This document shows, in pieces, positions 1 to 64,000 of a DNA stretch of 64,000 bases; position 1 is the stretch's first letter, and each line of letters opens with the position of its first letter. The notes under the pieces were generated by a model, which was not told the origin of the DNA, did not search any database, and saw only the letters and a list, made by a program, of their open reading frames with translations. The position numbers and the translations under genes were made by a program. The stretch is from Minisyncoccota bacterium (GTDB taxonomy: Bacteria; Patescibacteriota; Minisyncoccia; Phycocordibacterales; Phycocordibacteraceae). Location of the stretch: contig DASPLK010000002.1 in the NCBI GenBank assembly GCA_035627595.1, forward strand, positions 1,824 through 65,823. Reading direction: 5' to 3'.

Positions 1-2
1 AT

Positions 3-1652
3 GTGACGGCGACCGGCAATGTCGGTATCGGTTCGACTTCGCCGCGCTCTACGCTTACCGTTGTCGGTTCGGCCTGCTTCAGCGGCGGTACAGGCTCCAC
101 TGCGCTTTGTGGCACGACCGCAGGTTCTATCTACTACCGCACCGCATCAACCGGCACGTACGACGTCGCCGAGAATTACGTTACGTCCGATCTCAACCTC
201 GAGCCGTCGACCATCGTTGCACTTGATACTACGACCGGCATGACCATCACGACTGCGATGCCAGGCTCTATCCCGCTCGGTATCGTCTCAAGCGATCCGG
301 GTCTCACGCTCGGAGGCGCGGATCCGGAAGCAGACATGTCGGTCATGCGTCCAGTCGCTCTTTCCGGACGCGTACCTGTGAAGGTGTCGACTGCAAATGG
401 TCCGATCATGGTGGGTGATCGCCTTATGCTTTCGACAACAACACCGGGCGTTGCGGTGAAGGCACTTCGAAGCGGCTACACGGTTGGTATCGCACTTGAG
501 TCGTACTCAGGATCGGGCAACGGCACGGTCGAAGCGTTCGTCGAGAATCAGTACTATCTTGCACCAACTGATATCTACTTCGACGGCGCAACCGGCCGTA
601 TCGGTATGGGTACCCAAACCCCGGGCCATGCGCTTCAGGTTGCAGGTGATATCGGCGCTACCGGATTCGTGAACACCTCCACAAAGGCTGCCAAGACCGA
701 TATTACATACGTCACTGATGAAGAGGCGGCTACTATGCTCGAGAAGCTGAAGAATCTTCAAATCGCGCAGTACCACTACAAGATGGAGAGCGGCAGTAAT
801 CCGCTTCGCCTCGGCCTTATCGCAGAGCAGGCTCCGACAGAAGTACTATCCGCAGATGGTAAAGGTGTCGATATCTACAAGCTCGCGACCTTCACCCTTG
901 CGGGTGTCCAGGAGCTCGCTAAGCGCACCGACCTCATCGTCACGCGCCTCGATTCACTTGAGGAGCGTCTCGTGCAGCTTGAGAGCGGCAGTATCACGGT
1001 CGGTACGGGTACACCAAGCTTCTCAACTACGACCTTGGTAGCAGCGCTTAAGAGCTTCGGTGTCATCATCGAGAATGGTTTCGCAAAGTTCCAGACGCTC
1101 GCAGCACTTAAGTTTGTTGCCGCAACTGATGAGAACGGCCAGTCCTCAGCCGGGGAAGGCGAGATCCTTGCAGGCAATACGGTCATCGAGATTGAGAACG
1201 AGTTCGCTGCGCCGAATAGCAAGATCTTCGTTACCTTCACTTCTGCGCTTGAAGGCTCCTGGTTTATCGATGATAAGGAGGAGGGAAGCTTCCGCGTCCG
1301 TCTCTCAGAGGCGCAGGACGAGGATGTCACTTTTGACTACTTCATCGTTCAGACGGATAAGGAAATTGAAGAGGAGCCGGAGGAGGTGCCGGTAGTTGAA
1401 GAAGAGCCAGTTATCGAAGAGCCGCCAGCCACAACGCCACAGGATCCAACCCCAGCCCCAGACGCACCGCCGGTAGTAGTAGATACAAACCCAGCTCCAG
1501 AGCCGACTCCAACACCTGAGCCTGTGGCAGACGAGCCTGTGGTGGTCGATACTGCTCCAGAGCCCCAGCCAGCCCCAGCCCCCGAGCCTCAGCCAGCTCC
1601 GGAGCCAGCTCCAGTACCGTCCCCTGAGCCTGCTGCTCCCGCAGGCGTATAG
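3..1652 (+). CDS. Tail-fiber domain protein with C-terminal peptidase S74-like intramolecular chaperone domain and Pro/Glu-rich tail (5' end truncated by window edge)
   Basis: The ORF runs from the window edge. The segment KAAKTDITYVTDEEAATMLEKLKNLQIAQYHYKMES...RLGLIAEQAPTEVL...KGVDIYKLATFTLAGVQELAKRTDLIVTRLDSLEERL matches the endosialidase/tail-fibre chaperone (peptidase S74) consensus pattern. The C-terminus is a PEPTPTPEP low-complexity tail. Confidence 0.6.
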   Translation: MTATGNVGIGSTSPRSTLTVVGSACFSGGTGSTALCGTTAGSIYYRTASTGTYDVAENYVTSDLNLEPSTIVALDTTTGMTITTAMPGSIPLGIVSSDPGLTLGGADPEADMSVMRPVALSGRVPVKVSTANGPIMVGDRLMLSTTTPGVAVKALRSGYTVGIALESYSGSGNGTVEAFVENQYYLAPTDIYFDGATGRIGMGTQTPGHALQVAGDIGATGFVNTSTKAAKTDITYVTDEEAATMLEKLKNLQIAQYHYKMESGSNPLRLGLIAEQAPTEVLSADGKGVDIYKLATFTLAGVQELAKRTDLIVTRLDSLEERLVQLESGSITVGTGTPSFSTTTLVAALKSFGVIIENGFAKFQTLAALKFVAATDENGQSSAGEGEILAGNTVIEIENEFAAPNSKIFVTFTSALEGSWFIDDKEEGSFRVRLSEAQDEDVTFDYFIVQTDKEIEEEPEEVPVVEEEPVIEEPPATTPQDPTPAPDAPPVVVDTNPAPEPTPTPEPVADEPVVVDTAPEPQPAPAPEPQPAPEPAPVPSPEPAAPAGV

Positions 1653-1664
1653 TATTCCTTATAT

Positions 1665-2612
1665 ATGTTTATTTCCCGGACAATCAGCCAGACCCCAAAA
1701 ATCCTAGTAGCTCTTTTGCTCCTACTTGGCATATCGCAGTACACACTTATGCCAATTCGGACGGACGCGGCTATAACCAAGCGGGTATACCTAACGAGTG
1801 GTACATCTTGGACAGTGCCCGCCGATTGGACTTCAACAGGAAGCACCATTGAAGCAATCGGCGGCGGCATGCCTGGAAGCGACGGCGGACGCTTCACCGG
1901 TGGAATCGGCGGCGGCGGCGGCTCATATGCCAAGATTAGCAACCTGTCACTTACGGCAGGCGCATCAGTCTCATACCGAGTTAGTGCGGCCGGGGATACT
2001 GTTTTCAATAGCACTGCGACATTCTGTTCAGGTTCGCCCACCCCGTCTGTTTGCGCCTCATCAGGTGCAGGATCGTCAGCAACCTCTATAGGTACGGTTA
2101 AGTACAGCGGCGGTGGCGGCGGTAATAGTACGAGTCACGGCGGCGGCGGCGGCGGTGCTGCGGGACCGGGAGGGGCGGGAGATATTGGTGGTGACGGTGA
2201 TCTTGGCGGCGGCATTGGCGGCAGTGGCGGCGCCTTCAGTGGCGGCGCCGGCGGCAGTGGTGGTTCTTTTGAAGGAGACGGGGGTTGGGATGGTGGCCAG
2301 GGAACGGAATATGACGATATTCCCGGGCATGGCTCTGGTGGTGGTGGTGGTGGTGGTGCCTCAGCCGCATCTTTTGACTTGGTACCCGGCGGTTGGGGAG
2401 GAGGAGGAGGCTACTATGGCGGCGGCGGCGGTGGTGGCGGCGGTGGTGGTGGTGACCCAAACACATTTATGAGGGGCACGGGTGGCAACGGTGCACCAGG
2501 ACTCATCGTCATTACATACGAATCGACCGATACGGGAAGCACCTCCCAAGCAAAGGTAAAGGTACTCGGCGGAAAGGTGCAAATAGTGGGCGGCAGGGTT
2601 GTAATCCAATAA
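1665..2612 (+). CDS. Glycine-rich secreted hypothetical protein
   Basis: N-terminal hydrophobic signal peptide (KILVALLLLLGISQ), followed by long poly-Gly/Gly-Ser runs. It starts 12 nt after the upstream tail-fibre gene. The alternative-frame ORFs rich in His or Ala are artefacts of the GGN repeats. Confidence 0.5.
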   Translation: MFISRTISQTPKILVALLLLLGISQYTLMPIRTDAAITKRVYLTSGTSWTVPADWTSTGSTIEAIGGGMPGSDGGRFTGGIGGGGGSYAKISNLSLTAGASVSYRVSAAGDTVFNSTATFCSGSPTPSVCASSGAGSSATSIGTVKYSGGGGGNSTSHGGGGGGAAGPGGAGDIGGDGDLGGGIGGSGGAFSGGAGGSGGSFEGDGGWDGGQGTEYDDIPGHGSGGGGGGGASAASFDLVPGGWGGGGGYYGGGGGGGGGGGGDPNTFMRGTGGNGAPGLIVITYESTDTGSTSQAKVKVLGGKVQIVGGRVVIQ

Positions 2613-2637
2613 TAGGTGCGTGATAGAATTCCTTCAT

Positions 2638-3648
2638 ATGACACCCGTACGAATTGCCATTAATGGCTTTGGCCGCATTGGCCGCGCATTTGTCCGCCGC
2701 TCTTGGAACCGACCGGAGATTGAGATAGTCGCCGTAAATGATCTAGGTTCCCTGGAGAATCTTGCGTACCTACTGAAGTACGACACCGTGTACGGTCGAG
2801 CCCCTTTTGCTGTAGATATCAGGGACGGCAACCTCGTCATAAATGGGAAGGAAGTTCGCTTTATATCTGAAAAGGATCCTGCTGCGCTTCCGTGGGGTGA
2901 TCTTGGCGTAGATGTTGTTATCGAATCGACGGGAGTCTTTGATGATTTCGAGAAGGCACAGGCGCACGTACAAGCAGGTGCAAAACGCGTGGTTATCTCC
3001 GCACCTGCAAAGGGCGATATCGGCGGCGAGACTGTACTTATGGGTGTGAACGAAGAAAAGCTTAAGTCGTGCGCGGTATCCTCCAACGCATCATGCACAA
3101 CAAACGCATCTTCGCCGGTTATTGCTATTCTCGATGAGACGATTGGCATTGATTACGCCATTCTCTCTACAACGCACGCGTACACGGCGACACAGTCCAT
3201 AGTCGACAGTCCCGTGAAGGGAAGCGACCTGCGTCGCGGACGCGCCGCAGCGCAGAACATTGTTCCATCCTCGACCGGCGCCGCTATCGCAGTCGGTAAG
3301 GCGTACACGAATCTCGATGGCAGGTTCGATGGCGTATCACTACGTGTCCCGGTCCCGGCAGGCTCCATTGCGGACATAACCTTCGTTGCAAAGCGCGATA
3401 CGACTGCAGAGGAGGTGAACCAGCTCCTACGTACAGCTTCAAAGGAAGCACGTTGGGAAGGGATCTTTCGTGCTAGCGATGATCCGCTCGTGTCCTCAGA
3501 TATTGTCGGCGAGCCGTATGCATCTATTGCAGAACTCTCTATGACACGTGTCGTCGGTCCGCGTCTCGTGAAAGTCATGGCGTGGTACGACAACGAAATG
3601 GGGTATACCGAATCGCTCGTTCGCCACGCGATCAAAGCGGGGTCTTAG
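2638..3648 (+). CDS. gap: Glyceraldehyde-3-phosphate dehydrogenase
   Basis: VRIAINGFGRIGR Rossmann motif and SNASCTTN active-site motif. Full-length similarity pattern to type I GAPDH. Start chosen at MTPVRIAING. Confidence 0.9.
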   Translation: MTPVRIAINGFGRIGRAFVRRSWNRPEIEIVAVNDLGSLENLAYLLKYDTVYGRAPFAVDIRDGNLVINGKEVRFISEKDPAALPWGDLGVDVVIESTGVFDDFEKAQAHVQAGAKRVVISAPAKGDIGGETVLMGVNEEKLKSCAVSSNASCTTNASSPVIAILDETIGIDYAILSTTHAYTATQSIVDSPVKGSDLRRGRAAAQNIVPSSTGAAIAVGKAYTNLDGRFDGVSLRVPVPAGSIADITFVAKRDTTAEEVNQLLRTASKEARWEGIFRASDDPLVSSDIVGEPYASIAELSMTRVVGPRLVKVMAWYDNEMGYTESLVRHAIKAGS

Positions 3649-3654
3649 ATATAC

Positions 3655-4632
3655 ATGCCCACTGACCTCAAGAGTCGCGTCATACTCCTCGCTGCTTGCA
3701 TCGTGAGCTTCGGGGCAGGGTATGGCATTACGTTCTTGAGTGGAGGCAATCTTTCTACGGGTGAGCGAGAGCTTCGCGATACCGGACACTACGCGTATAT
3801 TAGTCCGCTACTAGAGTGTAGCGATACCAATATACTTCTACCCCAAGAAGTCCGTGAAGCAGAGCAGGATGTGCGGGAAATTATCGAGCGGCATAAAAAG
3901 GGCGGCAATCTATCGATTGCCGCCGTATATTTCCGCGACTTAAATAATGGACCATGGTTCGGCGTGAATGTAGATACGCTCTTTGTGCCGGGAAGCCTGC
4001 TTAAAGTGCCGATGATGATCTCATATCTCAAGATCCTCGAACAGGACCCATCATTGGCAGAGCAGGAGATTCTATATGAGCAAAAGATGTCGGCCGCTAT
4101 TCAGAACGTGGCCGTCGCTGACCCGCTCACATTAGGAGAGCGATATAGTCCAGACGAGCTTCTAAGGCGCATGATCACACAGTCGGATAATGAGTCTGCG
4201 TATCTTCTATACTCACTCCTAGGCGATGAACGCGTGGGTGAGGTGTATACCGAGCTTGGACTCGGCGCGCCATTTACTGGCCAAGACTACAATATCCGGG
4301 TACGCGATTACGCGACTTTCTTCCGCATCCTCTACAACGCGACGTACCTCTCACCAGAGAGTTCAGAGCGTGCACTTGAGCTATTGGTGCAAACGGATTT
4401 CGACAAAGGCATCGCCGCCGGGATTCCAGCAAATATTCCAGTCGCAAACAAGTTTGGTGAACGCAACTACGTAGGCACGAGTGAGACACAGCTGCATGAT
4501 TGCGGCATCGTTTACGCAAAGGAGCGTCCATACTCACTTTGCGTCATGACACGAGGTACAGACATCGACGCGCTTTCTAATGTGATACGTGAGATATCTA
4601 GCACGGTATACGCACGCATAAATTCTAAATAA
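3655..4632 (+). CDS. Class A beta-lactamase-related serine hydrolase (membrane-anchored/secreted)
   Basis: N-terminal TM/signal. VPMMISYLK resembles the FPMMSTFK SxxK active-site block. An SDN motif (ITQSDNESAYLL) is present. KFG stands in place of KTG. Confidence 0.55.
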   Translation: MPTDLKSRVILLAACIVSFGAGYGITFLSGGNLSTGERELRDTGHYAYISPLLECSDTNILLPQEVREAEQDVREIIERHKKGGNLSIAAVYFRDLNNGPWFGVNVDTLFVPGSLLKVPMMISYLKILEQDPSLAEQEILYEQKMSAAIQNVAVADPLTLGERYSPDELLRRMITQSDNESAYLLYSLLGDERVGEVYTELGLGAPFTGQDYNIRVRDYATFFRILYNATYLSPESSERALELLVQTDFDKGIAAGIPANIPVANKFGERNYVGTSETQLHDCGIVYAKERPYSLCVMTRGTDIDALSNVIREISSTVYARINSK

Positions 4633-4634
4633 AT

Positions 4635-5117
4635 ATGAATCTATATATTGCATCAGATCATACGGGACTAGAACTAAAGTCTCTTCTTGTGCAAGAACTT
4701 ACGGCTGTCGGCCACTCTGTGCATGATTTAGGCGCGAATTCGTATGATGCGAACGACGATTATCCTGATTATGTAACACCGTGCGCGGAACGTGTCGCCG
4801 CAGAACCTGACGCGCTCGGTATTATTATCGGCGGTAGCGGGCACGGAGAAGCAATGGCAGCAAACCGCGTGAAGGGAGCGCGCGCTGTTTCGTTTTATGG
4901 ACCGCGACAAACGCTCGATGCACTAGAGTCTGAAGGCACGACAGGTACAGATGGGTACGATATCGTACGCATTGCACGCATGCATAATGATGCAAACATA
5001 CTATCTTTAGGCGCGCGCTTCGTGCGCATTGAAGAGGCGGTTCTCGCCGTCCGTGCATTTGTTGAGACTCCTTTTTCAGGAGAGGGGCGGCACATACGCA
5101 GAATAGGGAAGTTCTAG
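4635..5117 (+). CDS. rpiB: Ribose-5-phosphate isomerase B
   Basis: MNLYIASDHTGLELK start and GIIIGGSGHGEAMAANRVKGARA are typical of the RpiB/LacAB family. Confidence 0.85.
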   Translation: MNLYIASDHTGLELKSLLVQELTAVGHSVHDLGANSYDANDDYPDYVTPCAERVAAEPDALGIIIGGSGHGEAMAANRVKGARAVSFYGPRQTLDALESEGTTGTDGYDIVRIARMHNDANILSLGARFVRIEEAVLAVRAFVETPFSGEGRHIRRIGKF

Positions 5118-5858
5118 GTGCTATACTTGAGTGATATGGGGGTCATCGTACCCGCAATCCTTCCAACATCGCGAGAAGACCTCGAGGGCAAGCTCGCGCT
5201 CTTAAACGGTATCGTTGATTCCGTGCAAATTGATGTTGTTGATGGTACGTTTGCCAGCCCTCCCACCTGGCCGTATGTAAATCGAAGCGGAGAATTTGCG
5301 CAGCGCTTAGAGGATGGAGACGCGCTCCCGTATCTCGGGAGCATGCACTATGAGATAGACCTCATGGTCCAGGACGTAGAAGAGGTGATTGGACTTTGGA
5401 TAGCGGCGGGCGCACAACGGCTTGTGGTACACGCAGAAAGCACAGAGCACCTTTCAGGCATCATTCGCGAGCTAGAAGTGAAGTATGGGCACTCAAAGGA
5501 TTTTGCTCCCGGGCTCCTATCGCTTGGGCTAGCTATAGGGAACGACAGCGACCTGTCTCTCATCGAGCCGTACACTGACCGCATCGACTACGTGCAGTTC
5601 ATGGGTATCGCTTCGATCGGGAAGCAGGGACAGCCATTTGATGCGCGTGTGCTTGAAAAGATTGCTGCGTTTAGGCAGAAACATCCGGACATGAGCATAC
5701 AAGTTGATGGGGCGGTATCACTAGAAACCGCGCCACAACTCCTTATCGCAGGTGTGGATCGGCTAGTCATTGGGTCTGGTCTCTGGAAATCCCACGACCT
5801 GAAAGAAGAAATTGAGCGGTTTAAGAATCTTGTCCACGAACACGGCCTATACAGCTAA
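5118..5858 (+). CDS. rpe: Ribulose-phosphate 3-epimerase-like (divergent)
   Basis: GTG start abutting the rpiB stop. Blocks IVPAILPTS, IDVVDG, EIDLMV, VDGAV and LVIGSGLW align to the RPE TIM-barrel blocks. The gene sits in a pentose-phosphate cluster. Confidence 0.55.
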   Translation: MLYLSDMGVIVPAILPTSREDLEGKLALLNGIVDSVQIDVVDGTFASPPTWPYVNRSGEFAQRLEDGDALPYLGSMHYEIDLMVQDVEEVIGLWIAAGAQRLVVHAESTEHLSGIIRELEVKYGHSKDFAPGLLSLGLAIGNDSDLSLIEPYTDRIDYVQFMGIASIGKQGQPFDARVLEKIAAFRQKHPDMSIQVDGAVSLETAPQLLIAGVDRLVIGSGLWKSHDLKEEIERFKNLVHEHGLYS

Positions 5859-5881
5859 GGTCGCATGCTAGGGTGTAGATA

Positions 5882-6379
5882 ATGGTTTCTTCTCGTTCGC
5901 GCGGATTTACGCTCATTGAACTCCTCATCGTTATTGCCATCATCGGCATCCTCTCTTCGACGGTGCTTGTGTCGCTCAATAGTGCACGCGCCAAGGCTCG
6001 CGACGCCCGTCGACTAAGCGACCTCAATCAGGTGCGTACAGCGCTCGAGCTTTATTACTTTGATAACGGGTCATATCCCGTACGGGCAAACTGGATAGGG
6101 ACAACGCCCGGGTGCTATAGCGGTCCTGCAGATCCTAAAACGGCAATCCCGGGACTCGTCCCGAAATACCTGCCTTCAATGCCGCAAGATCCGAAGCCAA
6201 CAGGAACTAGCTACTGCTATTTATACAGATCAGATGGAAAGGACTATAAGTTTATGGCGTACAACTCGGCTGAAACACGCACGCCTGCACCAGGCCAGCC
6301 AAACGCGCGCTACCGTTCTGGCTGCGGAAGTGCACAGAGAACTTTTGCGGTGTACTCCGAAGGGTATGGTTGCATGTAA
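5882..6379 (+). CDS. Type IV pilin-like / pseudopilin with class III (prepilin) signal peptide
   Basis: MVSSRSRG|[25 protein letters not shown] prepilin peptidase motif, followed by the conserved [25 protein letters not shown] block. Confidence 0.85.
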   Translation: MVSSRSRGFTLIELLIVIAIIGILSSTVLVSLNSARAKARDARRLSDLNQVRTALELYYFDNGSYPVRANWIGTTPGCYSGPADPKTAIPGLVPKYLPSMPQDPKPTGTSYCYLYRSDGKDYKFMAYNSAETRTPAPGQPNARYRSGCGSAQRTFAVYSEGYGCM

Positions 6380-6450
6380 GGCACCGCAAGCAATGCATAA
6401 TAAGCTTCACTAACAGCAGTGGGTACGCAAGACATGCTATCTTTTCTATA

Positions 6451-7308
6451 ATGGCGCTCACCGATACTGACATAGCAAATCTTGAAGCGAAGGCACGTGA
6501 TGTGCGCGCGACCATTATAGAAATGCTCGTCGCTGCAGGCTCTGGCCATACCGCTGGACCTCTTGGGATGGCAGACATTTTTACCGCGTTCTATTTCCAT
6601 ATTCTGAAGCACGATCCGAAGAACCCTGACTGGGAAGAGCGCGATCGCCTCATACTGAGTAACGGACACATCGTGCCGGTCCGCTATAGTGCTATGGCGC
6701 ATGCAGGGTACTTTCCCGTAGAAGAATGCCTGACACTTCGCAAGTTCGGCTCCAGGCTCCAGGGACACCCGGAACGCGACCGTCTGCCGGGACTTGAGAC
6801 GACCTCGGGACCTTTGGGTTCCGGGCTCTCCCAGTCAGCAGGCATGGCATACGCATTTAAGATGGATGGAAAGAAGAATCGCGTGTACTGCCTCATGTCA
6901 GACGGTGAGCAGAATGCGGGAAATATTTGGGAAGCAGTACTGTGGGCAGGGAAGTATAAGCTCCACAATCTGACCGCGTTCATTGACCGCAACAATATAC
7001 AGATAGACGGCATGACCGAGGACATCATGCCGTTGGAGCCACTTGCCGATAAGTATCGCGCATTCAACTGGCACGTTATTGAAGTGGACGGACACAACAT
7101 GGAAGAGATCATCGACGCGGTTGATCACGCCCGTGCCATTGTCGAGAAGCCTACGCTAGTCATCGCACACACAATCCCTGGGAAGGGCGTACCGGAGATA
7201 GAGTACGACTACAGGTGGCATGGAAAGCCGCCCTCAAAAGAGGAGGCAGAGCAGTTCATTAAAGTGATCCGCTCAATGGGTGGAAAAGTTCCCAACGAAT
7301 ACGCGTAA
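6451..7308 (+). CDS. tkt: Transketolase, N-terminal (TPP-binding) subunit
   Basis: GSGHTAGPLGMADIFTAFYF...SNGH motifs. Start chosen at MALTDTD, inside the longer ORF that begins at 6370. Confidence 0.85.
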   Translation: MALTDTDIANLEAKARDVRATIIEMLVAAGSGHTAGPLGMADIFTAFYFHILKHDPKNPDWEERDRLILSNGHIVPVRYSAMAHAGYFPVEECLTLRKFGSRLQGHPERDRLPGLETTSGPLGSGLSQSAGMAYAFKMDGKKNRVYCLMSDGEQNAGNIWEAVLWAGKYKLHNLTAFIDRNNIQIDGMTEDIMPLEPLADKYRAFNWHVIEVDGHNMEEIIDAVDHARAIVEKPTLVIAHTIPGKGVPEIEYDYRWHGKPPSKEEAEQFIKVIRSMGGKVPNEYA

Positions 7309-7309
7309 C

Positions 7310-7696
7310 ATGAAGCACATCCAAGATGACATTCGTGCATACCTGACAGAGCGCAACTGGAACAACCTCCGTCCCGGCGACATCGCCAAATCTATTTCCA
7401 TAGAAGCGGCAGAGCTACTGGAGGTATTTCAGTGGGAGAATCCTGAGCTTGATGCGGTTAAAGCTGATTCTGAAAAGCTCGCGGAGATTCGGAACGAACT
7501 GGCCGACGTATTCATATACTGCCTTGATATGGCCACGCTCCTAGATCTTGATGCAGAATCAATTGTCCGCGAGAAGCTCGAGAAGGTTAAGTCGAAGTAT
7601 CCTGCTGAGCTATTCCAGGGAGTACAGAATAGTCCAGGTACAGAGGATATATATATGAAGATAAAGCAGGCGCATCGTAACCAAGGAAACGCATGA
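7310..7696 (+). CDS. MazG-like nucleotide pyrophosphohydrolase
   Basis: EAAELLEVFQW...EIRNELADVFIYCLDMA is the MazG/dCTPase-like helical signature. ATG lies 2 nt after the tktN stop. Confidence 0.65.
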   Translation: MKHIQDDIRAYLTERNWNNLRPGDIAKSISIEAAELLEVFQWENPELDAVKADSEKLAEIRNELADVFIYCLDMATLLDLDAESIVREKLEKVKSKYPAELFQGVQNSPGTEDIYMKIKQAHRNQGNA

Positions 7697-8682
7697 TTAA
7701 CAAAGAACTCAAGCTTGCAGAGAACCTCTTCGATACGAAGATCGAAAAGAAGCCGACTCGCGACGGTTTCGGTAAGGGTACGGTTGAGGCGGGAAGAGAG
7801 AGCGAGAACATTGTTGTACTGTGTGCCGATCTTGCAGAGAGTACGCGCGCAGAATGGTTTCAAAAGGAGTTCCCGACGCGCTTTATCGAAGTAGGAGTCG
7901 CCGAGCAGAACCTAGCAGCGCTCGCCGCTGGATTTGCAGCTGCAGGCAAGGTGCCGTTCATCGCAAGCTACGCGGCGTTTAGTCCAGGCCGTAACTATGA
8001 GCAGATCCGCACCACCGCAGCCCTCAACCAGCAGCCCGTGAAGATTGCGGGCATGCATGCGGGAGTATCAGTAGGCCCTGATGGAGCGACACACCAGATG
8101 CTCGAGGACATCGGCCTTATGCGCATGTTGCCAAACATGACGGTCATCGTGCCTTCAGATGCAGAGGAGGCAAGGAAAGCAGTTGTCGCCGCAGCAAAGA
8201 CGCCGCTTCCGGTATACTTACGCTTTGGTCGCTCAGCGGTCCCGGTGTATACAACGCCTGAGACGCCATTTTCAATAGGAAAGGCAAACGTGCTCTGGGA
8301 GAGTGAAAAGCCAAAGGTTGCACTTATGGCGACCGGCAGTATGGCGTACAACGCTCTCCTTGCTGCACGCGCTCTTGAAGCAGACGGCATAGGTTCCATT
8401 GTGCTTTCCGTACACACGGTAAAGCCGCTTGATGAGGAGGTGATTGTACGCGCAGCGACGCGTGCAGGTCGCGTCATAACTATTGAAGAACATCAAGCTG
8501 CGGGAGGTTTTGGTAGCGCAGTGGCGGAGTGCCTATCAGAAAAACATCCAGTACCTGTTGTGCGTATGGGACTTCAGGACGAGTTCGGTCAAACGGGCGA
8601 GCCAGACGAACTCATTCACTACTACAAGCTAGACGCGCCTGCGATAGTGGGAGTCGCGCGACGACTGCTCGGTAGAGAATAA
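7693..8682 (+). CDS. tkt: Transketolase, C-terminal (pyrimidine-binding) subunit
   Basis: FGKGTVEAG...GVAEQNLAALAAGFAAAGKVPFIASYAAFSPGRNYEQIR...HAGVSVGPDGATHQ motifs. Confidence 0.85.
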   Translation: MINKELKLAENLFDTKIEKKPTRDGFGKGTVEAGRESENIVVLCADLAESTRAEWFQKEFPTRFIEVGVAEQNLAALAAGFAAAGKVPFIASYAAFSPGRNYEQIRTTAALNQQPVKIAGMHAGVSVGPDGATHQMLEDIGLMRMLPNMTVIVPSDAEEARKAVVAAAKTPLPVYLRFGRSAVPVYTTPETPFSIGKANVLWESEKPKVALMATGSMAYNALLAARALEADGIGSIVLSVHTVKPLDEEVIVRAATRAGRVITIEEHQAAGGFGSAVAECLSEKHPVPVVRMGLQDEFGQTGEPDELIHYYKLDAPAIVGVARRLLGRE

Positions 8683-8683
8683 G

Positions 8684-8710
8684 AAAAGAGCCCTCATGGA
8701 GGGCTCTTTT
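8684..8710. terminator. Bidirectional hairpin terminator between convergent tktC and PfkB kinase genes
   Basis: aaaagagccctc-atg-gagggctctttt, a perfect 12-bp stem flanked by A/T runs. Confidence 0.6.
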
Positions 8711-8711
8711 C

Positions 8712-9707
8712 TTATAACGAGGTTACCAGATACTCTGCGGGAGCGCGCTGTAAGTATTCCTCAAGCTTTGCACGCGTAAGGAGTCCTGCCTGTGCGCCCA
8801 CCTCTTGCACCACGGACATGGAGTTAACCGGTCCCCAGAGAAGTGCATCTGAGAAGGGTAGTCCCATCGTGATTGCGGCGGTTATGGTCGACGCAAACGC
8901 ATCGCCTGCACCTGTGCGCTCGAACGGTGCGCGGTCGTCCGGATACATAGGGACACGGTATGTGCGCTCGCCGTCAAACGCATATGCACCCTCGCGGCCA
9001 TCGGTGATGATGACATGCTTTGGTCCAAGCGCCCGTAGCGCCTCAAGGAGTGCGTTTATCTCCTGCCCCGAAGGAAGCTTTAGAATACGCTCTGCCTCTT
9101 CCTTGTTCACGACAAGAAGATCGGCCCTCCTATATATAGGAGTGAGCTTCTCGACACCCATGTTCATCTGGAACGTTCCAGGCTGGAATGTGAAAAAGAT
9201 AGCCGGATGCTCGTTGAGGTATGCGGCCATATCCGCGTAGTACTGCTCGCCGGCCTCTCCTAGGGAGGAAAGGTATACGGTCTTAGGCGCAGGAAGATCC
9301 ATAGGGAAGACATAGTCGTACGGCTCGGGCTTCACAAGGATCGTCCGCTCGCTCTCATAGGAGAGAACGTAATGATGGTTCGTTGACTTGCCGGGAGCGC
9401 GAGTAATAAGTGCGGTCGAAAGCCTCTCCTTATCGAAGTGTTCCATAACCGCTTCGCCATCGCGATCATCTCCGACGGTTGCCATAAGTGCTGCATTAAG
9501 GCCAAGGCGCGCAGCTGACACGGCTGCGTTGGCGGAGTTTCCTACACCCGCGACAATCGTAGAGGAGACGAACGGAATCTTATCGCCCCAGCGCATGGAA
9601 ATGGTGCACGCATCAGTATCGACATCGCAGTGCACCTTAGCATCTTTCAAAAGGATGAAGTCGTCGACGACGGTGTCGCCGATGGCAAGGAAATCAAGGT
9701 TTTGCAT
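8712..9707 (-). CDS. PfkB-family carbohydrate kinase (ribokinase-like)
   Basis: N-terminal FLAIGDTVVD and C-terminal TGAGDAF anion-hole motif. Start chosen at MQNLDFL; the ORF extends to 9785. Confidence 0.75.
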   Translation of the reverse strand: MQNLDFLAIGDTVVDDFILLKDAKVHCDVDTDACTISMRWGDKIPFVSSTIVAGVGNSANAAVSAARLGLNAALMATVGDDRDGEAVMEHFDKERLSTALITRAPGKSTNHHYVLSYESERTILVKPEPYDYVFPMDLPAPKTVYLSSLGEAGEQYYADMAAYLNEHPAIFFTFQPGTFQMNMGVEKLTPIYRRADLLVVNKEEAERILKLPSGQEINALLEALRALGPKHVIITDGREGAYAFDGERTYRVPMYPDDRAPFERTGAGDAFASTITAAITMGLPFSDALLWGPVNSMSVVQEVGAQAGLLTRAKLEEYLQRAPAEYLVTSL

Positions 9708-9755
9708 GGCAAAAGTGTAGCATGTGCATATCCGTCGCATGCTACACTCCCGGTA

Positions 9756-10751
9756 ATGATTGATCTTGCACACATCGCCCGACAAATGGTCGCGCCCGGT
9801 AAGGGACTCCTGGCTGCTGACGAGAGCAACATGAGCGCTGATAAGCGTCTCAAGCTATATGGCATCGAGCCATCGGTCGAGATGCGACGTACGTATCGCG
9901 AGCTATTTCTAAACACGCCCGGTATCGAAGCGTACCTTTCTGGTGTAATCCTCTATGAGGAGACATTGGAGCAAAAGGGGAATGACGGCGTCTCATTTCC
10001 TGAGTCCCTTGCGTCCCGCGGCATCATTCCTGGAATCAAAGTGGACACGGGAACCGAGCCGTTTCCGCAGAGCGCAGACGAGCTCATCACTAACGGGCTC
10101 ATCGGCCTCCCTGAGCGCCTTGCAGAGTATCGTGCAAATTATGGTACTGGCTTCACGAAATGGCGCGCGGTCGTAAAGATCGACGGCGACCGGCTTCCGA
10201 CCGCAACCTCACTCGTTGAGAATGCGAAGCGTCTTGCAGAGTATGCACGCCTAGTACAGGAGGCAGGCATGGTGCCTATCCTTGAACCGGAAGTGCTGCT
10301 AGAAGGTCCGCATAGCCGCGTACGCGCGCGCGAAGTGCTCGTGAGAACTATTGAGACGCTCATGGCGACGCTGCAAGATCATGCGGTTGATTTCTCAGGT
10401 GTCATACTCAAAACCGCTATGGCTGTTTCAGGAAGCGAGAGCGGTAGGCTGGACTCACCTGAAGAAGTTGCCGAAGATACCGTAGGAGCGCTTATAGAGA
10501 CTGTGCCGTCCTCCGTTCCGGGCATTGTGTTCCTGTCTGGTGGACAGACGCCGGATCAGGCAACCGAGAACCTGCGCGCGATTACTGCCAAAGCTCGGGA
10601 AGTGCACGCGCCGTGGCCGATGACCTTCTCTTATGCGCGCGCCTTGCAAGAAGAAGCGCTCACCATCTGGGCTGGTAAAGATGAGAACATGGAAGCGGCT
10701 CGTGCAGCGTATGTAGCGCGGCTTGCTAAGGTCGCAGACGCACTTATATAA
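9756..10751 (+). CDS. fba: Fructose-bisphosphate aldolase, class I
   Basis: GKGLLAADES...LSGVILYEETL class I aldolase motifs. Start chosen at MIDLAHIARQ. Confidence 0.8.
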   Translation: MIDLAHIARQMVAPGKGLLAADESNMSADKRLKLYGIEPSVEMRRTYRELFLNTPGIEAYLSGVILYEETLEQKGNDGVSFPESLASRGIIPGIKVDTGTEPFPQSADELITNGLIGLPERLAEYRANYGTGFTKWRAVVKIDGDRLPTATSLVENAKRLAEYARLVQEAGMVPILEPEVLLEGPHSRVRAREVLVRTIETLMATLQDHAVDFSGVILKTAMAVSGSESGRLDSPEEVAEDTVGALIETVPSSVPGIVFLSGGQTPDQATENLRAITAKAREVHAPWPMTFSYARALQEEALTIWAGKDENMEAARAAYVARLAKVADALI

Positions 10752-10803
10752 GGTGTGGATATAAATGCGCTACTATCGCTACTCAATGCGGTAGGGTGTA
10801 TAG

Positions 10804-11241
10804 ATGCACACCCGGCATGCCGGCTTCACTTTAATCGAGCTCCTGGTTGTCATCGCCATCATCGGCATCCTTTCTGCAACGGTACTCGTATCCCTGAATA
10901 CCGCGCGTAGCAAAGCGCGTGATGCTCGTCGTGAGGCCGATTTGCGGCAGGTGCGGACAGCGCTCGAGCTTCATTACCATGAACACGGGCGCTACCCATA
11001 TCACGTTTCAGGCCAGCGGCTTTCAGGTATAGCATCCTCAATGACCCCTACTTATATAGGAGCCATACCGTTTGACCCTGTAGCAGGGGATACCAGCACT
11101 GGCTACCGCTACTACTCGACTTCAGACTACGATGGGTACCAAATGTTAGTTATGCTCGAGACTGACGCATTAAGTAGCTGGTGCCGTCATGATGGAGGCG
11201 CAAACCCTCCGGCGGTCTGGGCAGCATATCCTCTCTGCTAA
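10804..11241 (+). CDS. Type IV pilin-like protein (prepilin signal)
   Basis: MHTRHAG|[52 protein letters not shown]. Confidence 0.85.
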
Positions 11242-11246
11242 ATCCT

Positions 11247-11693
11247 ATGTCACACGCAAATCAACCGCGCGGCTTCACGCTCATCGAACTACTCATCGTC
11301 ATTGCTATTATCGGCATCTTGTCTGCGACTGTGCTCGTATCGCTCAATCAAACACGAGTGAAGGCGCGTGACGCGCTGCGCCAGTCAGACTTGCGTCAAG
11401 TCCGTACCGCACTAGAGATTTACTATTTTGATAACGGCCGTTACCCAACAGACGGTCCAAATACACGTCTAGGAGAGATATCCTCGTCATTGGTCCCTAG
11501 ATATATGCCTAAGATGCCCGTTGATCCGACCTACGGGTCAGGCAGTAGTGGGTACCGATATCGTTCGGATTCCGCTGGCGAGCAAGGATACGAGATACTT
11601 GTGAATATGGAGACTGATAGCGTTACCTGGTGTAGGCAGGCGGGCGGTGCACCATCTACTGCCTGGGCCTCGTACCCGGCTTGTAGTAGCTAG
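11247..11693 (+). CDS. Type IV pilin-like protein (prepilin signal)
   Basis: MSHANQPRG|[52 protein letters not shown]. It starts 6 nt after the preceding pilin gene. Confidence 0.85.
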   Translation: MSHANQPRGFTLIELLIVIAIIGILSATVLVSLNQTRVKARDALRQSDLRQVRTALEIYYFDNGRYPTDGPNTRLGEISSSLVPRYMPKMPVDPTYGSGSSGYRYRSDSAGEQGYEILVNMETDSVTWCRQAGGAPSTAWASYPACSS

Positions 11694-11731
11694 CGACTTG
11701 CAGAAGCGCCCTTAATCCGTATACTTCCCGC

Positions 11732-12361
11732 ATGCCACAACTAACCGTCACCCCCCGCACTGAGATCGGGAAGTCCTCCTCGCTTTTGGCGAAGGACGGC
11801 CTCATGCCTGCTGTTGTCTACGGACATAAGCAGGAGGCGACCCCGGTTTCTCTTCCGATTGCGGATTTCACCAGGATTCTCCGCGAGAGCGGTGAGTCCG
11901 TTGTCATCGACATCGATGGCCTCGGCAAGCCAATGCAGGTCTTGATCCACGATATCGACCGCGATCCTGTTTCAAATCAGCCCCGCCATGCAGACCTTTA
12001 CGCTATCGAGAAGGGAGCAAAGGTTGAGGTAGCCGTACCGCTTTCCTTTACTGGCGAGTCGTTTGCGGTAAAAACCGGTGCAAACCTAGTGAAGGTGCTT
12101 CATGAGCTCCAGATCGAGGCTGCGCCTGCAGACCTTCCGCAGGAGATCGAGATCGATATTTCTGCACTCAATGCTGTTGGTGATCAGATCCATGTGAAGG
12201 ATCTCGTCCTACCGAAGGGCGTTGTGACCCATGTAGACCCAGAAGAGGTCGTTGTGCTCGCGCAGGAAGTCGAAGTAGATACTGAGACTGATACTGCCGC
12301 TCCAGATATGGGAGCTATCGAGGTAGAGAAAAAGGGTAAGGACGAAGAACAGGCGGCATAA
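11732..12361 (+). CDS. rplY: 50S ribosomal protein L25 / general stress protein Ctc
   Basis: LTVTPRTEIGKSSSLLAKDGLMPAVVYG...SLPIADF is an L25 N-terminal beta-barrel signature, followed by the Ctc-type C-terminal domain. Confidence 0.8.
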   Translation: MPQLTVTPRTEIGKSSSLLAKDGLMPAVVYGHKQEATPVSLPIADFTRILRESGESVVIDIDGLGKPMQVLIHDIDRDPVSNQPRHADLYAIEKGAKVEVAVPLSFTGESFAVKTGANLVKVLHELQIEAAPADLPQEIEIDISALNAVGDQIHVKDLVLPKGVVTHVDPEEVVVLAQEVEVDTETDTAAPDMGAIEVEKKGKDEEQAA

Positions 12362-12376
12362 ACATGAACGCTTCAC

Positions 12377-12406
12377 AAAAAGCGGTTCCGAGAGGGACCG
12401 CTTTTT
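12377..12406 (+). terminator. Rho-independent terminator after rplY
   Basis: aaaaagcggttcc-gagag-ggaccgcttttt hairpin followed by a T run, then a TATACT -10-like hexamer. Confidence 0.6.
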
Positions 12407-12423
12407 GATATACTAAGCTTCTT

Positions 12424-13770
12424 ATGGGTGCACGACTTCTCTTCGCAGCACTTCTACTTAGTACCATCGGCGCGATTGCTCCGTCGGTATTATTTGCGCA
12501 GAGTACGGATGCGACCGCGCAACGTCGCGCAGAACTTCAGCGTCAGCTAAATTCAGTGGAATCACAGATCGCAGCAACCAACTCTGTCATTACGAAGCTT
12601 CAGGGCGAAGGCGCATCATTGCAGCGCGATATCAATATTCTCGATGGAGAGATCAAAAAGGCAAAGCTCCAGGTGCAGGCGACCGATATCGCAATCCAAG
12701 CGCTGGCAAGTAACATCACAGTCCATTCGAGAACCATCAGTACGCTCACGGAACAGCTGGGAACTCAAAAGGAGGCGCTCGCAGAAGTGATCCGCAAGAC
12801 ACGTGAGTACGATGACTACTCTTTGGTGGAGGTCGCGTTTTCTGCTAAGGACGTATCCGAGTTCTTCGGCGATCTCGATTCTTATGCAGCGATCAACGCC
12901 GCCATCGACGCTTCAAGTAAGCGCATCATTTCCACACGCGAGTCTACATCCCAGGAGCGCGATGCGCTTGAGACTCAGAAGTCGCAACACGAGAAGCTAA
13001 AACAGTTGAAGGTGGCTGAGCAGCGGAAAGTTCAGGAGCAGGAAGTCGCAAAGCAGAAGCTGCTCGATCAGACCAAGGGGCAAGAAGCCGCGTATCAGCA
13101 GGTTAAGGCAATGCATGAGCGTACTGCAGCGCAGATCCGTGCTGAGCTCTTTGCGCTAGCGGGCGGAGGCGGCGCAATTCCATTTGGCACAGCGGTCGAA
13201 CATGCAAAGACAGCATCACGTCTCACAGGCGTTCGTCCCGCGCTCATCCTCGCAATTCTCTCTCAGGAATCTGATCTCGGAAGGAATGTCGGTCAGTGTC
13301 TTATCACAAGTCTTGAGACAGGCGATGGAAAGGGAAAGAACACAGGCACGCCGTTCTCGGGTGTCATGAAGGTGCCGCGTGATACCGTCCCGTTCAAGCG
13401 CATTATGGATGCGCTTGGCCAAGACTGGTCTACAACAGCAGTCTCCTGTCCGCAGCCGGGTGGCTATGGAGGTGCGATGGGACCAACGCAGTTCATTCCT
13501 TCTACGTGGGAAATGTATGAGGGCCGCATCAAGAGTGCGCTTGGGGTTGCTGCATCAAACCCATGGAATTCACTACATGCGATTACCGCAACGGGCTTCT
13601 ATCTAGCTGATGTCGGTGCCGCTGGAGGTGCTTACCAAGCAGAACATACGGCAGCAGCCCGATATTATGCTGGCGGCAACTGGGCAACGGCAGGACAGGT
13701 ATACGCTAACAGCGTAATGGGGAAGGCAGCCGCTTTCCAGAAGGATATCGATACGCTAAACGGAAATTAG
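12424..13770 (+). CDS. Secreted coiled-coil protein with C-terminal lytic transglycosylase (SLT/MltB-like) domain
   Basis: Signal peptide. About 230 aa of heptad coiled-coil (EnvC-like). Then ILSQESDLGR (catalytic Glu context) and GAMGPTQFIPSTW, which are typical of lytic murein transglycosylases. Confidence 0.7.
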   Translation: MGARLLFAALLLSTIGAIAPSVLFAQSTDATAQRRAELQRQLNSVESQIAATNSVITKLQGEGASLQRDINILDGEIKKAKLQVQATDIAIQALASNITVHSRTISTLTEQLGTQKEALAEVIRKTREYDDYSLVEVAFSAKDVSEFFGDLDSYAAINAAIDASSKRIISTRESTSQERDALETQKSQHEKLKQLKVAEQRKVQEQEVAKQKLLDQTKGQEAAYQQVKAMHERTAAQIRAELFALAGGGGAIPFGTAVEHAKTASRLTGVRPALILAILSQESDLGRNVGQCLITSLETGDGKGKNTGTPFSGVMKVPRDTVPFKRIMDALGQDWSTTAVSCPQPGGYGGAMGPTQFIPSTWEMYEGRIKSALGVAASNPWNSLHAITATGFYLADVGAAGGAYQAEHTAAARYYAGGNWATAGQVYANSVMGKAAAFQKDIDTLNGN

Positions 13771-13844
13771 GCGGTTCCTTTCTTCCTATACTTTTCCACA
13801 TTGGATAAACGAAAACCATGTAGGTCGGTTATGCTTAGACTTAC

Positions 13845-15269
13845 ATGAACAAGACACTCGCATTTGTCCTCTCCGTATTATTATTGTCATCGCCGCTATA
13901 CTCGTCCGCACAAGAAGCCGCTGATCTGCCAGAACCAGAAGCGGTTGAGCAACAGGAAACTGCTGTTTTGCCAGAAACAGTCGAGCTACCAGCACGCCTC
14001 ACTGCTCCTGAAGGACTCACCTCGTGTTTTGAGACATATCGCTTTGGCTCGGTATATGCAGATTTAGCTCCATCACTCACAGAAGCATCGCAAAGCTCCT
14101 CGCTCGCATTCTCAGGGACGATAACAAATGAGAATCCATATCCTGTATCTGATATCACGATCTGGGCGAAAGTATTTAAGGTTCGTACGGAAGGAAAGGA
14201 CATAAACGGCCCGGATGTGCTTGCATGGGAAGCGGTCGCAACTGATCTAACCCTTAAAGCAGGCGAGACACGTCCGCTCTCGTATGAATGGTTCGTTCCT
14301 GCAGATGCCGAGCCGGGAAACTACCAGCTCGCAACCTATGTCACCAACTTCGATAGGTTTGAGCTATCAGGTCTGACCTTCACGGACGATATCGTCGGCA
14401 TGAAGAATGAGTTCACGGTGGTTGGAGACTCTATGGGCGCAGTGCGCTTTGATAAAGATGGTGTAACGGTTGCTGATCGCACATTTTACTTTGCTGCCTA
14501 TCCGCCAACTCTTCCTAGAGATACGGAGTCCGTACCGGTAGTCGCTACTATCGTTAACACAACGCCGGCACCCTACTTTGGAACGGTAACGTGGAAGCTG
14601 CACTATTGGGATCGCATTACAAATCGCACGCTCATCTCTGAATCAACTGAAGAGGTGCAGGTTAATCCAAATGAAACTGCGACCGTATCCTATACCGTGG
14701 ATGATACAGATCACGCGGTGTACTATCTCGTTGGCGAACTAGAGACCGAGCTAGGCTCGAAATCAATTATTGGCGTACGCTTTGTACGCGAGGGAGTTCA
14801 GGAGGCACGTTTGAACTTCGTAACGGGTACACCTGACCCAGAGAGCGGAAAGGGTGTTGCGGTTGCGTGTATTCACGCAACTAACTACACGCCCGTTGAA
14901 AATGGCCGCATAGAGCTTTCTGCTCGCCGTTCGGGACTCTTTTACGATCTCCTCGCGCCGTTTGGAATTGGCGATCTTGGATTCAAGAAGTATGAGGGCC
15001 TAATCTCTAGCGAGATTTATGCGCTTGAGATGCCTCTTACTGCAGCAGCAGCTTCATACGTAGTAAGCGCAAAACTGTATCAAGGAGATGAGCTCGTGGA
15101 CCAGGTGAGTGTGCCGTACTGTGAAGGTGACAAGTGCGCATCCATGATCTGGGTGTACGTATCCGTAGGTTTGATCCTCCTCAGTCTTATTGGAATCGGT
15201 GTGTACGTTCTTCTGAGACGACGACGTACTACTGCAATACCGCAGCCACCAGTAACCCCAACCGTATGA
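13845..15269 (+). CDS. Secreted hypothetical protein with C-terminal TM anchor plus poly-Arg stop-transfer
   Basis: Signal peptide (LAFVLSVLLLSSPLYSSAQE). C-terminal IWVYVSVGLILLSLIGIGVYVLLRRRR. No recognisable catalytic motif. Confidence 0.6.
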   Translation: MNKTLAFVLSVLLLSSPLYSSAQEAADLPEPEAVEQQETAVLPETVELPARLTAPEGLTSCFETYRFGSVYADLAPSLTEASQSSSLAFSGTITNENPYPVSDITIWAKVFKVRTEGKDINGPDVLAWEAVATDLTLKAGETRPLSYEWFVPADAEPGNYQLATYVTNFDRFELSGLTFTDDIVGMKNEFTVVGDSMGAVRFDKDGVTVADRTFYFAAYPPTLPRDTESVPVVATIVNTTPAPYFGTVTWKLHYWDRITNRTLISESTEEVQVNPNETATVSYTVDDTDHAVYYLVGELETELGSKSIIGVRFVREGVQEARLNFVTGTPDPESGKGVAVACIHATNYTPVENGRIELSARRSGLFYDLLAPFGIGDLGFKKYEGLISSEIYALEMPLTAAAASYVVSAKLYQGDELVDQVSVPYCEGDKCASMIWVYVSVGLILLSLIGIGVYVLLRRRRTTAIPQPPVTPTV

Positions 15270-17272
15270 TCCGTATCACCAACGCCCTCGTTTTCTCGCT
15301 AGTACTTTTGGGAGCTGTCTCGTACGCACCGCAAGCGGAAGCTAAGAGTGTGTCTCATAGCTATGTGTACGAGGCATACATGATGCTCACCCAGGCGACG
15401 CCATTTTGGGCGGAAATGAGCAATCCGAACGTGACGGTTACCTATGAAGCCACGATCACTAATGCAGACACGGGTGCAGTGATCAATGATGGTGCGCAGG
15501 TGCCCAAAGGAACACGCATCAAGATAGCGCCTAAGCCGCATACCTCGGACGATATTTACTGGTTCGGCACTGGTTCCTCAAATGACAGTCCGTATGGTAG
15601 CTGGGGCACTTCCGCTCCTGGCGTCACCTGCGACGCTAAGGACTTCCTGAACCCGGTCTACTACGTCGGTGATGTGTATGTGTCTGTGATTGTCCCTCCG
15701 CCAACTAAAACGATTACACAGTCAAGCAATATGACTTGCGGAGCTGTTGCCGCAGATGGATCAAAAATATGTACCGTGACGGGTGTAGGAGCTGCTACAG
15801 CAACAGTTAAATTTGCTGCGACATCCGGTACATGGCACTCATCCTACAAACCTTCGGGAGATCCAACTACGTGTAGGCGTGGATTTAGTCCCGTATATAA
15901 TACATATCGAAATCCGGACGGTTGGTCGTACTCCAGCGAAGTTGCACGTGTCGATGTTCCGGAGAAGTCTATTACGTTCTCTTTTAACGCAGTAGATGTT
16001 CAGGCACCGCCAGCAGCTCCAACGATAACGTGTCCAGCTTCAGGTAAGGTGGGACAAGAGCTTAGCTTCACCTTTACCGCAGCGGATCCAAACAGTGACC
16101 AGCTTCGTTACGGTATTAACTGGGCAGGGGGCACGACTGTTACCCAGTGGGCACCTGCATCAGGATACGTAAATAGCGGAACTGCCCAGACGGTTAAGCG
16201 CACATGGACTTCTGCTGGCACGTACACGGTGAGGGCTCTTGCCCAAGACAGCAAGGGAGCATCCTCTGCATGGGCCTCGTGCCAGGTAACGATTTCAGCG
16301 TCGCCTGACCTCATCCCAACTTCGCTTACACCGCAGCGAGCAGTCGAAGATAGGTCCGTAACGTTCGTTGCCAACATATCGAATGCAGGAGGAGCGGCTG
16401 CTGGAACATTCTCATCAACGGTGTACATCTGTGCCCAGGCAGATACAGCCTGCAGGAATAGTGTCGTCGCAAACGCAAATAACTCATGGTTTAAACGGCT
16501 TGTAGCGTTCTTCATACCATCTGTAGCGCGAGCTGCTACTGCGGTTCAGGTGCGGCTAAGTGGAAGCGGAATTGCTGCAGCTTCAAGTGGGCAGCAAACG
16601 GGAAGCTACACATTCCCTAATCAAGGCACGTACGTCATGCGTGTATGCGCAGACCGTCCCGCTAATGCGGTCGTCGAGTCTAATGAGACGAATAACTGTC
16701 AGGATTGGACCACAATTGTTGTTGATCCTGCAGTGCCGCCTTCAGTCTCGTGTGCCGTATCTCCAACACGCATCAGCTCAGGTCAAAGTGTTACGTACAC
16801 GACGACATCTAATGGCGGAGCTACGGGACCTTACACCTGGACTCCTTCAGATGGAGCAAACGTAGGTACGGGCGCATCAGTGACTCGCACAATCACTACG
16901 CCTGGCCCTCACAGCATGACCGTAAAGGGTTCAAACACAGCGGTAGCAAACTGTCCGCTTGTGGATGTGACCGCAACCTGGTGTACGAGTTCAACACCGG
17001 ACCTCACCATAACCGCAGAGCCTAGTCGAGTTAACATTGGCCAGTCAGTTGAGCTTGAGTGGAGTGCTAGGGGAGTTAATGGCCAGAACGCTACTTGTAC
17101 GGTTACGGGCCCTGGAGTTTCCTGGTCTGGACCGGTCTCTCTAGCACCTTCCTGTAGCGTATCTGGATCAGCAAATCCGGTCATAAACACTCAAAGTACC
17201 TATACGCTCACCTGTGGTGCTACGAGCGAGTCAGTTATTGTGAACGTGGTGCCTGACGTCGTCGAGTTCTAG
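15266..17272 (+). CDS. Large secreted protein with multiple Ig-like/PKD-like domains (paralog of 18355..19749)
   Basis: ATG overlaps the upstream TGA (ATGA). Signal peptide (LVFSLVLLGAVSYAPQAEA). Repeated Cys-bounded ~90-aa modules. The C-terminal VIVNVVPDVVEF motif is shared with the paralog. Confidence 0.65.
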   Translation: MIRITNALVFSLVLLGAVSYAPQAEAKSVSHSYVYEAYMMLTQATPFWAEMSNPNVTVTYEATITNADTGAVINDGAQVPKGTRIKIAPKPHTSDDIYWFGTGSSNDSPYGSWGTSAPGVTCDAKDFLNPVYYVGDVYVSVIVPPPTKTITQSSNMTCGAVAADGSKICTVTGVGAATATVKFAATSGTWHSSYKPSGDPTTCRRGFSPVYNTYRNPDGWSYSSEVARVDVPEKSITFSFNAVDVQAPPAAPTITCPASGKVGQELSFTFTAADPNSDQLRYGINWAGGTTVTQWAPASGYVNSGTAQTVKRTWTSAGTYTVRALAQDSKGASSAWASCQVTISASPDLIPTSLTPQRAVEDRSVTFVANISNAGGAAAGTFSSTVYICAQADTACRNSVVANANNSWFKRLVAFFIPSVARAATAVQVRLSGSGIAAASSGQQTGSYTFPNQGTYVMRVCADRPANAVVESNETNNCQDWTTIVVDPAVPPSVSCAVSPTRISSGQSVTYTTTSNGGATGPYTWTPSDGANVGTGASVTRTITTPGPHSMTVKGSNTAVANCPLVDVTATWCTSSTPDLTITAEPSRVNIGQSVELEWSARGVNGQNATCTVTGPGVSWSGPVSLAPSCSVSGSANPVINTQSTYTLTCGATSESVIVNVVPDVVEF

Positions 17273-17335
17273 TCAGACAGCCGGATGACACTGAAGTGAG
17301 CGGTTGCGGTGCAGCCTGAACAGTGATCTATCCAC

Positions 17336-17656
17336 ATGCGTGATACCGTCCCTGTAAAGGAGGCGGTATCATTGCGTTATATGGATGAACCTACTACTAC
17401 TCCTGTGCAAGAAGCATCTGCGTCTATAAAGAAAAAGCTTCCCATTTATGCTCTTATCGTTGCCCTGCTTGTTACAGCAGCTCTCGCCGCGGCAGCGCTT
17501 TGGCACTACCATCCGTATTTTAAAGAGCAGCGCGCGGTGCAAGAGGGCGAGGAAAGACAGGCCATTCTCAACTCGCTCCCTGAGAATCCTGCGGCCAAAG
17601 ACCTCACCTTTGAGGAACGTGAGGCGATCCTTTCGGGCCTTGAGATAGCTGAATAG
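17336..17656 (+). CDS. Small single-pass membrane protein
   Basis: Single TM helix (LPIYALIVALLVTAALAAAALW), co-oriented within the secreted-protein operon. Confidence 0.45.
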   Translation: MRDTVPVKEAVSLRYMDEPTTTPVQEASASIKKKLPIYALIVALLVTAALAAAALWHYHPYFKEQRAVQEGEERQAILNSLPENPAAKDLTFEEREAILSGLEIAE

Positions 17657-17739
17657 TTTTCCCCCTAAAGGGTTTTGCCCTGGTATGTGAGAGAGCCTCA
17701 GGAGTATACTTAGTGTATTAACCTACGAATTATTTCCGC

Positions 17740-18336
17740 ATGCGTACCATTAAGAAACTACTGGGTGCTATACACAAGCCTCTACTTACGGCGCTTATCG
17801 CCGTGTTTGTTGTCGGCGGTGTTGCCGTCGCTCAGACAACCTTCACACAGCCTGCATCAACACCTCCTGGTGGAAACGTCTCGGCACCGGTAAATGTTGG
17901 AACGACATTTCAGCAGAAGCTTGGCCAATTGTGGTCAAAGTCCATGGGTACGGATGATGGATACTGTATTGGGGACAGCTGTATCACGGAGTGGCCAACC
18001 AATACGATCGCGAGCTGCCAGATGTGTATTTCGGTCAAGGCTGACACTAGCGGCGACAACAGCAAGGCGCGTCAGTGTGGCGGCACCTCAGGCGGAATAG
18101 CTGCAGGTGGAGGTACGTCGTGTGTGCCGATCGACCAGTGGACCGCACCGTATCGTGACGATACTGACGACCGTGCCGGTGGCTGTCAGATGCAGTGGAA
18201 GCTCGACTGTACGGCTCCATACGGCGATAGACCAGCGCCAGCCCCTCCTACTTACACGGGTGATGGAAATGACGAAGTCGTAAATCCAGGCGATAGGTTT
18301 GAAGAAAGGTCTACCGAGTACGAAACAGTACAGTAA
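17740..18336 (+). CDS. Cys-rich secreted/signal-anchored hypothetical protein
   Basis: N-terminal TM/signal (LLTALIAVFVVGGVAVAQT). Ten Cys residues in a 150-aa ectodomain. Confidence 0.5.
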   Translation: MRTIKKLLGAIHKPLLTALIAVFVVGGVAVAQTTFTQPASTPPGGNVSAPVNVGTTFQQKLGQLWSKSMGTDDGYCIGDSCITEWPTNTIASCQMCISVKADTSGDNSKARQCGGTSGGIAAGGGTSCVPIDQWTAPYRDDTDDRAGGCQMQWKLDCTAPYGDRPAPAPPTYTGDGNDEVVNPGDRFEERSTEYETVQ

Positions 18337-18354
18337 GTCCTTATCGTCTATTTC

Positions 18355-19749
18355 ATGCGCTTCCTTCTAGTATTCCTGTCTGTTGCGATATTCGCACTTC
18401 CGCATATCGCAGAAGCAGGATCTTCTGACAATCTGTCGGGTTGGGCATGGTCATCCACCATCGGATGGGTAAGCTTCAACAGCACAACAGGAGGCGGCGC
18501 TAATTATGGCGTAACCGTGAGCGACAGTGGCCTCATGAGTGGATACGCATGGTCTCCAAACGTGGGCTGGATAACCTTCAACAGCAGCCAGCTTGGTGGT
18601 TGTCCTACTGCACCGTGCCAGGCAAACTTCAACAAGCAGACGGGCGCAGTAACCGGATGGGCACGCGCCCTCGCAGGTAACGGTTCGTCCGTCCAAACAG
18701 GTGGTTGGGGAGGCTGGATACAGCTTTCCGGTAGCTCGTACGGAGTATCGGCAACAGGCTGCCAATGGGATGGCTATGCATGGGGAGGAGGACAAAACCT
18801 TCAGAATGGCGTTATTGGCTGGCTTTCATTTAGTGGTTCGGGATACGGGGTGACGGGTACGGGAAGTGCGTGTGTCGCTTCGTCGGTAGACCTGACGGCA
18901 GGAGCCGTCACGCCAACAACCGCAACTGCTGGATCAGCGATAACTCTTCGCGCAAATGCTTCAAATATTGGTACTGCAGCATCGGGGAGCTTCCCGGTGC
19001 TGTTCCAAGTACTTGAAACGGGAGCACGCTTCAATAGCTCGTACTTGGCTGCCATTGCTGCTGGCGGCAGTAGAGAAGGCACCGCAAGCCATACTTTTAG
19101 CGATGAGGGCACGTATTCTGTCCGAGCCTGTGCGAACTACAACACCTCATGGGCCAATATCACGGCTGAAGGCAACTACGCAAACAATTGTGGACCGTGG
19201 ACAACAATTACGGTACAAGCCGCCTCCTCACCCGCACTTAGTTGTAGTGTCAGCAATACCAGTGTCAGTCCCGGACAAAGCGTGACATACAATGCAAATC
19301 CGTCGGGTGGTGCTACCGGCCCGTACAGCTGGAGCGCAGCTGATGGGGGAAGCTACGGCACTGCTGCCACTGTTACGCGTACGCTTACGGCTCCTGGCGT
19401 TTATGCGATGAATGTCGATGCGTCGAATACGGCTGTCTCTTACTGTCCAACCGTGTCAGTTAGCGCGTGCCCTGGATCACACACAGCCTCCATCGAGGCT
19501 GACAGGACCCGCGTCAGTTCCGGTTCTACCATTACGCTCAACTGGGAAGCTAGCGGCGTCGCTCGGAGCTGTGTGATAACAGGGCCTACAGGCACGCTCC
19601 ATACCGTAAATGCTACGAGCTGTAACATTCCTGACGGCACTATTACTGCGGCGGTCACGACCCAGAGCACCTTCACCATTTCCTGCGATAGCGGAGAGAT
19701 TACGGACTCCGTCATCGTAAACGTCATCCCTGAGTTCACAGAGTTCTAA
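18355..19749 (+). CDS. Secreted Ig-like repeat protein (paralog of C-terminal half of 15266..17272)
   Basis: Signal peptide. The NNCGPWTTITV...SGGATGPYSWSAADGG...TAVSYCP blocks are near-collinear with NNCQDWTTIVV...NGGATGPYTWTPSDGA...TAVANCP in the paralog. Ends in VIVNVIPEFTEF. Confidence 0.65.
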   Translation: MRFLLVFLSVAIFALPHIAEAGSSDNLSGWAWSSTIGWVSFNSTTGGGANYGVTVSDSGLMSGYAWSPNVGWITFNSSQLGGCPTAPCQANFNKQTGAVTGWARALAGNGSSVQTGGWGGWIQLSGSSYGVSATGCQWDGYAWGGGQNLQNGVIGWLSFSGSGYGVTGTGSACVASSVDLTAGAVTPTTATAGSAITLRANASNIGTAASGSFPVLFQVLETGARFNSSYLAAIAAGGSREGTASHTFSDEGTYSVRACANYNTSWANITAEGNYANNCGPWTTITVQAASSPALSCSVSNTSVSPGQSVTYNANPSGGATGPYSWSAADGGSYGTAATVTRTLTAPGVYAMNVDASNTAVSYCPTVSVSACPGSHTASIEADRTRVSSGSTITLNWEASGVARSCVITGPTGTLHTVNATSCNIPDGTITAAVTTQSTFTISCDSGEITDSVIVNVIPEFTEF

Positions 19750-19761
19750 ACGTAGAAGGGT

Positions 19762-19795
19762 GAGGAAAACCCCGTGTTTGCACGGGGTTTTCCTC
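19762..19795 (+). terminator. Hairpin terminator ending the secreted-protein operon
   Basis: gaggaaaaccccgtg-tttg-cacggggttttcctc, a perfect 15-bp stem. Confidence 0.65.
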
Positions 19796-19814
19796 TATGG
19801 TACAGTTGCCGACG

Positions 19815-20063
19815 ATGAAGACAGACATCCATCCGGCAAACTACCGCCAGGTTATCTTCGAGGACATTGCCTCGGGGCAGTCTTTCCTTTTGGGCTCTAC
19901 TATCCGTACTACGGAGACGGGCACCTTTGAAGGCAAGGAGTACCCTAAGGTGATCGTCGAAATCTCGTCGAAGTCCCACCCGTTTTACACGGGCGAGGAC
20001 CGCACCCTCGATAAGACCGGTCGCGTTGAGCGCTTCAAGCAGCGCGCCGCAAAGCGTAAGTAA
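19815..20063 (+). CDS. rpmE: 50S ribosomal protein L31
   Basis: MKTDIHPANYRQVIF...HPFYTGE L31 signature. Confidence 0.85.
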   Translation: MKTDIHPANYRQVIFEDIASGQSFLLGSTIRTTETGTFEGKEYPKVIVEISSKSHPFYTGEDRTLDKTGRVERFKQRAAKRK

Positions 20064-20073
20064 CGACGCTTAC

Positions 20074-20106
20074 GAACGCCCGCCTCTACTAAGGAGGCGG
20101 GCGTTC
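20074..20106 (+). terminator. Hairpin terminator after rpmE
   Basis: gaacgcccgcctc-tactaag-gaggcgggcgttc, a perfect 13-bp stem. Confidence 0.6.
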
Positions 20107-20123
20107 TGCGCTATCATAGACCT

Positions 20124-21077
20124 ATGGAATACTCTCCAGAATTTAAAAAGAATTTCTCGACTGCGTATCTTGCGGAAGAGTACGAGCGTCTTGTCGCTGA
20201 GGCAGAAGAGGCTGTTTTTGCTGCAGGTGGAGATGCTGAGCTTCTCCTAATGGCTGAGGAGGACGTTAAGCGAATTGAGGAGCGTAAGGGTGAAATATTG
20301 AAGGAGATAGAGCGCATACTCGACAAGGACAAGGAGGAGGCTGCAAAGCCTCACGCCATCGTACTTGAGTTTAGGGCTGGTGCTGGCGGGGACGAGGCGA
20401 CCCTGTTTGCAGGTGAGCTTAAGGAGATGTACACGCGGTATGCGGAAGGGAAGGGGTGGAAAACGCGTGTCATCGACGACCTCACTGTAGAGATCCAGGG
20501 CACTGACGCGTATGACGCGCTGCGCTACGAGACTGGTGTGCACCGTGTGCAGCGTGTCCCGCTTACCGAGAAGTCCGGCCGTATACATACCTCAACCGCG
20601 TCAGTTGCAGCGCTACCAATCCGCCAGAAGCCATCGGTGGAGATCAACCCTGCGGATATACATATGGAATTCACGCGCTCGGGAGGCGCCGGCGGCCAGA
20701 ACGTGAATAAGGTTGAGTCTGCAGTGCGACTCGTGCATATCCCAACAGGCGTAGACGTGCGCTCCTCAAGCGAGCGCAGCCAGCTAGCCAATCGCGAAAA
20801 GGCTATGCAGATCCTAACCGCGAAGCTCGAGGCACTCGCCATCGAGGAAGAGGCAAAGCGGCACTCAGACCTGCGTGCAGGCCAGATTGGCACAGGGGAT
20901 CGTTCTGAGAAGATCAGGACCTATAATTTCCTCCAGGACCGCATTACCGACCATCGTCTGAAGGAGTCTTGGCACAACCTGCCTAAGATCATGGCAGGCG
21001 GACTTGATGACATTGTTGAGACTCTGAAGCAGCGTGCAGCCGAGGGTGGGGTGGGACCGGCCGAGGAGGCCGACTAG
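20124..21077 (+). CDS. prfA: Peptide chain release factor 1 (short form)
   Basis: GGQ motif ([24 protein letters not shown]). The [17 protein letters not shown] block aligns to the RF1 PxT tripeptide-anticodon region. 317 aa. Confidence 0.75.
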
Positions 21078-21115
21078 CCCGGGAATTGCTTGTTTTATAG
21101 GCCCGTGATACCTTA

Positions 21116-21826
21116 ATGAACAATATGACCATACCAGAAATGGCCGGTGTTGGTGTTGACCGTCTCTTTGCGACGGGCGCTCACTTTGCTCAGTTGAAGA
21201 GCCGCCGGCATCCTTCAATGAAGCCCTACATTATCGGCACGAAGTCTCGCGTCGAGATCTTCGATCTTAAGAAGACCGACGAGCAGCTAGCAGCTGCTAA
21301 GGCCGCCATTGCCGCTCTTGCGCGCGATGGTAAGACCGTCCTCTTCGTAGGTGGCAAGCGCGAGGTCTCCGATATTCTTCGCGATACCGCCCGCCGCATC
21401 GGCGCACCATATGTTGCCGGCCGTTGGCTTGGAGGAACTATCTCCAACTTCACTGAAATCAAGAAGCGTATCGATCGCCTTGCTGATCTCTCGCAGAAGC
21501 GCGATGCAGGTGAGCTCACGAAGCTCTACACCAAGCTTGAGCGTATCTATATTGATCGCGAGATCGAGCGCCTCTCTGAGCGTCTTGAGGGCATCCGCGA
21601 CCTTTCCAAGCGTCCTGACGCCATGGTCATCGTTGATACGCGCCATGAGGCACACGCAACCAAGGAGGCACGGGAGGCTGGCATCCCAGTCATCGGTGTC
21701 ATGAGCTCTGACTGCAACATCAAGGATGCTGCGTATCCGATCGCAGGTAACGATTCCTCCCGCGAGACCGTTACCCTTATCCTCAACGAGCTCGCTGCTG
21801 CATACGAGCAGGGCCGCAAAGGCTAG
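21116..21826 (+). CDS. rpsB: 30S ribosomal protein S2
   Basis: GAHFAQLKSRRHPSMKPYI...TVLFVGGKRE S2 family motifs. Confidence 0.85.
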   Translation: MNNMTIPEMAGVGVDRLFATGAHFAQLKSRRHPSMKPYIIGTKSRVEIFDLKKTDEQLAAAKAAIAALARDGKTVLFVGGKREVSDILRDTARRIGAPYVAGRWLGGTISNFTEIKKRIDRLADLSQKRDAGELTKLYTKLERIYIDREIERLSERLEGIRDLSKRPDAMVIVDTRHEAHATKEAREAGIPVIGVMSSDCNIKDAAYPIAGNDSSRETVTLILNELAAAYEQGRKG

Positions 21827-21880
21827 AGTAAAGCCGCATTGCGGCTTCGCTCGTTTATCTATTTAGATCTACCTGTACCT

Positions 21881-22462
21881 ATGGAAATCACGACCGAAAC
21901 ACTGAAGATGCTTCGCGACAAGACGGGCGTCTCTGTTATGCAGTGCAAGAAGGCGCTTGAGGAGGCAAATGGCGATGTTGATCAGGCCGAAGTAATCCTC
22001 AGGAAGCGTTCTGGTGCTGCTGCTGATAAGAAGGCTGACCGTGAGCTTGGCGCGGGCGCGGTTGCGACCTACGTACACGGCGGCGAGATTGGCGCAATGG
22101 TGCTCCTTTCTTGCGAAACTGACTTCGTCGCTCGCAACGAGGAATTTCCGCAGCTTGCCCGCGAGATCGCTATGCAGGTAGCAGCATCGAACCCGACGTA
22201 CCTATCCGAGACTGAGATCAGCGAGGAAGCAAGGAACGCAGCCATGGCGGTCTTTAAGGAGGAGGTGAAAGATAAGTCTGAGGACATGCAGGAGAAGATT
22301 CTTGAGGGCAAAATGAAGAGCTACTTCAAGGACCAGGTTCTTCTAGAGCAGGCATACATCAAGGACGATTCCAAGACCGTTCGCGACCTCATCACCGAGG
22401 CTTCGCAGAAGTTCGGCGAGCGCGTCGAGATCAGCAAGTTTGCGCGCTTTAGCGCCCGCTAG
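21881..22462 (+). CDS. tsf: Elongation factor Ts
   Basis: LKMLRDKTGVSVMQCKKALEEANGDVDQAEVILRK UBA-like N-terminus and the ETDFVARNEEF core. Confidence 0.85.
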   Translation: MEITTETLKMLRDKTGVSVMQCKKALEEANGDVDQAEVILRKRSGAAADKKADRELGAGAVATYVHGGEIGAMVLLSCETDFVARNEEFPQLAREIAMQVAASNPTYLSETEISEEARNAAMAVFKEEVKDKSEDMQEKILEGKMKSYFKDQVLLEQAYIKDDSKTVRDLITEASQKFGERVEISKFARFSAR

Positions 22463-22468
22463 CCGCCT

Positions 22469-22873
22469 ATGGCGTACCTGATCGCCATAGCCATCTCATT
22501 CCTACTCCTTGGCGGTTTCCTCGCGCTCACGCGCTTTGAGACTGGACGGGGCGTACGGTTCTTTGGAAGCATTCGTACTCGCTTTGATACAGGCGTCGAG
22601 CGTACGAGCTTCATCATCCGCCATGTTGATTGGAGTGCCGTGCTTGCGACACTTGTACGTACCGCTGCAGCGCGTATCGTGCATGACATCGCGCACGCGT
22701 CCCTGATAGCCGTGCGTATCATTGAGCGCCTTCTTACGCGCGTGGTAAAGTACCTGCGCTCAAGTCGTCAGCAGGCGGCCGCGACAAGCGACAGGAAGAA
22801 GTTCGACTTGCGTGCGTCCTTGGCGCAATTGCGTCAAACCCTGAAGAAGGCAAAAGAAGAGGCAGAGGTGTGA
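22469..22873 (+). CDS. Hypothetical small membrane protein
   Basis: N-terminal TM (LIAIAISFLLLGGFLAL). No recognisable motif. Follows tsf. Confidence 0.35.
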   Translation: MAYLIAIAISFLLLGGFLALTRFETGRGVRFFGSIRTRFDTGVERTSFIIRHVDWSAVLATLVRTAAARIVHDIAHASLIAVRIIERLLTRVVKYLRSSRQQAAATSDRKKFDLRASLAQLRQTLKKAKEEAEV

Positions 22874-22888
22874 TACAGTGCGTTGTGC

Positions 22889-22965
22889 GCCAGCGTAGCT
22901 CAGTTGGTTAGAGCAGCTGTTTTGTAAACAGCAGGTCGTCGGTTCGAACCCGACCGCTGGCTCCA
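22889..22965 (+). tRNA. tRNA-Thr (anticodon UGU), CCA encoded
   Basis: Cloverleaf read by eye: acceptor GCCAGCG/CGCTGGC; D-arm TAGCTCAGTTGGTTAGAGC; anticodon stem GCTGT/ACAGC with loop TTTGTAA (UGU); T-arm GTCGG-TTCGAAC-CCGAC; discriminator T, then CCA. Confidence 0.8.
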
Positions 22966-22970
22966 AACGA

Positions 22971-22994
22971 AAACGGCCCCATATGGGGCCGTTT
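22971..22994. terminator. Bidirectional hairpin between tRNA-Thr and the convergent thioredoxin-like gene
   Basis: aaacggcccc-atat-ggggccgttt. Confidence 0.6.
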
Positions 22995-22997
22995 CGC

Positions 22998-23681
22998 TTA
23001 TCGCTTTGAGGTTGTTGTGGCAGTCGATGTCGCCATCTCAAAGAGACGCTTGGGGAACTTCGGTTCAAACTCCTCGACTGAGGTGAATCCATTCACGCGC
23101 TTGCCGTCGATGACGAAAGCCGGGAAAGGAGCCTTTATCTTTTCGACAGCAATGAGAGTGGAGAGGGCGCCAAGATCAAGGTTGTAGTCGAAGGAGTAGA
23201 CGCGAAGTGACGGGTACGTTTCGCGCAGGTACGAGAGCGCAGCACCGGCCCTATCACAATCCGGACAATCACCCTCATTGGAGTAGAAGTAGAGGACCAC
23301 GACTGGCTCGAGATCACAGGCCTCTGCAAGGCGCTTGGTGAGGAGGTAATCGCGGATCTGCAGAAGGGTGTACTGCTTCTTCAATTGCAGCACCTGCGCA
23401 TCGTCGCTACCGAGCCGCTCCTCGGTCACGGCGACCTTGTCGCCTAAGGTCGATACCTCACGTGAGAGTACGTTGCCCTCGGTGAGGTTCTCACACGACG
23501 CTTCTTCAAGGAGCGAGAACTGGGTCTCTATGGAAAGGGTGTCGGTTGCGAGCTGGTTTTGGATAGCTGCAAGGTCGGCAGCACGCTCACGGTTCAAGCG
23601 ATCAATAAGGTAGGCGATCGAACCGATGATGGCGATTGTGATAATGAGTGCGAGAAGCGCGTTACGGGTGAGTAGATTCAT
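22998..23681 (-). CDS. Membrane-anchored thioredoxin-fold protein with coiled-coil (CxxC)
   Basis: N-terminal TM (ALLALIITIAIIGSIAYLI). Coiled-coil segment. VVLYFYSNEGDCPDCDRAG is a thioredoxin-like CPDC motif. Confidence 0.5.
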   Translation of the reverse strand: MNLLTRNALLALIITIAIIGSIAYLIDRLNRERAADLAAIQNQLATDTLSIETQFSLLEEASCENLTEGNVLSREVSTLGDKVAVTEERLGSDDAQVLQLKKQYTLLQIRDYLLTKRLAEACDLEPVVVLYFYSNEGDCPDCDRAGAALSYLRETYPSLRVYSFDYNLDLGALSTLIAVEKIKAPFPAFVIDGKRVNGFTSVEEFEPKFPKRLFEMATSTATTTSKR

Positions 23682-23697
23682 ACAGAAAGGTTACTAA

Positions 23698-24966
23698 TTA
23701 GCGCCACGGCCGGCGGGTGCCAGTCGCAACATCAGCGATTGACCGGATGAGCCAGAACGGCGCGATAAGGCCGTATAGGAAGATCCAGCCGAGGACGCCT
23801 AATGAAAGCTTAGCAGGGGTCTTAGAAATGTGCTTGCCCATGATAATGAACATCACAGAGCCTAGGGCGGCGACCATGGCGAGCGTCACGAATACCGTAA
23901 CGGGGAAGTAAAAGAGGTCAAAACTGAAGCGCGGCGTGAGGAGATAGGAGAGCGGGAGGCCGTGCGTGGTGCTGTAGGTCTGGATAGAATCGGAAATGAA
24001 CTGGTAGACGACGATAAAGGTCATCATGATACCGCCAACGATTGCGAAGAAGCCCAGAGGAAGCACGATAAGGCCGAGAACGCCAAATGCAGGATTGCCG
24101 ACCATGTCGCGGTAGTCATAAAGAACGTTTCGGAGGAATCCAGTCGTCCAGCGGACACGCTGCTTAATTAGGGACGGCACGCTCTTAGGGCTCTGTGCAT
24201 ATACGCGCGCCTTATAGGCGTTCTCGATCCAATAGCCGTTGCGCTGAAGGCGAAGTGCCATTTCCATGTCCTCTGCGTTATGGCCATTTCTAAAGCCGCC
24301 CACTTCCTCCACGATACTCCTGCGGTAGAGAGAGAACGGGCCCGGAGTCACATAGATGCCGTTTACGGACGCGAGTATGTGGCGAAGTGCGATGCCGAGG
24401 ATATACTCCACATTCTGCATTGCTTCTATAAGTGTTTTTGGCTGATGGACTGACATGGCGACCGTCACAGCACCCACCTTCGGTTCTTCGAAATAGGGGA
24501 CAGTCTCTTTTAGTGCATTTGGCTCTACGAACGAGTCGGCGTCCATGCAGCCGACAATCTCTGCATCCGTTATCGCGATGCCCGCATTAAGGGCTGTGTG
24601 CTTGCCGCCATTCTCCTTATGCACAATGGTGACTCGCGGATTGCCCTTGAACGCTTCAAGCTCCTTGGCAGAGTTATCGGTCGACCCGTCATCTACGACG
24701 ACGATAGAAAGTTTGTCCTTAGGGTAATCAAGCGCAAGTAGGGAGTCGACACTGCCACGGATGGTACGCTCCTCGTTCCAGCAGGGAACAATGAGGGCGA
24801 CCGTGGGGGTCGCGTCAGAGAAAACACGGTTGCGGCTTGCGCGCGCTGGACCAGAAAGGAAGGTCAGCAGCAAAAAGACCTCGAAATAGATGGCCGCAAA
24901 AAGGAAGGGATACGAGATTAGCTCGAAATACATAAATGGGCCCGGATGTACCTGAAAGCCTAGCAA
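23698..24966 (-). CDS. Processive family-2 glycosyltransferase (PgaC/cellulose-synthase-like)
   Basis: ALIVPCWNEE...VVVDDGSTD (DxD context), GCMDADS, and a QRVRW (QxxRW) processivity motif, with flanking TM helices. Confidence 0.75.
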   Translation of the reverse strand: MLGFQVHPGPFMYFELISYPFLFAAIYFEVFLLLTFLSGPARASRNRVFSDATPTVALIVPCWNEERTIRGSVDSLLALDYPKDKLSIVVVDDGSTDNSAKELEAFKGNPRVTIVHKENGGKHTALNAGIAITDAEIVGCMDADSFVEPNALKETVPYFEEPKVGAVTVAMSVHQPKTLIEAMQNVEYILGIALRHILASVNGIYVTPGPFSLYRRSIVEEVGGFRNGHNAEDMEMALRLQRNGYWIENAYKARVYAQSPKSVPSLIKQRVRWTTGFLRNVLYDYRDMVGNPAFGVLGLIVLPLGFFAIVGGIMMTFIVVYQFISDSIQTYSTTHGLPLSYLLTPRFSFDLFYFPVTVFVTLAMVAALGSVMFIIMGKHISKTPAKLSLGVLGWIFLYGLIAPFWLIRSIADVATGTRRPWR

Positions 24967-25018
24967 ATATAGGTCCCTTTTCCTAGTTCGTACATGAAGT
25001 GTTTCCGGGTATACTCAA

Positions 25019-25756
25019 ATGAACATGGAAGAAGGTCGCCTGCATCCTATAACGGTCGCCATCCGCGAAATGGCGGAGATATTCGGCCGCATGGGCTTCT
25101 CGGTAGCCCAGGGTCCCGAACTCGAGACCGAGCACTACAACTTCAATGCACTTAACATTCCCGCAGACCATCCTGCGCGCGATATGCAGGACACCTTCTG
25201 GACCACGGAGGAGCCGCGACGCGTGCCGCGCACGCAGACCTCACCGATGCAGGTCCGGTATATGGAAGCGCAAGTAGCAAAGGGCATCTTGCCGCCGTAT
25301 CGCATCATCGTTCCCGGCAAGGTGTTCCGAAACGAAGCGACCGACGCGACGCATGAGGCGCAGTTCTATCAGAATGAGGGACTCGCAATAGGAGAGGACG
25401 TATCGCTCGCGAACCTGAAGGGAACGCTCGATACCTTCTTCAAGGAATACCTGGGCGAGGGGTCGCGCGTGCGTTTCCGTCCGAGCTACTTCCCGTTCGT
25501 GGAGCCCGGCGTCGAGGTAGACGTATGGTTCGAACCGGAAGGGAAGGAAGGACGATGGCTCGAGGTCATGGGCGCGGGTATGGTGCATCCAACCGTAATA
25601 AAGAATGCAGGACTCGATCCTGAGAAGTATCAGGGCTTCGCGTTTGGTGGCGGCATCGAGCGACTCATCATGGTGAAGTATGGCGTGCCTGACGTGCGGC
25701 TCTTCCATGGAGGCGATGTGCGATTCGTGCATGGGTTCGCTGAATCAGAAGTATGA
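25019..25756 (+). CDS. pheS: Phenylalanine--tRNA ligase alpha subunit (short form)
   Basis: FNALNIPADHPARDMQDTFW and class II motifs 2 and 3. 245 aa, lacking the N-terminal extension. Confidence 0.85.
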   Translation: MNMEEGRLHPITVAIREMAEIFGRMGFSVAQGPELETEHYNFNALNIPADHPARDMQDTFWTTEEPRRVPRTQTSPMQVRYMEAQVAKGILPPYRIIVPGKVFRNEATDATHEAQFYQNEGLAIGEDVSLANLKGTLDTFFKEYLGEGSRVRFRPSYFPFVEPGVEVDVWFEPEGKEGRWLEVMGAGMVHPTVIKNAGLDPEKYQGFAFGGGIERLIMVKYGVPDVRLFHGGDVRFVHGFAESEV

Positions 25757-27645
25757 GGATTTCCCGCACCTGGTTACAGAAGTACTTTGATACAGAGCTC
25801 CCGAGCGCTGAAGTCATTGCTGATGCGTTGACCTTCCACGCGTTTGAGATAGAGGAGGTAGATGGTGAGGTGCTCGATATCAAGGTGCTTCCCGATAGGG
25901 CTGCGTATGCGCTTTCGCACCGCGGCATCGCGACCGAGGTTGCAGCGAACTTGAAGATCCCGCTCGTGCGCGATCCGCTACGCGAGGCGCTCCCGACATG
26001 GACTCCAGCAGATGAGCTTGTTCTTACAAGAGGCGTTGAGGATAAGGTGAACCGTAAAATGGGTGCGCTCGTGCGTGGCGTAAGGGTAGGTCCGTCCCCT
26101 TCGTGGCTTAAGGAAGCGCTCGAATCAGTCGGAGCGCGTTCAATAAATAATGTCGTCGATGCAACTAACTACGTGACCCTAAACATGGGGCAGCCCTTGC
26201 ATGCGTTTGATGCAAAAAAGATCACGTGGCATGACAGCAAGCTCCATATCACCGTTCGTGGTGCCGCTGCAGGTGAGAAGATAACCGTGCTTACCGGCGA
26301 GACGTACACGCTTCCAGAAGGAGCGCTCGTCATCGCGGAAGCGGTCGAGGGTACGGCGCTCGATATCGCTGGCATCAAGGGCGGGGCAGCGTCAGCGATA
26401 ACGGAAGATACGACCGATCTGTTCGTCTCGGTCGCGAACTTTGACGGCCCTTCGGTCAGGAAAACGGCACAGGCATTGAACCTCTTCACTGATGCTTCGC
26501 TCAGGTTCCAGAATAAGATTTCCCCGGAGCTTGCTGCCTATGGCATGCGCGACGTATTGGCGCTCATACAGGAGGTTGCTGGGGGAGAGGTTGTTGGTGT
26601 GAATGATGTATACGGAGGAGGCACTGCGCCGGTGGTGGTCTCGGTATCCCTCGATCGTGTGAACCGACTTCTCGGGACCGCGCTCTCTTCGGACGACATC
26701 GAGAGCGCACTTGCCCGGCTCGGTCTTTCGTTTGTGGCTGAGGGCAATGTCTATACGGTGACGCCTTCATTCGAACGCCGTGACCTCGTCATCGATGCAG
26801 ACCTTATAGAAGAGATAGGACGTATCATTGGGTACGACGCCATTGCGAGTGCACAGCTTTCACCGATAGCGCGCCCGCTCGAGAGCGCGCGCTATGCGGG
26901 TGTGGAACGCATCAGGGATTTGCTCCGCATGCGCGGCTATACAGAGATCTCGACCCAGAGCTTCGCATCCACGGGAGATATTATGCTTGCTAATCCTCTT
27001 GATGTATCTAAGCCCGCGCTCCGTACGGCTCTATCAGAAAACATGCAGGCCGCCCTTGCACGCGCCGTCCAGTTGGCGCCCCGCGTGCTCGGACCCTCAA
27101 TACCTGTACGGCTTTTTGAAATAGGATCAGTATTCCCAAAGGACGGGGAGCATCTTTCACTCGTTATCGGATACGCCGCTACGGCAGGGAAAACTAAGGA
27201 GGAACACCTAAGTGAAATTCTGGACGCACTTAATGACGAGCTTGGGCTTGCTGGGCCAGTGGCACGCACATCCGAATCGGTGGCAGAGCTCTCGCTTCGC
27301 GCGGTCGATCTCGAGTCACTCGGAAGGGATTACGCGCCGCTACCGTTCTCGCTCGGTACATTTCGCATGTACTCCATCTATCCGTTTGCGCTTCGCGATA
27401 TTGCGGTCTGGACCCCTGAAGGCACAGCAGAGTCCGAGGTCGCAAACCAGATATTGAAGGAGGCGGGTGATAACCTCGTGCGCATCGATCTATTTGATCG
27501 CTTCGAAAAGGACAGCCGCATTTCCTACGCGTTCCGTCTCGTATTTGAAAGCAAGGAACGCACGCTTTCAGACGCTGATCTTGATCCTGCCATGGCGCGT
27601 GTTACTCAGGCGCTCAATTCCCAAGAGGGCTGGACCGTACGCTAA
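25753..27645 (+). CDS. pheT: Phenylalanine--tRNA ligase beta subunit (short form)
   Basis: MRISRTWLQKYFD start and B3/4 and B5-like blocks. ATG overlaps the pheS stop. 630 aa. Confidence 0.8.
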   Translation: MRISRTWLQKYFDTELPSAEVIADALTFHAFEIEEVDGEVLDIKVLPDRAAYALSHRGIATEVAANLKIPLVRDPLREALPTWTPADELVLTRGVEDKVNRKMGALVRGVRVGPSPSWLKEALESVGARSINNVVDATNYVTLNMGQPLHAFDAKKITWHDSKLHITVRGAAAGEKITVLTGETYTLPEGALVIAEAVEGTALDIAGIKGGAASAITEDTTDLFVSVANFDGPSVRKTAQALNLFTDASLRFQNKISPELAAYGMRDVLALIQEVAGGEVVGVNDVYGGGTAPVVVSVSLDRVNRLLGTALSSDDIESALARLGLSFVAEGNVYTVTPSFERRDLVIDADLIEEIGRIIGYDAIASAQLSPIARPLESARYAGVERIRDLLRMRGYTEISTQSFASTGDIMLANPLDVSKPALRTALSENMQAALARAVQLAPRVLGPSIPVRLFEIGSVFPKDGEHLSLVIGYAATAGKTKEEHLSEILDALNDELGLAGPVARTSESVAELSLRAVDLESLGRDYAPLPFSLGTFRMYSIYPFALRDIAVWTPEGTAESEVANQILKEAGDNLVRIDLFDRFEKDSRISYAFRLVFESKERTLSDADLDPAMARVTQALNSQEGWTVR

Positions 27646-28283
27646 TGGAAAAGCACCTGTATTTCGTCAGACACGGTGAGAGCAACTCTAATGTTGATGG
27701 TGTGATGCGTGGCATCGATTCCATACTTACGGATAAAGGGCATAAAGAGGCTGCATTCGTAGCAGAACGTATGACGCATATAGGTGTCGATGCGGTGATC
27801 GCAAGTACGTATCCGCGTGCTATTCAGACCGCTACACCTATAGTCCAGGCACTTGGCTTGTCACTCGAGACCAATGATCTTCTTATTGAGCGCCGTTCGC
27901 CGAGCGCTTTCCGCAACAAGTCCCAGGATGCAGAACTCAAGGACGAGGTACAGACGTTCCAGGCACGATACTGCGAAGACGGGTACGTGCACTCGGATGA
28001 AGAGACATTGCCGCAGATGCGCGAGCGTTCCTTGGCCGCGCTGCGCTTCCTCGAAGAGCACCCTGCAACGCGGATATGCGTGGTTACGCATGGGATATTC
28101 CTTCACGCGCTTTTCTGTGCCCTTTATGAGGGTCCGTCGTATACAGGAAAGGATTTCCAGAAGACCTGGAAGATGGCGACCCATAATACGGGCATCTCCT
28201 ACATCAGACGCCTAGAAGAGGGACATCATTGGGAGCGCGACTGGCATATCGTATCCTGGAACGACCTGGCCCATTTAGGCTAG
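27645..28283 (+). CDS. Histidine phosphatase family protein (phosphoglycerate-mutase-like)
   Basis: LYFVRHGESNSN RHG catalytic motif. Start overlaps the pheT stop (TAATG). Confidence 0.75.
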   Translation: MEKHLYFVRHGESNSNVDGVMRGIDSILTDKGHKEAAFVAERMTHIGVDAVIASTYPRAIQTATPIVQALGLSLETNDLLIERRSPSAFRNKSQDAELKDEVQTFQARYCEDGYVHSDEETLPQMRERSLAALRFLEEHPATRICVVTHGIFLHALFCALYEGPSYTGKDFQKTWKMATHNTGISYIRRLEEGHHWERDWHIVSWNDLAHLG

Positions 28284-28356
28284 CAAGTAGGCTCTATTTC
28301 AGTGCTTTAAGCAGGGGAAAACTTGCACTTGATGTGCTATACTTTACGTAAGAAAC

Positions 28357-30444
28357 ATGGCCAAAGCCGCAGATAATAAAGAGAAAAAAGCTGCCGCAAA
28401 GGGCAGCTCGTACGATGCCTCATCGATTACCGTCCTTGAGGGTCTTGACCCAGTCCGTAAGCGTCCGGGTATGTACATCGGTACCACCGGTCCCGATGGC
28501 CTCCACCATCTCATCTGGGAGATTTTCGATAACTCACGTGATGAGGCAATGGGTGGTCATGCTGACGATATCGAGATCGCACTGTTGCCAAATAACCGCA
28601 TTCGCGTTGTCGATAACGGACGCGGCATCCCGGTAGACAAGCACCCGCAGACCAAAGTATCCGCGCTTGAGATGATCATGACTACGCTCCATGCCGGCGG
28701 TAAGTTCGGTGGAGAATCTTCCGGCTACAAAGTATCCGGCGGTCTTCACGGCGTGGGCGCATCAGTCGTCAACGCGCTTTCGACCTGGGCACGTGCCGAG
28801 GTGCATCGCGACGGTGCGGTACATGAACAGGAATACAACATCGGCAAGCCAAAGAGTGCGGTAAAGAAGATAGGAACTTCTGATCGTCGAGGAACTATTA
28901 TCTCCTTCGAGGCGGACCCAACGATCTTCCAGGAGATCAAGTATGATTGGCACCGAATCGCCAACCATGTCCGCCAGCAGGCGTACCTTGTGAAGGGCAC
29001 GCGTATCTCTGTGATTGATGCCCGCAATCTCGAGTCGGTATCCGATGCGGGCGCCTTTTATCTCCGCGAACTCGGACTTGAAGCACCCTCGATGACTTTC
29101 TACTTCGAGGGAGGTCTTCGCTCTCTTGTATCATTCTATAACCAGCACCAGACCCCGGCCCATAAGAACATCTTTTATGTCGATGGCGGGGAAGGAGACG
29201 TCGCAGTCGAGGTAGCGTTCCAGTACACGGATGATCTCACGCCGCGCCTCCTGGCGTTTGCGAACAACATCTACAACCCCGAGCACGGTATGCACGTGAC
29301 GGGATTTAAGACTGCGCTAACGCGTACCCTTAATGCATACGGTCGCTCCTCCGGCATCCTCAAGGATAGCGAGGAAAACTTTACGGGAGACGATGTTCTG
29401 GAGGGCATCACGGCCGTTATATCGGTGAAGATGCCTGAGATCCAATTCGAAGGCCAGACTAAGGGAAAGCTAGGTTCCGTGGAAGCGCGCGGCGCTGTCG
29501 AGAGCGTATTTGGCGGCGCGCTGTCGTCATTCTTCGAAGAGAACCCGGATGATGCAAAAGCAATCGTTAACAAGGTGCTTATAGCGCTCAAGGCGCGTAA
29601 GGCTGCTAAGGCCGCAAAGGATTCAGTGCTCCGCAAGGGTGCATTGGAAGGAATGACCCTTCCAGGCAAACTTGCCGACTGCCAGACCAAAGCTGCGGAA
29701 GAGTCCGAACTCTTTATTGTGGAGGGAGACTCCGCAGGCGGTACCGCGAAGACCGGACGCGACCGCCGTACCCAGGCCATCCTTCCGCTACGCGGAAAGA
29801 TCCTCAACATTGAGCGCGCGCGCCTCGATAAGATGCTCGCTTCAGAGCAGATCAAGAACCTTGTCGTTGCGCTCGGTACCGCGATTGGCGATGTCTTCGA
29901 TATTACGAAGCTCCGCTATCACAAGATCATCATTGCAACCGATGCTGACGTCGACGGCGCCCATATTCGTACGCTTCTTCTGACTCTTTTCTATCGCCAT
30001 TTCCGTGCAGTTATCGATGGCGGGTATATCTATATCGCTCAGCCACCTCTCTACAAAATCAAGCGCGGCAAGGAAGTGCTTTACGCATACACCGATGAGG
30101 ATAAATTCAAGATTCTAGGCAAGGACGCTGAACTTTTGGAAGACCCCGGCGAGAACGAGGGTACAAGCGAGGAGGGTGAAAATGAGTCTGAGGAAGAGGA
30201 GGAAACTACCTCATCCAAGAAGTCCGCTAAGATCTCCATTCAGCGTTATAAGGGTCTTGGTGAGATGAACGCATCCGAGCTCTGGGAAACTACTATGGAT
30301 CCGAACCGTCGCGTTCTCAAGCGTGTCACTATTGAAGACGCAACCGAGGCAGACCGCATCTTCGGAGTACTTATGGGTACGGACGTTGCAAGTCGCAAAG
30401 CATTTATACAAAGCAACGCGAAGCTCGCAAATATTGATGTTTAG
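28357..30444 (+). CDS. gyrB: DNA gyrase subunit B
   Basis: [20 protein letters not shown] (GHKL ATPase N-box), [13 protein letters not shown] motif, QRYKGLGEM. Acidic insertion near the C-terminus. Confidence 0.85.
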
Positions 30445-30950
30445 TGCGGGATAGCTTTAACGTAGTTCATTCCGTAGCTGGTGTCACAGGTAGGACAACA
30501 ACTTACATGGTTCGTGGGCCCATTTACAAACCTATCTTCGGTAGCGAGACTTGCCATCACATACGTAGCTTCTGAGCAGCTATATTTCATGTATGCATGA
30601 CTTTGGACTGACGCGCTTGAGGAACGAGCGCCTGTGGGGTCAATTATCTCGCTCGGTACGTATCCACCATTTACTAAGCACATTGCAGTAGAGGTGTGGC
30701 CGCTATACGCTACATTGAACCAGCCACTACCGTTTCCACCACTACCACATCCGCTTCCGGAACCTGCAAAGGTGCCGTGATCTAACGCATATAAATAGAG
30801 CGCTTTAATGATGGTATCAACATCAGCCTTGCGCCTGGCATCCAGCGCCTTGAATCGCGCGCTATTTAGCGATACGAGGACGGTCGCAGAAAGGATACCT
30901 ATGATGGCGATGACAACCAATAATTCAATAAGAGTGAATCCGCGCTTCAT
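30441..30950 (-). CDS. Type IV pilin-like protein (prepilin signal), Cys-rich C-terminal domain
   Basis: MKRG|[39 protein letters not shown]. Its 3' end overlaps the gyrB stop (convergent). Confidence 0.85.
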
Positions 30951-31002
30951 ATATACGTTATACCCTGTTGAGATATGGACGCCATGCCTGACTTAGGATA
31001 AC

Positions 31003-31030
31003 AAAAAGCCCCACGTGCGTGGGGCTTTTT
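31003..31030 (-). terminator. Hairpin terminator for minus-strand gene 31051..31848
   Basis: aaaaagccccac-gtgc-gtggggcttttt. On the minus strand it is followed by TTTTTGTT. Confidence 0.6.
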
Positions 31031-31050
31031 GTAAATGGAGTAGGGAACCC

Positions 31051-31848
31051 TTAGTCCTCGACCTCAATTTCGAAAGTGAGGCGGTTGTTGTTTTCGTTGG
31101 ACTCGTTGACGTCTTCACCGCTGTCGATCTCAATTTTTACATCGTTCTCGCCATCACGGGGACGATCGTAGCCCAGAGTGAAGTCAGCAAACTGACCGGG
31201 CATGAGCGATACCTGCTCGCGGGACTTGTAGGTGTAGCGCGGGCGGGTCGGAAGTTCTGCTTCGAACTGCCACCGGCCGCTCTCGTTCGTGCCGGTATTG
31301 GTCACGCGGAACTTGAACGCAGGACGCTCGTCCTCAGGGACAGTTGAGTCCTTCACAAACGAGTCGGTCGAACTCGTGCGGAGATACCCGACCTCGACAA
31401 GGCGAACCGTAAGATCGGCTTTGCCATAAAGGTTCCGAGTGCCCGGTACCGGGACTGCAATCACAGTCGGGGTCGTAGGCTGTGTAGGCGTCACAGTCTG
31501 GGAAGGAGTTGACGGAACAGGGTAGGTGGTTGTTTCTACCGGATCGGTAGAGGTGGCACTCTCCTCATCTTCATCATTCCTTTCATTCTCAAATGGGACG
31601 CTTTCTCCTGGAACGACCTCAAGGTCATTGTCTCCCTCATCGCCTCCGAAGATAGACGAGAAGTACACGTTAGCTGCGCCGAGGCGGGAAGCCGTATCCG
31701 GGAGGATGCGGGCAGCGTAGATAGCAAGCGTAATACCAATAAACAGAAGCGCGACGAAGCCGACGACGGCAAGGCCGTTAATCGCGGCCCGGCGGGTGCC
31801 TGTTGGGCGCTCGACGGTCGTTGTGGTGGTATGGGTCATGGGTTCCAT
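31051..31848 (-). CDS. Membrane-anchored acidic hypothetical protein (possible CARDB-like C-terminal domain)
   Basis: N-terminal TM (LAVVGFVALLFIGITLAIYAA). D/E-rich linker. Thr/Pro-rich segment. C-terminal beta-rich domain ending NNNRLTFEIEV. Confidence 0.45.
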   Translation of the reverse strand: MEPMTHTTTTTVERPTGTRRAAINGLAVVGFVALLFIGITLAIYAARILPDTASRLGAANVYFSSIFGGDEGDNDLEVVPGESVPFENERNDEDEESATSTDPVETTTYPVPSTPSQTVTPTQPTTPTVIAVPVPGTRNLYGKADLTVRLVEVGYLRTSSTDSFVKDSTVPEDERPAFKFRVTNTGTNESGRWQFEAELPTRPRYTYKSREQVSLMPGQFADFTLGYDRPRDGENDVKIEIDSGEDVNESNENNNRLTFEIEVED

Positions 31849-31950
31849 ATGCTCACATATGTACCATAGCCTATATTCTTTGTCAAATCTGTGGTAAAAG
31901 CTGAAAACTTGACAAAAGAGATAATCTTATGTAGTTATATGTAAGAACAT

Positions 31951-32607
31951 ATGGCACAGGTTCACGACAGCAAGGAGGCCTCAGGGCTGCTCGCACAGGT
32001 ATTCGCAAGGAAGTTCAGCTTCGTTGCGGCCTTTACGCTTGTATTTTTTGTGACCTTCTCGGTGCTCCAGGCGTTTGAGCTGGTGCCTGAGGAGATTGCA
32101 AAAGAGGAAGTAAAGGAGGGGCGCCTCACTGCATCAGTCGCTGAGACGGTAAAGGCGCTTCCGGAGTATCCGACGCGTATTGAGATCCCGGCTATTGAGA
32201 TGAATGCGGAGATTGCGAACCCGACGTCGACAAATGTTGCGGTACTTGATCGCGCGCTCCTGAAGACGGCGGTCCGCTATCCGACGTCGGCACGACTTGG
32301 CGAAGAAGGGAACGTTATCCTTTTCGGCCACTCGAGCTATCTTCCGGTCGTGAACAATGAGGCATATAAGATCTTCAATGAAATTCAGAAGCTTGAAGAG
32401 GGTGATCGCATCACCGTCTATGGCACCGAAACTGTATACGTATACGAGGTGGATGCCGTAGAAGAGAAGGATGCTGAAGCAGATGCAATCCCACTAACCG
32501 TAGGGGAGCCGACGCTAACCCTTTCGACTTGCGATTCGTTCGGAAAGAAAACCGACCGGTTCGTTGTTACCGCAAAGCTTGTGGGAAGCCATCCGATCGA
32601 GGACTAA
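31951..32607 (+). CDS. Sortase family transpeptidase
   Basis: N-terminal membrane anchor. The catalytic triad is arranged in sortase order: ILFGH (His), TLTLSTCD (TLxTC Cys), and DRFVVTAKL (Arg). Confidence 0.75.
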   Translation: MAQVHDSKEASGLLAQVFARKFSFVAAFTLVFFVTFSVLQAFELVPEEIAKEEVKEGRLTASVAETVKALPEYPTRIEIPAIEMNAEIANPTSTNVAVLDRALLKTAVRYPTSARLGEEGNVILFGHSSYLPVVNNEAYKIFNEIQKLEEGDRITVYGTETVYVYEVDAVEEKDAEADAIPLTVGEPTLTLSTCDSFGKKTDRFVVTAKLVGSHPIED

Positions 32608-32721
32608 GGTCCCCGTTGGATGGCTCGTCGCAAGATGAGAAGTTCGGCCGCGAAAGCGGAAGCGAGCGAATGTTCAAACGTGCTCCCAATTTCGGGTTCA
32701 GCACAAGCAAGGAGAACAGAG

Positions 32722-33705
32722 ATGAAGAAGCGCCTTCTGACTACCGCGCTTTCCATCGCTCTCGTCGCGCTGCCCACTCAATTCGTGGGAGCATCGGCGG
32801 TGATGGCGATGGAGCCGGCTGGGCAGTCATTCTGTCCGGACGGAATCGAAAGCGGCGAGGAACTCGCCCGAAAGCTTGATGCTTCGCTGGCGATCGACCC
32901 GCAGGGCAGCCGGCCGCTTGAAGGCTGTCACGCGAACCCTATCGAGTTCCTGGTGGCCTTCAATGCTGCCGATCGACAAGAAGGTCTGACCCACGTCAAC
33001 CAGCTCCCAGCCTATGCCAGGAAGCTGGTCCCCGTGGAAGTGGACCGGACGCTCGAGTACCAGTCGTCTTGCATCCGCGTGATGTCGGGCGGCAGGAGGG
33101 CAGTCGAGATGGGTTGTGTTACGCGCTCGCTGCGTCGCGGGGAAGTGATCTACATGAACCCCGATACGCAGACGAAGGTCCTGTGGAGCGGCTGCGCCAA
33201 TCCCGGGTTCGCCCCAAGCCTCGAGCTCATCGTCGTGGGCAGGGAGTGCATCCGCATTCGGGTACCCCCGCTGCCTGTCGGCACCGTCGCGCGTGGCGGG
33301 TACATCGGTCCGCGCCTGCTTCCGGGCCGCTGCCACGCGCTCCGGCTTCCGGGTGCCGAAGATCGCATCTTCGACCTCCCGGAAGAATGTCCGATGGGCG
33401 TTCGCGAGCGTGAAGGTCGGCTGGTCCCGATCGTTTGTGACTGGACCGCCGTCGAACGCAACACGAGCCGGATCATGGGACAACCCGTGCAGATCCAGAA
33501 CGTGAGCTTCAGCTTCGTCGTCAGGGAGACGGACGGTTTCGACTGGTACCTTCCTCCCGAGGCGGTCGAGGGCCATGCCGCACTCTGTTTCGAGCTTCCG
33601 AACGGCGACATCGTCACGTTTTCGGTCAGCGAACGGAACTACGTGGACGGCGAGTACGTGGTTACTGAAGCGGACATCCGCAACAATACCCACGACATCG
33701 GCTGA
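32722..33705 (+). CDS. Secreted Cys/Arg-rich hypothetical protein encoded in a high-GC island
   Basis: Signal peptide (MKKRLLTTALSIALVALP). Codon usage dominated by GCC/CGC/CCG, unlike the neighbours. The opposite-strand W/R-rich ORF is an artefact. Confidence 0.45.
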   Translation: MKKRLLTTALSIALVALPTQFVGASAVMAMEPAGQSFCPDGIESGEELARKLDASLAIDPQGSRPLEGCHANPIEFLVAFNAADRQEGLTHVNQLPAYARKLVPVEVDRTLEYQSSCIRVMSGGRRAVEMGCVTRSLRRGEVIYMNPDTQTKVLWSGCANPGFAPSLELIVVGRECIRIRVPPLPVGTVARGGYIGPRLLPGRCHALRLPGAEDRIFDLPEECPMGVREREGRLVPIVCDWTAVERNTSRIMGQPVQIQNVSFSFVVRETDGFDWYLPPEAVEGHAALCFELPNGDIVTFSVSERNYVDGEYVVTEADIRNNTHDIG

Positions 33706-33819
33706 TTGTTGGTGCGTGCGGGGCTTAAAACCCCCGCACGTCACCTCCATCTCTTTCTCCTTTTTTATACGCTGCGAAAGCAGCAGGGAATTATTTCTTA
33801 TCACTTTACTGAAACACCT

Positions 33820-35892
33820 ATGGAAAGCATCGTCGCCAAAAGCCGATTCTCGAAATCCAAACCGATTCTTGTCGGCGTGTTCGCCGTGCTCGTAACGCTC
33901 GCAAGCGGTATGGCACTCGCGTTCGCACTCGGATTTACGACCCCGGAGAAATTGATGGCACAGGTCACGCCACAGCCGCCATGCTGCACACCGCAGCCAC
34001 CGCAGCCACCTCCACCACCGCCACCTCCACCACCGCCAACACCTCCGGTCACTCCACAGCCTCCCTGCTGCGTGCCTCCACCGCCTCCACCGCCGCCACC
34101 TCCACCACCACCTCCACCACCTCCACCACCTCCGCCACCACCTCCACCACCTCCACCTCCTCCGCCACCGCCACCGCCGGTAGTCGCGCAGTGTGTCTAC
34201 TTGCGTGCAAACAAGAGCACTATTTCGGCACCAGGCGAAGCAGTCGTCCTTAGCTGGAAGACCATTAATGGTGTATCTGCATCCATCAATAATGGAGTCG
34301 GTGCTGTTTCTCCGGTCGGGGAGGGTTCTATAACCGTTAATCCGACAGGGGACACTACGTATACTCTTACCGTCAACGGCATCATCGGCCAGGCCGATTG
34401 TGAGACGAGTATCACTATTGGTGATACGCAGCCAGCTGCGCGTTGTGTTGCATTTGCTGCAAGCCATGAGCAAATCACACCGGGCCAGGCCGTCACGCTT
34501 ACCTGGGAGACCGAGAACGCTACCCGCGCCTCGATTAACCAGAACATCGGTCAGGTAGCTCTATCGGGTTCCATGACGGTCAACCCGACCCAGACCACGA
34601 CCTACATCCTTACTGTTGAGGGCGTAAATGGGCCAGTCGATTGTCAGGATACAGTAGTTGTCGATGATGGACCTCCTCCGTCCGGTCCTCGCTGTATCTA
34701 CCTAAGGGCTAGCGATACAACTATTGAGGAAGGACAGGAGATCACCCTTACCTGGGAGACCGAAAGGGCATCGCGCGTCGAACTCAACCAGGGTATCGGT
34801 CGTGTTGCCGCTGACGGTTCTCGTGAGGTTAGCCCAGATGAGGACACGACCTATGTTCTCTCAGTGTATGACGACGAAGATGGCGAAGCCGCTGATCTCA
34901 TCGACACCTGCCAGGTGAGCGTTTCTCTCGATGACGACGACGATGATGATGGAGGCGGCGGTGGCGGTGGCGGAAGCCGCAGGCCGCGTGTCGTACTTGA
35001 TGTAGACACCATTGAGCCTGAGCCACCGCTCTCCTTCGTGTACCTCTCTGAGATGCCGTACACCGGTCTTGATCTCGGTCCTATGGGTACCGCTGTCTAC
35101 TGGCTCATGCTGATCGGCTGGAGCGCAGCAGCTGCATACCTCACGCTCTTCCACATCATGCCGTTCGCGCTCCGTAGGGTCCGCACCTTCGGCACGGATG
35201 TTCATGGCGTCCTCAATAGCGATCATGCTCCAGAGGCGCACGAGGAGACCGTGATGCATTCCGCATCGCATGCAGTACCTGCTGCACATCCTCCGGCATC
35301 GCATGCACCTGCACACGCTGATGCAAGCCACTTCCGGGGCTACACCTCTAAGGAGGGCTTCCGCTCCTTCGCGCAGACCGATACGCTTACGATCGATGAC
35401 ATCGTAAAGGGTCTATCTCGCGAAAGCGCGCAGGCACCAGTACACCAGGAGCCAGTAGTACAGGCATCGGTATACCAGGCGCCAATCGCACAGGCGCAGA
35501 TTGAGCCGGTCATCGTACCGAACACAGAGCGCATCCAGGAGCAGACCGCCGCTCAGATGGAGATCCATCACGACGTTCCAGCATTCATCCAGGCACTTCT
35601 TGCAGGTGACCGTGATACGGTCTTCGGCATGCTGCGCCAGGTGAATCGTACGGGCGGCGACTCTGAGACCTTCGTGACCCATGCGGTCTGCGCGCTTGAC
35701 GATGCGTACCGCGCACGTCTTGAGGGCACCCCGTGCCATCCAGAGATTCTCCGCGCTACCGAGGATTGTGCTACACCATTCCTTGAGAAGGTGATCGTAT
35801 CCCTTGCGACCGCAGTAGACTCGAGCTACTCAACGGGCGTGACAGGCGCAAAACTTGCGCTCACTCGTGCGCTCTCCGTTGTAAACGGATAA
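33820..35892 (+). CDS. Large surface protein: signal anchor, ~60-aa poly-Pro linker, 3 tandem Ig-like repeats, Asp/Gly-rich spacer, internal PYTG-TM-RRVR segment, His-rich C-terminal region
   Basis: Start chosen at MESIVAKSRF. Three ~100-aa repeats (CVYLRANKSTISAPGEAVVLSWKT..., CVAFAASHEQITPGQAVTLTWET..., CIYLRASDTTIEEGQEITLTWET...). LSEMPYTGLDLG is followed by a 25-aa hydrophobic stretch and then RRVR. Confidence 0.6.
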   Translation: MESIVAKSRFSKSKPILVGVFAVLVTLASGMALAFALGFTTPEKLMAQVTPQPPCCTPQPPQPPPPPPPPPPPTPPVTPQPPCCVPPPPPPPPPPPPPPPPPPPPPPPPPPPPPPPPPPPVVAQCVYLRANKSTISAPGEAVVLSWKTINGVSASINNGVGAVSPVGEGSITVNPTGDTTYTLTVNGIIGQADCETSITIGDTQPAARCVAFAASHEQITPGQAVTLTWETENATRASINQNIGQVALSGSMTVNPTQTTTYILTVEGVNGPVDCQDTVVVDDGPPPSGPRCIYLRASDTTIEEGQEITLTWETERASRVELNQGIGRVAADGSREVSPDEDTTYVLSVYDDEDGEAADLIDTCQVSVSLDDDDDDDGGGGGGGGSRRPRVVLDVDTIEPEPPLSFVYLSEMPYTGLDLGPMGTAVYWLMLIGWSAAAAYLTLFHIMPFALRRVRTFGTDVHGVLNSDHAPEAHEETVMHSASHAVPAAHPPASHAPAHADASHFRGYTSKEGFRSFAQTDTLTIDDIVKGLSRESAQAPVHQEPVVQASVYQAPIAQAQIEPVIVPNTERIQEQTAAQMEIHHDVPAFIQALLAGDRDTVFGMLRQVNRTGGDSETFVTHAVCALDDAYRARLEGTPCHPEILRATEDCATPFLEKVIVSLATAVDSSYSTGVTGAKLALTRALSVVNG
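33972..34178 (+). repeat. CCN trinucleotide (poly-proline-coding) low-complexity tract
   Basis: About 200 nt of near-pure CCA/CCG/CCT codons. It produces the spurious antisense W/R-rich ORF 32827..34473. Confidence 0.8.
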
Positions 35893-35904
35893 GCCACCAA
35901 TACC

Positions 35905-35934
35905 AAAAGCCCCCGGCTAATGCCGGGGGCTTTT
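35905..35934. terminator. Bidirectional hairpin between the convergent surface-protein gene and thrS
   Basis: aaaagcccccggc-taat-gccgggggctttt, a perfect 13-bp stem with flanking A/T runs. Confidence 0.7.
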
Positions 35935-35937
35935 GTG

Positions 35938-37677
35938 TTAGGAACGTTCTTGAATTTCTGTAGTGAGCCGCGAAACGAGCTCTTCCCTTGAAAGTGTCTC
36001 GGAGGACCCGCCCCTTGATTCAAGGGTAACCGCACCGCTCTCAACCTCTTTATCGCCAAGCACGAGGAAGTAGGGGACACGCTCCTGTTTCGTAGCGCGT
36101 ATCTTCTTACCAAGAGATTCGCTCGCGTCATCAAGTTCGGCGCGCACGCCAGCAGCCTGGAGCATGGTGGATACTCCGCGCGCATACTCGTGATGCTTAT
36201 CGGATACCGGCAATACCTTTACCTGCACCGGAGAAAGCCAGAGCGGGAAGTTGCCGCCAAGGTGCTCAATCAAGACCGCAGAGAAGCGCTCTATGGAACC
36301 CATAATTGCGCAATGAATCATAACGATGCGCTCTTTCTCGCCCTTCTCATTAACACAGGTGAGGTCGAAGCGCTCCGGCTGGTTCATATCGAGCTGGATG
36401 GTCGCAACCTGGTGCTGGCGGCCCATAGAATCGGTTGCCATGAAGTCGAGCTTGGGACCGTACATCGCCGCCTCACCTTCGGCTTCGAAATAATCAGCAT
36501 TGCGCTCTTTGGCAATCTCGCGAAGCGCGTTCTCTGCATTTGCCCAGATCTCAGGCGTACCCAGGTAGCTCTCCATGTTCTTAGGATCATGGAAAGAGAG
36601 ACGAACCTTGAGCGTGTAGCCAAAGGCGCTGTAGAAGGTATCCACCATGTCCCAGATGCGGAAGAATTCTTCTTTGACCTGGCTCTGGCGACAGAAGACG
36701 TGACTGTCATCCTGTGTAATCGAAAGGACGCGTGTAAGCCCGCCGAGTTCCCCGGACTGCTCATCACGATAGACCATGGTGGTCTCTGCGTAGCGCTGCG
36801 GCATCTCGCGGTAGGAGTGGGGCTTGCGGGCGAAGATCTGCGTGTGGTGCGGGCAGTTCATAGGCTTCAGTGCGTATTCCTTGCCTTCGCGGGTCGTGAT
36901 ACGGAAAAGCTCATCGGCGAACTTAGCCCAGTGACCAGAAGTCTCATAGAGATCCTTCTTAGTAATGTGCGGGATGGTTACGCGCTGGTACCCGTTCCTC
37001 TGGCGGAGTTCCCAGATGAAGCGGTCGAGCTCATGGCGCACGATGGTGCCTTTTGGCGTCCACAAGGGAAGTCCAGACCCTACGAGGGGGGACGTGATAA
37101 AGAGGTCGAGTTCCGCGCCGAGCTTACGATGATCGCGCTTCTTGGCTTCCTCGATCTGCGCCTGGTACGCCTCTAGCTCTTCTTTGGTATCGAAAGCAAG
37201 ACCATAGATGCGGGTGAGCATCGCGTTCTTCTCATCGCCACGCCAGTATGCGCCTGCAACTCTATCAAGTATGAACGAGTCGGCTTTTATGTCATGAGCG
37301 GGCGTCTCACTGTGGCCGCCCCTACATAAGTCAGTGAAGCCGCCCGCAGTGTAGAGGGTGATAGGCTCTCCCTTGCTAACAATTTCGTCTATGAGCTCGA
37401 GTTTGTAGGGATTGCCGCTAAAGCGGTCGCGAGCATCTTTTTCAGATACTTCCGTGCCCGTCATATCCTTCCAGTCGGCAAGAAGCTCCCGCATGGAAGC
37501 AGTGAGCGCAGCGAGTTCGGTCTCTCCCGGGGTCTCACCGCCTGAGAAATCGAAGTCGTAATAGAAGCCGGTCTCAACAGCCGGCCCGATAGTGGCCTTT
37601 GCGTGGGGATAGCGCTCCTTCACTGCAGCGGCAAGCAAATGGGCCAAGGTATGGCGTTTTTCTTCTAGCGTTGGCAT
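35938..37677 (-). CDS. thrS: Threonine--tRNA ligase (short form lacking N-terminal TGS/editing domains)
   Basis: The MPTLEEKRHTLAHLLAAAVKERYP start matches the catalytic-core start of ThrRS. Class II motifs and a C-terminal anticodon-binding domain follow. 579 aa. Confidence 0.8.
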   Translation of the reverse strand: MPTLEEKRHTLAHLLAAAVKERYPHAKATIGPAVETGFYYDFDFSGGETPGETELAALTASMRELLADWKDMTGTEVSEKDARDRFSGNPYKLELIDEIVSKGEPITLYTAGGFTDLCRGGHSETPAHDIKADSFILDRVAGAYWRGDEKNAMLTRIYGLAFDTKEELEAYQAQIEEAKKRDHRKLGAELDLFITSPLVGSGLPLWTPKGTIVRHELDRFIWELRQRNGYQRVTIPHITKKDLYETSGHWAKFADELFRITTREGKEYALKPMNCPHHTQIFARKPHSYREMPQRYAETTMVYRDEQSGELGGLTRVLSITQDDSHVFCRQSQVKEEFFRIWDMVDTFYSAFGYTLKVRLSFHDPKNMESYLGTPEIWANAENALREIAKERNADYFEAEGEAAMYGPKLDFMATDSMGRQHQVATIQLDMNQPERFDLTCVNEKGEKERIVMIHCAIMGSIERFSAVLIEHLGGNFPLWLSPVQVKVLPVSDKHHEYARGVSTMLQAAGVRAELDDASESLGKKIRATKQERVPYFLVLGDKEVESGAVTLESRGGSSETLSREELVSRLTTEIQERS

Positions 37678-37756
37678 AGCATGAGAATAGCATGGAAAGA
37701 CAAAGGGCGGCTCCTTGCGGGGCCGCCCTGTATAGTCCTAGCGCTCGGGTGCATCC

Positions 37757-37963
37757 CTAGGAAGGCTCCCTATATGCGCTAGCAAGTTGCGTAAGTTTGG
37801 CGGCGAACTCATACAGTAGGTCGCTCATAGTGCCGCTCTTCTCGGCCTTTCGCTTCTCCAGGCCCTGGGTAGCGATGGCCAGAAGGGCTACGTGCGCGAT
37901 CGGTCCGCGCCCGTCCTGAAGTCTTTTGAGAATCTCAGGCAGTGTCAGCGATGATTCGCTCAT
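37757..37963 (-). CDS. Small hypothetical protein (68 aa)
   Basis: Intact ORF co-oriented between dnaE and thrS. No motif. May be non-coding. Confidence 0.25.
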   Translation of the reverse strand: MSESSLTLPEILKRLQDGRGPIAHVALLAIATQGLEKRKAEKSGTMSDLLYEFAAKLTQLASAYREPS

Positions 37964-38004
37964 TACCGTTTCTCCACGCGAGTCAGTCTCGCAACACCGT
38001 TATA

Positions 38005-41000
38005 TCAAAGCGCCTTCATGTTCTCAATGGAGAGCGATGTCTCGCCGTTTCTTCCGGAGATGGTCGCTTTTATGAGAAGGCAGGTGCCAGGCACGAGAAA
38101 CTCTGCGAAGTCCTTGTATAGTTTCGTGAAGATAACTGCCTCGATGGAGTCGGTTTTATCTGCAAAGCGCACGAATGCCATCTTCTCGCCCTTCTTGGTA
38201 AGGATAGTGCGCACCTCTTCAACAATGACCGGAAGAATTACTGGAAGTCCTGGGGTCGGATCTGCGAGCACATTCGCAATCGTCCGCTTCGCCTTGTTCA
38301 ACGTTTCCGCATGCTCATCAAGGGGGTGACCGGAGACATAAATGCCCAAAAGCTCCTTCTCCCATACAAGCTTCTCTCCCAGAGAGATCTCGACGACCTC
38401 CTCTGGAAGTCGAAGTGTAGGCGCGCTCATAGTGCCAAACAGGGAATCCTGATGCGCTGTCTGCGTAGCGTCCCTATGGAAGGTGAGCATCTGCTCGATA
38501 TGGCGAAGCATGAGTCCGCGATCGCCGAGACTGTCGAGCGCACCGCACTTGATCAGAGACTCGAGGGATTTACGGTTTAGTGCTCTTGAACCGATACGGC
38601 AGAGGAAATCGGAAAGGGAGGAGAATGGTCCACCCTCCTGACGCGCACGCAGAATCTCCTCAGATATACCCTCACCGAAGTTCTTAATGGATGTGAGGCC
38701 GAAGCGGATGGCATCCGTGCCATCCTCGCGGTCTTTGCCTAATACGACGGTGAAGTCGGTGCCGCTCTCGTTAACGTCCGGCGGGAGTACAGGTATACCG
38801 AGTCGCACGCACTCTGCAACGAAGATTGCGATAGCTTCGGTATCTCCCGCGTCAGCAGTAAGCACGGCAGCCATGTACTCGACCGGGTGATTAGCCTTCA
38901 TATACGCGGTCTGGTACGCCACCTTGCCGTAGCTTGCAGCGTGCGCCTTATTGAAACCGTACGCGGCAAAGGGCTCGATGAGCTTCCAAATACGCTCAGC
39001 TTTCTCTCTGCTGAGCTTTCCGAAATCCATAAAGCCTTGCAAGAGCTTCTCCTTCTGCGCCTCCATCTCAGCCGGGATCTTCTTTCCCATAGCCTTTCGG
39101 AGATTGTCGGCTTCGAGCCAGGAGTACCCACCCAGCTTAATCGCGGTCAAAAGCACGTCGTCCTGATACACGAGAAGCCCGTACGACGCATCGAGGTAGT
39201 CTTTCATGCGCTCGTCCATATAGTGGATGAGCTTCGAATTATGCTTACGCTCCACATACTGTGGGATCGTTTCCATCGGGCCCGGTCGATAGAGCGCGAC
39301 CATGGCATTGATGTCATGGATAGTAGTAGGACGGAGCTCTTTGAGGTACCGGGTCATGCCCGAACCGTTTAGCTGGAAGAGCCCCTCGGTCTCGCCGCGG
39401 GCGAGCATAGAAAAGGTAAGGGCATCGTCAAGCGGTATGTTCTCGATATCTATCCAGCGGTCGCGACTCTCCCTTACGCGGTCAACTGCGTCAGAAAGGA
39501 TCGCAAGGTTCTTAATGCCGAGAAAGTCGAATTTGAGAAGACCCGCATCTTCAATCGCATGCATGTCGTACTGTGTAATCAATTTCCCGGTCTTAGGGTC
39601 GGTCTGAAGGGCGGTCCATTCCGTAAGCGGGGTAGGAGCAATGACGACGCCTGCGGCATGCACGCCCGTATGGCGGGCTGATCCCTCAATGCGGCGAGCA
39701 AGATCTATGACTTCTTTCACATCGTCATCGCTCTCATAGAGATTCTTTAATTCCTCCTCAAGCTCGAGCGCGCGACCGATGGTCATGGGGAATCCCTGGC
39801 TGCCCATGGGGATCAACTTTGCGATGCGGTCGCCAATACCGTAGGAGTGCCCTAAAGCGCGTGCTACGTCGCGAACTGCAGCACGCGCCATCATAGTGCC
39901 AAACGTACCGATCTGCGCGACCTTATCCTCGCCGTACTTCCTTTTCGCATACTGAATAACCTCGTCACGGCGGTTGTCGGCGAAGTCCATATCGATGTCC
40001 GGCGCCTTTGGGCGTTCTGGATTGAGGAAGCGCTCGAACGGAAGCTTGTATGCGATAGGGTCGACGTTCGTTATGCCAACCAAGTATGAGACTAGGGAGC
40101 CAGCAGCCGAACCGCGAGTCGTAGTAAGGATGCCCGCGCTTTTGGCAAACGTGAGGAGGTCCGAGACCACAAGATAGTACGGAGCGAAGCCCTTAGAGAT
40201 AATGACTTCGAGTTCATACTCGATACGCTCCTTCACCTCAGGAGTCTCCTTCATACCGCGCATGGAGAGACCGGCGTACGTGCGCTCTCGTAAGACTTGC
40301 TCATGCGTTTTGCCCTCCTCAACCTCGATAGCAGGGAAGACCCAGCTTCCAAGCTCAAACGATACGTTGCAGCGTTCTGCGATCTCTCCTGAACGCCAGA
40401 CCGCATCTTCCTCGTCCTTGAACCATTCAAGCATTTCTTTCTCAGTAACGAACGAGAAGTCCTCGACTTCATTTGCGCCGTGCCGCCCGTGCTTGATGCG
40501 ACGCAGTACCTCATTTGCTTCTCGATCATCAGGGCGCAGATAATAAACATCGTGTTGCGCCACAAGAGGAACGCCTGACTCTTTAGAAAGCGCGCGTACG
40601 CCGTCCATGCGCTTTATATGACCATCCGCTTTCGGGTGATGCGTAATCTCGAGGAATACGTTGCCCTTGCCAAACACACTTACGTACTCAGCCAGAGCAG
40701 CGGCAGCGCCTGCAACATCGCCTGCCGATAGGAGCTTCATGGGTGCTCCAGCAAATGAGGGGATGAGCGCTATGAGTCCATCCTTATGCTCCTTAAGTAT
40801 CTCGAGGTCTATGCGCGGGCGGTCGGACATACCCTCGGTAAAGGAGAGGGTGACAAGTTTCAAAAGATTCTTATACCCGGCTTCGTTTTCAGCCAAAAGG
40901 ACGAGACGTGAGAATTTCTCGTTAGCATCGCGGTCGTGCCGGGAGCGCTGCGCGACGTATGCGTCGACGCCGATGATGGGCTTGATGCCGGCCTTGGTCG

Positions 41001-41163
41001 CAGCTTTATAGAACTCGATGACACCATGGAGGTTGCCTGCATCCGTAAGCGCGAGTGCCTCCATCCCAGCTTCCTTCGCGGTTTTAACGAGTTCCGGAAT
41101 CTTTGGAAGCGCCTCAAGGAAGGAGTAGTGGCTATGAACGTGGAGGTGCGCGTAGCGACTCAT
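38005..41163 (-). CDS. dnaE: DNA polymerase III alpha subunit
   Basis: The YAHLHVHSHYSFLEA PHP-domain start and the polymerase core blocks (GSAAGSLVSYLVGIT, DIDMDF, GLLKFDFLG) are present. Start chosen at MSRYAHLH. Confidence 0.85.
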   Translation of the reverse strand: MSRYAHLHVHSHYSFLEALPKIPELVKTAKEAGMEALALTDAGNLHGVIEFYKAATKAGIKPIIGVDAYVAQRSRHDRDANEKFSRLVLLAENEAGYKNLLKLVTLSFTEGMSDRPRIDLEILKEHKDGLIALIPSFAGAPMKLLSAGDVAGAAAALAEYVSVFGKGNVFLEITHHPKADGHIKRMDGVRALSKESGVPLVAQHDVYYLRPDDREANEVLRRIKHGRHGANEVEDFSFVTEKEMLEWFKDEEDAVWRSGEIAERCNVSFELGSWVFPAIEVEEGKTHEQVLRERTYAGLSMRGMKETPEVKERIEYELEVIISKGFAPYYLVVSDLLTFAKSAGILTTTRGSAAGSLVSYLVGITNVDPIAYKLPFERFLNPERPKAPDIDMDFADNRRDEVIQYAKRKYGEDKVAQIGTFGTMMARAAVRDVARALGHSYGIGDRIAKLIPMGSQGFPMTIGRALELEEELKNLYESDDDVKEVIDLARRIEGSARHTGVHAAGVVIAPTPLTEWTALQTDPKTGKLITQYDMHAIEDAGLLKFDFLGIKNLAILSDAVDRVRESRDRWIDIENIPLDDALTFSMLARGETEGLFQLNGSGMTRYLKELRPTTIHDINAMVALYRPGPMETIPQYVERKHNSKLIHYMDERMKDYLDASYGLLVYQDDVLLTAIKLGGYSWLEADNLRKAMGKKIPAEMEAQKEKLLQGFMDFGKLSREKAERIWKLIEPFAAYGFNKAHAASYGKVAYQTAYMKANHPVEYMAAVLTADAGDTEAIAIFVAECVRLGIPVLPPDVNESGTDFTVVLGKDREDGTDAIRFGLTSIKNFGEGISEEILRARQEGGPFSSLSDFLCRIGSRALNRKSLESLIKCGALDSLGDRGLMLRHIEQMLTFHRDATQTAHQDSLFGTMSAPTLRLPEEVVEISLGEKLVWEKELLGIYVSGHPLDEHAETLNKAKRTIANVLADPTPGLPVILPVIVEEVRTILTKKGEKMAFVRFADKTDSIEAVIFTKLYKDFAEFLVPGTCLLIKATISGRNGETSLSIENMKAL

Positions 41164-41232
41164 TACCCCTAGGATACCAAAGCATCGGCTATCCTCAGAG
41201 CGCACAGGAAACGAGGGCGTACATGCTATAAA

Positions 41233-41763
41233 ATGTATATGGTTTCCACGCGTAATACGCGCGGCTTCACGCTCATCGAGCTCCTGGTTGTCATCGCCAT
41301 AATCGGCATTCTCTCAGCTACGGTGCTCGTTTCCTTGAACACCGCACGTGGGAAAGCACGTGATGCTCGGCGTCTTTCCGACCTGCGGCAAGTGCAAATT
41401 GCGCTTGAGCTCTATTACCACGCACACGGTTCATATCCCGTATCGCCAGCAGGTGGCTTCACCTGGGCGCGCAGCTCATGTGTCACCGGAAGTCAGTACT
41501 ATACGGCGCTTGAGCCGTTAGTGTCTGAAGGGTACTTGCCATCCATACCTATAGATCCGGTCAACCAAAGCAGTGGCAGTCCTATACATTGCTACTGGTA
41601 CTTTACCGAACAGCACGATGGCGGAAACTGCGGTACTGCCGTTAATGCGAATGAATACGAGTATGTCCTCTTCTTCTCTACGGAGGGTGCCGATCTAAAC
41701 CATCCAGTAGGTCGCGTTGGTGCTTCTGGCCCATCGTGGTGCCTGCTCGGTCCGAAGAGGTAG
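41233..41763 (+). CDS. Type IV pilin-like protein (prepilin signal)
   Basis: M(YM)VSTRNTRG|[52 protein letters not shown]. Alternative start at 41239. Confidence 0.85.
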   Translation: MYMVSTRNTRGFTLIELLVVIAIIGILSATVLVSLNTARGKARDARRLSDLRQVQIALELYYHAHGSYPVSPAGGFTWARSSCVTGSQYYTALEPLVSEGYLPSIPIDPVNQSSGSPIHCYWYFTEQHDGGNCGTAVNANEYEYVLFFSTEGADLNHPVGRVGASGPSWCLLGPKR

Positions 41764-41831
41764 GTCGTATATCCTAGAAATGGCGCGTAGCAATATTAAA
41801 TTCTATGTAGCGTGCGTGCTATAAAAGGTAT

Positions 41832-42341
41832 ATGTTCACTTCCCGGAGCGAGCGCGGCTTCACGCTTATCGAGCTCCTGGTCGTCATCGCTATCATCGGC
41901 ATTCTATCGGCGACCGTGCTCGTGTCTTTGAATACAGCGAGAACAAAAGCGCGGACCGCAGCCATAAAAGCGCAGGTCATTGAATTCCGTAAATTAATGG
42001 AGCTTGAACACCTTCAGACTGGAAGCTATGTGAACCTTGCACGTGGTTGGGTTGGAACCGGCGCCACAAACCCCACATGCGAAAATCGTGGATATGCCGG
42101 AGCATACGCGGATCAGGCTGTTGCCATCTGTAGAGGCATAGTCTCAAATGGCATTGCGGGGGAAAATGTTTTACATACAGGCGTAAATACCGCACTCGGG
42201 TTTACCTACACAGAGGACGTGGCAATTATGGCCGTGCTTCCCGACGGAAACATGTTTTGCGCGGGGTCTAGCGGAGCGACTTCGGAGGTTGCATTTTTAA
42301 GTGCGAATTATGTACAGCCCGGCTGTTACAGCAACCCCTAA
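41832..42341 (+). CDS. Type IV pilin-like protein (prepilin signal)
   Basis: MFTSRSERG|[40 protein letters not shown]. Confidence 0.85.
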
Positions 42342-42346
42342 CGCAT

Positions 42347-42919
42347 ATGTATATTCTCGGTATTGATGAAGCCGGGCGTGGTCCACTCGCCGGCCCGCTT
42401 GCAATCGGATTTGTGCGCGCACCCGACGGATTCGATTTTCTAGGCGCATTCTCTGGTTTGAATGACTCTAAGCAATTATCCGAGAAAAGCCGGGAAGTGA
42501 TTTTTGCGCTGCTTGAAGGGTGCGGGGAAGTCGCGTATCGGGTTGAGTGGATTGAAGCAAGCGAAATAGATGCACATGGCCTTACCGCCTCAATTGGTGC
42601 CGCAGTTGCGCGCGGTGTGCGCGCACTCATGCAGCCGGAGGAAGGGAAGGTGTATCTTGATGGCTCATTGAAAGCGCCTGCCGAGTACGTGCAAGAAACA
42701 GTTATTGGTGGCGACGCACTCATCCCGGCAATTATGATTGCCTCTGTCGCAGCAAAAGTGCTGCGGGATAGAAAGATGGTAGAACTCGCAGAGAAGTATC
42801 CTGGGTATGGATTTGAAAAACACAAAGGGTATGGCACCAAAATGCATTACGAAGCGCTCAAGTTGCTTGGTCCCTGTGATGAACACCGCAGGCTCTTCCT
42901 TCGCAAGTTGTCCAAGTAA
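42347..42919 (+). CDS. rnhB: Ribonuclease HII
   Basis: MYILGIDEAGRGPLAGPLAIG and the conserved DDSK-like catalytic residues (DSK, D at GYG). Confidence 0.85.
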   Translation: MYILGIDEAGRGPLAGPLAIGFVRAPDGFDFLGAFSGLNDSKQLSEKSREVIFALLEGCGEVAYRVEWIEASEIDAHGLTASIGAAVARGVRALMQPEEGKVYLDGSLKAPAEYVQETVIGGDALIPAIMIASVAAKVLRDRKMVELAEKYPGYGFEKHKGYGTKMHYEALKLLGPCDEHRRLFLRKLSK

Positions 42920-43305
42920 AAGCAATCCCTCCGGGTGTTAACCGGAGGGACGAGCTCAGTGTCGGAAGGCGCCCGAAGACGCCCATGGTGAGCTGTGGAG
43001 GCTAGCCCGCCTCAGGGTGTCCAAACCCATGAGCATTGCTACTCGGGGATCTGGAAACCCTGACGCGAACATGAGACTCCGGTATTGGCTTCGAGCTGAT
43101 ACCTCATTGAGGCCCCCAAAAAACAGGGTAAACATGTACTTTTCGAAGCCTAACCTTAGCTGCTCTTGCTGCATCAGGTTACGGCCCCGCGCTCCAGCAA
43201 ATGGGCAAAGAGGGCGGGCATTCCCATCTTTTCACCGTATCGTCCCTCTGGCAAGTAAATACGGCACCCTTCCGCTTTTTAGGGCCCTATGGTACGGTAT
43301 GCCCC

Positions 43306-43662
43306 ATGTCAGTACGAATGCGCCATACCAGTTCCCACACCAAGAACCGCCGCAGCCATCACGCGCTAACGGCGGATAAGGTCGTGAAGGATAAGGACTC
43401 GGGCGCGCTACGCCTGCCGCACCGTCTCGATGAGACGACCGGCATGTACCGCGGCAAGCTCATCGTTCCTGAGCGCAAGAAGGCGCTTAAGAAGGAGGAG
43501 AAGCGTCGTGAGCGCAACGAGGGCAAGAAGGAGGAGATGCTGAACGCAGGCATGGGCCACAAGGAGCCCGTACATATGGAAGAGAAGCAGCCTGAAAAGA
43601 AGGGCGTTCTCGGCCGCATGACTAAGGGCCGCGTCACCTCCCGCAACGCCACCGGTTCCTAA
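43306..43662 (+). CDS. rpmF: 50S ribosomal protein L32 with Lys/Glu-rich C-terminal extension
   Basis: MSVRMRHTSSHTKNRRSHHALTA...YRGKLIV matches the L32 core. The frame continues ~60 aa as a K/E-rich tail. Confidence 0.7.
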   Translation: MSVRMRHTSSHTKNRRSHHALTADKVVKDKDSGALRLPHRLDETTGMYRGKLIVPERKKALKKEEKRRERNEGKKEEMLNAGMGHKEPVHMEEKQPEKKGVLGRMTKGRVTSRNATGS

Positions 43663-43680
43663 TCCTTCCCATCAAGGGAC

Positions 43681-43718
43681 AATGCACAACCCCGCGCACT
43701 TGCGCGGGGTTGTGCATT
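43681..43718 (+). terminator. Hairpin terminator after rpmF
   Basis: aatgcacaaccccgcgca-ct-tgcgcggggttgtgcatt, an 18-bp perfect stem. Confidence 0.6.
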
Positions 43719-43751
43719 ACTGTTAGGCTTTAGGGACACGCTCTTTCCAGT

Positions 43752-44675
43752 ATGGCTAATCGGCACCTTGCACGCTCCGTTGTTCTGCAGACGCTCTTCG
43801 AGTGGGATACTGCGCATATCCCGCAGGAGGGAGTCGCAGAAGTCCTCGCTCGCAACATCGAGGAGTTCAGCGGCGACGAAACCGACCGGCCATTTATGGA
43901 ACAACTTCTCCAAGGCGTACTCGCCAAGCAGCCAGATCTCGACCTCGTTATCGCGAAAGCCGCTCCGGACTGGCCTATAGACCGCATCGCACCAGTAGAC
44001 CGAAACATCCTACGCATCGGCCTTTTTGAGCTTCTGTTTGCGGACCGCGCGCAAGTTCCTGCCAAGGTTGCAATAAACGAGGCGATTGAACTTGCCAAGG
44101 TGTTTGGCGGCGATTCCTCCGGCCGCTTTGTGAATGGTGTGCTTGGCGCTGTGTATAAGGAAATGGGCGAGCCCGGCAAGGATGAGACCGGCAAGAAGCA
44201 GCGTGTGAGGCGTGAGGACCTGCCGGTTGAGCACCTCGGCGGCGCAGTTGTGTACGCAGAGCACGAGGGTCAGTATTTCCTTGCGCTCGTCCATGATGTG
44301 TTTGGACACTGGACGCTCTCAAAGGGCAGACTCGCAGAAGGCGAAGACCTCAAGGACGGTACAAAGCGCGAGATCAAGGAGGAGATGGGTATCGATATTG
44401 AGATTGAACAAAAGATTGGTGAAAACGAATATGTCGCGTCGCACCCGGAGAAGGGAAAGTTCCGCAAGCATGTCACGTATTTCTTAGCGCGCTCCGAGTT
44501 TCTGCCGCTTAAGCTCGAGGAGGGGAAGGGCGGTCTCGATGACACGCGCTGGTTCCGTCTGACAGATATTCTTGACCTCAATTTCTATGACGACATGCTC
44601 CCTATCGTCACTCAGGGCGTACAGGAACTTCTCAATAAGTCGCAAGCAAAGAAAGAGGCAAACGAACAGCGCTAG
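43752..44675 (+). CDS. nusB: NusB antitermination factor fused to a C-terminal NUDIX hydrolase domain
   Basis: N-terminus ARSVVLQTLFEWD...RIGLFELLF...AINEAIELAKVFGG (NusB fold signature). C-terminus GRLAEGEDLKDGTKREIKEEMGI (Nudix box GX5EX7REuXEEXGu). Confidence 0.75.
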   Translation: MANRHLARSVVLQTLFEWDTAHIPQEGVAEVLARNIEEFSGDETDRPFMEQLLQGVLAKQPDLDLVIAKAAPDWPIDRIAPVDRNILRIGLFELLFADRAQVPAKVAINEAIELAKVFGGDSSGRFVNGVLGAVYKEMGEPGKDETGKKQRVRREDLPVEHLGGAVVYAEHEGQYFLALVHDVFGHWTLSKGRLAEGEDLKDGTKREIKEEMGIDIEIEQKIGENEYVASHPEKGKFRKHVTYFLARSEFLPLKLEEGKGGLDDTRWFRLTDILDLNFYDDMLPIVTQGVQELLNKSQAKKEANEQR

Positions 44676-44713
44676 CTTCCTTTTTGACCCCTTTTATTGC
44701 ATAGTGCAGACAT

Positions 44714-45400
44714 ATGAGCGATATCGCTTCTCATGCCGCAAGGCTCGGAATAGTATTCTCCGACCTCGACCTTTTGGCCGAGGCGTTAACGCATCGCTCC
44801 TATTTGAACGAGCATAAAGCCGCTAAGGCGCATAACGAGCGGCTCGAATTTTTGGGGGATGCGGTTCTTGAGCTCTCCATCACGCACTTCCTCTTTACGA
44901 AGTTTCCTAACAAGCCCGAGGGTGATTTGACCGCATATCGAGCGGCACTCGTGAACACATATTCTCTAGCTGAGACCGCAGAGGAGATCGGCCTTAATGA
45001 TATGTTGCTTCTCTCAAAAGGTGAGGCAAAGGATACCGGCCGCGCGCGTCAGATAATCCTTGCTAACGCGTTCGAAGCGGTACTAGGTGCAGTCTATCTC
45101 GACCAGGGGTACGAAGCTGCCAATGCCTTTGTTGAGCGGCACCTATGTCCAAAGATAGACGATATCGTCGCAAAGCGCGCATACCAGGACGCCAAAAGCC
45201 GTTTTCAGGAACTCGCCCAGGAGAAGAAGGGACATACACCGACCTATAAGACCATCAGTGAAGAAGGTCCAGATCACGATAAGAAGTTTACCGTCGGCGT
45301 ATTTGTCGGACATGACGAAGTAGCGCACGGAGAAGGAAAGAGTAAACAGGAAGCTGAGCAGGCAGCAGCAACAGCCGCCCTCTCTAAACTTGGGTGGTAA
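44714..45400 (+). CDS. rnc: Ribonuclease III
   Basis: ERLEFLGDAVLEL RNase III signature plus a C-terminal dsRBD. Confidence 0.85.
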   Translation: MSDIASHAARLGIVFSDLDLLAEALTHRSYLNEHKAAKAHNERLEFLGDAVLELSITHFLFTKFPNKPEGDLTAYRAALVNTYSLAETAEEIGLNDMLLLSKGEAKDTGRARQIILANAFEAVLGAVYLDQGYEAANAFVERHLCPKIDDIVAKRAYQDAKSRFQELAQEKKGHTPTYKTISEEGPDHDKKFTVGVFVGHDEVAHGEGKSKQEAEQAAATAALSKLGW

Positions 45401-45404
45401 ACGA

Positions 45405-45426
45405 GTGTCCTCCCGAGGGAGGACAC
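45405..45426. terminator. Hairpin between the convergent rnc and Gam-like genes
   Basis: gtgtcctccc-gag-ggaggacac. Confidence 0.5.
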
Positions 45427-45435
45427 CGTGCCGTC

Positions 45436-46059
45436 TCATTCCTTAACTTTTGCGCGCTTGGGTTTTGTTACTTCCCATGTGATGTCGCTCGGATCTTCTG
45501 GGAGAGAGCCCTCAAGTCGCACGTCGCCACTCTTATTTGGACGGATCTCAATCTTCGTATCGAAGATCGTCGTCACCGTTTTGAGCCGCTTTGCGAGCTC
45601 GGGATCTTCCTGAAGCGCCTGCAAGTTCGGCGCGTCGGCGCCTCTCCTGATAAGCTTTCGTGCAAGGCCCTTGCGTCTAACCTCCTTGAAGAACGCATCC
45701 GTGTCGCCGCCTTTTATGCTAAAGCTCGGGCGTGGCACATCACGCTGACGAATCTCGCCAGTCGAGAAGCGCACGGTACGCATGCCGCGCTCGACCAGTT
45801 CATCCCATCGCGAGAGCACAAACTCGATAAGTACGTTCGCGACTGCAGTTGCCTTTAAAAGCTCAGGGTTTGAGAGAGCCTTCTTCTGCTCCTGAACCGC
45901 TGTCATCTTCTGCTGCAGCTTGGCTAAGCGCTTGTCGCACCGCGCTTCGATGGAACTCCGCTTGTTGAGGGCGACACCGATCCGCGACAGGAGACTAGCC
46001 GCCTCCCGGCGCGACGTAGGCGTTACAGGAATCAGGTCAGTTAAAGAACCGTTAGGCAT
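45436..46059 (-). CDS. Bacteriophage Mu Gam-like host-nuclease-inhibitor (DNA-end-binding) protein
   Basis: N-terminal coiled-coil region. The block VRFSTGEIRQRDVPRPSFSIKGGDTDAFFKEVRRKGLARKLIRRGADAPNLQALQEDPELAKRLKTVTTIFDTKIEIRP is collinear with the Mu Gam core (KFATGEV..R.RPPSVSIRG.DAV.E.L.R.GL.RFIR...EINKEAI.). My alignment is from memory, not a search. Confidence 0.55.
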   Translation of the reverse strand: MPNGSLTDLIPVTPTSRREAASLLSRIGVALNKRSSIEARCDKRLAKLQQKMTAVQEQKKALSNPELLKATAVANVLIEFVLSRWDELVERGMRTVRFSTGEIRQRDVPRPSFSIKGGDTDAFFKEVRRKGLARKLIRRGADAPNLQALQEDPELAKRLKTVTTIFDTKIEIRPNKSGDVRLEGSLPEDPSDITWEVTKPKRAKVKE

Positions 46060-46177
46060 GTCCGCCTCCTTTCAATGGTCCGCACATAAGCATGCAGAGC
46101 TCGTTATTAAGAGCGGCTGAAGCTTTATCTGCAGTTCTCCCTTACGGCCCTCCAAAGGCGCGCTATACTACGTACAA

Positions 46178-48394
46178 ATGCTAAAGCGCCTTGAAATCGC
46201 AGGGTTCAAGTCCTTTGCCCGGAAGACCGTGCTCGATTTCTCGAGTGCCGCTACGGCTATTGTCGGACCTAACGGCTCCGGAAAGAGCAACGTTGCCGAG
46301 GCTTTCCGCTTTGCACTTGGCGAGCAGTCGATGAAGTCGATGCGAGGAAAGAGAAGTGAGGACCTTATTTGGGCAGGTAGCCACTCAACCGCCCGCCAAA
46401 ATAGGGCAGCGGTTGCAATCGTGTTCGATAACACGCCACGCAAGGGTGTGCGCGTATTTCCGAAGCTAGATTTTGATGAGGTTGCCATTGAGCGCGTTGT
46501 ATACCGCGATGGTGTGAGCGAATACTCGATCAATGGCTCTAAAGCGCGTCTGCGCGACATACAGGAGCTACTTGCAAGCGCAAACATTGGTGAGACCGGA
46601 CATCACATCATTTCTCAGGGAGAGGCCGACCGCATTCTCATGGCACATCCGCGCGAACGTCGCGCGATGCTCGAGGACGCACTTGGGTTGAAAGTTTTTG
46701 AGTTCAAAAAGCAAGAGGCCGAGCGAAAGCTCGAGAAGACTGAGGAAAACATGCGCGAGGTTGAAGCGATCCGTAGGGAGCTTGCACCGCATCTACGATT
46801 CCTCGCTAAACAAGTCGAGAAGCTCGAACGCGCGGAGGAGCTTTCACGTGAGCTCGCTGACGTCTGCCGCACATACTTTGCGATAGAGGACCTATACCTA
46901 AAGGAGGAGAAGATAAAAGCTGAACGAGAGCGGTCTGAATCAAGCCAACGGCTCCAAGAGGCAGCTGGCGAGCTCGCTGTGTTTGAGGAGCGCGCTACAA
47001 CCGATAGCGAGGGCATGAAAAAGACAGAGGCGGTCCGTATCGCTGAGCGTGAACTCGAAAAGCTACGCGAAGAGCGCACCCAGCTTACGCGCGATATTGG
47101 TAAGGCCGAGGGAGCGCTCGATGCCGCAAAGCGACGGAGTGCGCAGGTCGCTGATTCCCCATACGTTAAGATCGCGCGTGAGGAGCTCTCTATTCTCAAA
47201 CAGGAAGTAGATCGCCAAACGGATGCTGCGATCGCTGCAGAAGACCCCGGAGCTTTAAAAGCAGCGCTGGTCGCCCTTCGAGGGGCCGTATCAGCATTCT
47301 TTGAGCGATTTGGCAGTCCGAACGATGACCTCCTGGCAGAGGAGCAGAATGCGGTCTATAGCCTTCAGAACCAATACGATGCGCTCGCGACTAAGGACCG
47401 TGAGCTAGCGGAACAGATAGAGATTGCTCGTAATGCGCTCCAAAAGGCACGCGAAGCGCAGATTGCATACCAAGAGACAGGTAGGGAAGAGCGGCACCGC
47501 CTCCTCTCGCTTGCCGAGACGCGCGCGCATGAGGAGGCGAACGTTGCGCGCGCAGAAGCACGTCTTAATGAGCTACAGCTCCTTGCGGAGGAATTGATGC
47601 GTGATAAAGCCGAGGTCGTGCCATTAGCAGGACGCAATGCACTTTCATATGAGGCGCTTACGGATCTTCCTAATGAAGATCGTCGTACTCAAGAGGATCG
47701 AAAGCGCTCGATGGAGCGTTTGAAGATTCGTGTCGAGGAAGCGGGTGGTTCAGGCGAAGACGTACGCACTGAATACCAAGAGACGAAGGAACGAGAAGAG
47801 TTTCTTGCTAAGGAAGTTGAGGACCTCGGCAAATCTGCAGAAGGACTGCGTGAGCTTATACATGATCTGGATACCGAGCTTCAGAAGACCTTCTCTGAAG
47901 GTCTCGCAAAGGTAAATGCATCGTTCAGTGAGTTCTTCGCACTCATGTTCGGAGGCGGCTCTGCGAAGCTTGTTTTGGAAGAGCCTACAGCAGTTGATGA
48001 AGAAGAAGAGGAAATGGACATTCGGCCGAAGAACGAGCGGCTGGGTATCGAGATAGCCGTTAACCTGCCGAAGAAACGCCTTCAGTCACTAATGCAGCTC
48101 TCAGGGGGTGAGCGAGCGCTAACCTCCATTGCGCTCATCTTTGCCATGAGCCAGGTGAATCCTCCGCCATTTTTGATACTTGATGAGACCGATGCAGCTT
48201 TGGATGAGGCAAACTCCCGCCGTTACGGCGATATGATTGAGGAGCTCGCGAAAAAGTCTCAGCTAATCGTAATCACGCACAACCGCGAGACTATGAGCCG
48301 CGCAGGCATCCTCTATGGCGTGACTATGGGAGGCGACGGTGTTTCCAAGCTCCTGTCAGTAAAATTTGAAGAAGCAGTTGCGGTCGCGAAGTAG
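46178..48394 (+). CDS. smc: SMC-family ATPase (short, no recognisable hinge)
   Basis: N-terminal LEIAGFKSFARKTVLDFSSAATAIVGPNGSGKSN Walker A. C-terminal LSGGERALTSIALIFAM...LILDETDAALD signature and Walker B. Long central coiled-coils. 738 aa. Confidence 0.7.
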   Translation: MLKRLEIAGFKSFARKTVLDFSSAATAIVGPNGSGKSNVAEAFRFALGEQSMKSMRGKRSEDLIWAGSHSTARQNRAAVAIVFDNTPRKGVRVFPKLDFDEVAIERVVYRDGVSEYSINGSKARLRDIQELLASANIGETGHHIISQGEADRILMAHPRERRAMLEDALGLKVFEFKKQEAERKLEKTEENMREVEAIRRELAPHLRFLAKQVEKLERAEELSRELADVCRTYFAIEDLYLKEEKIKAERERSESSQRLQEAAGELAVFEERATTDSEGMKKTEAVRIAERELEKLREERTQLTRDIGKAEGALDAAKRRSAQVADSPYVKIAREELSILKQEVDRQTDAAIAAEDPGALKAALVALRGAVSAFFERFGSPNDDLLAEEQNAVYSLQNQYDALATKDRELAEQIEIARNALQKAREAQIAYQETGREERHRLLSLAETRAHEEANVARAEARLNELQLLAEELMRDKAEVVPLAGRNALSYEALTDLPNEDRRTQEDRKRSMERLKIRVEEAGGSGEDVRTEYQETKEREEFLAKEVEDLGKSAEGLRELIHDLDTELQKTFSEGLAKVNASFSEFFALMFGGGSAKLVLEEPTAVDEEEEEMDIRPKNERLGIEIAVNLPKKRLQSLMQLSGGERALTSIALIFAMSQVNPPPFLILDETDAALDEANSRRYGDMIEELAKKSQLIVITHNRETMSRAGILYGVTMGGDGVSKLLSVKFEEAVAVAK

Positions 48395-48458
48395 CGACCT
48401 TGCCGTTTCGATAGAAGTTGTATATAACGGGGAACCCCCGTAATCAGGAGAGACGGTA

Positions 48459-48692
48459 ATGAAAGTACATGTGCGATACGACCCGCCTCCTTTTGAGAAC
48501 GGTTCGGTCAACGCCAGCACGGATCTGGCAAGCCTGACGGGCGTTCGCTTGATACGTCAGGGTGAGAAGTCCGAGATGCCGCGTCCGAAAAGAAGCAGGT
48601 TTGCGCTTGTCACTCTTTTCAATCGCTGTGCACGAAGAGACCGCAAGAGGCGTCGCCTCGCTATGATCGAAAAGAAAAGAAGAAAGCGCTAG
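48459..48692 (+). CDS. Small highly basic hypothetical protein (77 aa)
   Basis: AGGAG Shine-Dalgarno 8 nt upstream of the ATG, within a 300-bp gap. C-terminal KKRRKR. No homolog recognised. Confidence 0.3.
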   Translation: MKVHVRYDPPPFENGSVNASTDLASLTGVRLIRQGEKSEMPRPKRSRFALVTLFNRCARRDRKRRRLAMIEKKRRKR

Positions 48693-48749
48693 ATGTGCCA
48701 AGCACACTATCCACTCGCCCGGGACCCGTCCCGGGCGTATTGTTTAGAT

Positions 48750-49997
48750 ATGGCCGCATTCCAATACTTCCAAGAGCACGTATCAAACGCCGCAAAGGTC
48801 CTCTCCCTTACTTCTGAGCGCGCGGAACTGCTTATGACACCAGACCGCGTTCTTCGTGCGAATCTATCCATACGCATGGATGATGGGAGCACGGCGTCTT
48901 TTCCTGCATACCGTGTCCAGTTCAATAACGCGCGCGGCCCATACAAGGGCGGCATACGCTTCCATCCGGAAGCCGATGAGGATGAGGTCTCGGCGCTCGC
49001 TGCAATGATGGCGGTGAAATGCGCGGTTGTCGGCATTCCGCTTGGAGGTGCAAAGGGCGGCGTTGCTGTTGACCCTAAAAAACTTTCTAAGGATGAAATA
49101 CATGCCCTTGCGCGCGCATACGTTCGCGCATTTGCGGAACATGTAGGTCCCGATCAGGATATTCCGGCGCCTGACGTATACACAAATCCGGAGATTATGG
49201 GCGTGATGCTTGATGAGTATGAGCATATCGTCGGAAGATCCGCGCCCGGCATGATCACGGGAAAGCCACTTTCGCTTGGTGGAAGTCTTGGGCGCGATAC
49301 GGCGACTGCAGATGGTGCGATCGCTGTTTTGAAGAGCCTTATGCAGGACAGGGGACTTGATCCAAAAACGCTTCGAGCGGGCGTACAGGGTGCCGGAAAT
49401 GCAGGGGCACAGGCAGCGCATCTACTTTATTCAATGGGCATGAAAGTGACAGCGCTTGCCGACAGCAAGGGAACGCTCCTTGTGTCAGATGGAATGGATG
49501 TAGAGAGCGTGCTTGCAGTTAAAGAAGCAGAGGGTTCGGTTATACACGCTGCGCCGCTTCAGAATGAGGAAGGAAAGATACTGCCAGCCGATGCCGTTAT
49601 TATCGAAGGATGCGACGTACTCGTGCCTTCCGCCCTGGAGGAGCAGATAACTGAATCAAATGCGAAGGAAGTTAGAGCGGGTATTGTACTTGAGGTTGCG
49701 AACGGTCCAACGACACCAGCCGCAGATACCATCCTTGCATCAGAAGGTGTCGTCGTAGTTCCTGATGTTTTGGCAAATGCTGGTGGGGTCACGGTGTCGT
49801 ACTTTGAGTGGATACAAAATCGCACAGGACACTATTGGACCAGAGGAGAAGTGAAGGAACGGTTAGAGGGTGTAATGACGAAGGCGTACCGCGATGTCGC
49901 GGATATTGCTGCAGAACGCGGAATCACGCTTCGTGAGGCGGCATATGTGCTTGGCATAGAGCGGATAGACGAGGCGGTGCGTGCGCGTGGTCGTTAA
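48750..49997 (+). CDS. gdhA: Glutamate dehydrogenase
   Basis: KGGIRFHPEADEDEVSALAAMMAVKCAVVGIPLGGAKGGV (GDH active-site Lys region) and the NAD(P)-binding GxGNAG motif. Start chosen at MAAFQYF. Confidence 0.85.
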   Translation: MAAFQYFQEHVSNAAKVLSLTSERAELLMTPDRVLRANLSIRMDDGSTASFPAYRVQFNNARGPYKGGIRFHPEADEDEVSALAAMMAVKCAVVGIPLGGAKGGVAVDPKKLSKDEIHALARAYVRAFAEHVGPDQDIPAPDVYTNPEIMGVMLDEYEHIVGRSAPGMITGKPLSLGGSLGRDTATADGAIAVLKSLMQDRGLDPKTLRAGVQGAGNAGAQAAHLLYSMGMKVTALADSKGTLLVSDGMDVESVLAVKEAEGSVIHAAPLQNEEGKILPADAVIIEGCDVLVPSALEEQITESNAKEVRAGIVLEVANGPTTPAADTILASEGVVVVPDVLANAGGVTVSYFEWIQNRTGHYWTRGEVKERLEGVMTKAYRDVADIAAERGITLREAAYVLGIERIDEAVRARGR

Positions 49998-50022
49998 AGT
50001 TGCATGTCCAGGATTCTGGGCT

Positions 50023-50427
50023 ATGTTGGAAAGGGTTCAACTGCTCTGGGAGGGCACAATGCTTGCGACGCAACAGCCTTTGCTGCCGTTTACCTATCTT
50101 CCCCTTGTACGGGAAGAGGACGATAAACCAGCGAAGGTGAGCTACCGTAATCTACTTCGCCTGGTCTGCGCAGAGTTCGGTATCGAAGAAAGCGAACTTT
50201 GCGGTGAGTCCCGCGTTCGTAAGATCGCACGACCTCGCCAAGTGCTCATGTACCTTGCGCACTTTGATGCGCGCAAGTCTTATCCGTGGATCGGAGCAAG
50301 GATCGGTGGTCGCGACCATACGACCGCGCTGCACGGCAAGAGAAAGATCGAAGAGCTTCTGGCCGCTGGAGACACAGCTATCAGAGAATCGATCGGACGT
50401 ATTCAAGAACAATACACAAATGCCTAG
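50023..50427 (+). CDS. Standalone DnaA C-terminal (domain IV, HTH DNA-binding) -like protein
   Basis: RKIARPRQVLMYLAHFDARKSYPWIGARIGGRDHTTALHGKRKIEELL is collinear with the DnaA domain IV signature (ARPRQVAMYLA...IG..FGGRDHTTV.HA.RKIE). No AAA+ domain. An alternative start at 49981 would overlap gdhA. Confidence 0.6.
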   Translation: MLERVQLLWEGTMLATQQPLLPFTYLPLVREEDDKPAKVSYRNLLRLVCAEFGIEESELCGESRVRKIARPRQVLMYLAHFDARKSYPWIGARIGGRDHTTALHGKRKIEELLAAGDTAIRESIGRIQEQYTNA

Positions 50428-50446
50428 GGTCCCCGTTGGGGACCCA
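50428..50446 (+). terminator. Hairpin terminator after the DnaA-C-like gene
   Basis: gggtcccc-gtt-ggggaccc, then ACCATTTTAT. Confidence 0.5.
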
Positions 50447-50476
50447 CCATTTTATATCCTCTGAAAGGAGTGCGAC

Positions 50477-52447
50477 CTAGGACGACTCCTCCCCAAGACC
50501 AAAGTCGAGCTCTCGCTCCTGAATGCGGGCAGCGATAAGCTTTACGCGGATGGGGTCACCAAGGCGGTATTCCTTCTTTGTGCGCTCACCGACGATTCGG
50601 TACCGCTTATCGTCATAGATGAAGTAGTCCTGACCGAGATCGCGGATGCGGATCATACCCTCGGCGCGGTTCTCGGTAACCTCAACATAGAGACCGCGAT
50701 CGGAGACGCCAGAGATGACGGCATCGAACTCTTCGCCGGTCTTCGGCTCCATGAACTCAACGAGTTTAAGCTTCACAGAGTCGCGCTCTGCTTCGGCAGC
50801 GGATACCTCGCGCTCGGAAGAGTGGACTGCAAGCTCATCGAGTTCGTCAACTTCTTCCTTAGAGATAGGCTGGTTGTTCGAGAAGTGCTTCATGATGCGA
50901 TGCACGAGAAGGTCAGGGTAGCGTCGAATCGGAGAGGTGAAGTGCGTGTAGTACGCGAACGCGAGGCCGTAGTGGCCACCGTTCTTTATGGCGTAGGTCG
51001 CCTTGGCCATGGAGCGAAGCGTGGCGACCTTGATGAGATACTCTTCCGGCTTCCCCTCAACTTTCTTAAGAAGCTCGTTGATATCGGAACCTTTTACCTT
51101 GCCACCCGTGTGCTCAAGCGTATAGCCAAGGACCTTCAGGAACTCGGCGAGGTTCTCGATCTTCTCTGCGTTCGGCAGATCGTGCACACGGTATACAGAA
51201 ACACTCGCGATCTTATCGTTCTTGGTGCGGTTGGCGAGCTCGGTCGCAACCTCCACGTTAGCAAGGAGCATGAAGTCCTCGATAAGGAGATTCGTATCGC
51301 GGCGCTCTTTGAGATGCACAGCGACAGGCTTTCCGGTCTCATCAATTTCGACTTTCACCTCAGGGGTATCAAACGCAATTGCGCCTGATGCCTCACGCCT
51401 CTTGCGCATGATCTTCGAAAGGGTATTGAGGAGCGTGAGCTCTTTGAGATGTGGGCCTTCATTAGTATCAAGCACTGCCTGCGCCTCCTCGTATGAGAAG
51501 CGCTTATCAGAATGAATTATCGTCTCACCGAACCAGCGCTCAAGAACATTGGCATCTTTGTCCATGCGGAATACCGCAGACATCGCAAGCCGATCCTCAT
51601 TTGGGTTCAAGGAACAAAGGTTCGTTGAAAGCACGTGGGGAAGCATCGGGATGGTGCGATCTACAAGATACACAGAGGTTGCCCTGTAGCGTGCCTCGTC
51701 ATCGATTGCCTTGCCCGGCTTTACAAAGAACGAAACATCGGCGATATGCACTCCGATCTCATAGGTGCCGTCCTCTAATTCCTTCACAGAGAGCGCATCG
51801 TCGAAGTCTTTGGCATCTGCCGGATCGATAGTAAAGGTGAGGGTGTCGCGGAAATCACGTCGTGTACCGAGCGCTACCTCAGCAGCGATCAAGTCCTTGC
51901 CGGAGGTCTCAAGCTCTCTGGCTTCCGTTACGACGCCTGGCGGGAAGTCGGAACGGAATCCTTGCGAGAGCGCCAGAGCCCGCATCTCGGTCTCATGTAC
52001 GCCTGCTGGGCCAATGATCTCCTCCATCGTGCCCCACGGGATGGGCTCGTTCTCGTTCCAGCCCTTGAACGCGACGACGACTTTATGCTCAAGCGGCAAC
52101 GACTCACCGCGTACGAGAATCGGGACATGCATTTTCTTCCAGTCAGGGATGAGGATGACCGCGCCTGCGCCAAGACCCGAGTCAGGGTTCGCGAGGATGA
52201 GTTTGCCAACAAACTTGTCGTGTGCACGACGCACGACCTCGACTATCTTGCCGGCTGCACGCTTCTTACGGGTGCGCTGATCTTCGACGAAGCCTATGGA
52301 TTCAACCTTCACGATGTCGCCCGGGAGGGCGTTACCGAGGTTGCCGGGCTCAATGATGAGGTCTTCCTGCTCGGGGTCTATGGAGAAGAAGCCCGTGCCG
52401 CGGCGGGTAATAACGATGGGGCCCTCGTATGTCTCGGTTGGTGTCAT
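50477..52447 (-). CDS. rnr: Ribonuclease R (RNase II family 3'-5' exoribonuclease)
   Basis: RNB catalytic domain (IDPADAKDFDDALS, VYLVDRTIPMLP), cold-shock-like N-terminus and S1 domain at the C-terminus. Confidence 0.85.
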   Translation of the reverse strand: MTPTETYEGPIVITRRGTGFFSIDPEQEDLIIEPGNLGNALPGDIVKVESIGFVEDQRTRKKRAAGKIVEVVRRAHDKFVGKLILANPDSGLGAGAVILIPDWKKMHVPILVRGESLPLEHKVVVAFKGWNENEPIPWGTMEEIIGPAGVHETEMRALALSQGFRSDFPPGVVTEARELETSGKDLIAAEVALGTRRDFRDTLTFTIDPADAKDFDDALSVKELEDGTYEIGVHIADVSFFVKPGKAIDDEARYRATSVYLVDRTIPMLPHVLSTNLCSLNPNEDRLAMSAVFRMDKDANVLERWFGETIIHSDKRFSYEEAQAVLDTNEGPHLKELTLLNTLSKIMRKRREASGAIAFDTPEVKVEIDETGKPVAVHLKERRDTNLLIEDFMLLANVEVATELANRTKNDKIASVSVYRVHDLPNAEKIENLAEFLKVLGYTLEHTGGKVKGSDINELLKKVEGKPEEYLIKVATLRSMAKATYAIKNGGHYGLAFAYYTHFTSPIRRYPDLLVHRIMKHFSNNQPISKEEVDELDELAVHSSEREVSAAEAERDSVKLKLVEFMEPKTGEEFDAVISGVSDRGLYVEVTENRAEGMIRIRDLGQDYFIYDDKRYRIVGERTKKEYRLGDPIRVKLIAARIQERELDFGLGEESS

Positions 52448-52794
52448 TACTAAAGACTGTAGCAGATTAGGGTAGGGAAGCTAAATTGTTCGTGATGGTA
52501 TCTTCGCAGGTCATATATGCCTGCATATTGATCTGAATAGATTGTTGGACCACCCGATATATGATTGATATCGCGACGGTGCGCACTCTGCTTCGCCACA
52601 GATCTCCAGAGCAAACGCGCATTCGCTATAGCTGACCCTGGCCTCTTCTCAGAAGAGGTTAAGAAGAACCTCGGGTCAGTAATTAGGTTAGGTACGGCCG
52701 CTTTGACAATTAGGTGATATTGGCTCCATATATACCTTGGCTGCTCAGCCACATTAGTTGGCTTTTGAATTCATCGCTCTGGGAGGAGACCCAA

Positions 52795-53211
52795 ATGCGT
52801 AAACTGAGACGTGAGAACAGCTGCTGCGACTACCACTGGCTGGTGTCGCTGGTGGGACGCGGCATGGGAATGGCCGCATTTAGCGTGACCTACTGGACCA
52901 TCTGGATCCTATGGGTCCTGAACTTTGACCAGAAGTCGCTCTGGGTGAACCTGGCTTGGGCCGCGGCGATGATAATCGGCGGTATCGTCATGTATCTCAT
53001 CGTCGGAATCGCATCGTTCCTCGTGAGCGACAACTGGGCCTATCGGGTCACCAACGGATCCGATCGCGACCCGAAGGTGGTCGATCGCGTCGTCGACTTC
53101 TGGGAAAGGGTGCGGAAGCGCTTCGGCATCTTCACCTGGCCCTGGGGCGTCGCCTGGATCCTCGGGCTCATCTGGACTCGGTCCTTCAGTTGGAGTACGG
53201 TTCGCGCCTAG
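52795..53211 (+). CDS. Trp-rich multipass membrane hypothetical protein
   Basis: GGAGG RBS 8 nt upstream. Three or four predicted TM helices. High local GC. The longer ORF begins with GTG at 52714. Confidence 0.45.
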   Translation: MRKLRRENSCCDYHWLVSLVGRGMGMAAFSVTYWTIWILWVLNFDQKSLWVNLAWAAAMIIGGIVMYLIVGIASFLVSDNWAYRVTNGSDRDPKVVDRVVDFWERVRKRFGIFTWPWGVAWILGLIWTRSFSWSTVRA

Positions 53212-53237
53212 CGCGACCCGCTCCTCCGACTACAGTG

Positions 53238-53270
53238 CCCCCAACCGCAAGGTCGGGGGCGCTTTCTTTT
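53238..53270 (+). terminator. Hairpin plus T-tract terminator
   Basis: gcccccaacc-gcaa-ggtcgggggc, followed by CTTTCTTTT. Confidence 0.5.
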
Positions 53271-53297
53271 GACTATATATATTGATTCTGGTACTCT
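53269..53297 (+). promoter_or_regulatory. Candidate sigma70-type promoter for rpsP operon
   Basis: TTGACT, 17 nt spacer, TACTCT. About 10 nt upstream of the rpsP ATG, implying a very short leader. Confidence 0.3.
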
Positions 53298-53306
53298 TGC
53301 CGCACT

Positions 53307-53774
53307 ATGTTGATGATCCGATTTCAGCGCATCGGCCGGAGGAATGATCCGGCGTTTCGCATTGCCGTACTCGAGAAGACTTCTGGCCCTAAGGCCGGAA
53401 AGTTCGTGGACCTCGTAGGTTCTTACAATCCAAAGACCAAGGAGACCAGCCTTAAGGCTGATGCTATTAAGGACTGGGTTTCTAAGGGCGCCCAGATCTC
53501 CCCGTCGGTCATGAACCTCCTTATTGCCAACAAGGTGTACGAGGGTCCGAAGATCCAGGTCATCTCCAAGAAGAATCTCGAGAAGAACAAGCCTGCTGAG
53601 GTAGCTCCTGAGGCACCTGTAGCTGAAGCAGCTCCTGCTGCTGAGGAGTCCGTAGAGGTGGCGCCGACCGAGGAGGAGGTAGCCGAGGAGGCTGCTGAGA
53701 CCGAGGTGATTGCTCCTGAGGCAGCTCCTGCCGAAGAGGCACCCGCTACCGAGGAAGAGCAGCCAGCTGCGTAA
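53307..53774 (+). CDS. rpsP: 30S ribosomal protein S16 with Ala/Glu/Pro-rich C-terminal extension
   Basis: MIRFQRIGRRNDPAFRIAVLEKTSGPKAGKFVDLVGSYNP S16 core, followed by a ~70-aa AEAAPAAEE-type low-complexity tail. Confidence 0.85.
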   Translation: MLMIRFQRIGRRNDPAFRIAVLEKTSGPKAGKFVDLVGSYNPKTKETSLKADAIKDWVSKGAQISPSVMNLLIANKVYEGPKIQVISKKNLEKNKPAEVAPEAPVAEAAPAAEESVEVAPTEEEVAEEAAETEVIAPEAAPAEEAPATEEEQPAA

Positions 53775-53838
53775 GTCTCGGCCAGGAAGCATTTGCTTCC
53801 TCACGAAAGCTTTACTCTGACATTCCTACCATTCCGCT

Positions 53839-54141
53839 ATGCAAGACCAAGACCACGCTTTCCTTGAGTACGTCGTAAAAGCACTCGTAGACAATCCAGA
53901 CCAGGTCGTCATCACCCGCTCGGTGGACGAAATGGGCGTCCTCCTCACTCTTACCGTTAACGCAGAGGACATGGGCAAGATCATCGGACGCGATGGCAAT
54001 ATCGCCAAGGCGCTCCGCACGCTTCTTCGCGTGGTCGGCATGAAGCACAATGCCCGTGTGAACTTAAAGATCAATGAGCCAGTTGGCGGCAAGCGCGATG
54101 ATATGCGTACCGTCGATGAGGCCGTCGAAGCGCTAGGCTAG
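53839..54141 (+). CDS. KH-domain RNA-binding protein (YlqC/UPF0109 family)
   Basis: MGKIIGRDGNIAKALRTLL KH GxxG-like loop. Canonical position between rpsP and trmD. Confidence 0.7.
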   Translation: MQDQDHAFLEYVVKALVDNPDQVVITRSVDEMGVLLTLTVNAEDMGKIIGRDGNIAKALRTLLRVVGMKHNARVNLKINEPVGGKRDDMRTVDEAVEALG

Positions 54142-54175
54142 AATGAAAGCGGCAAAGGCCGCTTTCTTCAAACAC

Positions 54176-54844
54176 ATGCTCCGATTCCATCTCATCACTC
54201 TGTTCCCTGAAGCTTGTGAGGCGTACTTATCCGCGTCGATTCTTGGCCGTGCGCGCAAAGAGAAGAAGATCTCTGTCGACTACCAGTCGCCGCGCGACTA
54301 TGTGACCAACCGGTGGGGAAAGGTGGACGAACGACCATACGGCGGCGGTCCTGGCATGGTCATGACTGCGCTACCGGTTGCTAAAGCAATAAAGAAATCC
54401 CTTGCCAGAAGGAAGGGAAAGATTGCAGTCATTTGGTTCCAGCCTGAAGCAAAAGAATTTAATAATACGGAAGCGGACAAGCTTTCAAAATATGACGATG
54501 TCGTCCTTGTGTGCGGCAGGTACGAGGGTATCGACGAGCGTGCGAAGAAGATAGCTAAGGCCATGGGGAAGCTTCATACATATTCTGTCGGGAGTGCGGT
54601 CTACACAGGAGGAGAAATACCCGCAATGGCTATCGTCGATGCGGTCACCCGCAGGATACCTGGCGTCCTTGGAACAGATGAGTCAGTAGAGGAGCGAAGA
54701 ATCGCCTCAAGAGAAATATATACACGTCCAGAGAGTGTTGAATGGGAAGGAAAAAAGCTACGTGTACCTAAGGTGCTTCAAAAAGGCAACCATAAGGAGA
54801 TAGACGCCTGGAGAGAGAAAGTCAGCGCAAAGAGGAAGAAATAG
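54176..54844 (+). CDS. trmD: tRNA (guanine37-N1)-methyltransferase
   Basis: MLRFHLITLFPE...SPRDY...DERPYGGGPGMVM TrmD SPOUT motifs. A hairpin (gaaagcggc-aaa-ggccgctttc) lies just upstream. Confidence 0.85.
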   Translation: MLRFHLITLFPEACEAYLSASILGRARKEKKISVDYQSPRDYVTNRWGKVDERPYGGGPGMVMTALPVAKAIKKSLARRKGKIAVIWFQPEAKEFNNTEADKLSKYDDVVLVCGRYEGIDERAKKIAKAMGKLHTYSVGSAVYTGGEIPAMAIVDAVTRRIPGVLGTDESVEERRIASREIYTRPESVEWEGKKLRVPKVLQKGNHKEIDAWREKVSAKRKK

Positions 54845-54871
54845 CAATCCTCAGGATTCATGCGCTTTTCA

Positions 54872-54900
54872 TTGACGCTACAGACACTGGGGTATACAGT
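54872..54900 (+). promoter_or_regulatory. Candidate promoter upstream of rpoB
   Basis: TTGACG-N17-TACAGT (or N15-TATACA) in the 209-bp gap before rpoB. Confidence 0.25.
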
Positions 54901-55052
54901 AGGGCTAACCAGAAAAGATTGAGTGGTGGGGGCACTCTGGGGGTAGCAAAATCAAGGTTTTATTTACAAAGCGTCCAGGGAACGGGACGCGGCTCGTTGT
55001 ACACGGGCCGATTCGGCGTTTCTTTGGGCGATATATAACACTTGCGAACGAT

Positions 55053-58000
55053 ATGCGTAATACCAAAACGCTCACGCAGAAGACGTTTGCGGCATTCCAG
55101 CCGCCCCGCGTCCCGTTCCCAGATCTGGTAGGCCACCAGCGGGATTCGTTCAACTGGCTTTTGAAGGACGGCTTCATGGAACTCTTCAAGGAGTTTTCGC
55201 CGATCCCTGATTACTCAGGAAAGAAGTTCGAGCTCCGCATCGACGGGTTCGAGATAGGTGATCCTAAGGGTGACGAAGAGTCCGCGCGCGAGAATATGCG
55301 TACGTACGAGGTACCGCTCAAGGTATCCGTGACCCTTCTCAACAAGACCATGGGTACTGAAAAGACCCAGGAGATATTCCTCGCAGACATTCCGATGATG
55401 ACGCCACACGGCTCGTTCATCGTAAGTGGTGTCGAGCGCGCTATTGTTCCGCAGCTTGCTCGCTCCTTTGGCGCGTTCTTCGTTGCAGAGGAAGTGAAAG
55501 GAAAGAACTTCTTTGGCGCGAAGATCATCCCGAGCCGCGGTGTATGGATCGAGATCGAATCTGATGCTGATGGTGCGATCTACGTTAAGATCGATCGTAA
55601 GCGCAAGTTCCCAGTCTCCAACCTCCTCACCGTATTTGGTGCAGGCACTAAGGAAGATGTCCTTGCACGCTTTAAGGGCGACGCGGTCGCAACCGCTGCA
55701 ATGCAGGCGACTATCGCCCATGACACCGCGAACTCCCTGGAGGATGCGTATGTCGAGATTCACCGCCGCATGCGCGATGGTGATCTTGCTACCCCCGAGA
55801 ACGCCAAGCAGTACGTCAACGCGCTCTTTACCCCCGAGCGCTACGACCTCTCTAAGGTTGGACGCTACCGTCTCAATCAGCGCTTTGCTGGCAAGCTTGA
55901 TGCCAAGGCGCTTGCAGATCGCGTTCTTTCTCTCGATGATCTTACGAAGATCGTCGCTGAGATCGCGCGCATGAACCAGGATCCGAACGCGGTTCCGGAC
56001 GACATTGATCACCTCGGTTTCCGTCGCGTTCGTTTCGTCGGTGAGCTTCTCCAGGCGCGTATGCGCGTGGGTATGTCGCGTATGAAGCGCAACATTCAGG
56101 ACCGCATGAGTACTATTGAGAGCGAAACTTCGCTCCCGATGGCGTTCATTAATCCGCGCCCATTCCAGGCATCGGTTCGCGAGTTCTTCACTGCCAACCA
56201 GCTTTCGCAGTTCATGGACCAGCAGAATATTCTCGCTGAGCTTGAGAACATGCGTACGCTCTCAGCACTTGGTCCGGGTGGTCTCACCCGCGAGCGCGCA
56301 GGCTTTGAGGTTCGCGACGTGCACCCATCCCACTACGGTCGTCTCTGTCCAATCCATACTCCGGAAGGTCAGAACATCGGTCTTATCCTGCGTCTTGCAC
56401 TTCATGCACGCACGAATGAGTTTGGCGTCATCGAGACCCCGTACGCGGTTGTGAAAAACGGCGCAGTGACCGAAGAGGTCGTGTATCTCAACGCACTTGA
56501 GGAGGAGAGTCGTGTCATTGCGCACGGCGCAACGCCAATCGATGAAAAGGGACGCATCGTCCCGGATGTTATTGAGGCGCGAAAGAACGGCGAACCGGCA
56601 ATTGTGTCACGCAATGAGATTGATCTCATTGATGCATCAACCTACCAGATGTTCTCCGCAGCAACCGCGATGATTCCGTTCGTCGACCATGATGACGCGA
56701 ACCGTGCGCTCATGGGTTCGAACATGCAGAAACAGGCGACACCGGTCCTCGTTCCTGAGGCTCCGCTCGTTGCAACCGGTATAGAGGGTCATGCAGCTCG
56801 CAACACTGGCCGTCTCGTCATATCTGAGGATGCCGGCGAGGTTACCTATGTCGATGCGCGCAAGATCACCGTCGAGGGCGCAAAGGGCAAGAAGGAGTAC
56901 AAGCTCCAGGGTCTTACTCAGACCAACCAGAACTCTGCGTTTATGCAGCGTCCTTCGGTGCGCCTTGGAGACAAGGTGAAGAGGGGTGACGTGCTCGCGG
57001 ACAACTCCTCGACCGATCAGGGCCAGATGGCGCTTGGACAGAACGTCCGCGTCGCCTTCATGAGTTGGAGCGGTGCGAACTACGAGGACGCTATCATCGT
57101 GTCTGAGAGGCTCGTGGAGAACTCAAAGTTCACCACCATTCATATCGAGGACTTCGAGTGCGCCGTCCGCGATACGAAGCTTGGTCAGGAGGTAACTACG
57201 CATGACATCCCGAACGTCGGCGAATTGCGCCTTAAGAACCTCGACGAGGAAGGCGTTGTCCGCATCGGCGCAGAAGTACGTCCTGGCGACATTCTCGTCG
57301 GAAAGGTGACGCCTAAGGGCGAGACCCAGCTAACCCCAGAAGAGCGTCTTCTCCGCTCGATCTTCGGCGACAAGGCCAAGGACGTGAAGGACACCTCGCT
57401 CCGCATGGAGGGCGGCAAGCGCGGTCGCGTTATCGGAGTGCGCGTCTTCTCACGCGAGAAGGGCGACCAGCTCGAGAGCGGCATCATCAAGAAGATCGTA
57501 GTCACGGTCGCACAGGTCCGTAACGTATCGGTGGGTGATAAGCTCGCCGGACGCCACGGAAACAAGGGCGTTATCTCTCGCGTGCTTCCGGTCGAGGACA
57601 TGCCGTACGACAAGGACGGTAACCCTGTCGATGTCATCCTCACCCCGCTCGGCGTCCCGAGTCGTATGAACCTCGGACAGATTCTCGAGCTTCACCTCGG
57701 TCTTGCGGCAAACACCCTTAACTACCAAGCTATCGTTCCGCCGTTTGCAGGAGCTACCGCAGATGAGATTCGTAACGAGCTCGAGGCGGCAGGATTCGAC
57801 CGTTCCGGTAAGATGCAGCTCTTCGATGGCCGCACCGGTGCGGCGTTCGCACAGGCGATCTCCGTTGGCTACATGTACATCCTAAAGCTCCATCACATGG
57901 TGGAGGACAAGATCCACATGCGTTCCATTGGCCCGTACTCCCTTATCACCCAGCAGCCGCTCGGTGGAAAGGCGCAGAACGGCGGTCAGCGCTTTGGCGA

Positions 58001-58232
58001 AATGGAGGTGTGGGCACTCCTCGGATACGGTTCCGCGTACACGCTCCGCGAGATGCTCACCATCAAGTCTGACGACATCACAGGCCGCTCGGCGACCTTC
58101 GATGCAATCGTGAAGGGCGAACCGGTCTCCCATGCGGGAACCCCGGCATCGTTCTCCGTACTTACCAACCAGATCCGCGGTCTTGCGCTCGATATTGAGC
58201 CGCTCGCGCGCGATAACGACATGGACGCATAG
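55053..58232 (+). CDS. rpoB: DNA-directed RNA polymerase subunit beta
   Basis: Conserved blocks FVAEEVKG, SALGPGGL, NYEDAIIVSERL, GRHGNKGVISR, GQRFGEMEVWAL. 1059 aa. Confidence 0.9.
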   Translation: MRNTKTLTQKTFAAFQPPRVPFPDLVGHQRDSFNWLLKDGFMELFKEFSPIPDYSGKKFELRIDGFEIGDPKGDEESARENMRTYEVPLKVSVTLLNKTMGTEKTQEIFLADIPMMTPHGSFIVSGVERAIVPQLARSFGAFFVAEEVKGKNFFGAKIIPSRGVWIEIESDADGAIYVKIDRKRKFPVSNLLTVFGAGTKEDVLARFKGDAVATAAMQATIAHDTANSLEDAYVEIHRRMRDGDLATPENAKQYVNALFTPERYDLSKVGRYRLNQRFAGKLDAKALADRVLSLDDLTKIVAEIARMNQDPNAVPDDIDHLGFRRVRFVGELLQARMRVGMSRMKRNIQDRMSTIESETSLPMAFINPRPFQASVREFFTANQLSQFMDQQNILAELENMRTLSALGPGGLTRERAGFEVRDVHPSHYGRLCPIHTPEGQNIGLILRLALHARTNEFGVIETPYAVVKNGAVTEEVVYLNALEEESRVIAHGATPIDEKGRIVPDVIEARKNGEPAIVSRNEIDLIDASTYQMFSAATAMIPFVDHDDANRALMGSNMQKQATPVLVPEAPLVATGIEGHAARNTGRLVISEDAGEVTYVDARKITVEGAKGKKEYKLQGLTQTNQNSAFMQRPSVRLGDKVKRGDVLADNSSTDQGQMALGQNVRVAFMSWSGANYEDAIIVSERLVENSKFTTIHIEDFECAVRDTKLGQEVTTHDIPNVGELRLKNLDEEGVVRIGAEVRPGDILVGKVTPKGETQLTPEERLLRSIFGDKAKDVKDTSLRMEGGKRGRVIGVRVFSREKGDQLESGIIKKIVVTVAQVRNVSVGDKLAGRHGNKGVISRVLPVEDMPYDKDGNPVDVILTPLGVPSRMNLGQILELHLGLAANTLNYQAIVPPFAGATADEIRNELEAAGFDRSGKMQLFDGRTGAAFAQAISVGYMYILKLHHMVEDKIHMRSIGPYSLITQQPLGGKAQNGGQRFGEMEVWALLGYGSAYTLREMLTIKSDDITGRSATFDAIVKGEPVSHAGTPASFSVLTNQIRGLALDIEPLARDNDMDA

Positions 58233-58254
58233 TCCTGTCCTAATCCACATTCCT

Positions 58255-61200
58255 ATGGCTACACCAAACAGCACCGGAAAGCGCAACCCAGGACCGCACG
58301 CGCGCGACTGGAACTCGCTACGTCTTTCGCTCGCAAGCCCGGAGCGTATCCTTGAATGGTCCCGCGGTGAAATCACCAAGCCGGAGACCATCAACTACCG
58401 CACCCAGCGTTCGGAGAAGCACGGCCTCTTCGATGAGAAGATCTTCGGTCCGGAGAAGGACTACGAGTGTTACTGCGGCAAGTACAAGGGCATTCGTTAT
58501 AAGGGCATCGTTTGTGATAAGTGTGGTGTTGAAATCACGCGTTCCATCGTCCGTCGCGAGCGTATGGGTCACATCGAGCTTGTTACTCCTGTTGCTCACA
58601 TCTGGTTCCTACGCTCGATGCCTTCTCGCATGGCGCTTCTTCTTGGCGTTCCTGCAACTGACCTGGAGAAGGTTATCTACTTCGCTGGCTACATCGTCAC
58701 GAAGGTAAACGAAGATGTGAAAAAGCGTCTTCTTAATGAGCTTGAGGCTGAATATAAGAGTAAGCACAAGGAGTGCGCAGACGATAAGCAGCGCGATGCT
58801 CTAAAGGAGCGCATGACGCTTGCTAAGCAGGAGATCGACACGATCGTTGTAGGTAAGGTATTCGATGAGATCGCATACCATCGCTACTCGGTTAAGTACG
58901 GCACACTGTTCGAGGCGCGTATTGGCGCAGAAGCCATCTACGACCTCTTCCGCGGACTTAAGATGGAGGAGCTCAAGACAAAGCTTGAAGAGCGTTACAC
59001 CAGCGCAGGCCAGGCAGAGAAGGAGAAGCTCGCAAAGCGCATCTCCCTTATCTCCAATATGCTTGCTGCTAAGACGCGCCCTGAGTGGATGTTCCTCACG
59101 AAGATTCCGGTCATCCCGCCAGCGCTTCGTCCGATGGTCGCACTTGAAGGTGGTCGCCATGCAACGTCTGACGTTAACGACCTATATCGTCGCGTCATCA
59201 ACCGCAATAACCGCTTGAAGAAGCTTCTTGATATTCACGCACCGGAGGTCATCCTTCGTAACGAGAAGCGCATTCTTCAAGAGGCAGTAGACGCGCTCCT
59301 TGATAACTCGATTAGGAAGTCAGGAGCTAACGCAGGTGCAATGACGCCAGCACAGCGTCGTCCTTTGAAGAGTCTCGCTGACTACCTCAAGGGTAAGCAG
59401 GGCTACTTCCGCCAGAACCTTCTCGGTAAGCGCGTCGACTACTCCGGCCGCTCCGTGATCGTGGTGGGTCCTGACCTTGAGCTTGATGAGTGCGGTCTTC
59501 CAAAACATATGGCGCTCGAGCTCTTCCGCCCGTTCGTCATCGCAGGACTTCTCTCGCGCGAGCTCGCCTTCAACATCCGTGGTGCAGGTCGCCTCATTGA
59601 AGACGGCGTACCAGAGGTGTGGGAGATCCTCGAAGAGGCTATCCAGGGCAAGTATGTGCTCCTCAACCGCGCGCCAACGCTTCACCGCCAGGGTATCCAG
59701 GCGTTCCGTCCTCGCCTTATCGAGGGTGATGCTATCCAGCTCCATCCGCTCGTCTGTCCGGCCTTCAACGCTGACTTCGATGGTGACCAGATGGCAATTC
59801 ACGTGCCGCTTTCAGAGGAGGCACAGTGGGAGGCAAAGAACGTCATGAGCGCGAACAAGAACATCTTGAAGCCGGGTTCAGGCGAAATGATTGTCATGAC
59901 CCAGAAGCCGCTTGATATCGTGCTTGGTACCTTCTGGCTCACCAAGGCCGTTCCAGGCGCAAAGGGTGAGGGCATGTACTTCGACTCTCCAAATGCGGCC
60001 ATCCTCGCGCACGAGTACGACGCTGTCGACTTGCGTGCAATGGTGAAAATTTTGCCTCGTGCAGACAAGGCGAAGTATGAGCAGTTCAATGGTGAGTTGT
60101 TTGAGACCACCGTCGGACGACTCTTGTTCAACACGGTCCTTCCAAGCGACTACCCATTCATCAACGATGCCATCACTAAGAAGGTGCTTTCCGGCATCAT
60201 GCATGACTGTATGATCCGCTACGGCATCGATGCGGTTCCGGGCATCGTCAACAAGGTTAAGCGCTTCGGATTCGAGTACGCTACCAAGTCAGGCGTGTCC
60301 TGGTCTATCGACGATGTGTCGGTCCCTGCAAAGAAGGGAGATATCATCGAAAGCGCTAAGACAAAGGTGACTAAGATTGAGGATGACTACCGCAACGGTC
60401 TTCTGACCGAGGAAGAGAAGCGCCGCATGGTTATTGAGATCTGGCACGGCGCAAAGACCGAAGTCGAGAAGGCTGTCGAGGAGCAGCTCGATCCGGCAGG
60501 CTCTGTCCATGACATGGTGCGCTCCGGCGCCCGCGGTACCTTGGGTAACCTTACCCAGATGGCCGGCATGAAGGGTCTCATCCAGAACACCGCCGGCGAG
60601 ACCATCGAGGTGCCGATCGTGTCCTCGATGACCGAGGGCCTCAACCCGGTCGAGTACTTCATGAGTACGCACGGAGCGCGTAAGGGTCTTACCGACACCG
60701 CGCTTGGAACCGCACGTGCAGGCTACCTTACCCGCCGCTTGTTCGACGTCGCGCAGGATTCCATCGTTACGGAAAGAGATTGTGGCACCAAGCGTGGTAC
60801 CGCTATCTCCCGTGTTTCAGCGTCGGGTATACGCATTGACTTCGCAGAGGCTATTCGTGGCAGGACGCTCTCCGCTGAGGTTGCTGACCTCTTCAAGAAG
60901 GGTCATTACCTCACCACAGAGGACTCGGTGAAGATCTCCGAATCAGATGTACAGGCGGTCACGGTTCGTTCGCCAATGGCATGTGAGACTCGCTACGGAA
61001 TCTGCGGTACCTGTTACGGTATGGATCTAACGACCCAGCAGCCGGTAGATCTCGGCGAGGCGGTTGGAACGGTCGCAGCACAGGCTATCGGCGAGCCGGG
61101 AACTCAGCTTACGATGCGTACCTTCCACGCTGGCGGTACGGCATCTGTGGGCGGCGATATTACCCAGGGTCTCCCACGTGTCGAGGAAATCTTCGAGAAG

Positions 61201-61971
61201 CGTTCGCCGAAGAATCCAGCTGTCATCTCTAAGACCGACGGTATGGTCACGGAGATCAGGGAGGAGGGCAGGGAGCGCATCATCGTGGTCGCTCCGGAAG
61301 CGGGTCAGGGCAAGAAGAACGGCGCCGCAATCGAGTACACTGCACCGCACCCGCGTATGGCGCTTGTTAAGGCTGGTGACGCAGTCGTACGAGGCCAGTT
61401 CCTCACCGACGGTTCCGCGGATCTTGACGATCTCTTCGAGTATGCGGGCCGCGCAGCGGTACAGGAGTACATCATTGCGGAGACCTCCAAGATCTACGAG
61501 CTTCAGGGTGCATCCGTGTCCCGTAAGCACCTCGAGGTCGTGGTCAAGCAGATGTTCTCCCGCGTTAAGATCACCGACACTGGCGATTCTGACTACTCGG
61601 TTGGCGATGTCGTCGAGCACTGGGAGTTCGCAGAATCGGTGAAGACTATGGAGGCAGAAGGGAAGATTGCGCCTAAGGCGCGTGAGATGGTCCTTGGTAT
61701 CAAGGAGTCCGCATTGTCTCGCCGCTCATTCCTTTCAGCTGCGTCCTTCGAGCAGACCACGAAGATTCTCATCAACGCAGCTCTCAAGGGCTCCGTCGAT
61801 ACGCTTCGCGGCCTCAAGGAGAATGTTATTCTCGGCCGCCTCATTCCGGCTGGTACGGGCTTTGCAGGAAGCAAGAAGCACGAGGCTATCTCGGAGCTTC
61901 AGGCAGAACGCGCAAAGCTTCGTCGCGAGATGGAGGAAGAGGCAGAGCGCCAGATGGCAGAAGCTGTCTAG
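58255..61971 (+). CDS. rpoC: DNA-directed RNA polymerase subunit beta'
   Basis: Zn-finger [32 protein letters not shown] catalytic motif, bridge-helix and trigger-loop blocks. Start chosen at MATPNSTG, 23 nt after the rpoB stop. Confidence 0.9.
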
Positions 61972-62022
61972 CAAAGAGTGTTATAGCAAAAGGCCCGCAC
62001 ATGCGGGCCTTTTGCTATTTCA

Positions 62023-62050
62023 AAGGCCGCGTCAGATGACGCGGCCTTGT
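62023..62050 (+). terminator. rpoC terminator (second of two tandem hairpins; the first is at 61985..62016)
   Basis: aaggccgcgtca-gat-gacgcggcctt then GTTGTTTCG. The upstream hairpin is agcaaaaggcccgca-cat-gcgggccttttgct. Confidence 0.6.
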
Positions 62051-62057
62051 TGTTTCG

Positions 62058-62273
62058 CTACTCACGAAGCCGATGCGGGATCTGGTGCTGGTCGAGCTCT
62101 TCGGCGAGGATTCGTATCTTGTCTGCGCCAAGACCCTTGATCTGGCGAAGGGTGGTGCCCTCACAGTTCGCGAGCTTCCTCACTGTCGTTAGCCCGTATT
62201 GCTCGAGCAAATCCTTGAGGTACTGGGTGATGCCCAAGTCCCTGACGAGACTTGAGACTCGAATTTTAGTCAT
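62058..62273 (-). CDS. Small helix-hairpin-helix protein resembling RNA polymerase alpha C-terminal domain
   Basis: LGITQYLKDLLEQYGLTTVRKLANCEGTTLRQIKGLGADKIRILAEEL is an HhH pattern like the alpha-CTD. 71 aa. Confidence 0.4.
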   Translation of the reverse strand: MTKIRVSSLVRDLGITQYLKDLLEQYGLTTVRKLANCEGTTLRQIKGLGADKIRILAEELDQHQIPHRLRE

Positions 62274-62363
62274 GGCAATCTCCTTTCAACTAGGGGGAGT
62301 TAAATACGTAGCAGGGGATCTGTCAAATGAAGCCAGACGGAAAAGAGGGTACACTAGGGGTAC

Positions 62364-64000
62364 ATGCCCGATACGGTCCAGCAGGTAAAAGATAAGCTCA
62401 CCATCCAAGAGGTGGTGGCGCCGTACGTGAAGCTCACAAAGTCCGGCCGCTACCTGAAAGGGCTTTCGCCCTTCACGAAGGAAAAGACCCCGTCATTCTT
62501 TGTGAACCCGGAACGCAACTCCTATTACTGCTTCTCCACGAGCCAGGGTGGCGACATCTTCACATTTATCGAGAAGATGGAGGGCGTGGATTTCAAGGGA
62601 GCGCTAAAGATTCTTGCAGAAAAGGCGGGCGTTGAGGTTGTGTATGAGAAGGGTGGCAATGATAACAAAGGGAAGCTCGACAGGCTTCGTGAGGCGATGG
62701 CGCGAGCGGAGCAGAAGTACGTGGAGCACCTGGACCCCAAGGGTGCTGCATACTCATATGCGAAGTCGCGCGGACTTACAGACGAGACCATTAGGAATTG
62801 GAGCATCGGCTACGCGTCTGATGCGTGGCGCACATTGCTTGAGGAACTTACTGCAGCAGGATTCGCAACAAGGGAAATGGAGGCTGCAGGACTCATCAAG
62901 GAGGCTGACGAAAAGCGCGGTACCTTCTATGACCGTTTCCGGAATCGCCTCATGTTCCCAATTAAGGACATTGCTGGCCGCACGGTAGCCTTCACTGGCC
63001 GCTCTTTGGATCCGAATGATCAGGCGAAGTACTTAAACTCACCGGAAACAGATCTCTATAAAAAATCGGAAATACTTTTTGGCCTCGATAAGGCCAAGGA
63101 TGCGATACGTCAGCGTGGGTTCGCTATTCTTGTGGAAGGGCAGTTCGACCTTATACTCCTCCACCAGATTGGCTTTGCAAACACCATCGCGCTTTCCGGT
63201 ACCGCGCTTACCGACCGACATATTGCGCTCATCAAGCGCTACGCAGATAACCTTATGCTCGCATTGGATGCTGATAGGGCAGGACTCGCCGCAAGTGCCA
63301 AGAGCGCACACGCAGCCCTGTCTGCAGGTATGCGTGTAAAGGCAGTTCGGCTCCCTCTGGGAAAGGATCCTGCAGATATCGCAAATGAAGATCCTAAAGA
63401 GTTTACTCGGCTCGTTAAAGATGCGGAGTCTATTGTTGAATTCTTCCTATCAGTTCTGGCTTCTTCCGAGACCGATTCGCACAAACTCGTGATCGCGGTC
63501 GAGAAGACGGTACTGCCTTTGGTCGCGGCTATCCCGTCTGCTCTAGAGCGGGAGCACTTCGTGGGTGTTATATCCCGGGCACTTGGGACGACGCCGGACG
63601 CAGTGCGTGCAGGGCTACCGAAAGGAGATCGCCCCACCTCCTCATCGACCGCTCAGAAATCTGCTCCTCAATCGTCTACTTCAATGACGCCCAGAGATCA
63701 GCGCGCCATCCTTGTTCGTGCTATCATCCATAGCTACCCAGACCTTGCCATTGCGAAACGCTTGACGAGCGAGTATAGTCGTATTACTGGAGCAGCGTTA
63801 CCGGAGGAGCCTCCTCCCGAGCGCGCCCTTTTTGAGGCCGGACTTGCCTTCGGGGAGTCGCCACGAGAAACAGAAGCAGATGATCTTGTTCGCGCGTTCG
63901 AGCACGCCGTATTAAGCGAACGGCTTAATGACGCGACTATGCGCCTTCGGCTAGCCGAAGCTGCACGGAACGAATCGGAGATCGCCCAGCTATCGAAGCT
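62364..64000 (+). CDS. dnaG: DNA primase (3' end beyond window); zinc-binding domain with degenerate ligands
   Basis: GLSPFTKEKTPSFFVN...YYCFSTSQGGDIF aligns to GLCPFHNEKTPSF...YHCFGCGAHG, with 3 of 4 Zn ligands substituted. TOPRIM block ILVEGQFDLILLHQIGFANTIALSGTAL...ALDADRAG. The frame stays open to the window end. Confidence 0.8.
   Translation, partial: MPDTVQQVKDKLTIQEVVAPYVKLTKSGRYLKGLSPFTKEKTPSFFVNPERNSYYCFSTSQGGDIFTFIEKMEGVDFKGALKILAEKAGVEVVYEKGGNDNKGKLDRLREAMARAEQKYVEHLDPKGAAYSYAKSRGLTDETIRNWSIGYASDAWRTLLEELTAAGFATREMEAAGLIKEADEKRGTFYDRFRNRLMFPIKDIAGRTVAFTGRSLDPNDQAKYLNSPETDLYKKSEILFGLDKAKDAIRQRGFAILVEGQFDLILLHQIGFANTIALSGTALTDRHIALIKRYADNLMLALDADRAGLAASAKSAHAALSAGMRVKAVRLPLGKDPADIANEDPKEFTRLVKDAESIVEFFLSVLASSETDSHKLVIAVEKTVLPLVAAIPSALEREHFVGVISRALGTTPDAVRAGLPKGDRPTSSSTAQKSAPQSSTSMTPRDQRAILVRAIIHSYPDLAIAKRLTSEYSRITGAALPEEPPPERALFEAGLAFGESPRETEADDLVRAFEHAVLSERLNDATMRLRLAEAARNESEIAQLSK

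Follow-up and report, generated by a model that had tools for sequence, protein, structure and literature searches.

Between the genes for RNase III and for a short SMC-family ATPase, the 64-kb stretch of DNA analysed here as a whole (the window) carries a minus-strand ORF of 207 aa at positions 45436-46059. This gene, gam, begins with an ATG and encodes a basic protein (pI 10.1) of the Mu Gam family (PF07352). The original prediction had described an orphan Gam-like gene at this spot; the ORF is present with a sequence identical to the one quoted there, and its flanks are as described, with rnc (RNase III, 44714-45400 (+)) forming the left border of the slot and smc (SMC-family ATPase, 738 aa, 46178-48394 (+)) the right one. 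Both border genes are conserved; smc is divergent from gam, and rnc marks the insertion site and lies outside Gam function. The exact protein has a public record, HYE23027.1, 'host-nuclease inhibitor Gam family protein [Candidatus Paceibacterota bacterium]', encoded on a 360-kb contig, and since this NCBI annotation already carries the name, the family label is not new. The GC content of the window is ~54%, and composition is unbroken at the gam locus.

To the left of rnc lie genes for DnaE, two type-IV-pilin-like proteins, RNase HII, L32 and a NusB-Nudix fusion, and to the right of smc genes for glutamate dehydrogenase, a DnaA-C-domain protein and RNase R. The remaining genes of the window encode glycolysis and pentose-phosphate enzymes, GyrB, PheT, RF, a glycosyltransferase and PKD/CARDB surface proteins, and there is one tRNA. 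A Pfam scan of the 40 larger ORFs, which left out about a dozen smaller ones and rpoC (58132-61971), found no integrase, transposase or phage structural gene, in agreement with the claim that gam has no phage genes beside it, and these 40 include all 10 genes at 41.2-52.4 kb around gam. Nor were RecBCD/AddAB, Ku or LigD found among these 40 ORFs, as expected from the earlier remark that the window appears to lack RecBCD-type functions. A search for repeats flanking gam returned nothing meaningful, just short two-copy chance matches. The NusB-NUDIX fusion (43752-44675 (+), 307 aa, with NusB at residues 7-136 and NUDIX at 165-282) is kept in every syntenic relative examined. As for the SMC-family ATPase, its 738 aa compare with ~1,180 in the canonical protein, a length that is kept in over 80 related species. 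Its match to TIGR02168 comes in two stretches and scores 548.7 bits, below the cutoff of 567.35; there is no SMC_hinge Pfam match, and the protein may be a short-armed, hinge-less mini-SMC.

The signals around gam and smc derive from comparative alignment; a consensus promoter and terminator scan of 45250-46300 called nothing, the hairpin described below included. Ahead of gam stands a Shine-Dalgarno sequence, AGGAGG (46065-46070 (-)), read from the sequence 5 nt before the ATG, and a sequence of this GGAG(G) type precedes gam in all aligned relatives. In the divergent spacer between gam and smc, a TTAAG-N6-CTGAAG motif (46107-46122) is shared by eight gam-bearing loci (W, L001, L003, L004, L006, L092, L010 and L014) and by 0 of 71 gam-less ones, which makes it a candidate promoter or operator element of gam. 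Within the 35 bp that separate the convergent stops of rnc and gam lies an inverted repeat, GC-rich and perfect over 10 bp, GTGTCCTCCC-GA-GGGAGGACAC (45405-45426), and relatives have equivalent rnc/gam hairpins of other sequence, with dG of -14 to -26 kcal/mol. The repeat in the window has no T-run and is a candidate bidirectional terminator. The smc gene has a -10-like TATACT box (46164-46169 (+)) that ends 8 nt before its ATG, and a TATACT or TATAAT box before the smc ATG (7-10 nt; counted within 40 nt) is found in 53 of 77 loci, empty-slot genomes included. No Shine-Dalgarno sequence occurs upstream of smc in the window (46164-46180). This suggests that the smc transcript is leaderless and that it is unaffected by the insertion.

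Relationship to the Gam protein of phage Mu

Searched as a single sequence, the gam protein matches PF07352 (Phage_Mu_Gam) with 30.7 bits, above the gathering cutoff of 28.3 (E 3.5e-7), over profile positions 7-138 of 149, so that the Pfam check proposed for the translation gave a significant result. PHROG 491, 'Mu Gam-like end protection', is matched at E 2.2e-8, and BLASTP against Mu Gam aligns 50 residues at E 5e-5. An NCBIfam search with the protein and a phmmer search of the single sequence against the PDB gave no match. As the single-sequence margin for PF07352 was narrow, relatives were gathered. A word-indexed search returned three only, at 48-53% identity, and the search with the resulting 4-sequence profile gave noise only; 59 relatives at E <=1e-3, 10 of them at <=1e-10, came from an exhaustive HMM search over 1.84 billion representatives. 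PF07352 was matched individually by 59 of the 61 aligned relatives, with a best E of 7.9e-41.

The alignment of the clade (A2) was used for hhalign and for a profile search of the PDB. Against Mu Gam (AF083977 5801-6325), hhalign gave 99.9% probability and an E of 1.1e-33, with 160 aligned columns that cover Mu Gam residues 11-171 of 174. In the PDB, the profile matched 2p2u_A, 'host-nuclease inhibitor protein Gam, putative', at E 4.4e-19, with profile positions 10-168 set against positions 7-165 of the 171 of the chain. Together with the Pfam score above its cutoff and PHROG 491, these two matches uphold the predicted assignment to the Mu Gam family.

The gam protein and Mu Gam are thus homologous along essentially the whole length of the latter; both are small and basic, with a conserved L-x-T-G-x-[IV]-x-x-R block and, as far as the predicted structure of the gam protein shows, a long N-terminal helix and an alpha/beta C-terminal domain. 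They differ in that pairwise identity is only ~23% and in that Mu Gam is without the C-terminal extension of ~29 aa, with its Trp/Pro signature and basic tail, that is found in the CPR Gam. In the window protein, the Gam core runs up to about residue 178 and the extension covers residues ~175-207, with a conserved, clade-specific W195-E-V-x-x-P200 and K/R-rich tail. The contexts differ as well: Mu Gam is encoded in the early operon of a transposable phage, whereas the CPR gam lies in a housekeeping neighbourhood of a CPR chromosome and is inherited vertically.

An AlphaFold2 model built from the 61-sequence alignment (pLDDT 94.6) has one long N-terminal helix (residues 17-83) and, after it, a C-terminal domain of mixed alpha/beta type, with two additional strands in the extension. 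The N-terminal coiled coil and conserved C-terminal block of the original prediction agree with this helix and domain. A first model, based on four sequences only, reached a pLDDT of just 65 and was dropped. When the monomer model was compared with the PDB by Foldseek, 2p2u was not retrieved despite the profile match; this may reflect the single extended helix of the model as opposed to the conformation in the crystal (dimer), or a long helix that defeats the search.

Bacterial Ku is the end-binding protein of NHEJ, with LigD as its partner, and some bacterial Ku proteins have lysine-rich tails. Homodimeric binding of double-stranded DNA ends is also the activity proposed here for the CPR Gam, and the short basic C-terminal tail of the gam protein recalls the tails of Ku. 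Beyond this, no similarity to Ku in sequence or structure was detectable, and there is no ligD nearby. The Foldseek search of the PDB with the monomer model, which covered bacterial Ku structures, returned no Ku, and Ku was absent from the PDB matches of the clade profile. In hhalign, the comparison was with one Ku sequence instead of a profile, that of Corndog gp87, and gave a probability of 0.2%; gp87 itself was verified as a genuine Ku by a match to PDB 8v53 at E 2.4e-41. The beta-barrel and ring fold of Ku was not recognised in the gam protein, and the 'Ku-like' part of the original prediction was therefore not reproduced, even though Gam is termed an orthologue of Ku in the literature (PMC3809393, PMC8987985). 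The Gam protein of phage lambda has in common with the present one its name and, as far as the present one acts like Mu Gam, the net inhibition of RecBCD, but it is an unrelated protein whose family is absent among the Pfam matches of the gam protein. Lambda Gam binds RecBCD and Mu Gam binds DNA ends (PMC3809393).

The gam gene departs from a phage or prophage gene of this family in its setting, as no phage genes were found among the scanned ORFs of the window and the rnc-smc synteny is fixed. Being encoded by a phage is a feature of context and not of a protein family, and Gam family membership therefore stands. Other chromosomal Gam homologues, as well as 2p2u, belong to the same family and likewise occur in bacterial genomes, where such homologues are generally described as prophage-borne (PMC8987985). 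According to PMC8987985, which summarises d'Adda di Fagagna et al. 2003, they lie in defective Mu-like prophages of Haemophilus, Neisseria, Salmonella and E. coli O157. Unlike these, the CPR gam has no prophage genes among the scanned ORFs of the 64-kb window and occupies a fixed slot across many species.

The rnc-smc junction and the history of gam

In the genomes of relatives, no fewer than 16 distinct Gam sequences lie in the same place and orientation as the gene in the window, that is, convergent with rnc and, where the smc flank is present, divergent from smc (loci L001-L006, L008, L090, L092, L094 and L098, and GTDB loci L010, L014, L029, L033, L041 and L078). The three close relatives of the window gene are all arranged in this way. 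So are distant ones: P0005 at 45% identity, P0007 at 33%, P0008 at 33% (seen from the rnc side), P0009 at 29% (from the smc side), P0012 at 27% and P0015 at 30%. The identity of slot Gams falls to about 27-33%, with flanking genes still 65-95% identical, and the rnc-gam-smc arrangement that was to be sought in related genomes is kept across at least 16 divergent ones.

The slot was surveyed in 80 species-representative GTDB loci anchored on SMC (63-73% identical), and the counts that follow rest on the 69 species loci that hold both rnc and smc. The junction is essentially empty (<=150 bp) in 25 of the 69, measures 150-400 bp in 6, and carries more than 400 bp of cargo (0.4-5.5 kb) in 38. This cargo comprises 66 ORFs, nearly all of them singletons. 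Gam is the most frequent tenant (6/69 loci), always on the strand opposite to rnc and smc, followed by an AI-2E transporter family in 3 loci; elsewhere we found a glycosyltransferase, a UDP-glucose dehydrogenase, a SAICAR-synthetase-like protein, an ion channel and many small ORFs. It follows from this survey that the adjacency of rnc and smc is ancestral, that in this lineage of Paceibacteria their junction (45401-46177 in the window) is a hypervariable hotspot of insertion, and that Gam is one tenant of it. As gam was lost from, or never present in, most of the sampled relatives, it is dispensable. No Gam pseudogene remnants were detectable in the gam-less slots, and the gene is thus either intact or cleanly gone.

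In a neighbour-joining (NJ) tree of SMC, all Gam-bearing genomes fall within one of two major clades, in which the slot is rarely empty and Gam is patchy. When all Gam relatives are placed in an NJ tree with Mu Gam as the root, the Gams that reside in the slot group together as one clade without exception, and the sub-groups {W, L001, L004, with L078 nearby}, {L033, L041, L029} and {L010, L014} mirror the SMC tree. Members of the slot clade also have in common an extension beyond the Gam core, with a median of 29 aa compared with 7 in Mu Gam, which bears the conserved signature ...LE...W-x-[IV]-x-x-P and, in most cases, a tail rich in K/R. One old capture followed by vertical descent and repeated loss is the most parsimonious, and a well-supported, account of the slot Gams. 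Both trees were built from short, divergent sequences by NJ and carry no support values, so that their congruence is suggestive of a single capture and not proof of it. Searches for relatives elsewhere added little: a metagenome scan gave nothing beyond the three syntenic relatives already known, a search of IMG/VR viral contigs with alignment A1 found no relatives of the close Gam clade, and tblastn of the protein against 50,697 phage genomes gave a chance match alone (E 8). P0010, the nearest Gam relative to be checked beyond the slot clade and the first, has 183 aa and 22% identity. A PIF1-family helicase is encoded 1.2 kb upstream of its gene, which has small ORFs around it on a metagenomic contig of 4.5 kb (L093:694-3837); this context looks like that of a mobile element and may represent the kind of source from which the CPR Gam was captured.

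Within the slot, gam is under purifying selection. Its dN/dS is 0.10-0.27, with 0.10 for the closest Gam pair (L003/L004), compared with 0.02-0.09 for its neighbours, values which are rough because dS is saturated (above 1). The GC3 of 0.635 and the host-trained CAI of 0.64 are both inside the host range. The features of an exapted mobile-element gene are thus found together at this locus: a fixed host position, purifying selection, sub-groups congruent with the host tree, host-like codons and an element that is gone. The original prediction had left the choice between a domesticated factor and a phage relic, and the conserved position in at least 16 genomes, the purifying selection, the host-like composition and the absence of prophage genes nearby favour the former.

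Possible roles of a host-resident Gam

Mu Gam is a highly specific binder of double-stranded DNA ends that blocks RecBCD and other exonucleases (PMC3809393). From the full-length homology, the basic charge and the apparently common architecture, we infer that the CPR Gam binds DNA ends too, and as the gene has been retained and vertically inherited at a fixed spot between two housekeeping genes, it probably serves the cell. The reading that we favour, and consider reasonably probable, is that gam encodes a genuine Mu Gam homologue that was captured once, has been inherited vertically and acts as a cap for double-stranded DNA ends. According to this reading, an ancestor of the Paceibacterota (Kaiserbacteria-related) lineage would have captured the Mu Gam homologue a single time into the rnc/smc junction, and passed it down vertically as a host gene that has its own ribosome-binding site, the putative gam-specific upstream motif and a hairpin in common with rnc. 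Judging from Mu Gam, this basic protein would most likely dimerise via its long N-terminal helix, bind blunt or near-blunt double-stranded DNA ends and shield them from exonucleases. In so tiny a genome its task in the cell could be to cap the ends of broken chromosomes or of other linear DNA. Mu Gam has been reported to promote the joining of host DNA ends, with the E. coli ligase as its helper (PMC8987985, citing Bhattacharyya et al. 2018), and the CPR Gam might similarly pass ends to the replicative NAD+-ligase.

Such a role could have a price, as over-produced Mu Gam in E. coli phenocopies recB, blocks DSB repair and lowers viability (PMC3809393). In view of the toxicity of sustained Mu Gam, a Gam that the host expressed constitutively would do harm if neither regulation nor a lack of end-resection-dependent repair in the host prevented it. 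The CPR gam may thus be regulated, perhaps through the gam-specific motif; its host may be devoid of resection-dependent DSB repair; or the activity of the protein may have been altered. Literature searches on double-strand-break repair in CPR bacteria returned nothing useful here.

The gene evolves fast for a member of its block. Compared with the three nearest genomes, Gam retains 47-55% amino-acid identity (dN 0.39-0.47), against 86-94% for its neighbours RNase III (86-91%, dN ~0.07-0.11), SMC (87-88%, dN ~0.09-0.10) and DnaE (92-94%, dN ~0.05-0.06), and 89-97% for the NusB-Nudix fusion (dN ~0.03-0.09). The dN of Gam is ~4-6 times that of its neighbours, and the most divergent genes of the block are Gam and one pilin. 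The gene is kept by selection, fully ameliorated and far less constrained than core genes; alternatively, it may be under conflict-type pressure. A domesticated Gam could act in conflicts between phage or other mobile elements and the host, instead of in chromosome repair. It might cap invading linear phage DNA and so prevent its circularisation, replication or packaging, which would amount to superinfection exclusion, or it might keep nucleases that are deployed in the course of infection or DNA scavenging away from the ends of the cell's DNA. The rapid divergence, in the company of a surface pilin, is in line with this, as are the patchy presence and repeated loss of gam, its location in a hypervariable hotspot and its phage origin, and for the fast dN and the divergence beside one pilin a conflict-related role fits at least as well as core repair. 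However, PADLOC assigned no family to Gam or to nine other slot cargo proteins, the remaining cargo consists of ordinary cellular and not defence genes, no partner effector gene is conserved beside gam, and the overall dN/dS, a gene-wide and not a site-specific measure, is well below 1. On balance, we regard a role in conflict as rather unlikely.

The divergent arrangement with smc raises a different possibility, namely that Gam and the 738-aa SMC-like protein act jointly on DNA ends, in a division of labour like that of Rad50 and Ku. The two genes have a common divergent promoter region, and this layout, with a spacer of ~90-170 bp, is kept in the gam-bearing loci from which the spacer was extracted; the SMC is itself unusual in its shortness, its sub-threshold TIGR02168 match and its lack of a hinge match in Pfam. 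The same SMC and -10 box are nevertheless present in most gam-less relatives, so smc neither depends on gam nor co-varies with it, and in L090 a gene other than smc lies beyond gam, at the position where smc would be expected. Because the rnc-smc adjacency is ancestral, the site of insertion alone explains why gam and smc are neighbours, and a partnership between them seems improbable to us.

The hotspot character of the slot, with its very diverse cargo, and the extreme divergence of the slot Gams, whose identity drops to about 25-30%, could also mean that a small mobile gam cassette, or a degraded prophage, was inserted repeatedly and independently at a preferred site. Against this stand the invariant orientation of gam, the absence of an integrase, a transposase or flanking repeats, the clade-specific C-terminal extension common to the slot Gams, their host-like composition and the lack of viral-contig relatives of the close clade. 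The single slot-Gam clade, with sub-groups that mirror the SMC tree, points the same way, suggestively so since the NJ trees are without support values, and we find repeated insertion quite improbable. That gam is no more than the inert, functionless relic of a decayed prophage, as its phage origin, solitary position and absence from most related species might suggest, is effectively refuted by the conservation data (an intact ORF in at least 16 genomes at saturated dS and the low dN/dS, a conserved Shine-Dalgarno sequence, upstream motif and hairpin, and other slots free of Gam pseudogene remnants), and is extremely improbable.

Returning to gam as the host gene for an end-capping protein, one may speculate further that a phage Gam was exapted as a substitute for Ku. 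In genomes without RecBCD/AddAB and Ku/LigD, a one-protein end cap together with the NAD+-ligase, and perhaps with the mini-SMC, would then provide a minimal system of end protection and end joining, and the C-terminal extension would be an adaptation to the host. We offer this extended version tentatively and think it unlikely in its entirety.

What stands out in these findings is the unusual and well-documented host-resident context of a protein that is already annotated as a member of its family; literature searches for Gam in Patescibacteria or CPR found nothing. In the CPR lineage the phage has been lost, and the host has kept Gam across deep divergence at one chromosomal address, with its own putative expression signals and a clade-specific C-terminal extension. 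If the end-capping role is true, this would be a clean example of a phage anti-nuclease that was exapted for repair or genome maintenance, here by organisms of minimal repair capacity. The protein would then also be a very small, divergent end binder, and a possible tool for DSB labelling or end protection alongside Mu Gam. The rnc-smc junction, for its part, could be a marker locus for gene flux in Paceibacteria.

Other features of the window

Several genes at some distance from the slot deserve mention. Between dnaE and rnhB, two tandem type-IV-pilin-like genes with the N_methyl motif (41233-42341 (+)) are missing from L003, and one of the two matches gam in its rate of divergence (48% identity to L001). 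On the other side of the slot, an ORF of 148 aa (49981-50427 (+)) consists of a DnaA C-terminal DNA-binding (HTH) domain alone; 17 nt of it are shared with the end of gdh, and tblastn finds no counterpart in L001, which is otherwise syntenic.

A class-II aminoacyl-tRNA synthetase gene (35938-37677 (-); tRNA-synt_2b/HGTP_anticodon in relatives) encodes a protein that is 92% identical to that of L003 and 50% identical to that of L001, whereas the adjoining dnaE is 92-93% identical in both. This contrast suggests a xenologous replacement of the synthetase in one lineage. At the far left, an ORF of 549 aa that is cut by the window start (3-1652 (+)) contains a Peptidase_S74 intramolecular-chaperone domain, a type known from the tail fibres of phages and from endosialidases. 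No other domain in the window is phage-flavoured; this one lies 44 kb from gam, and its bearer is more likely a CPR surface protein.
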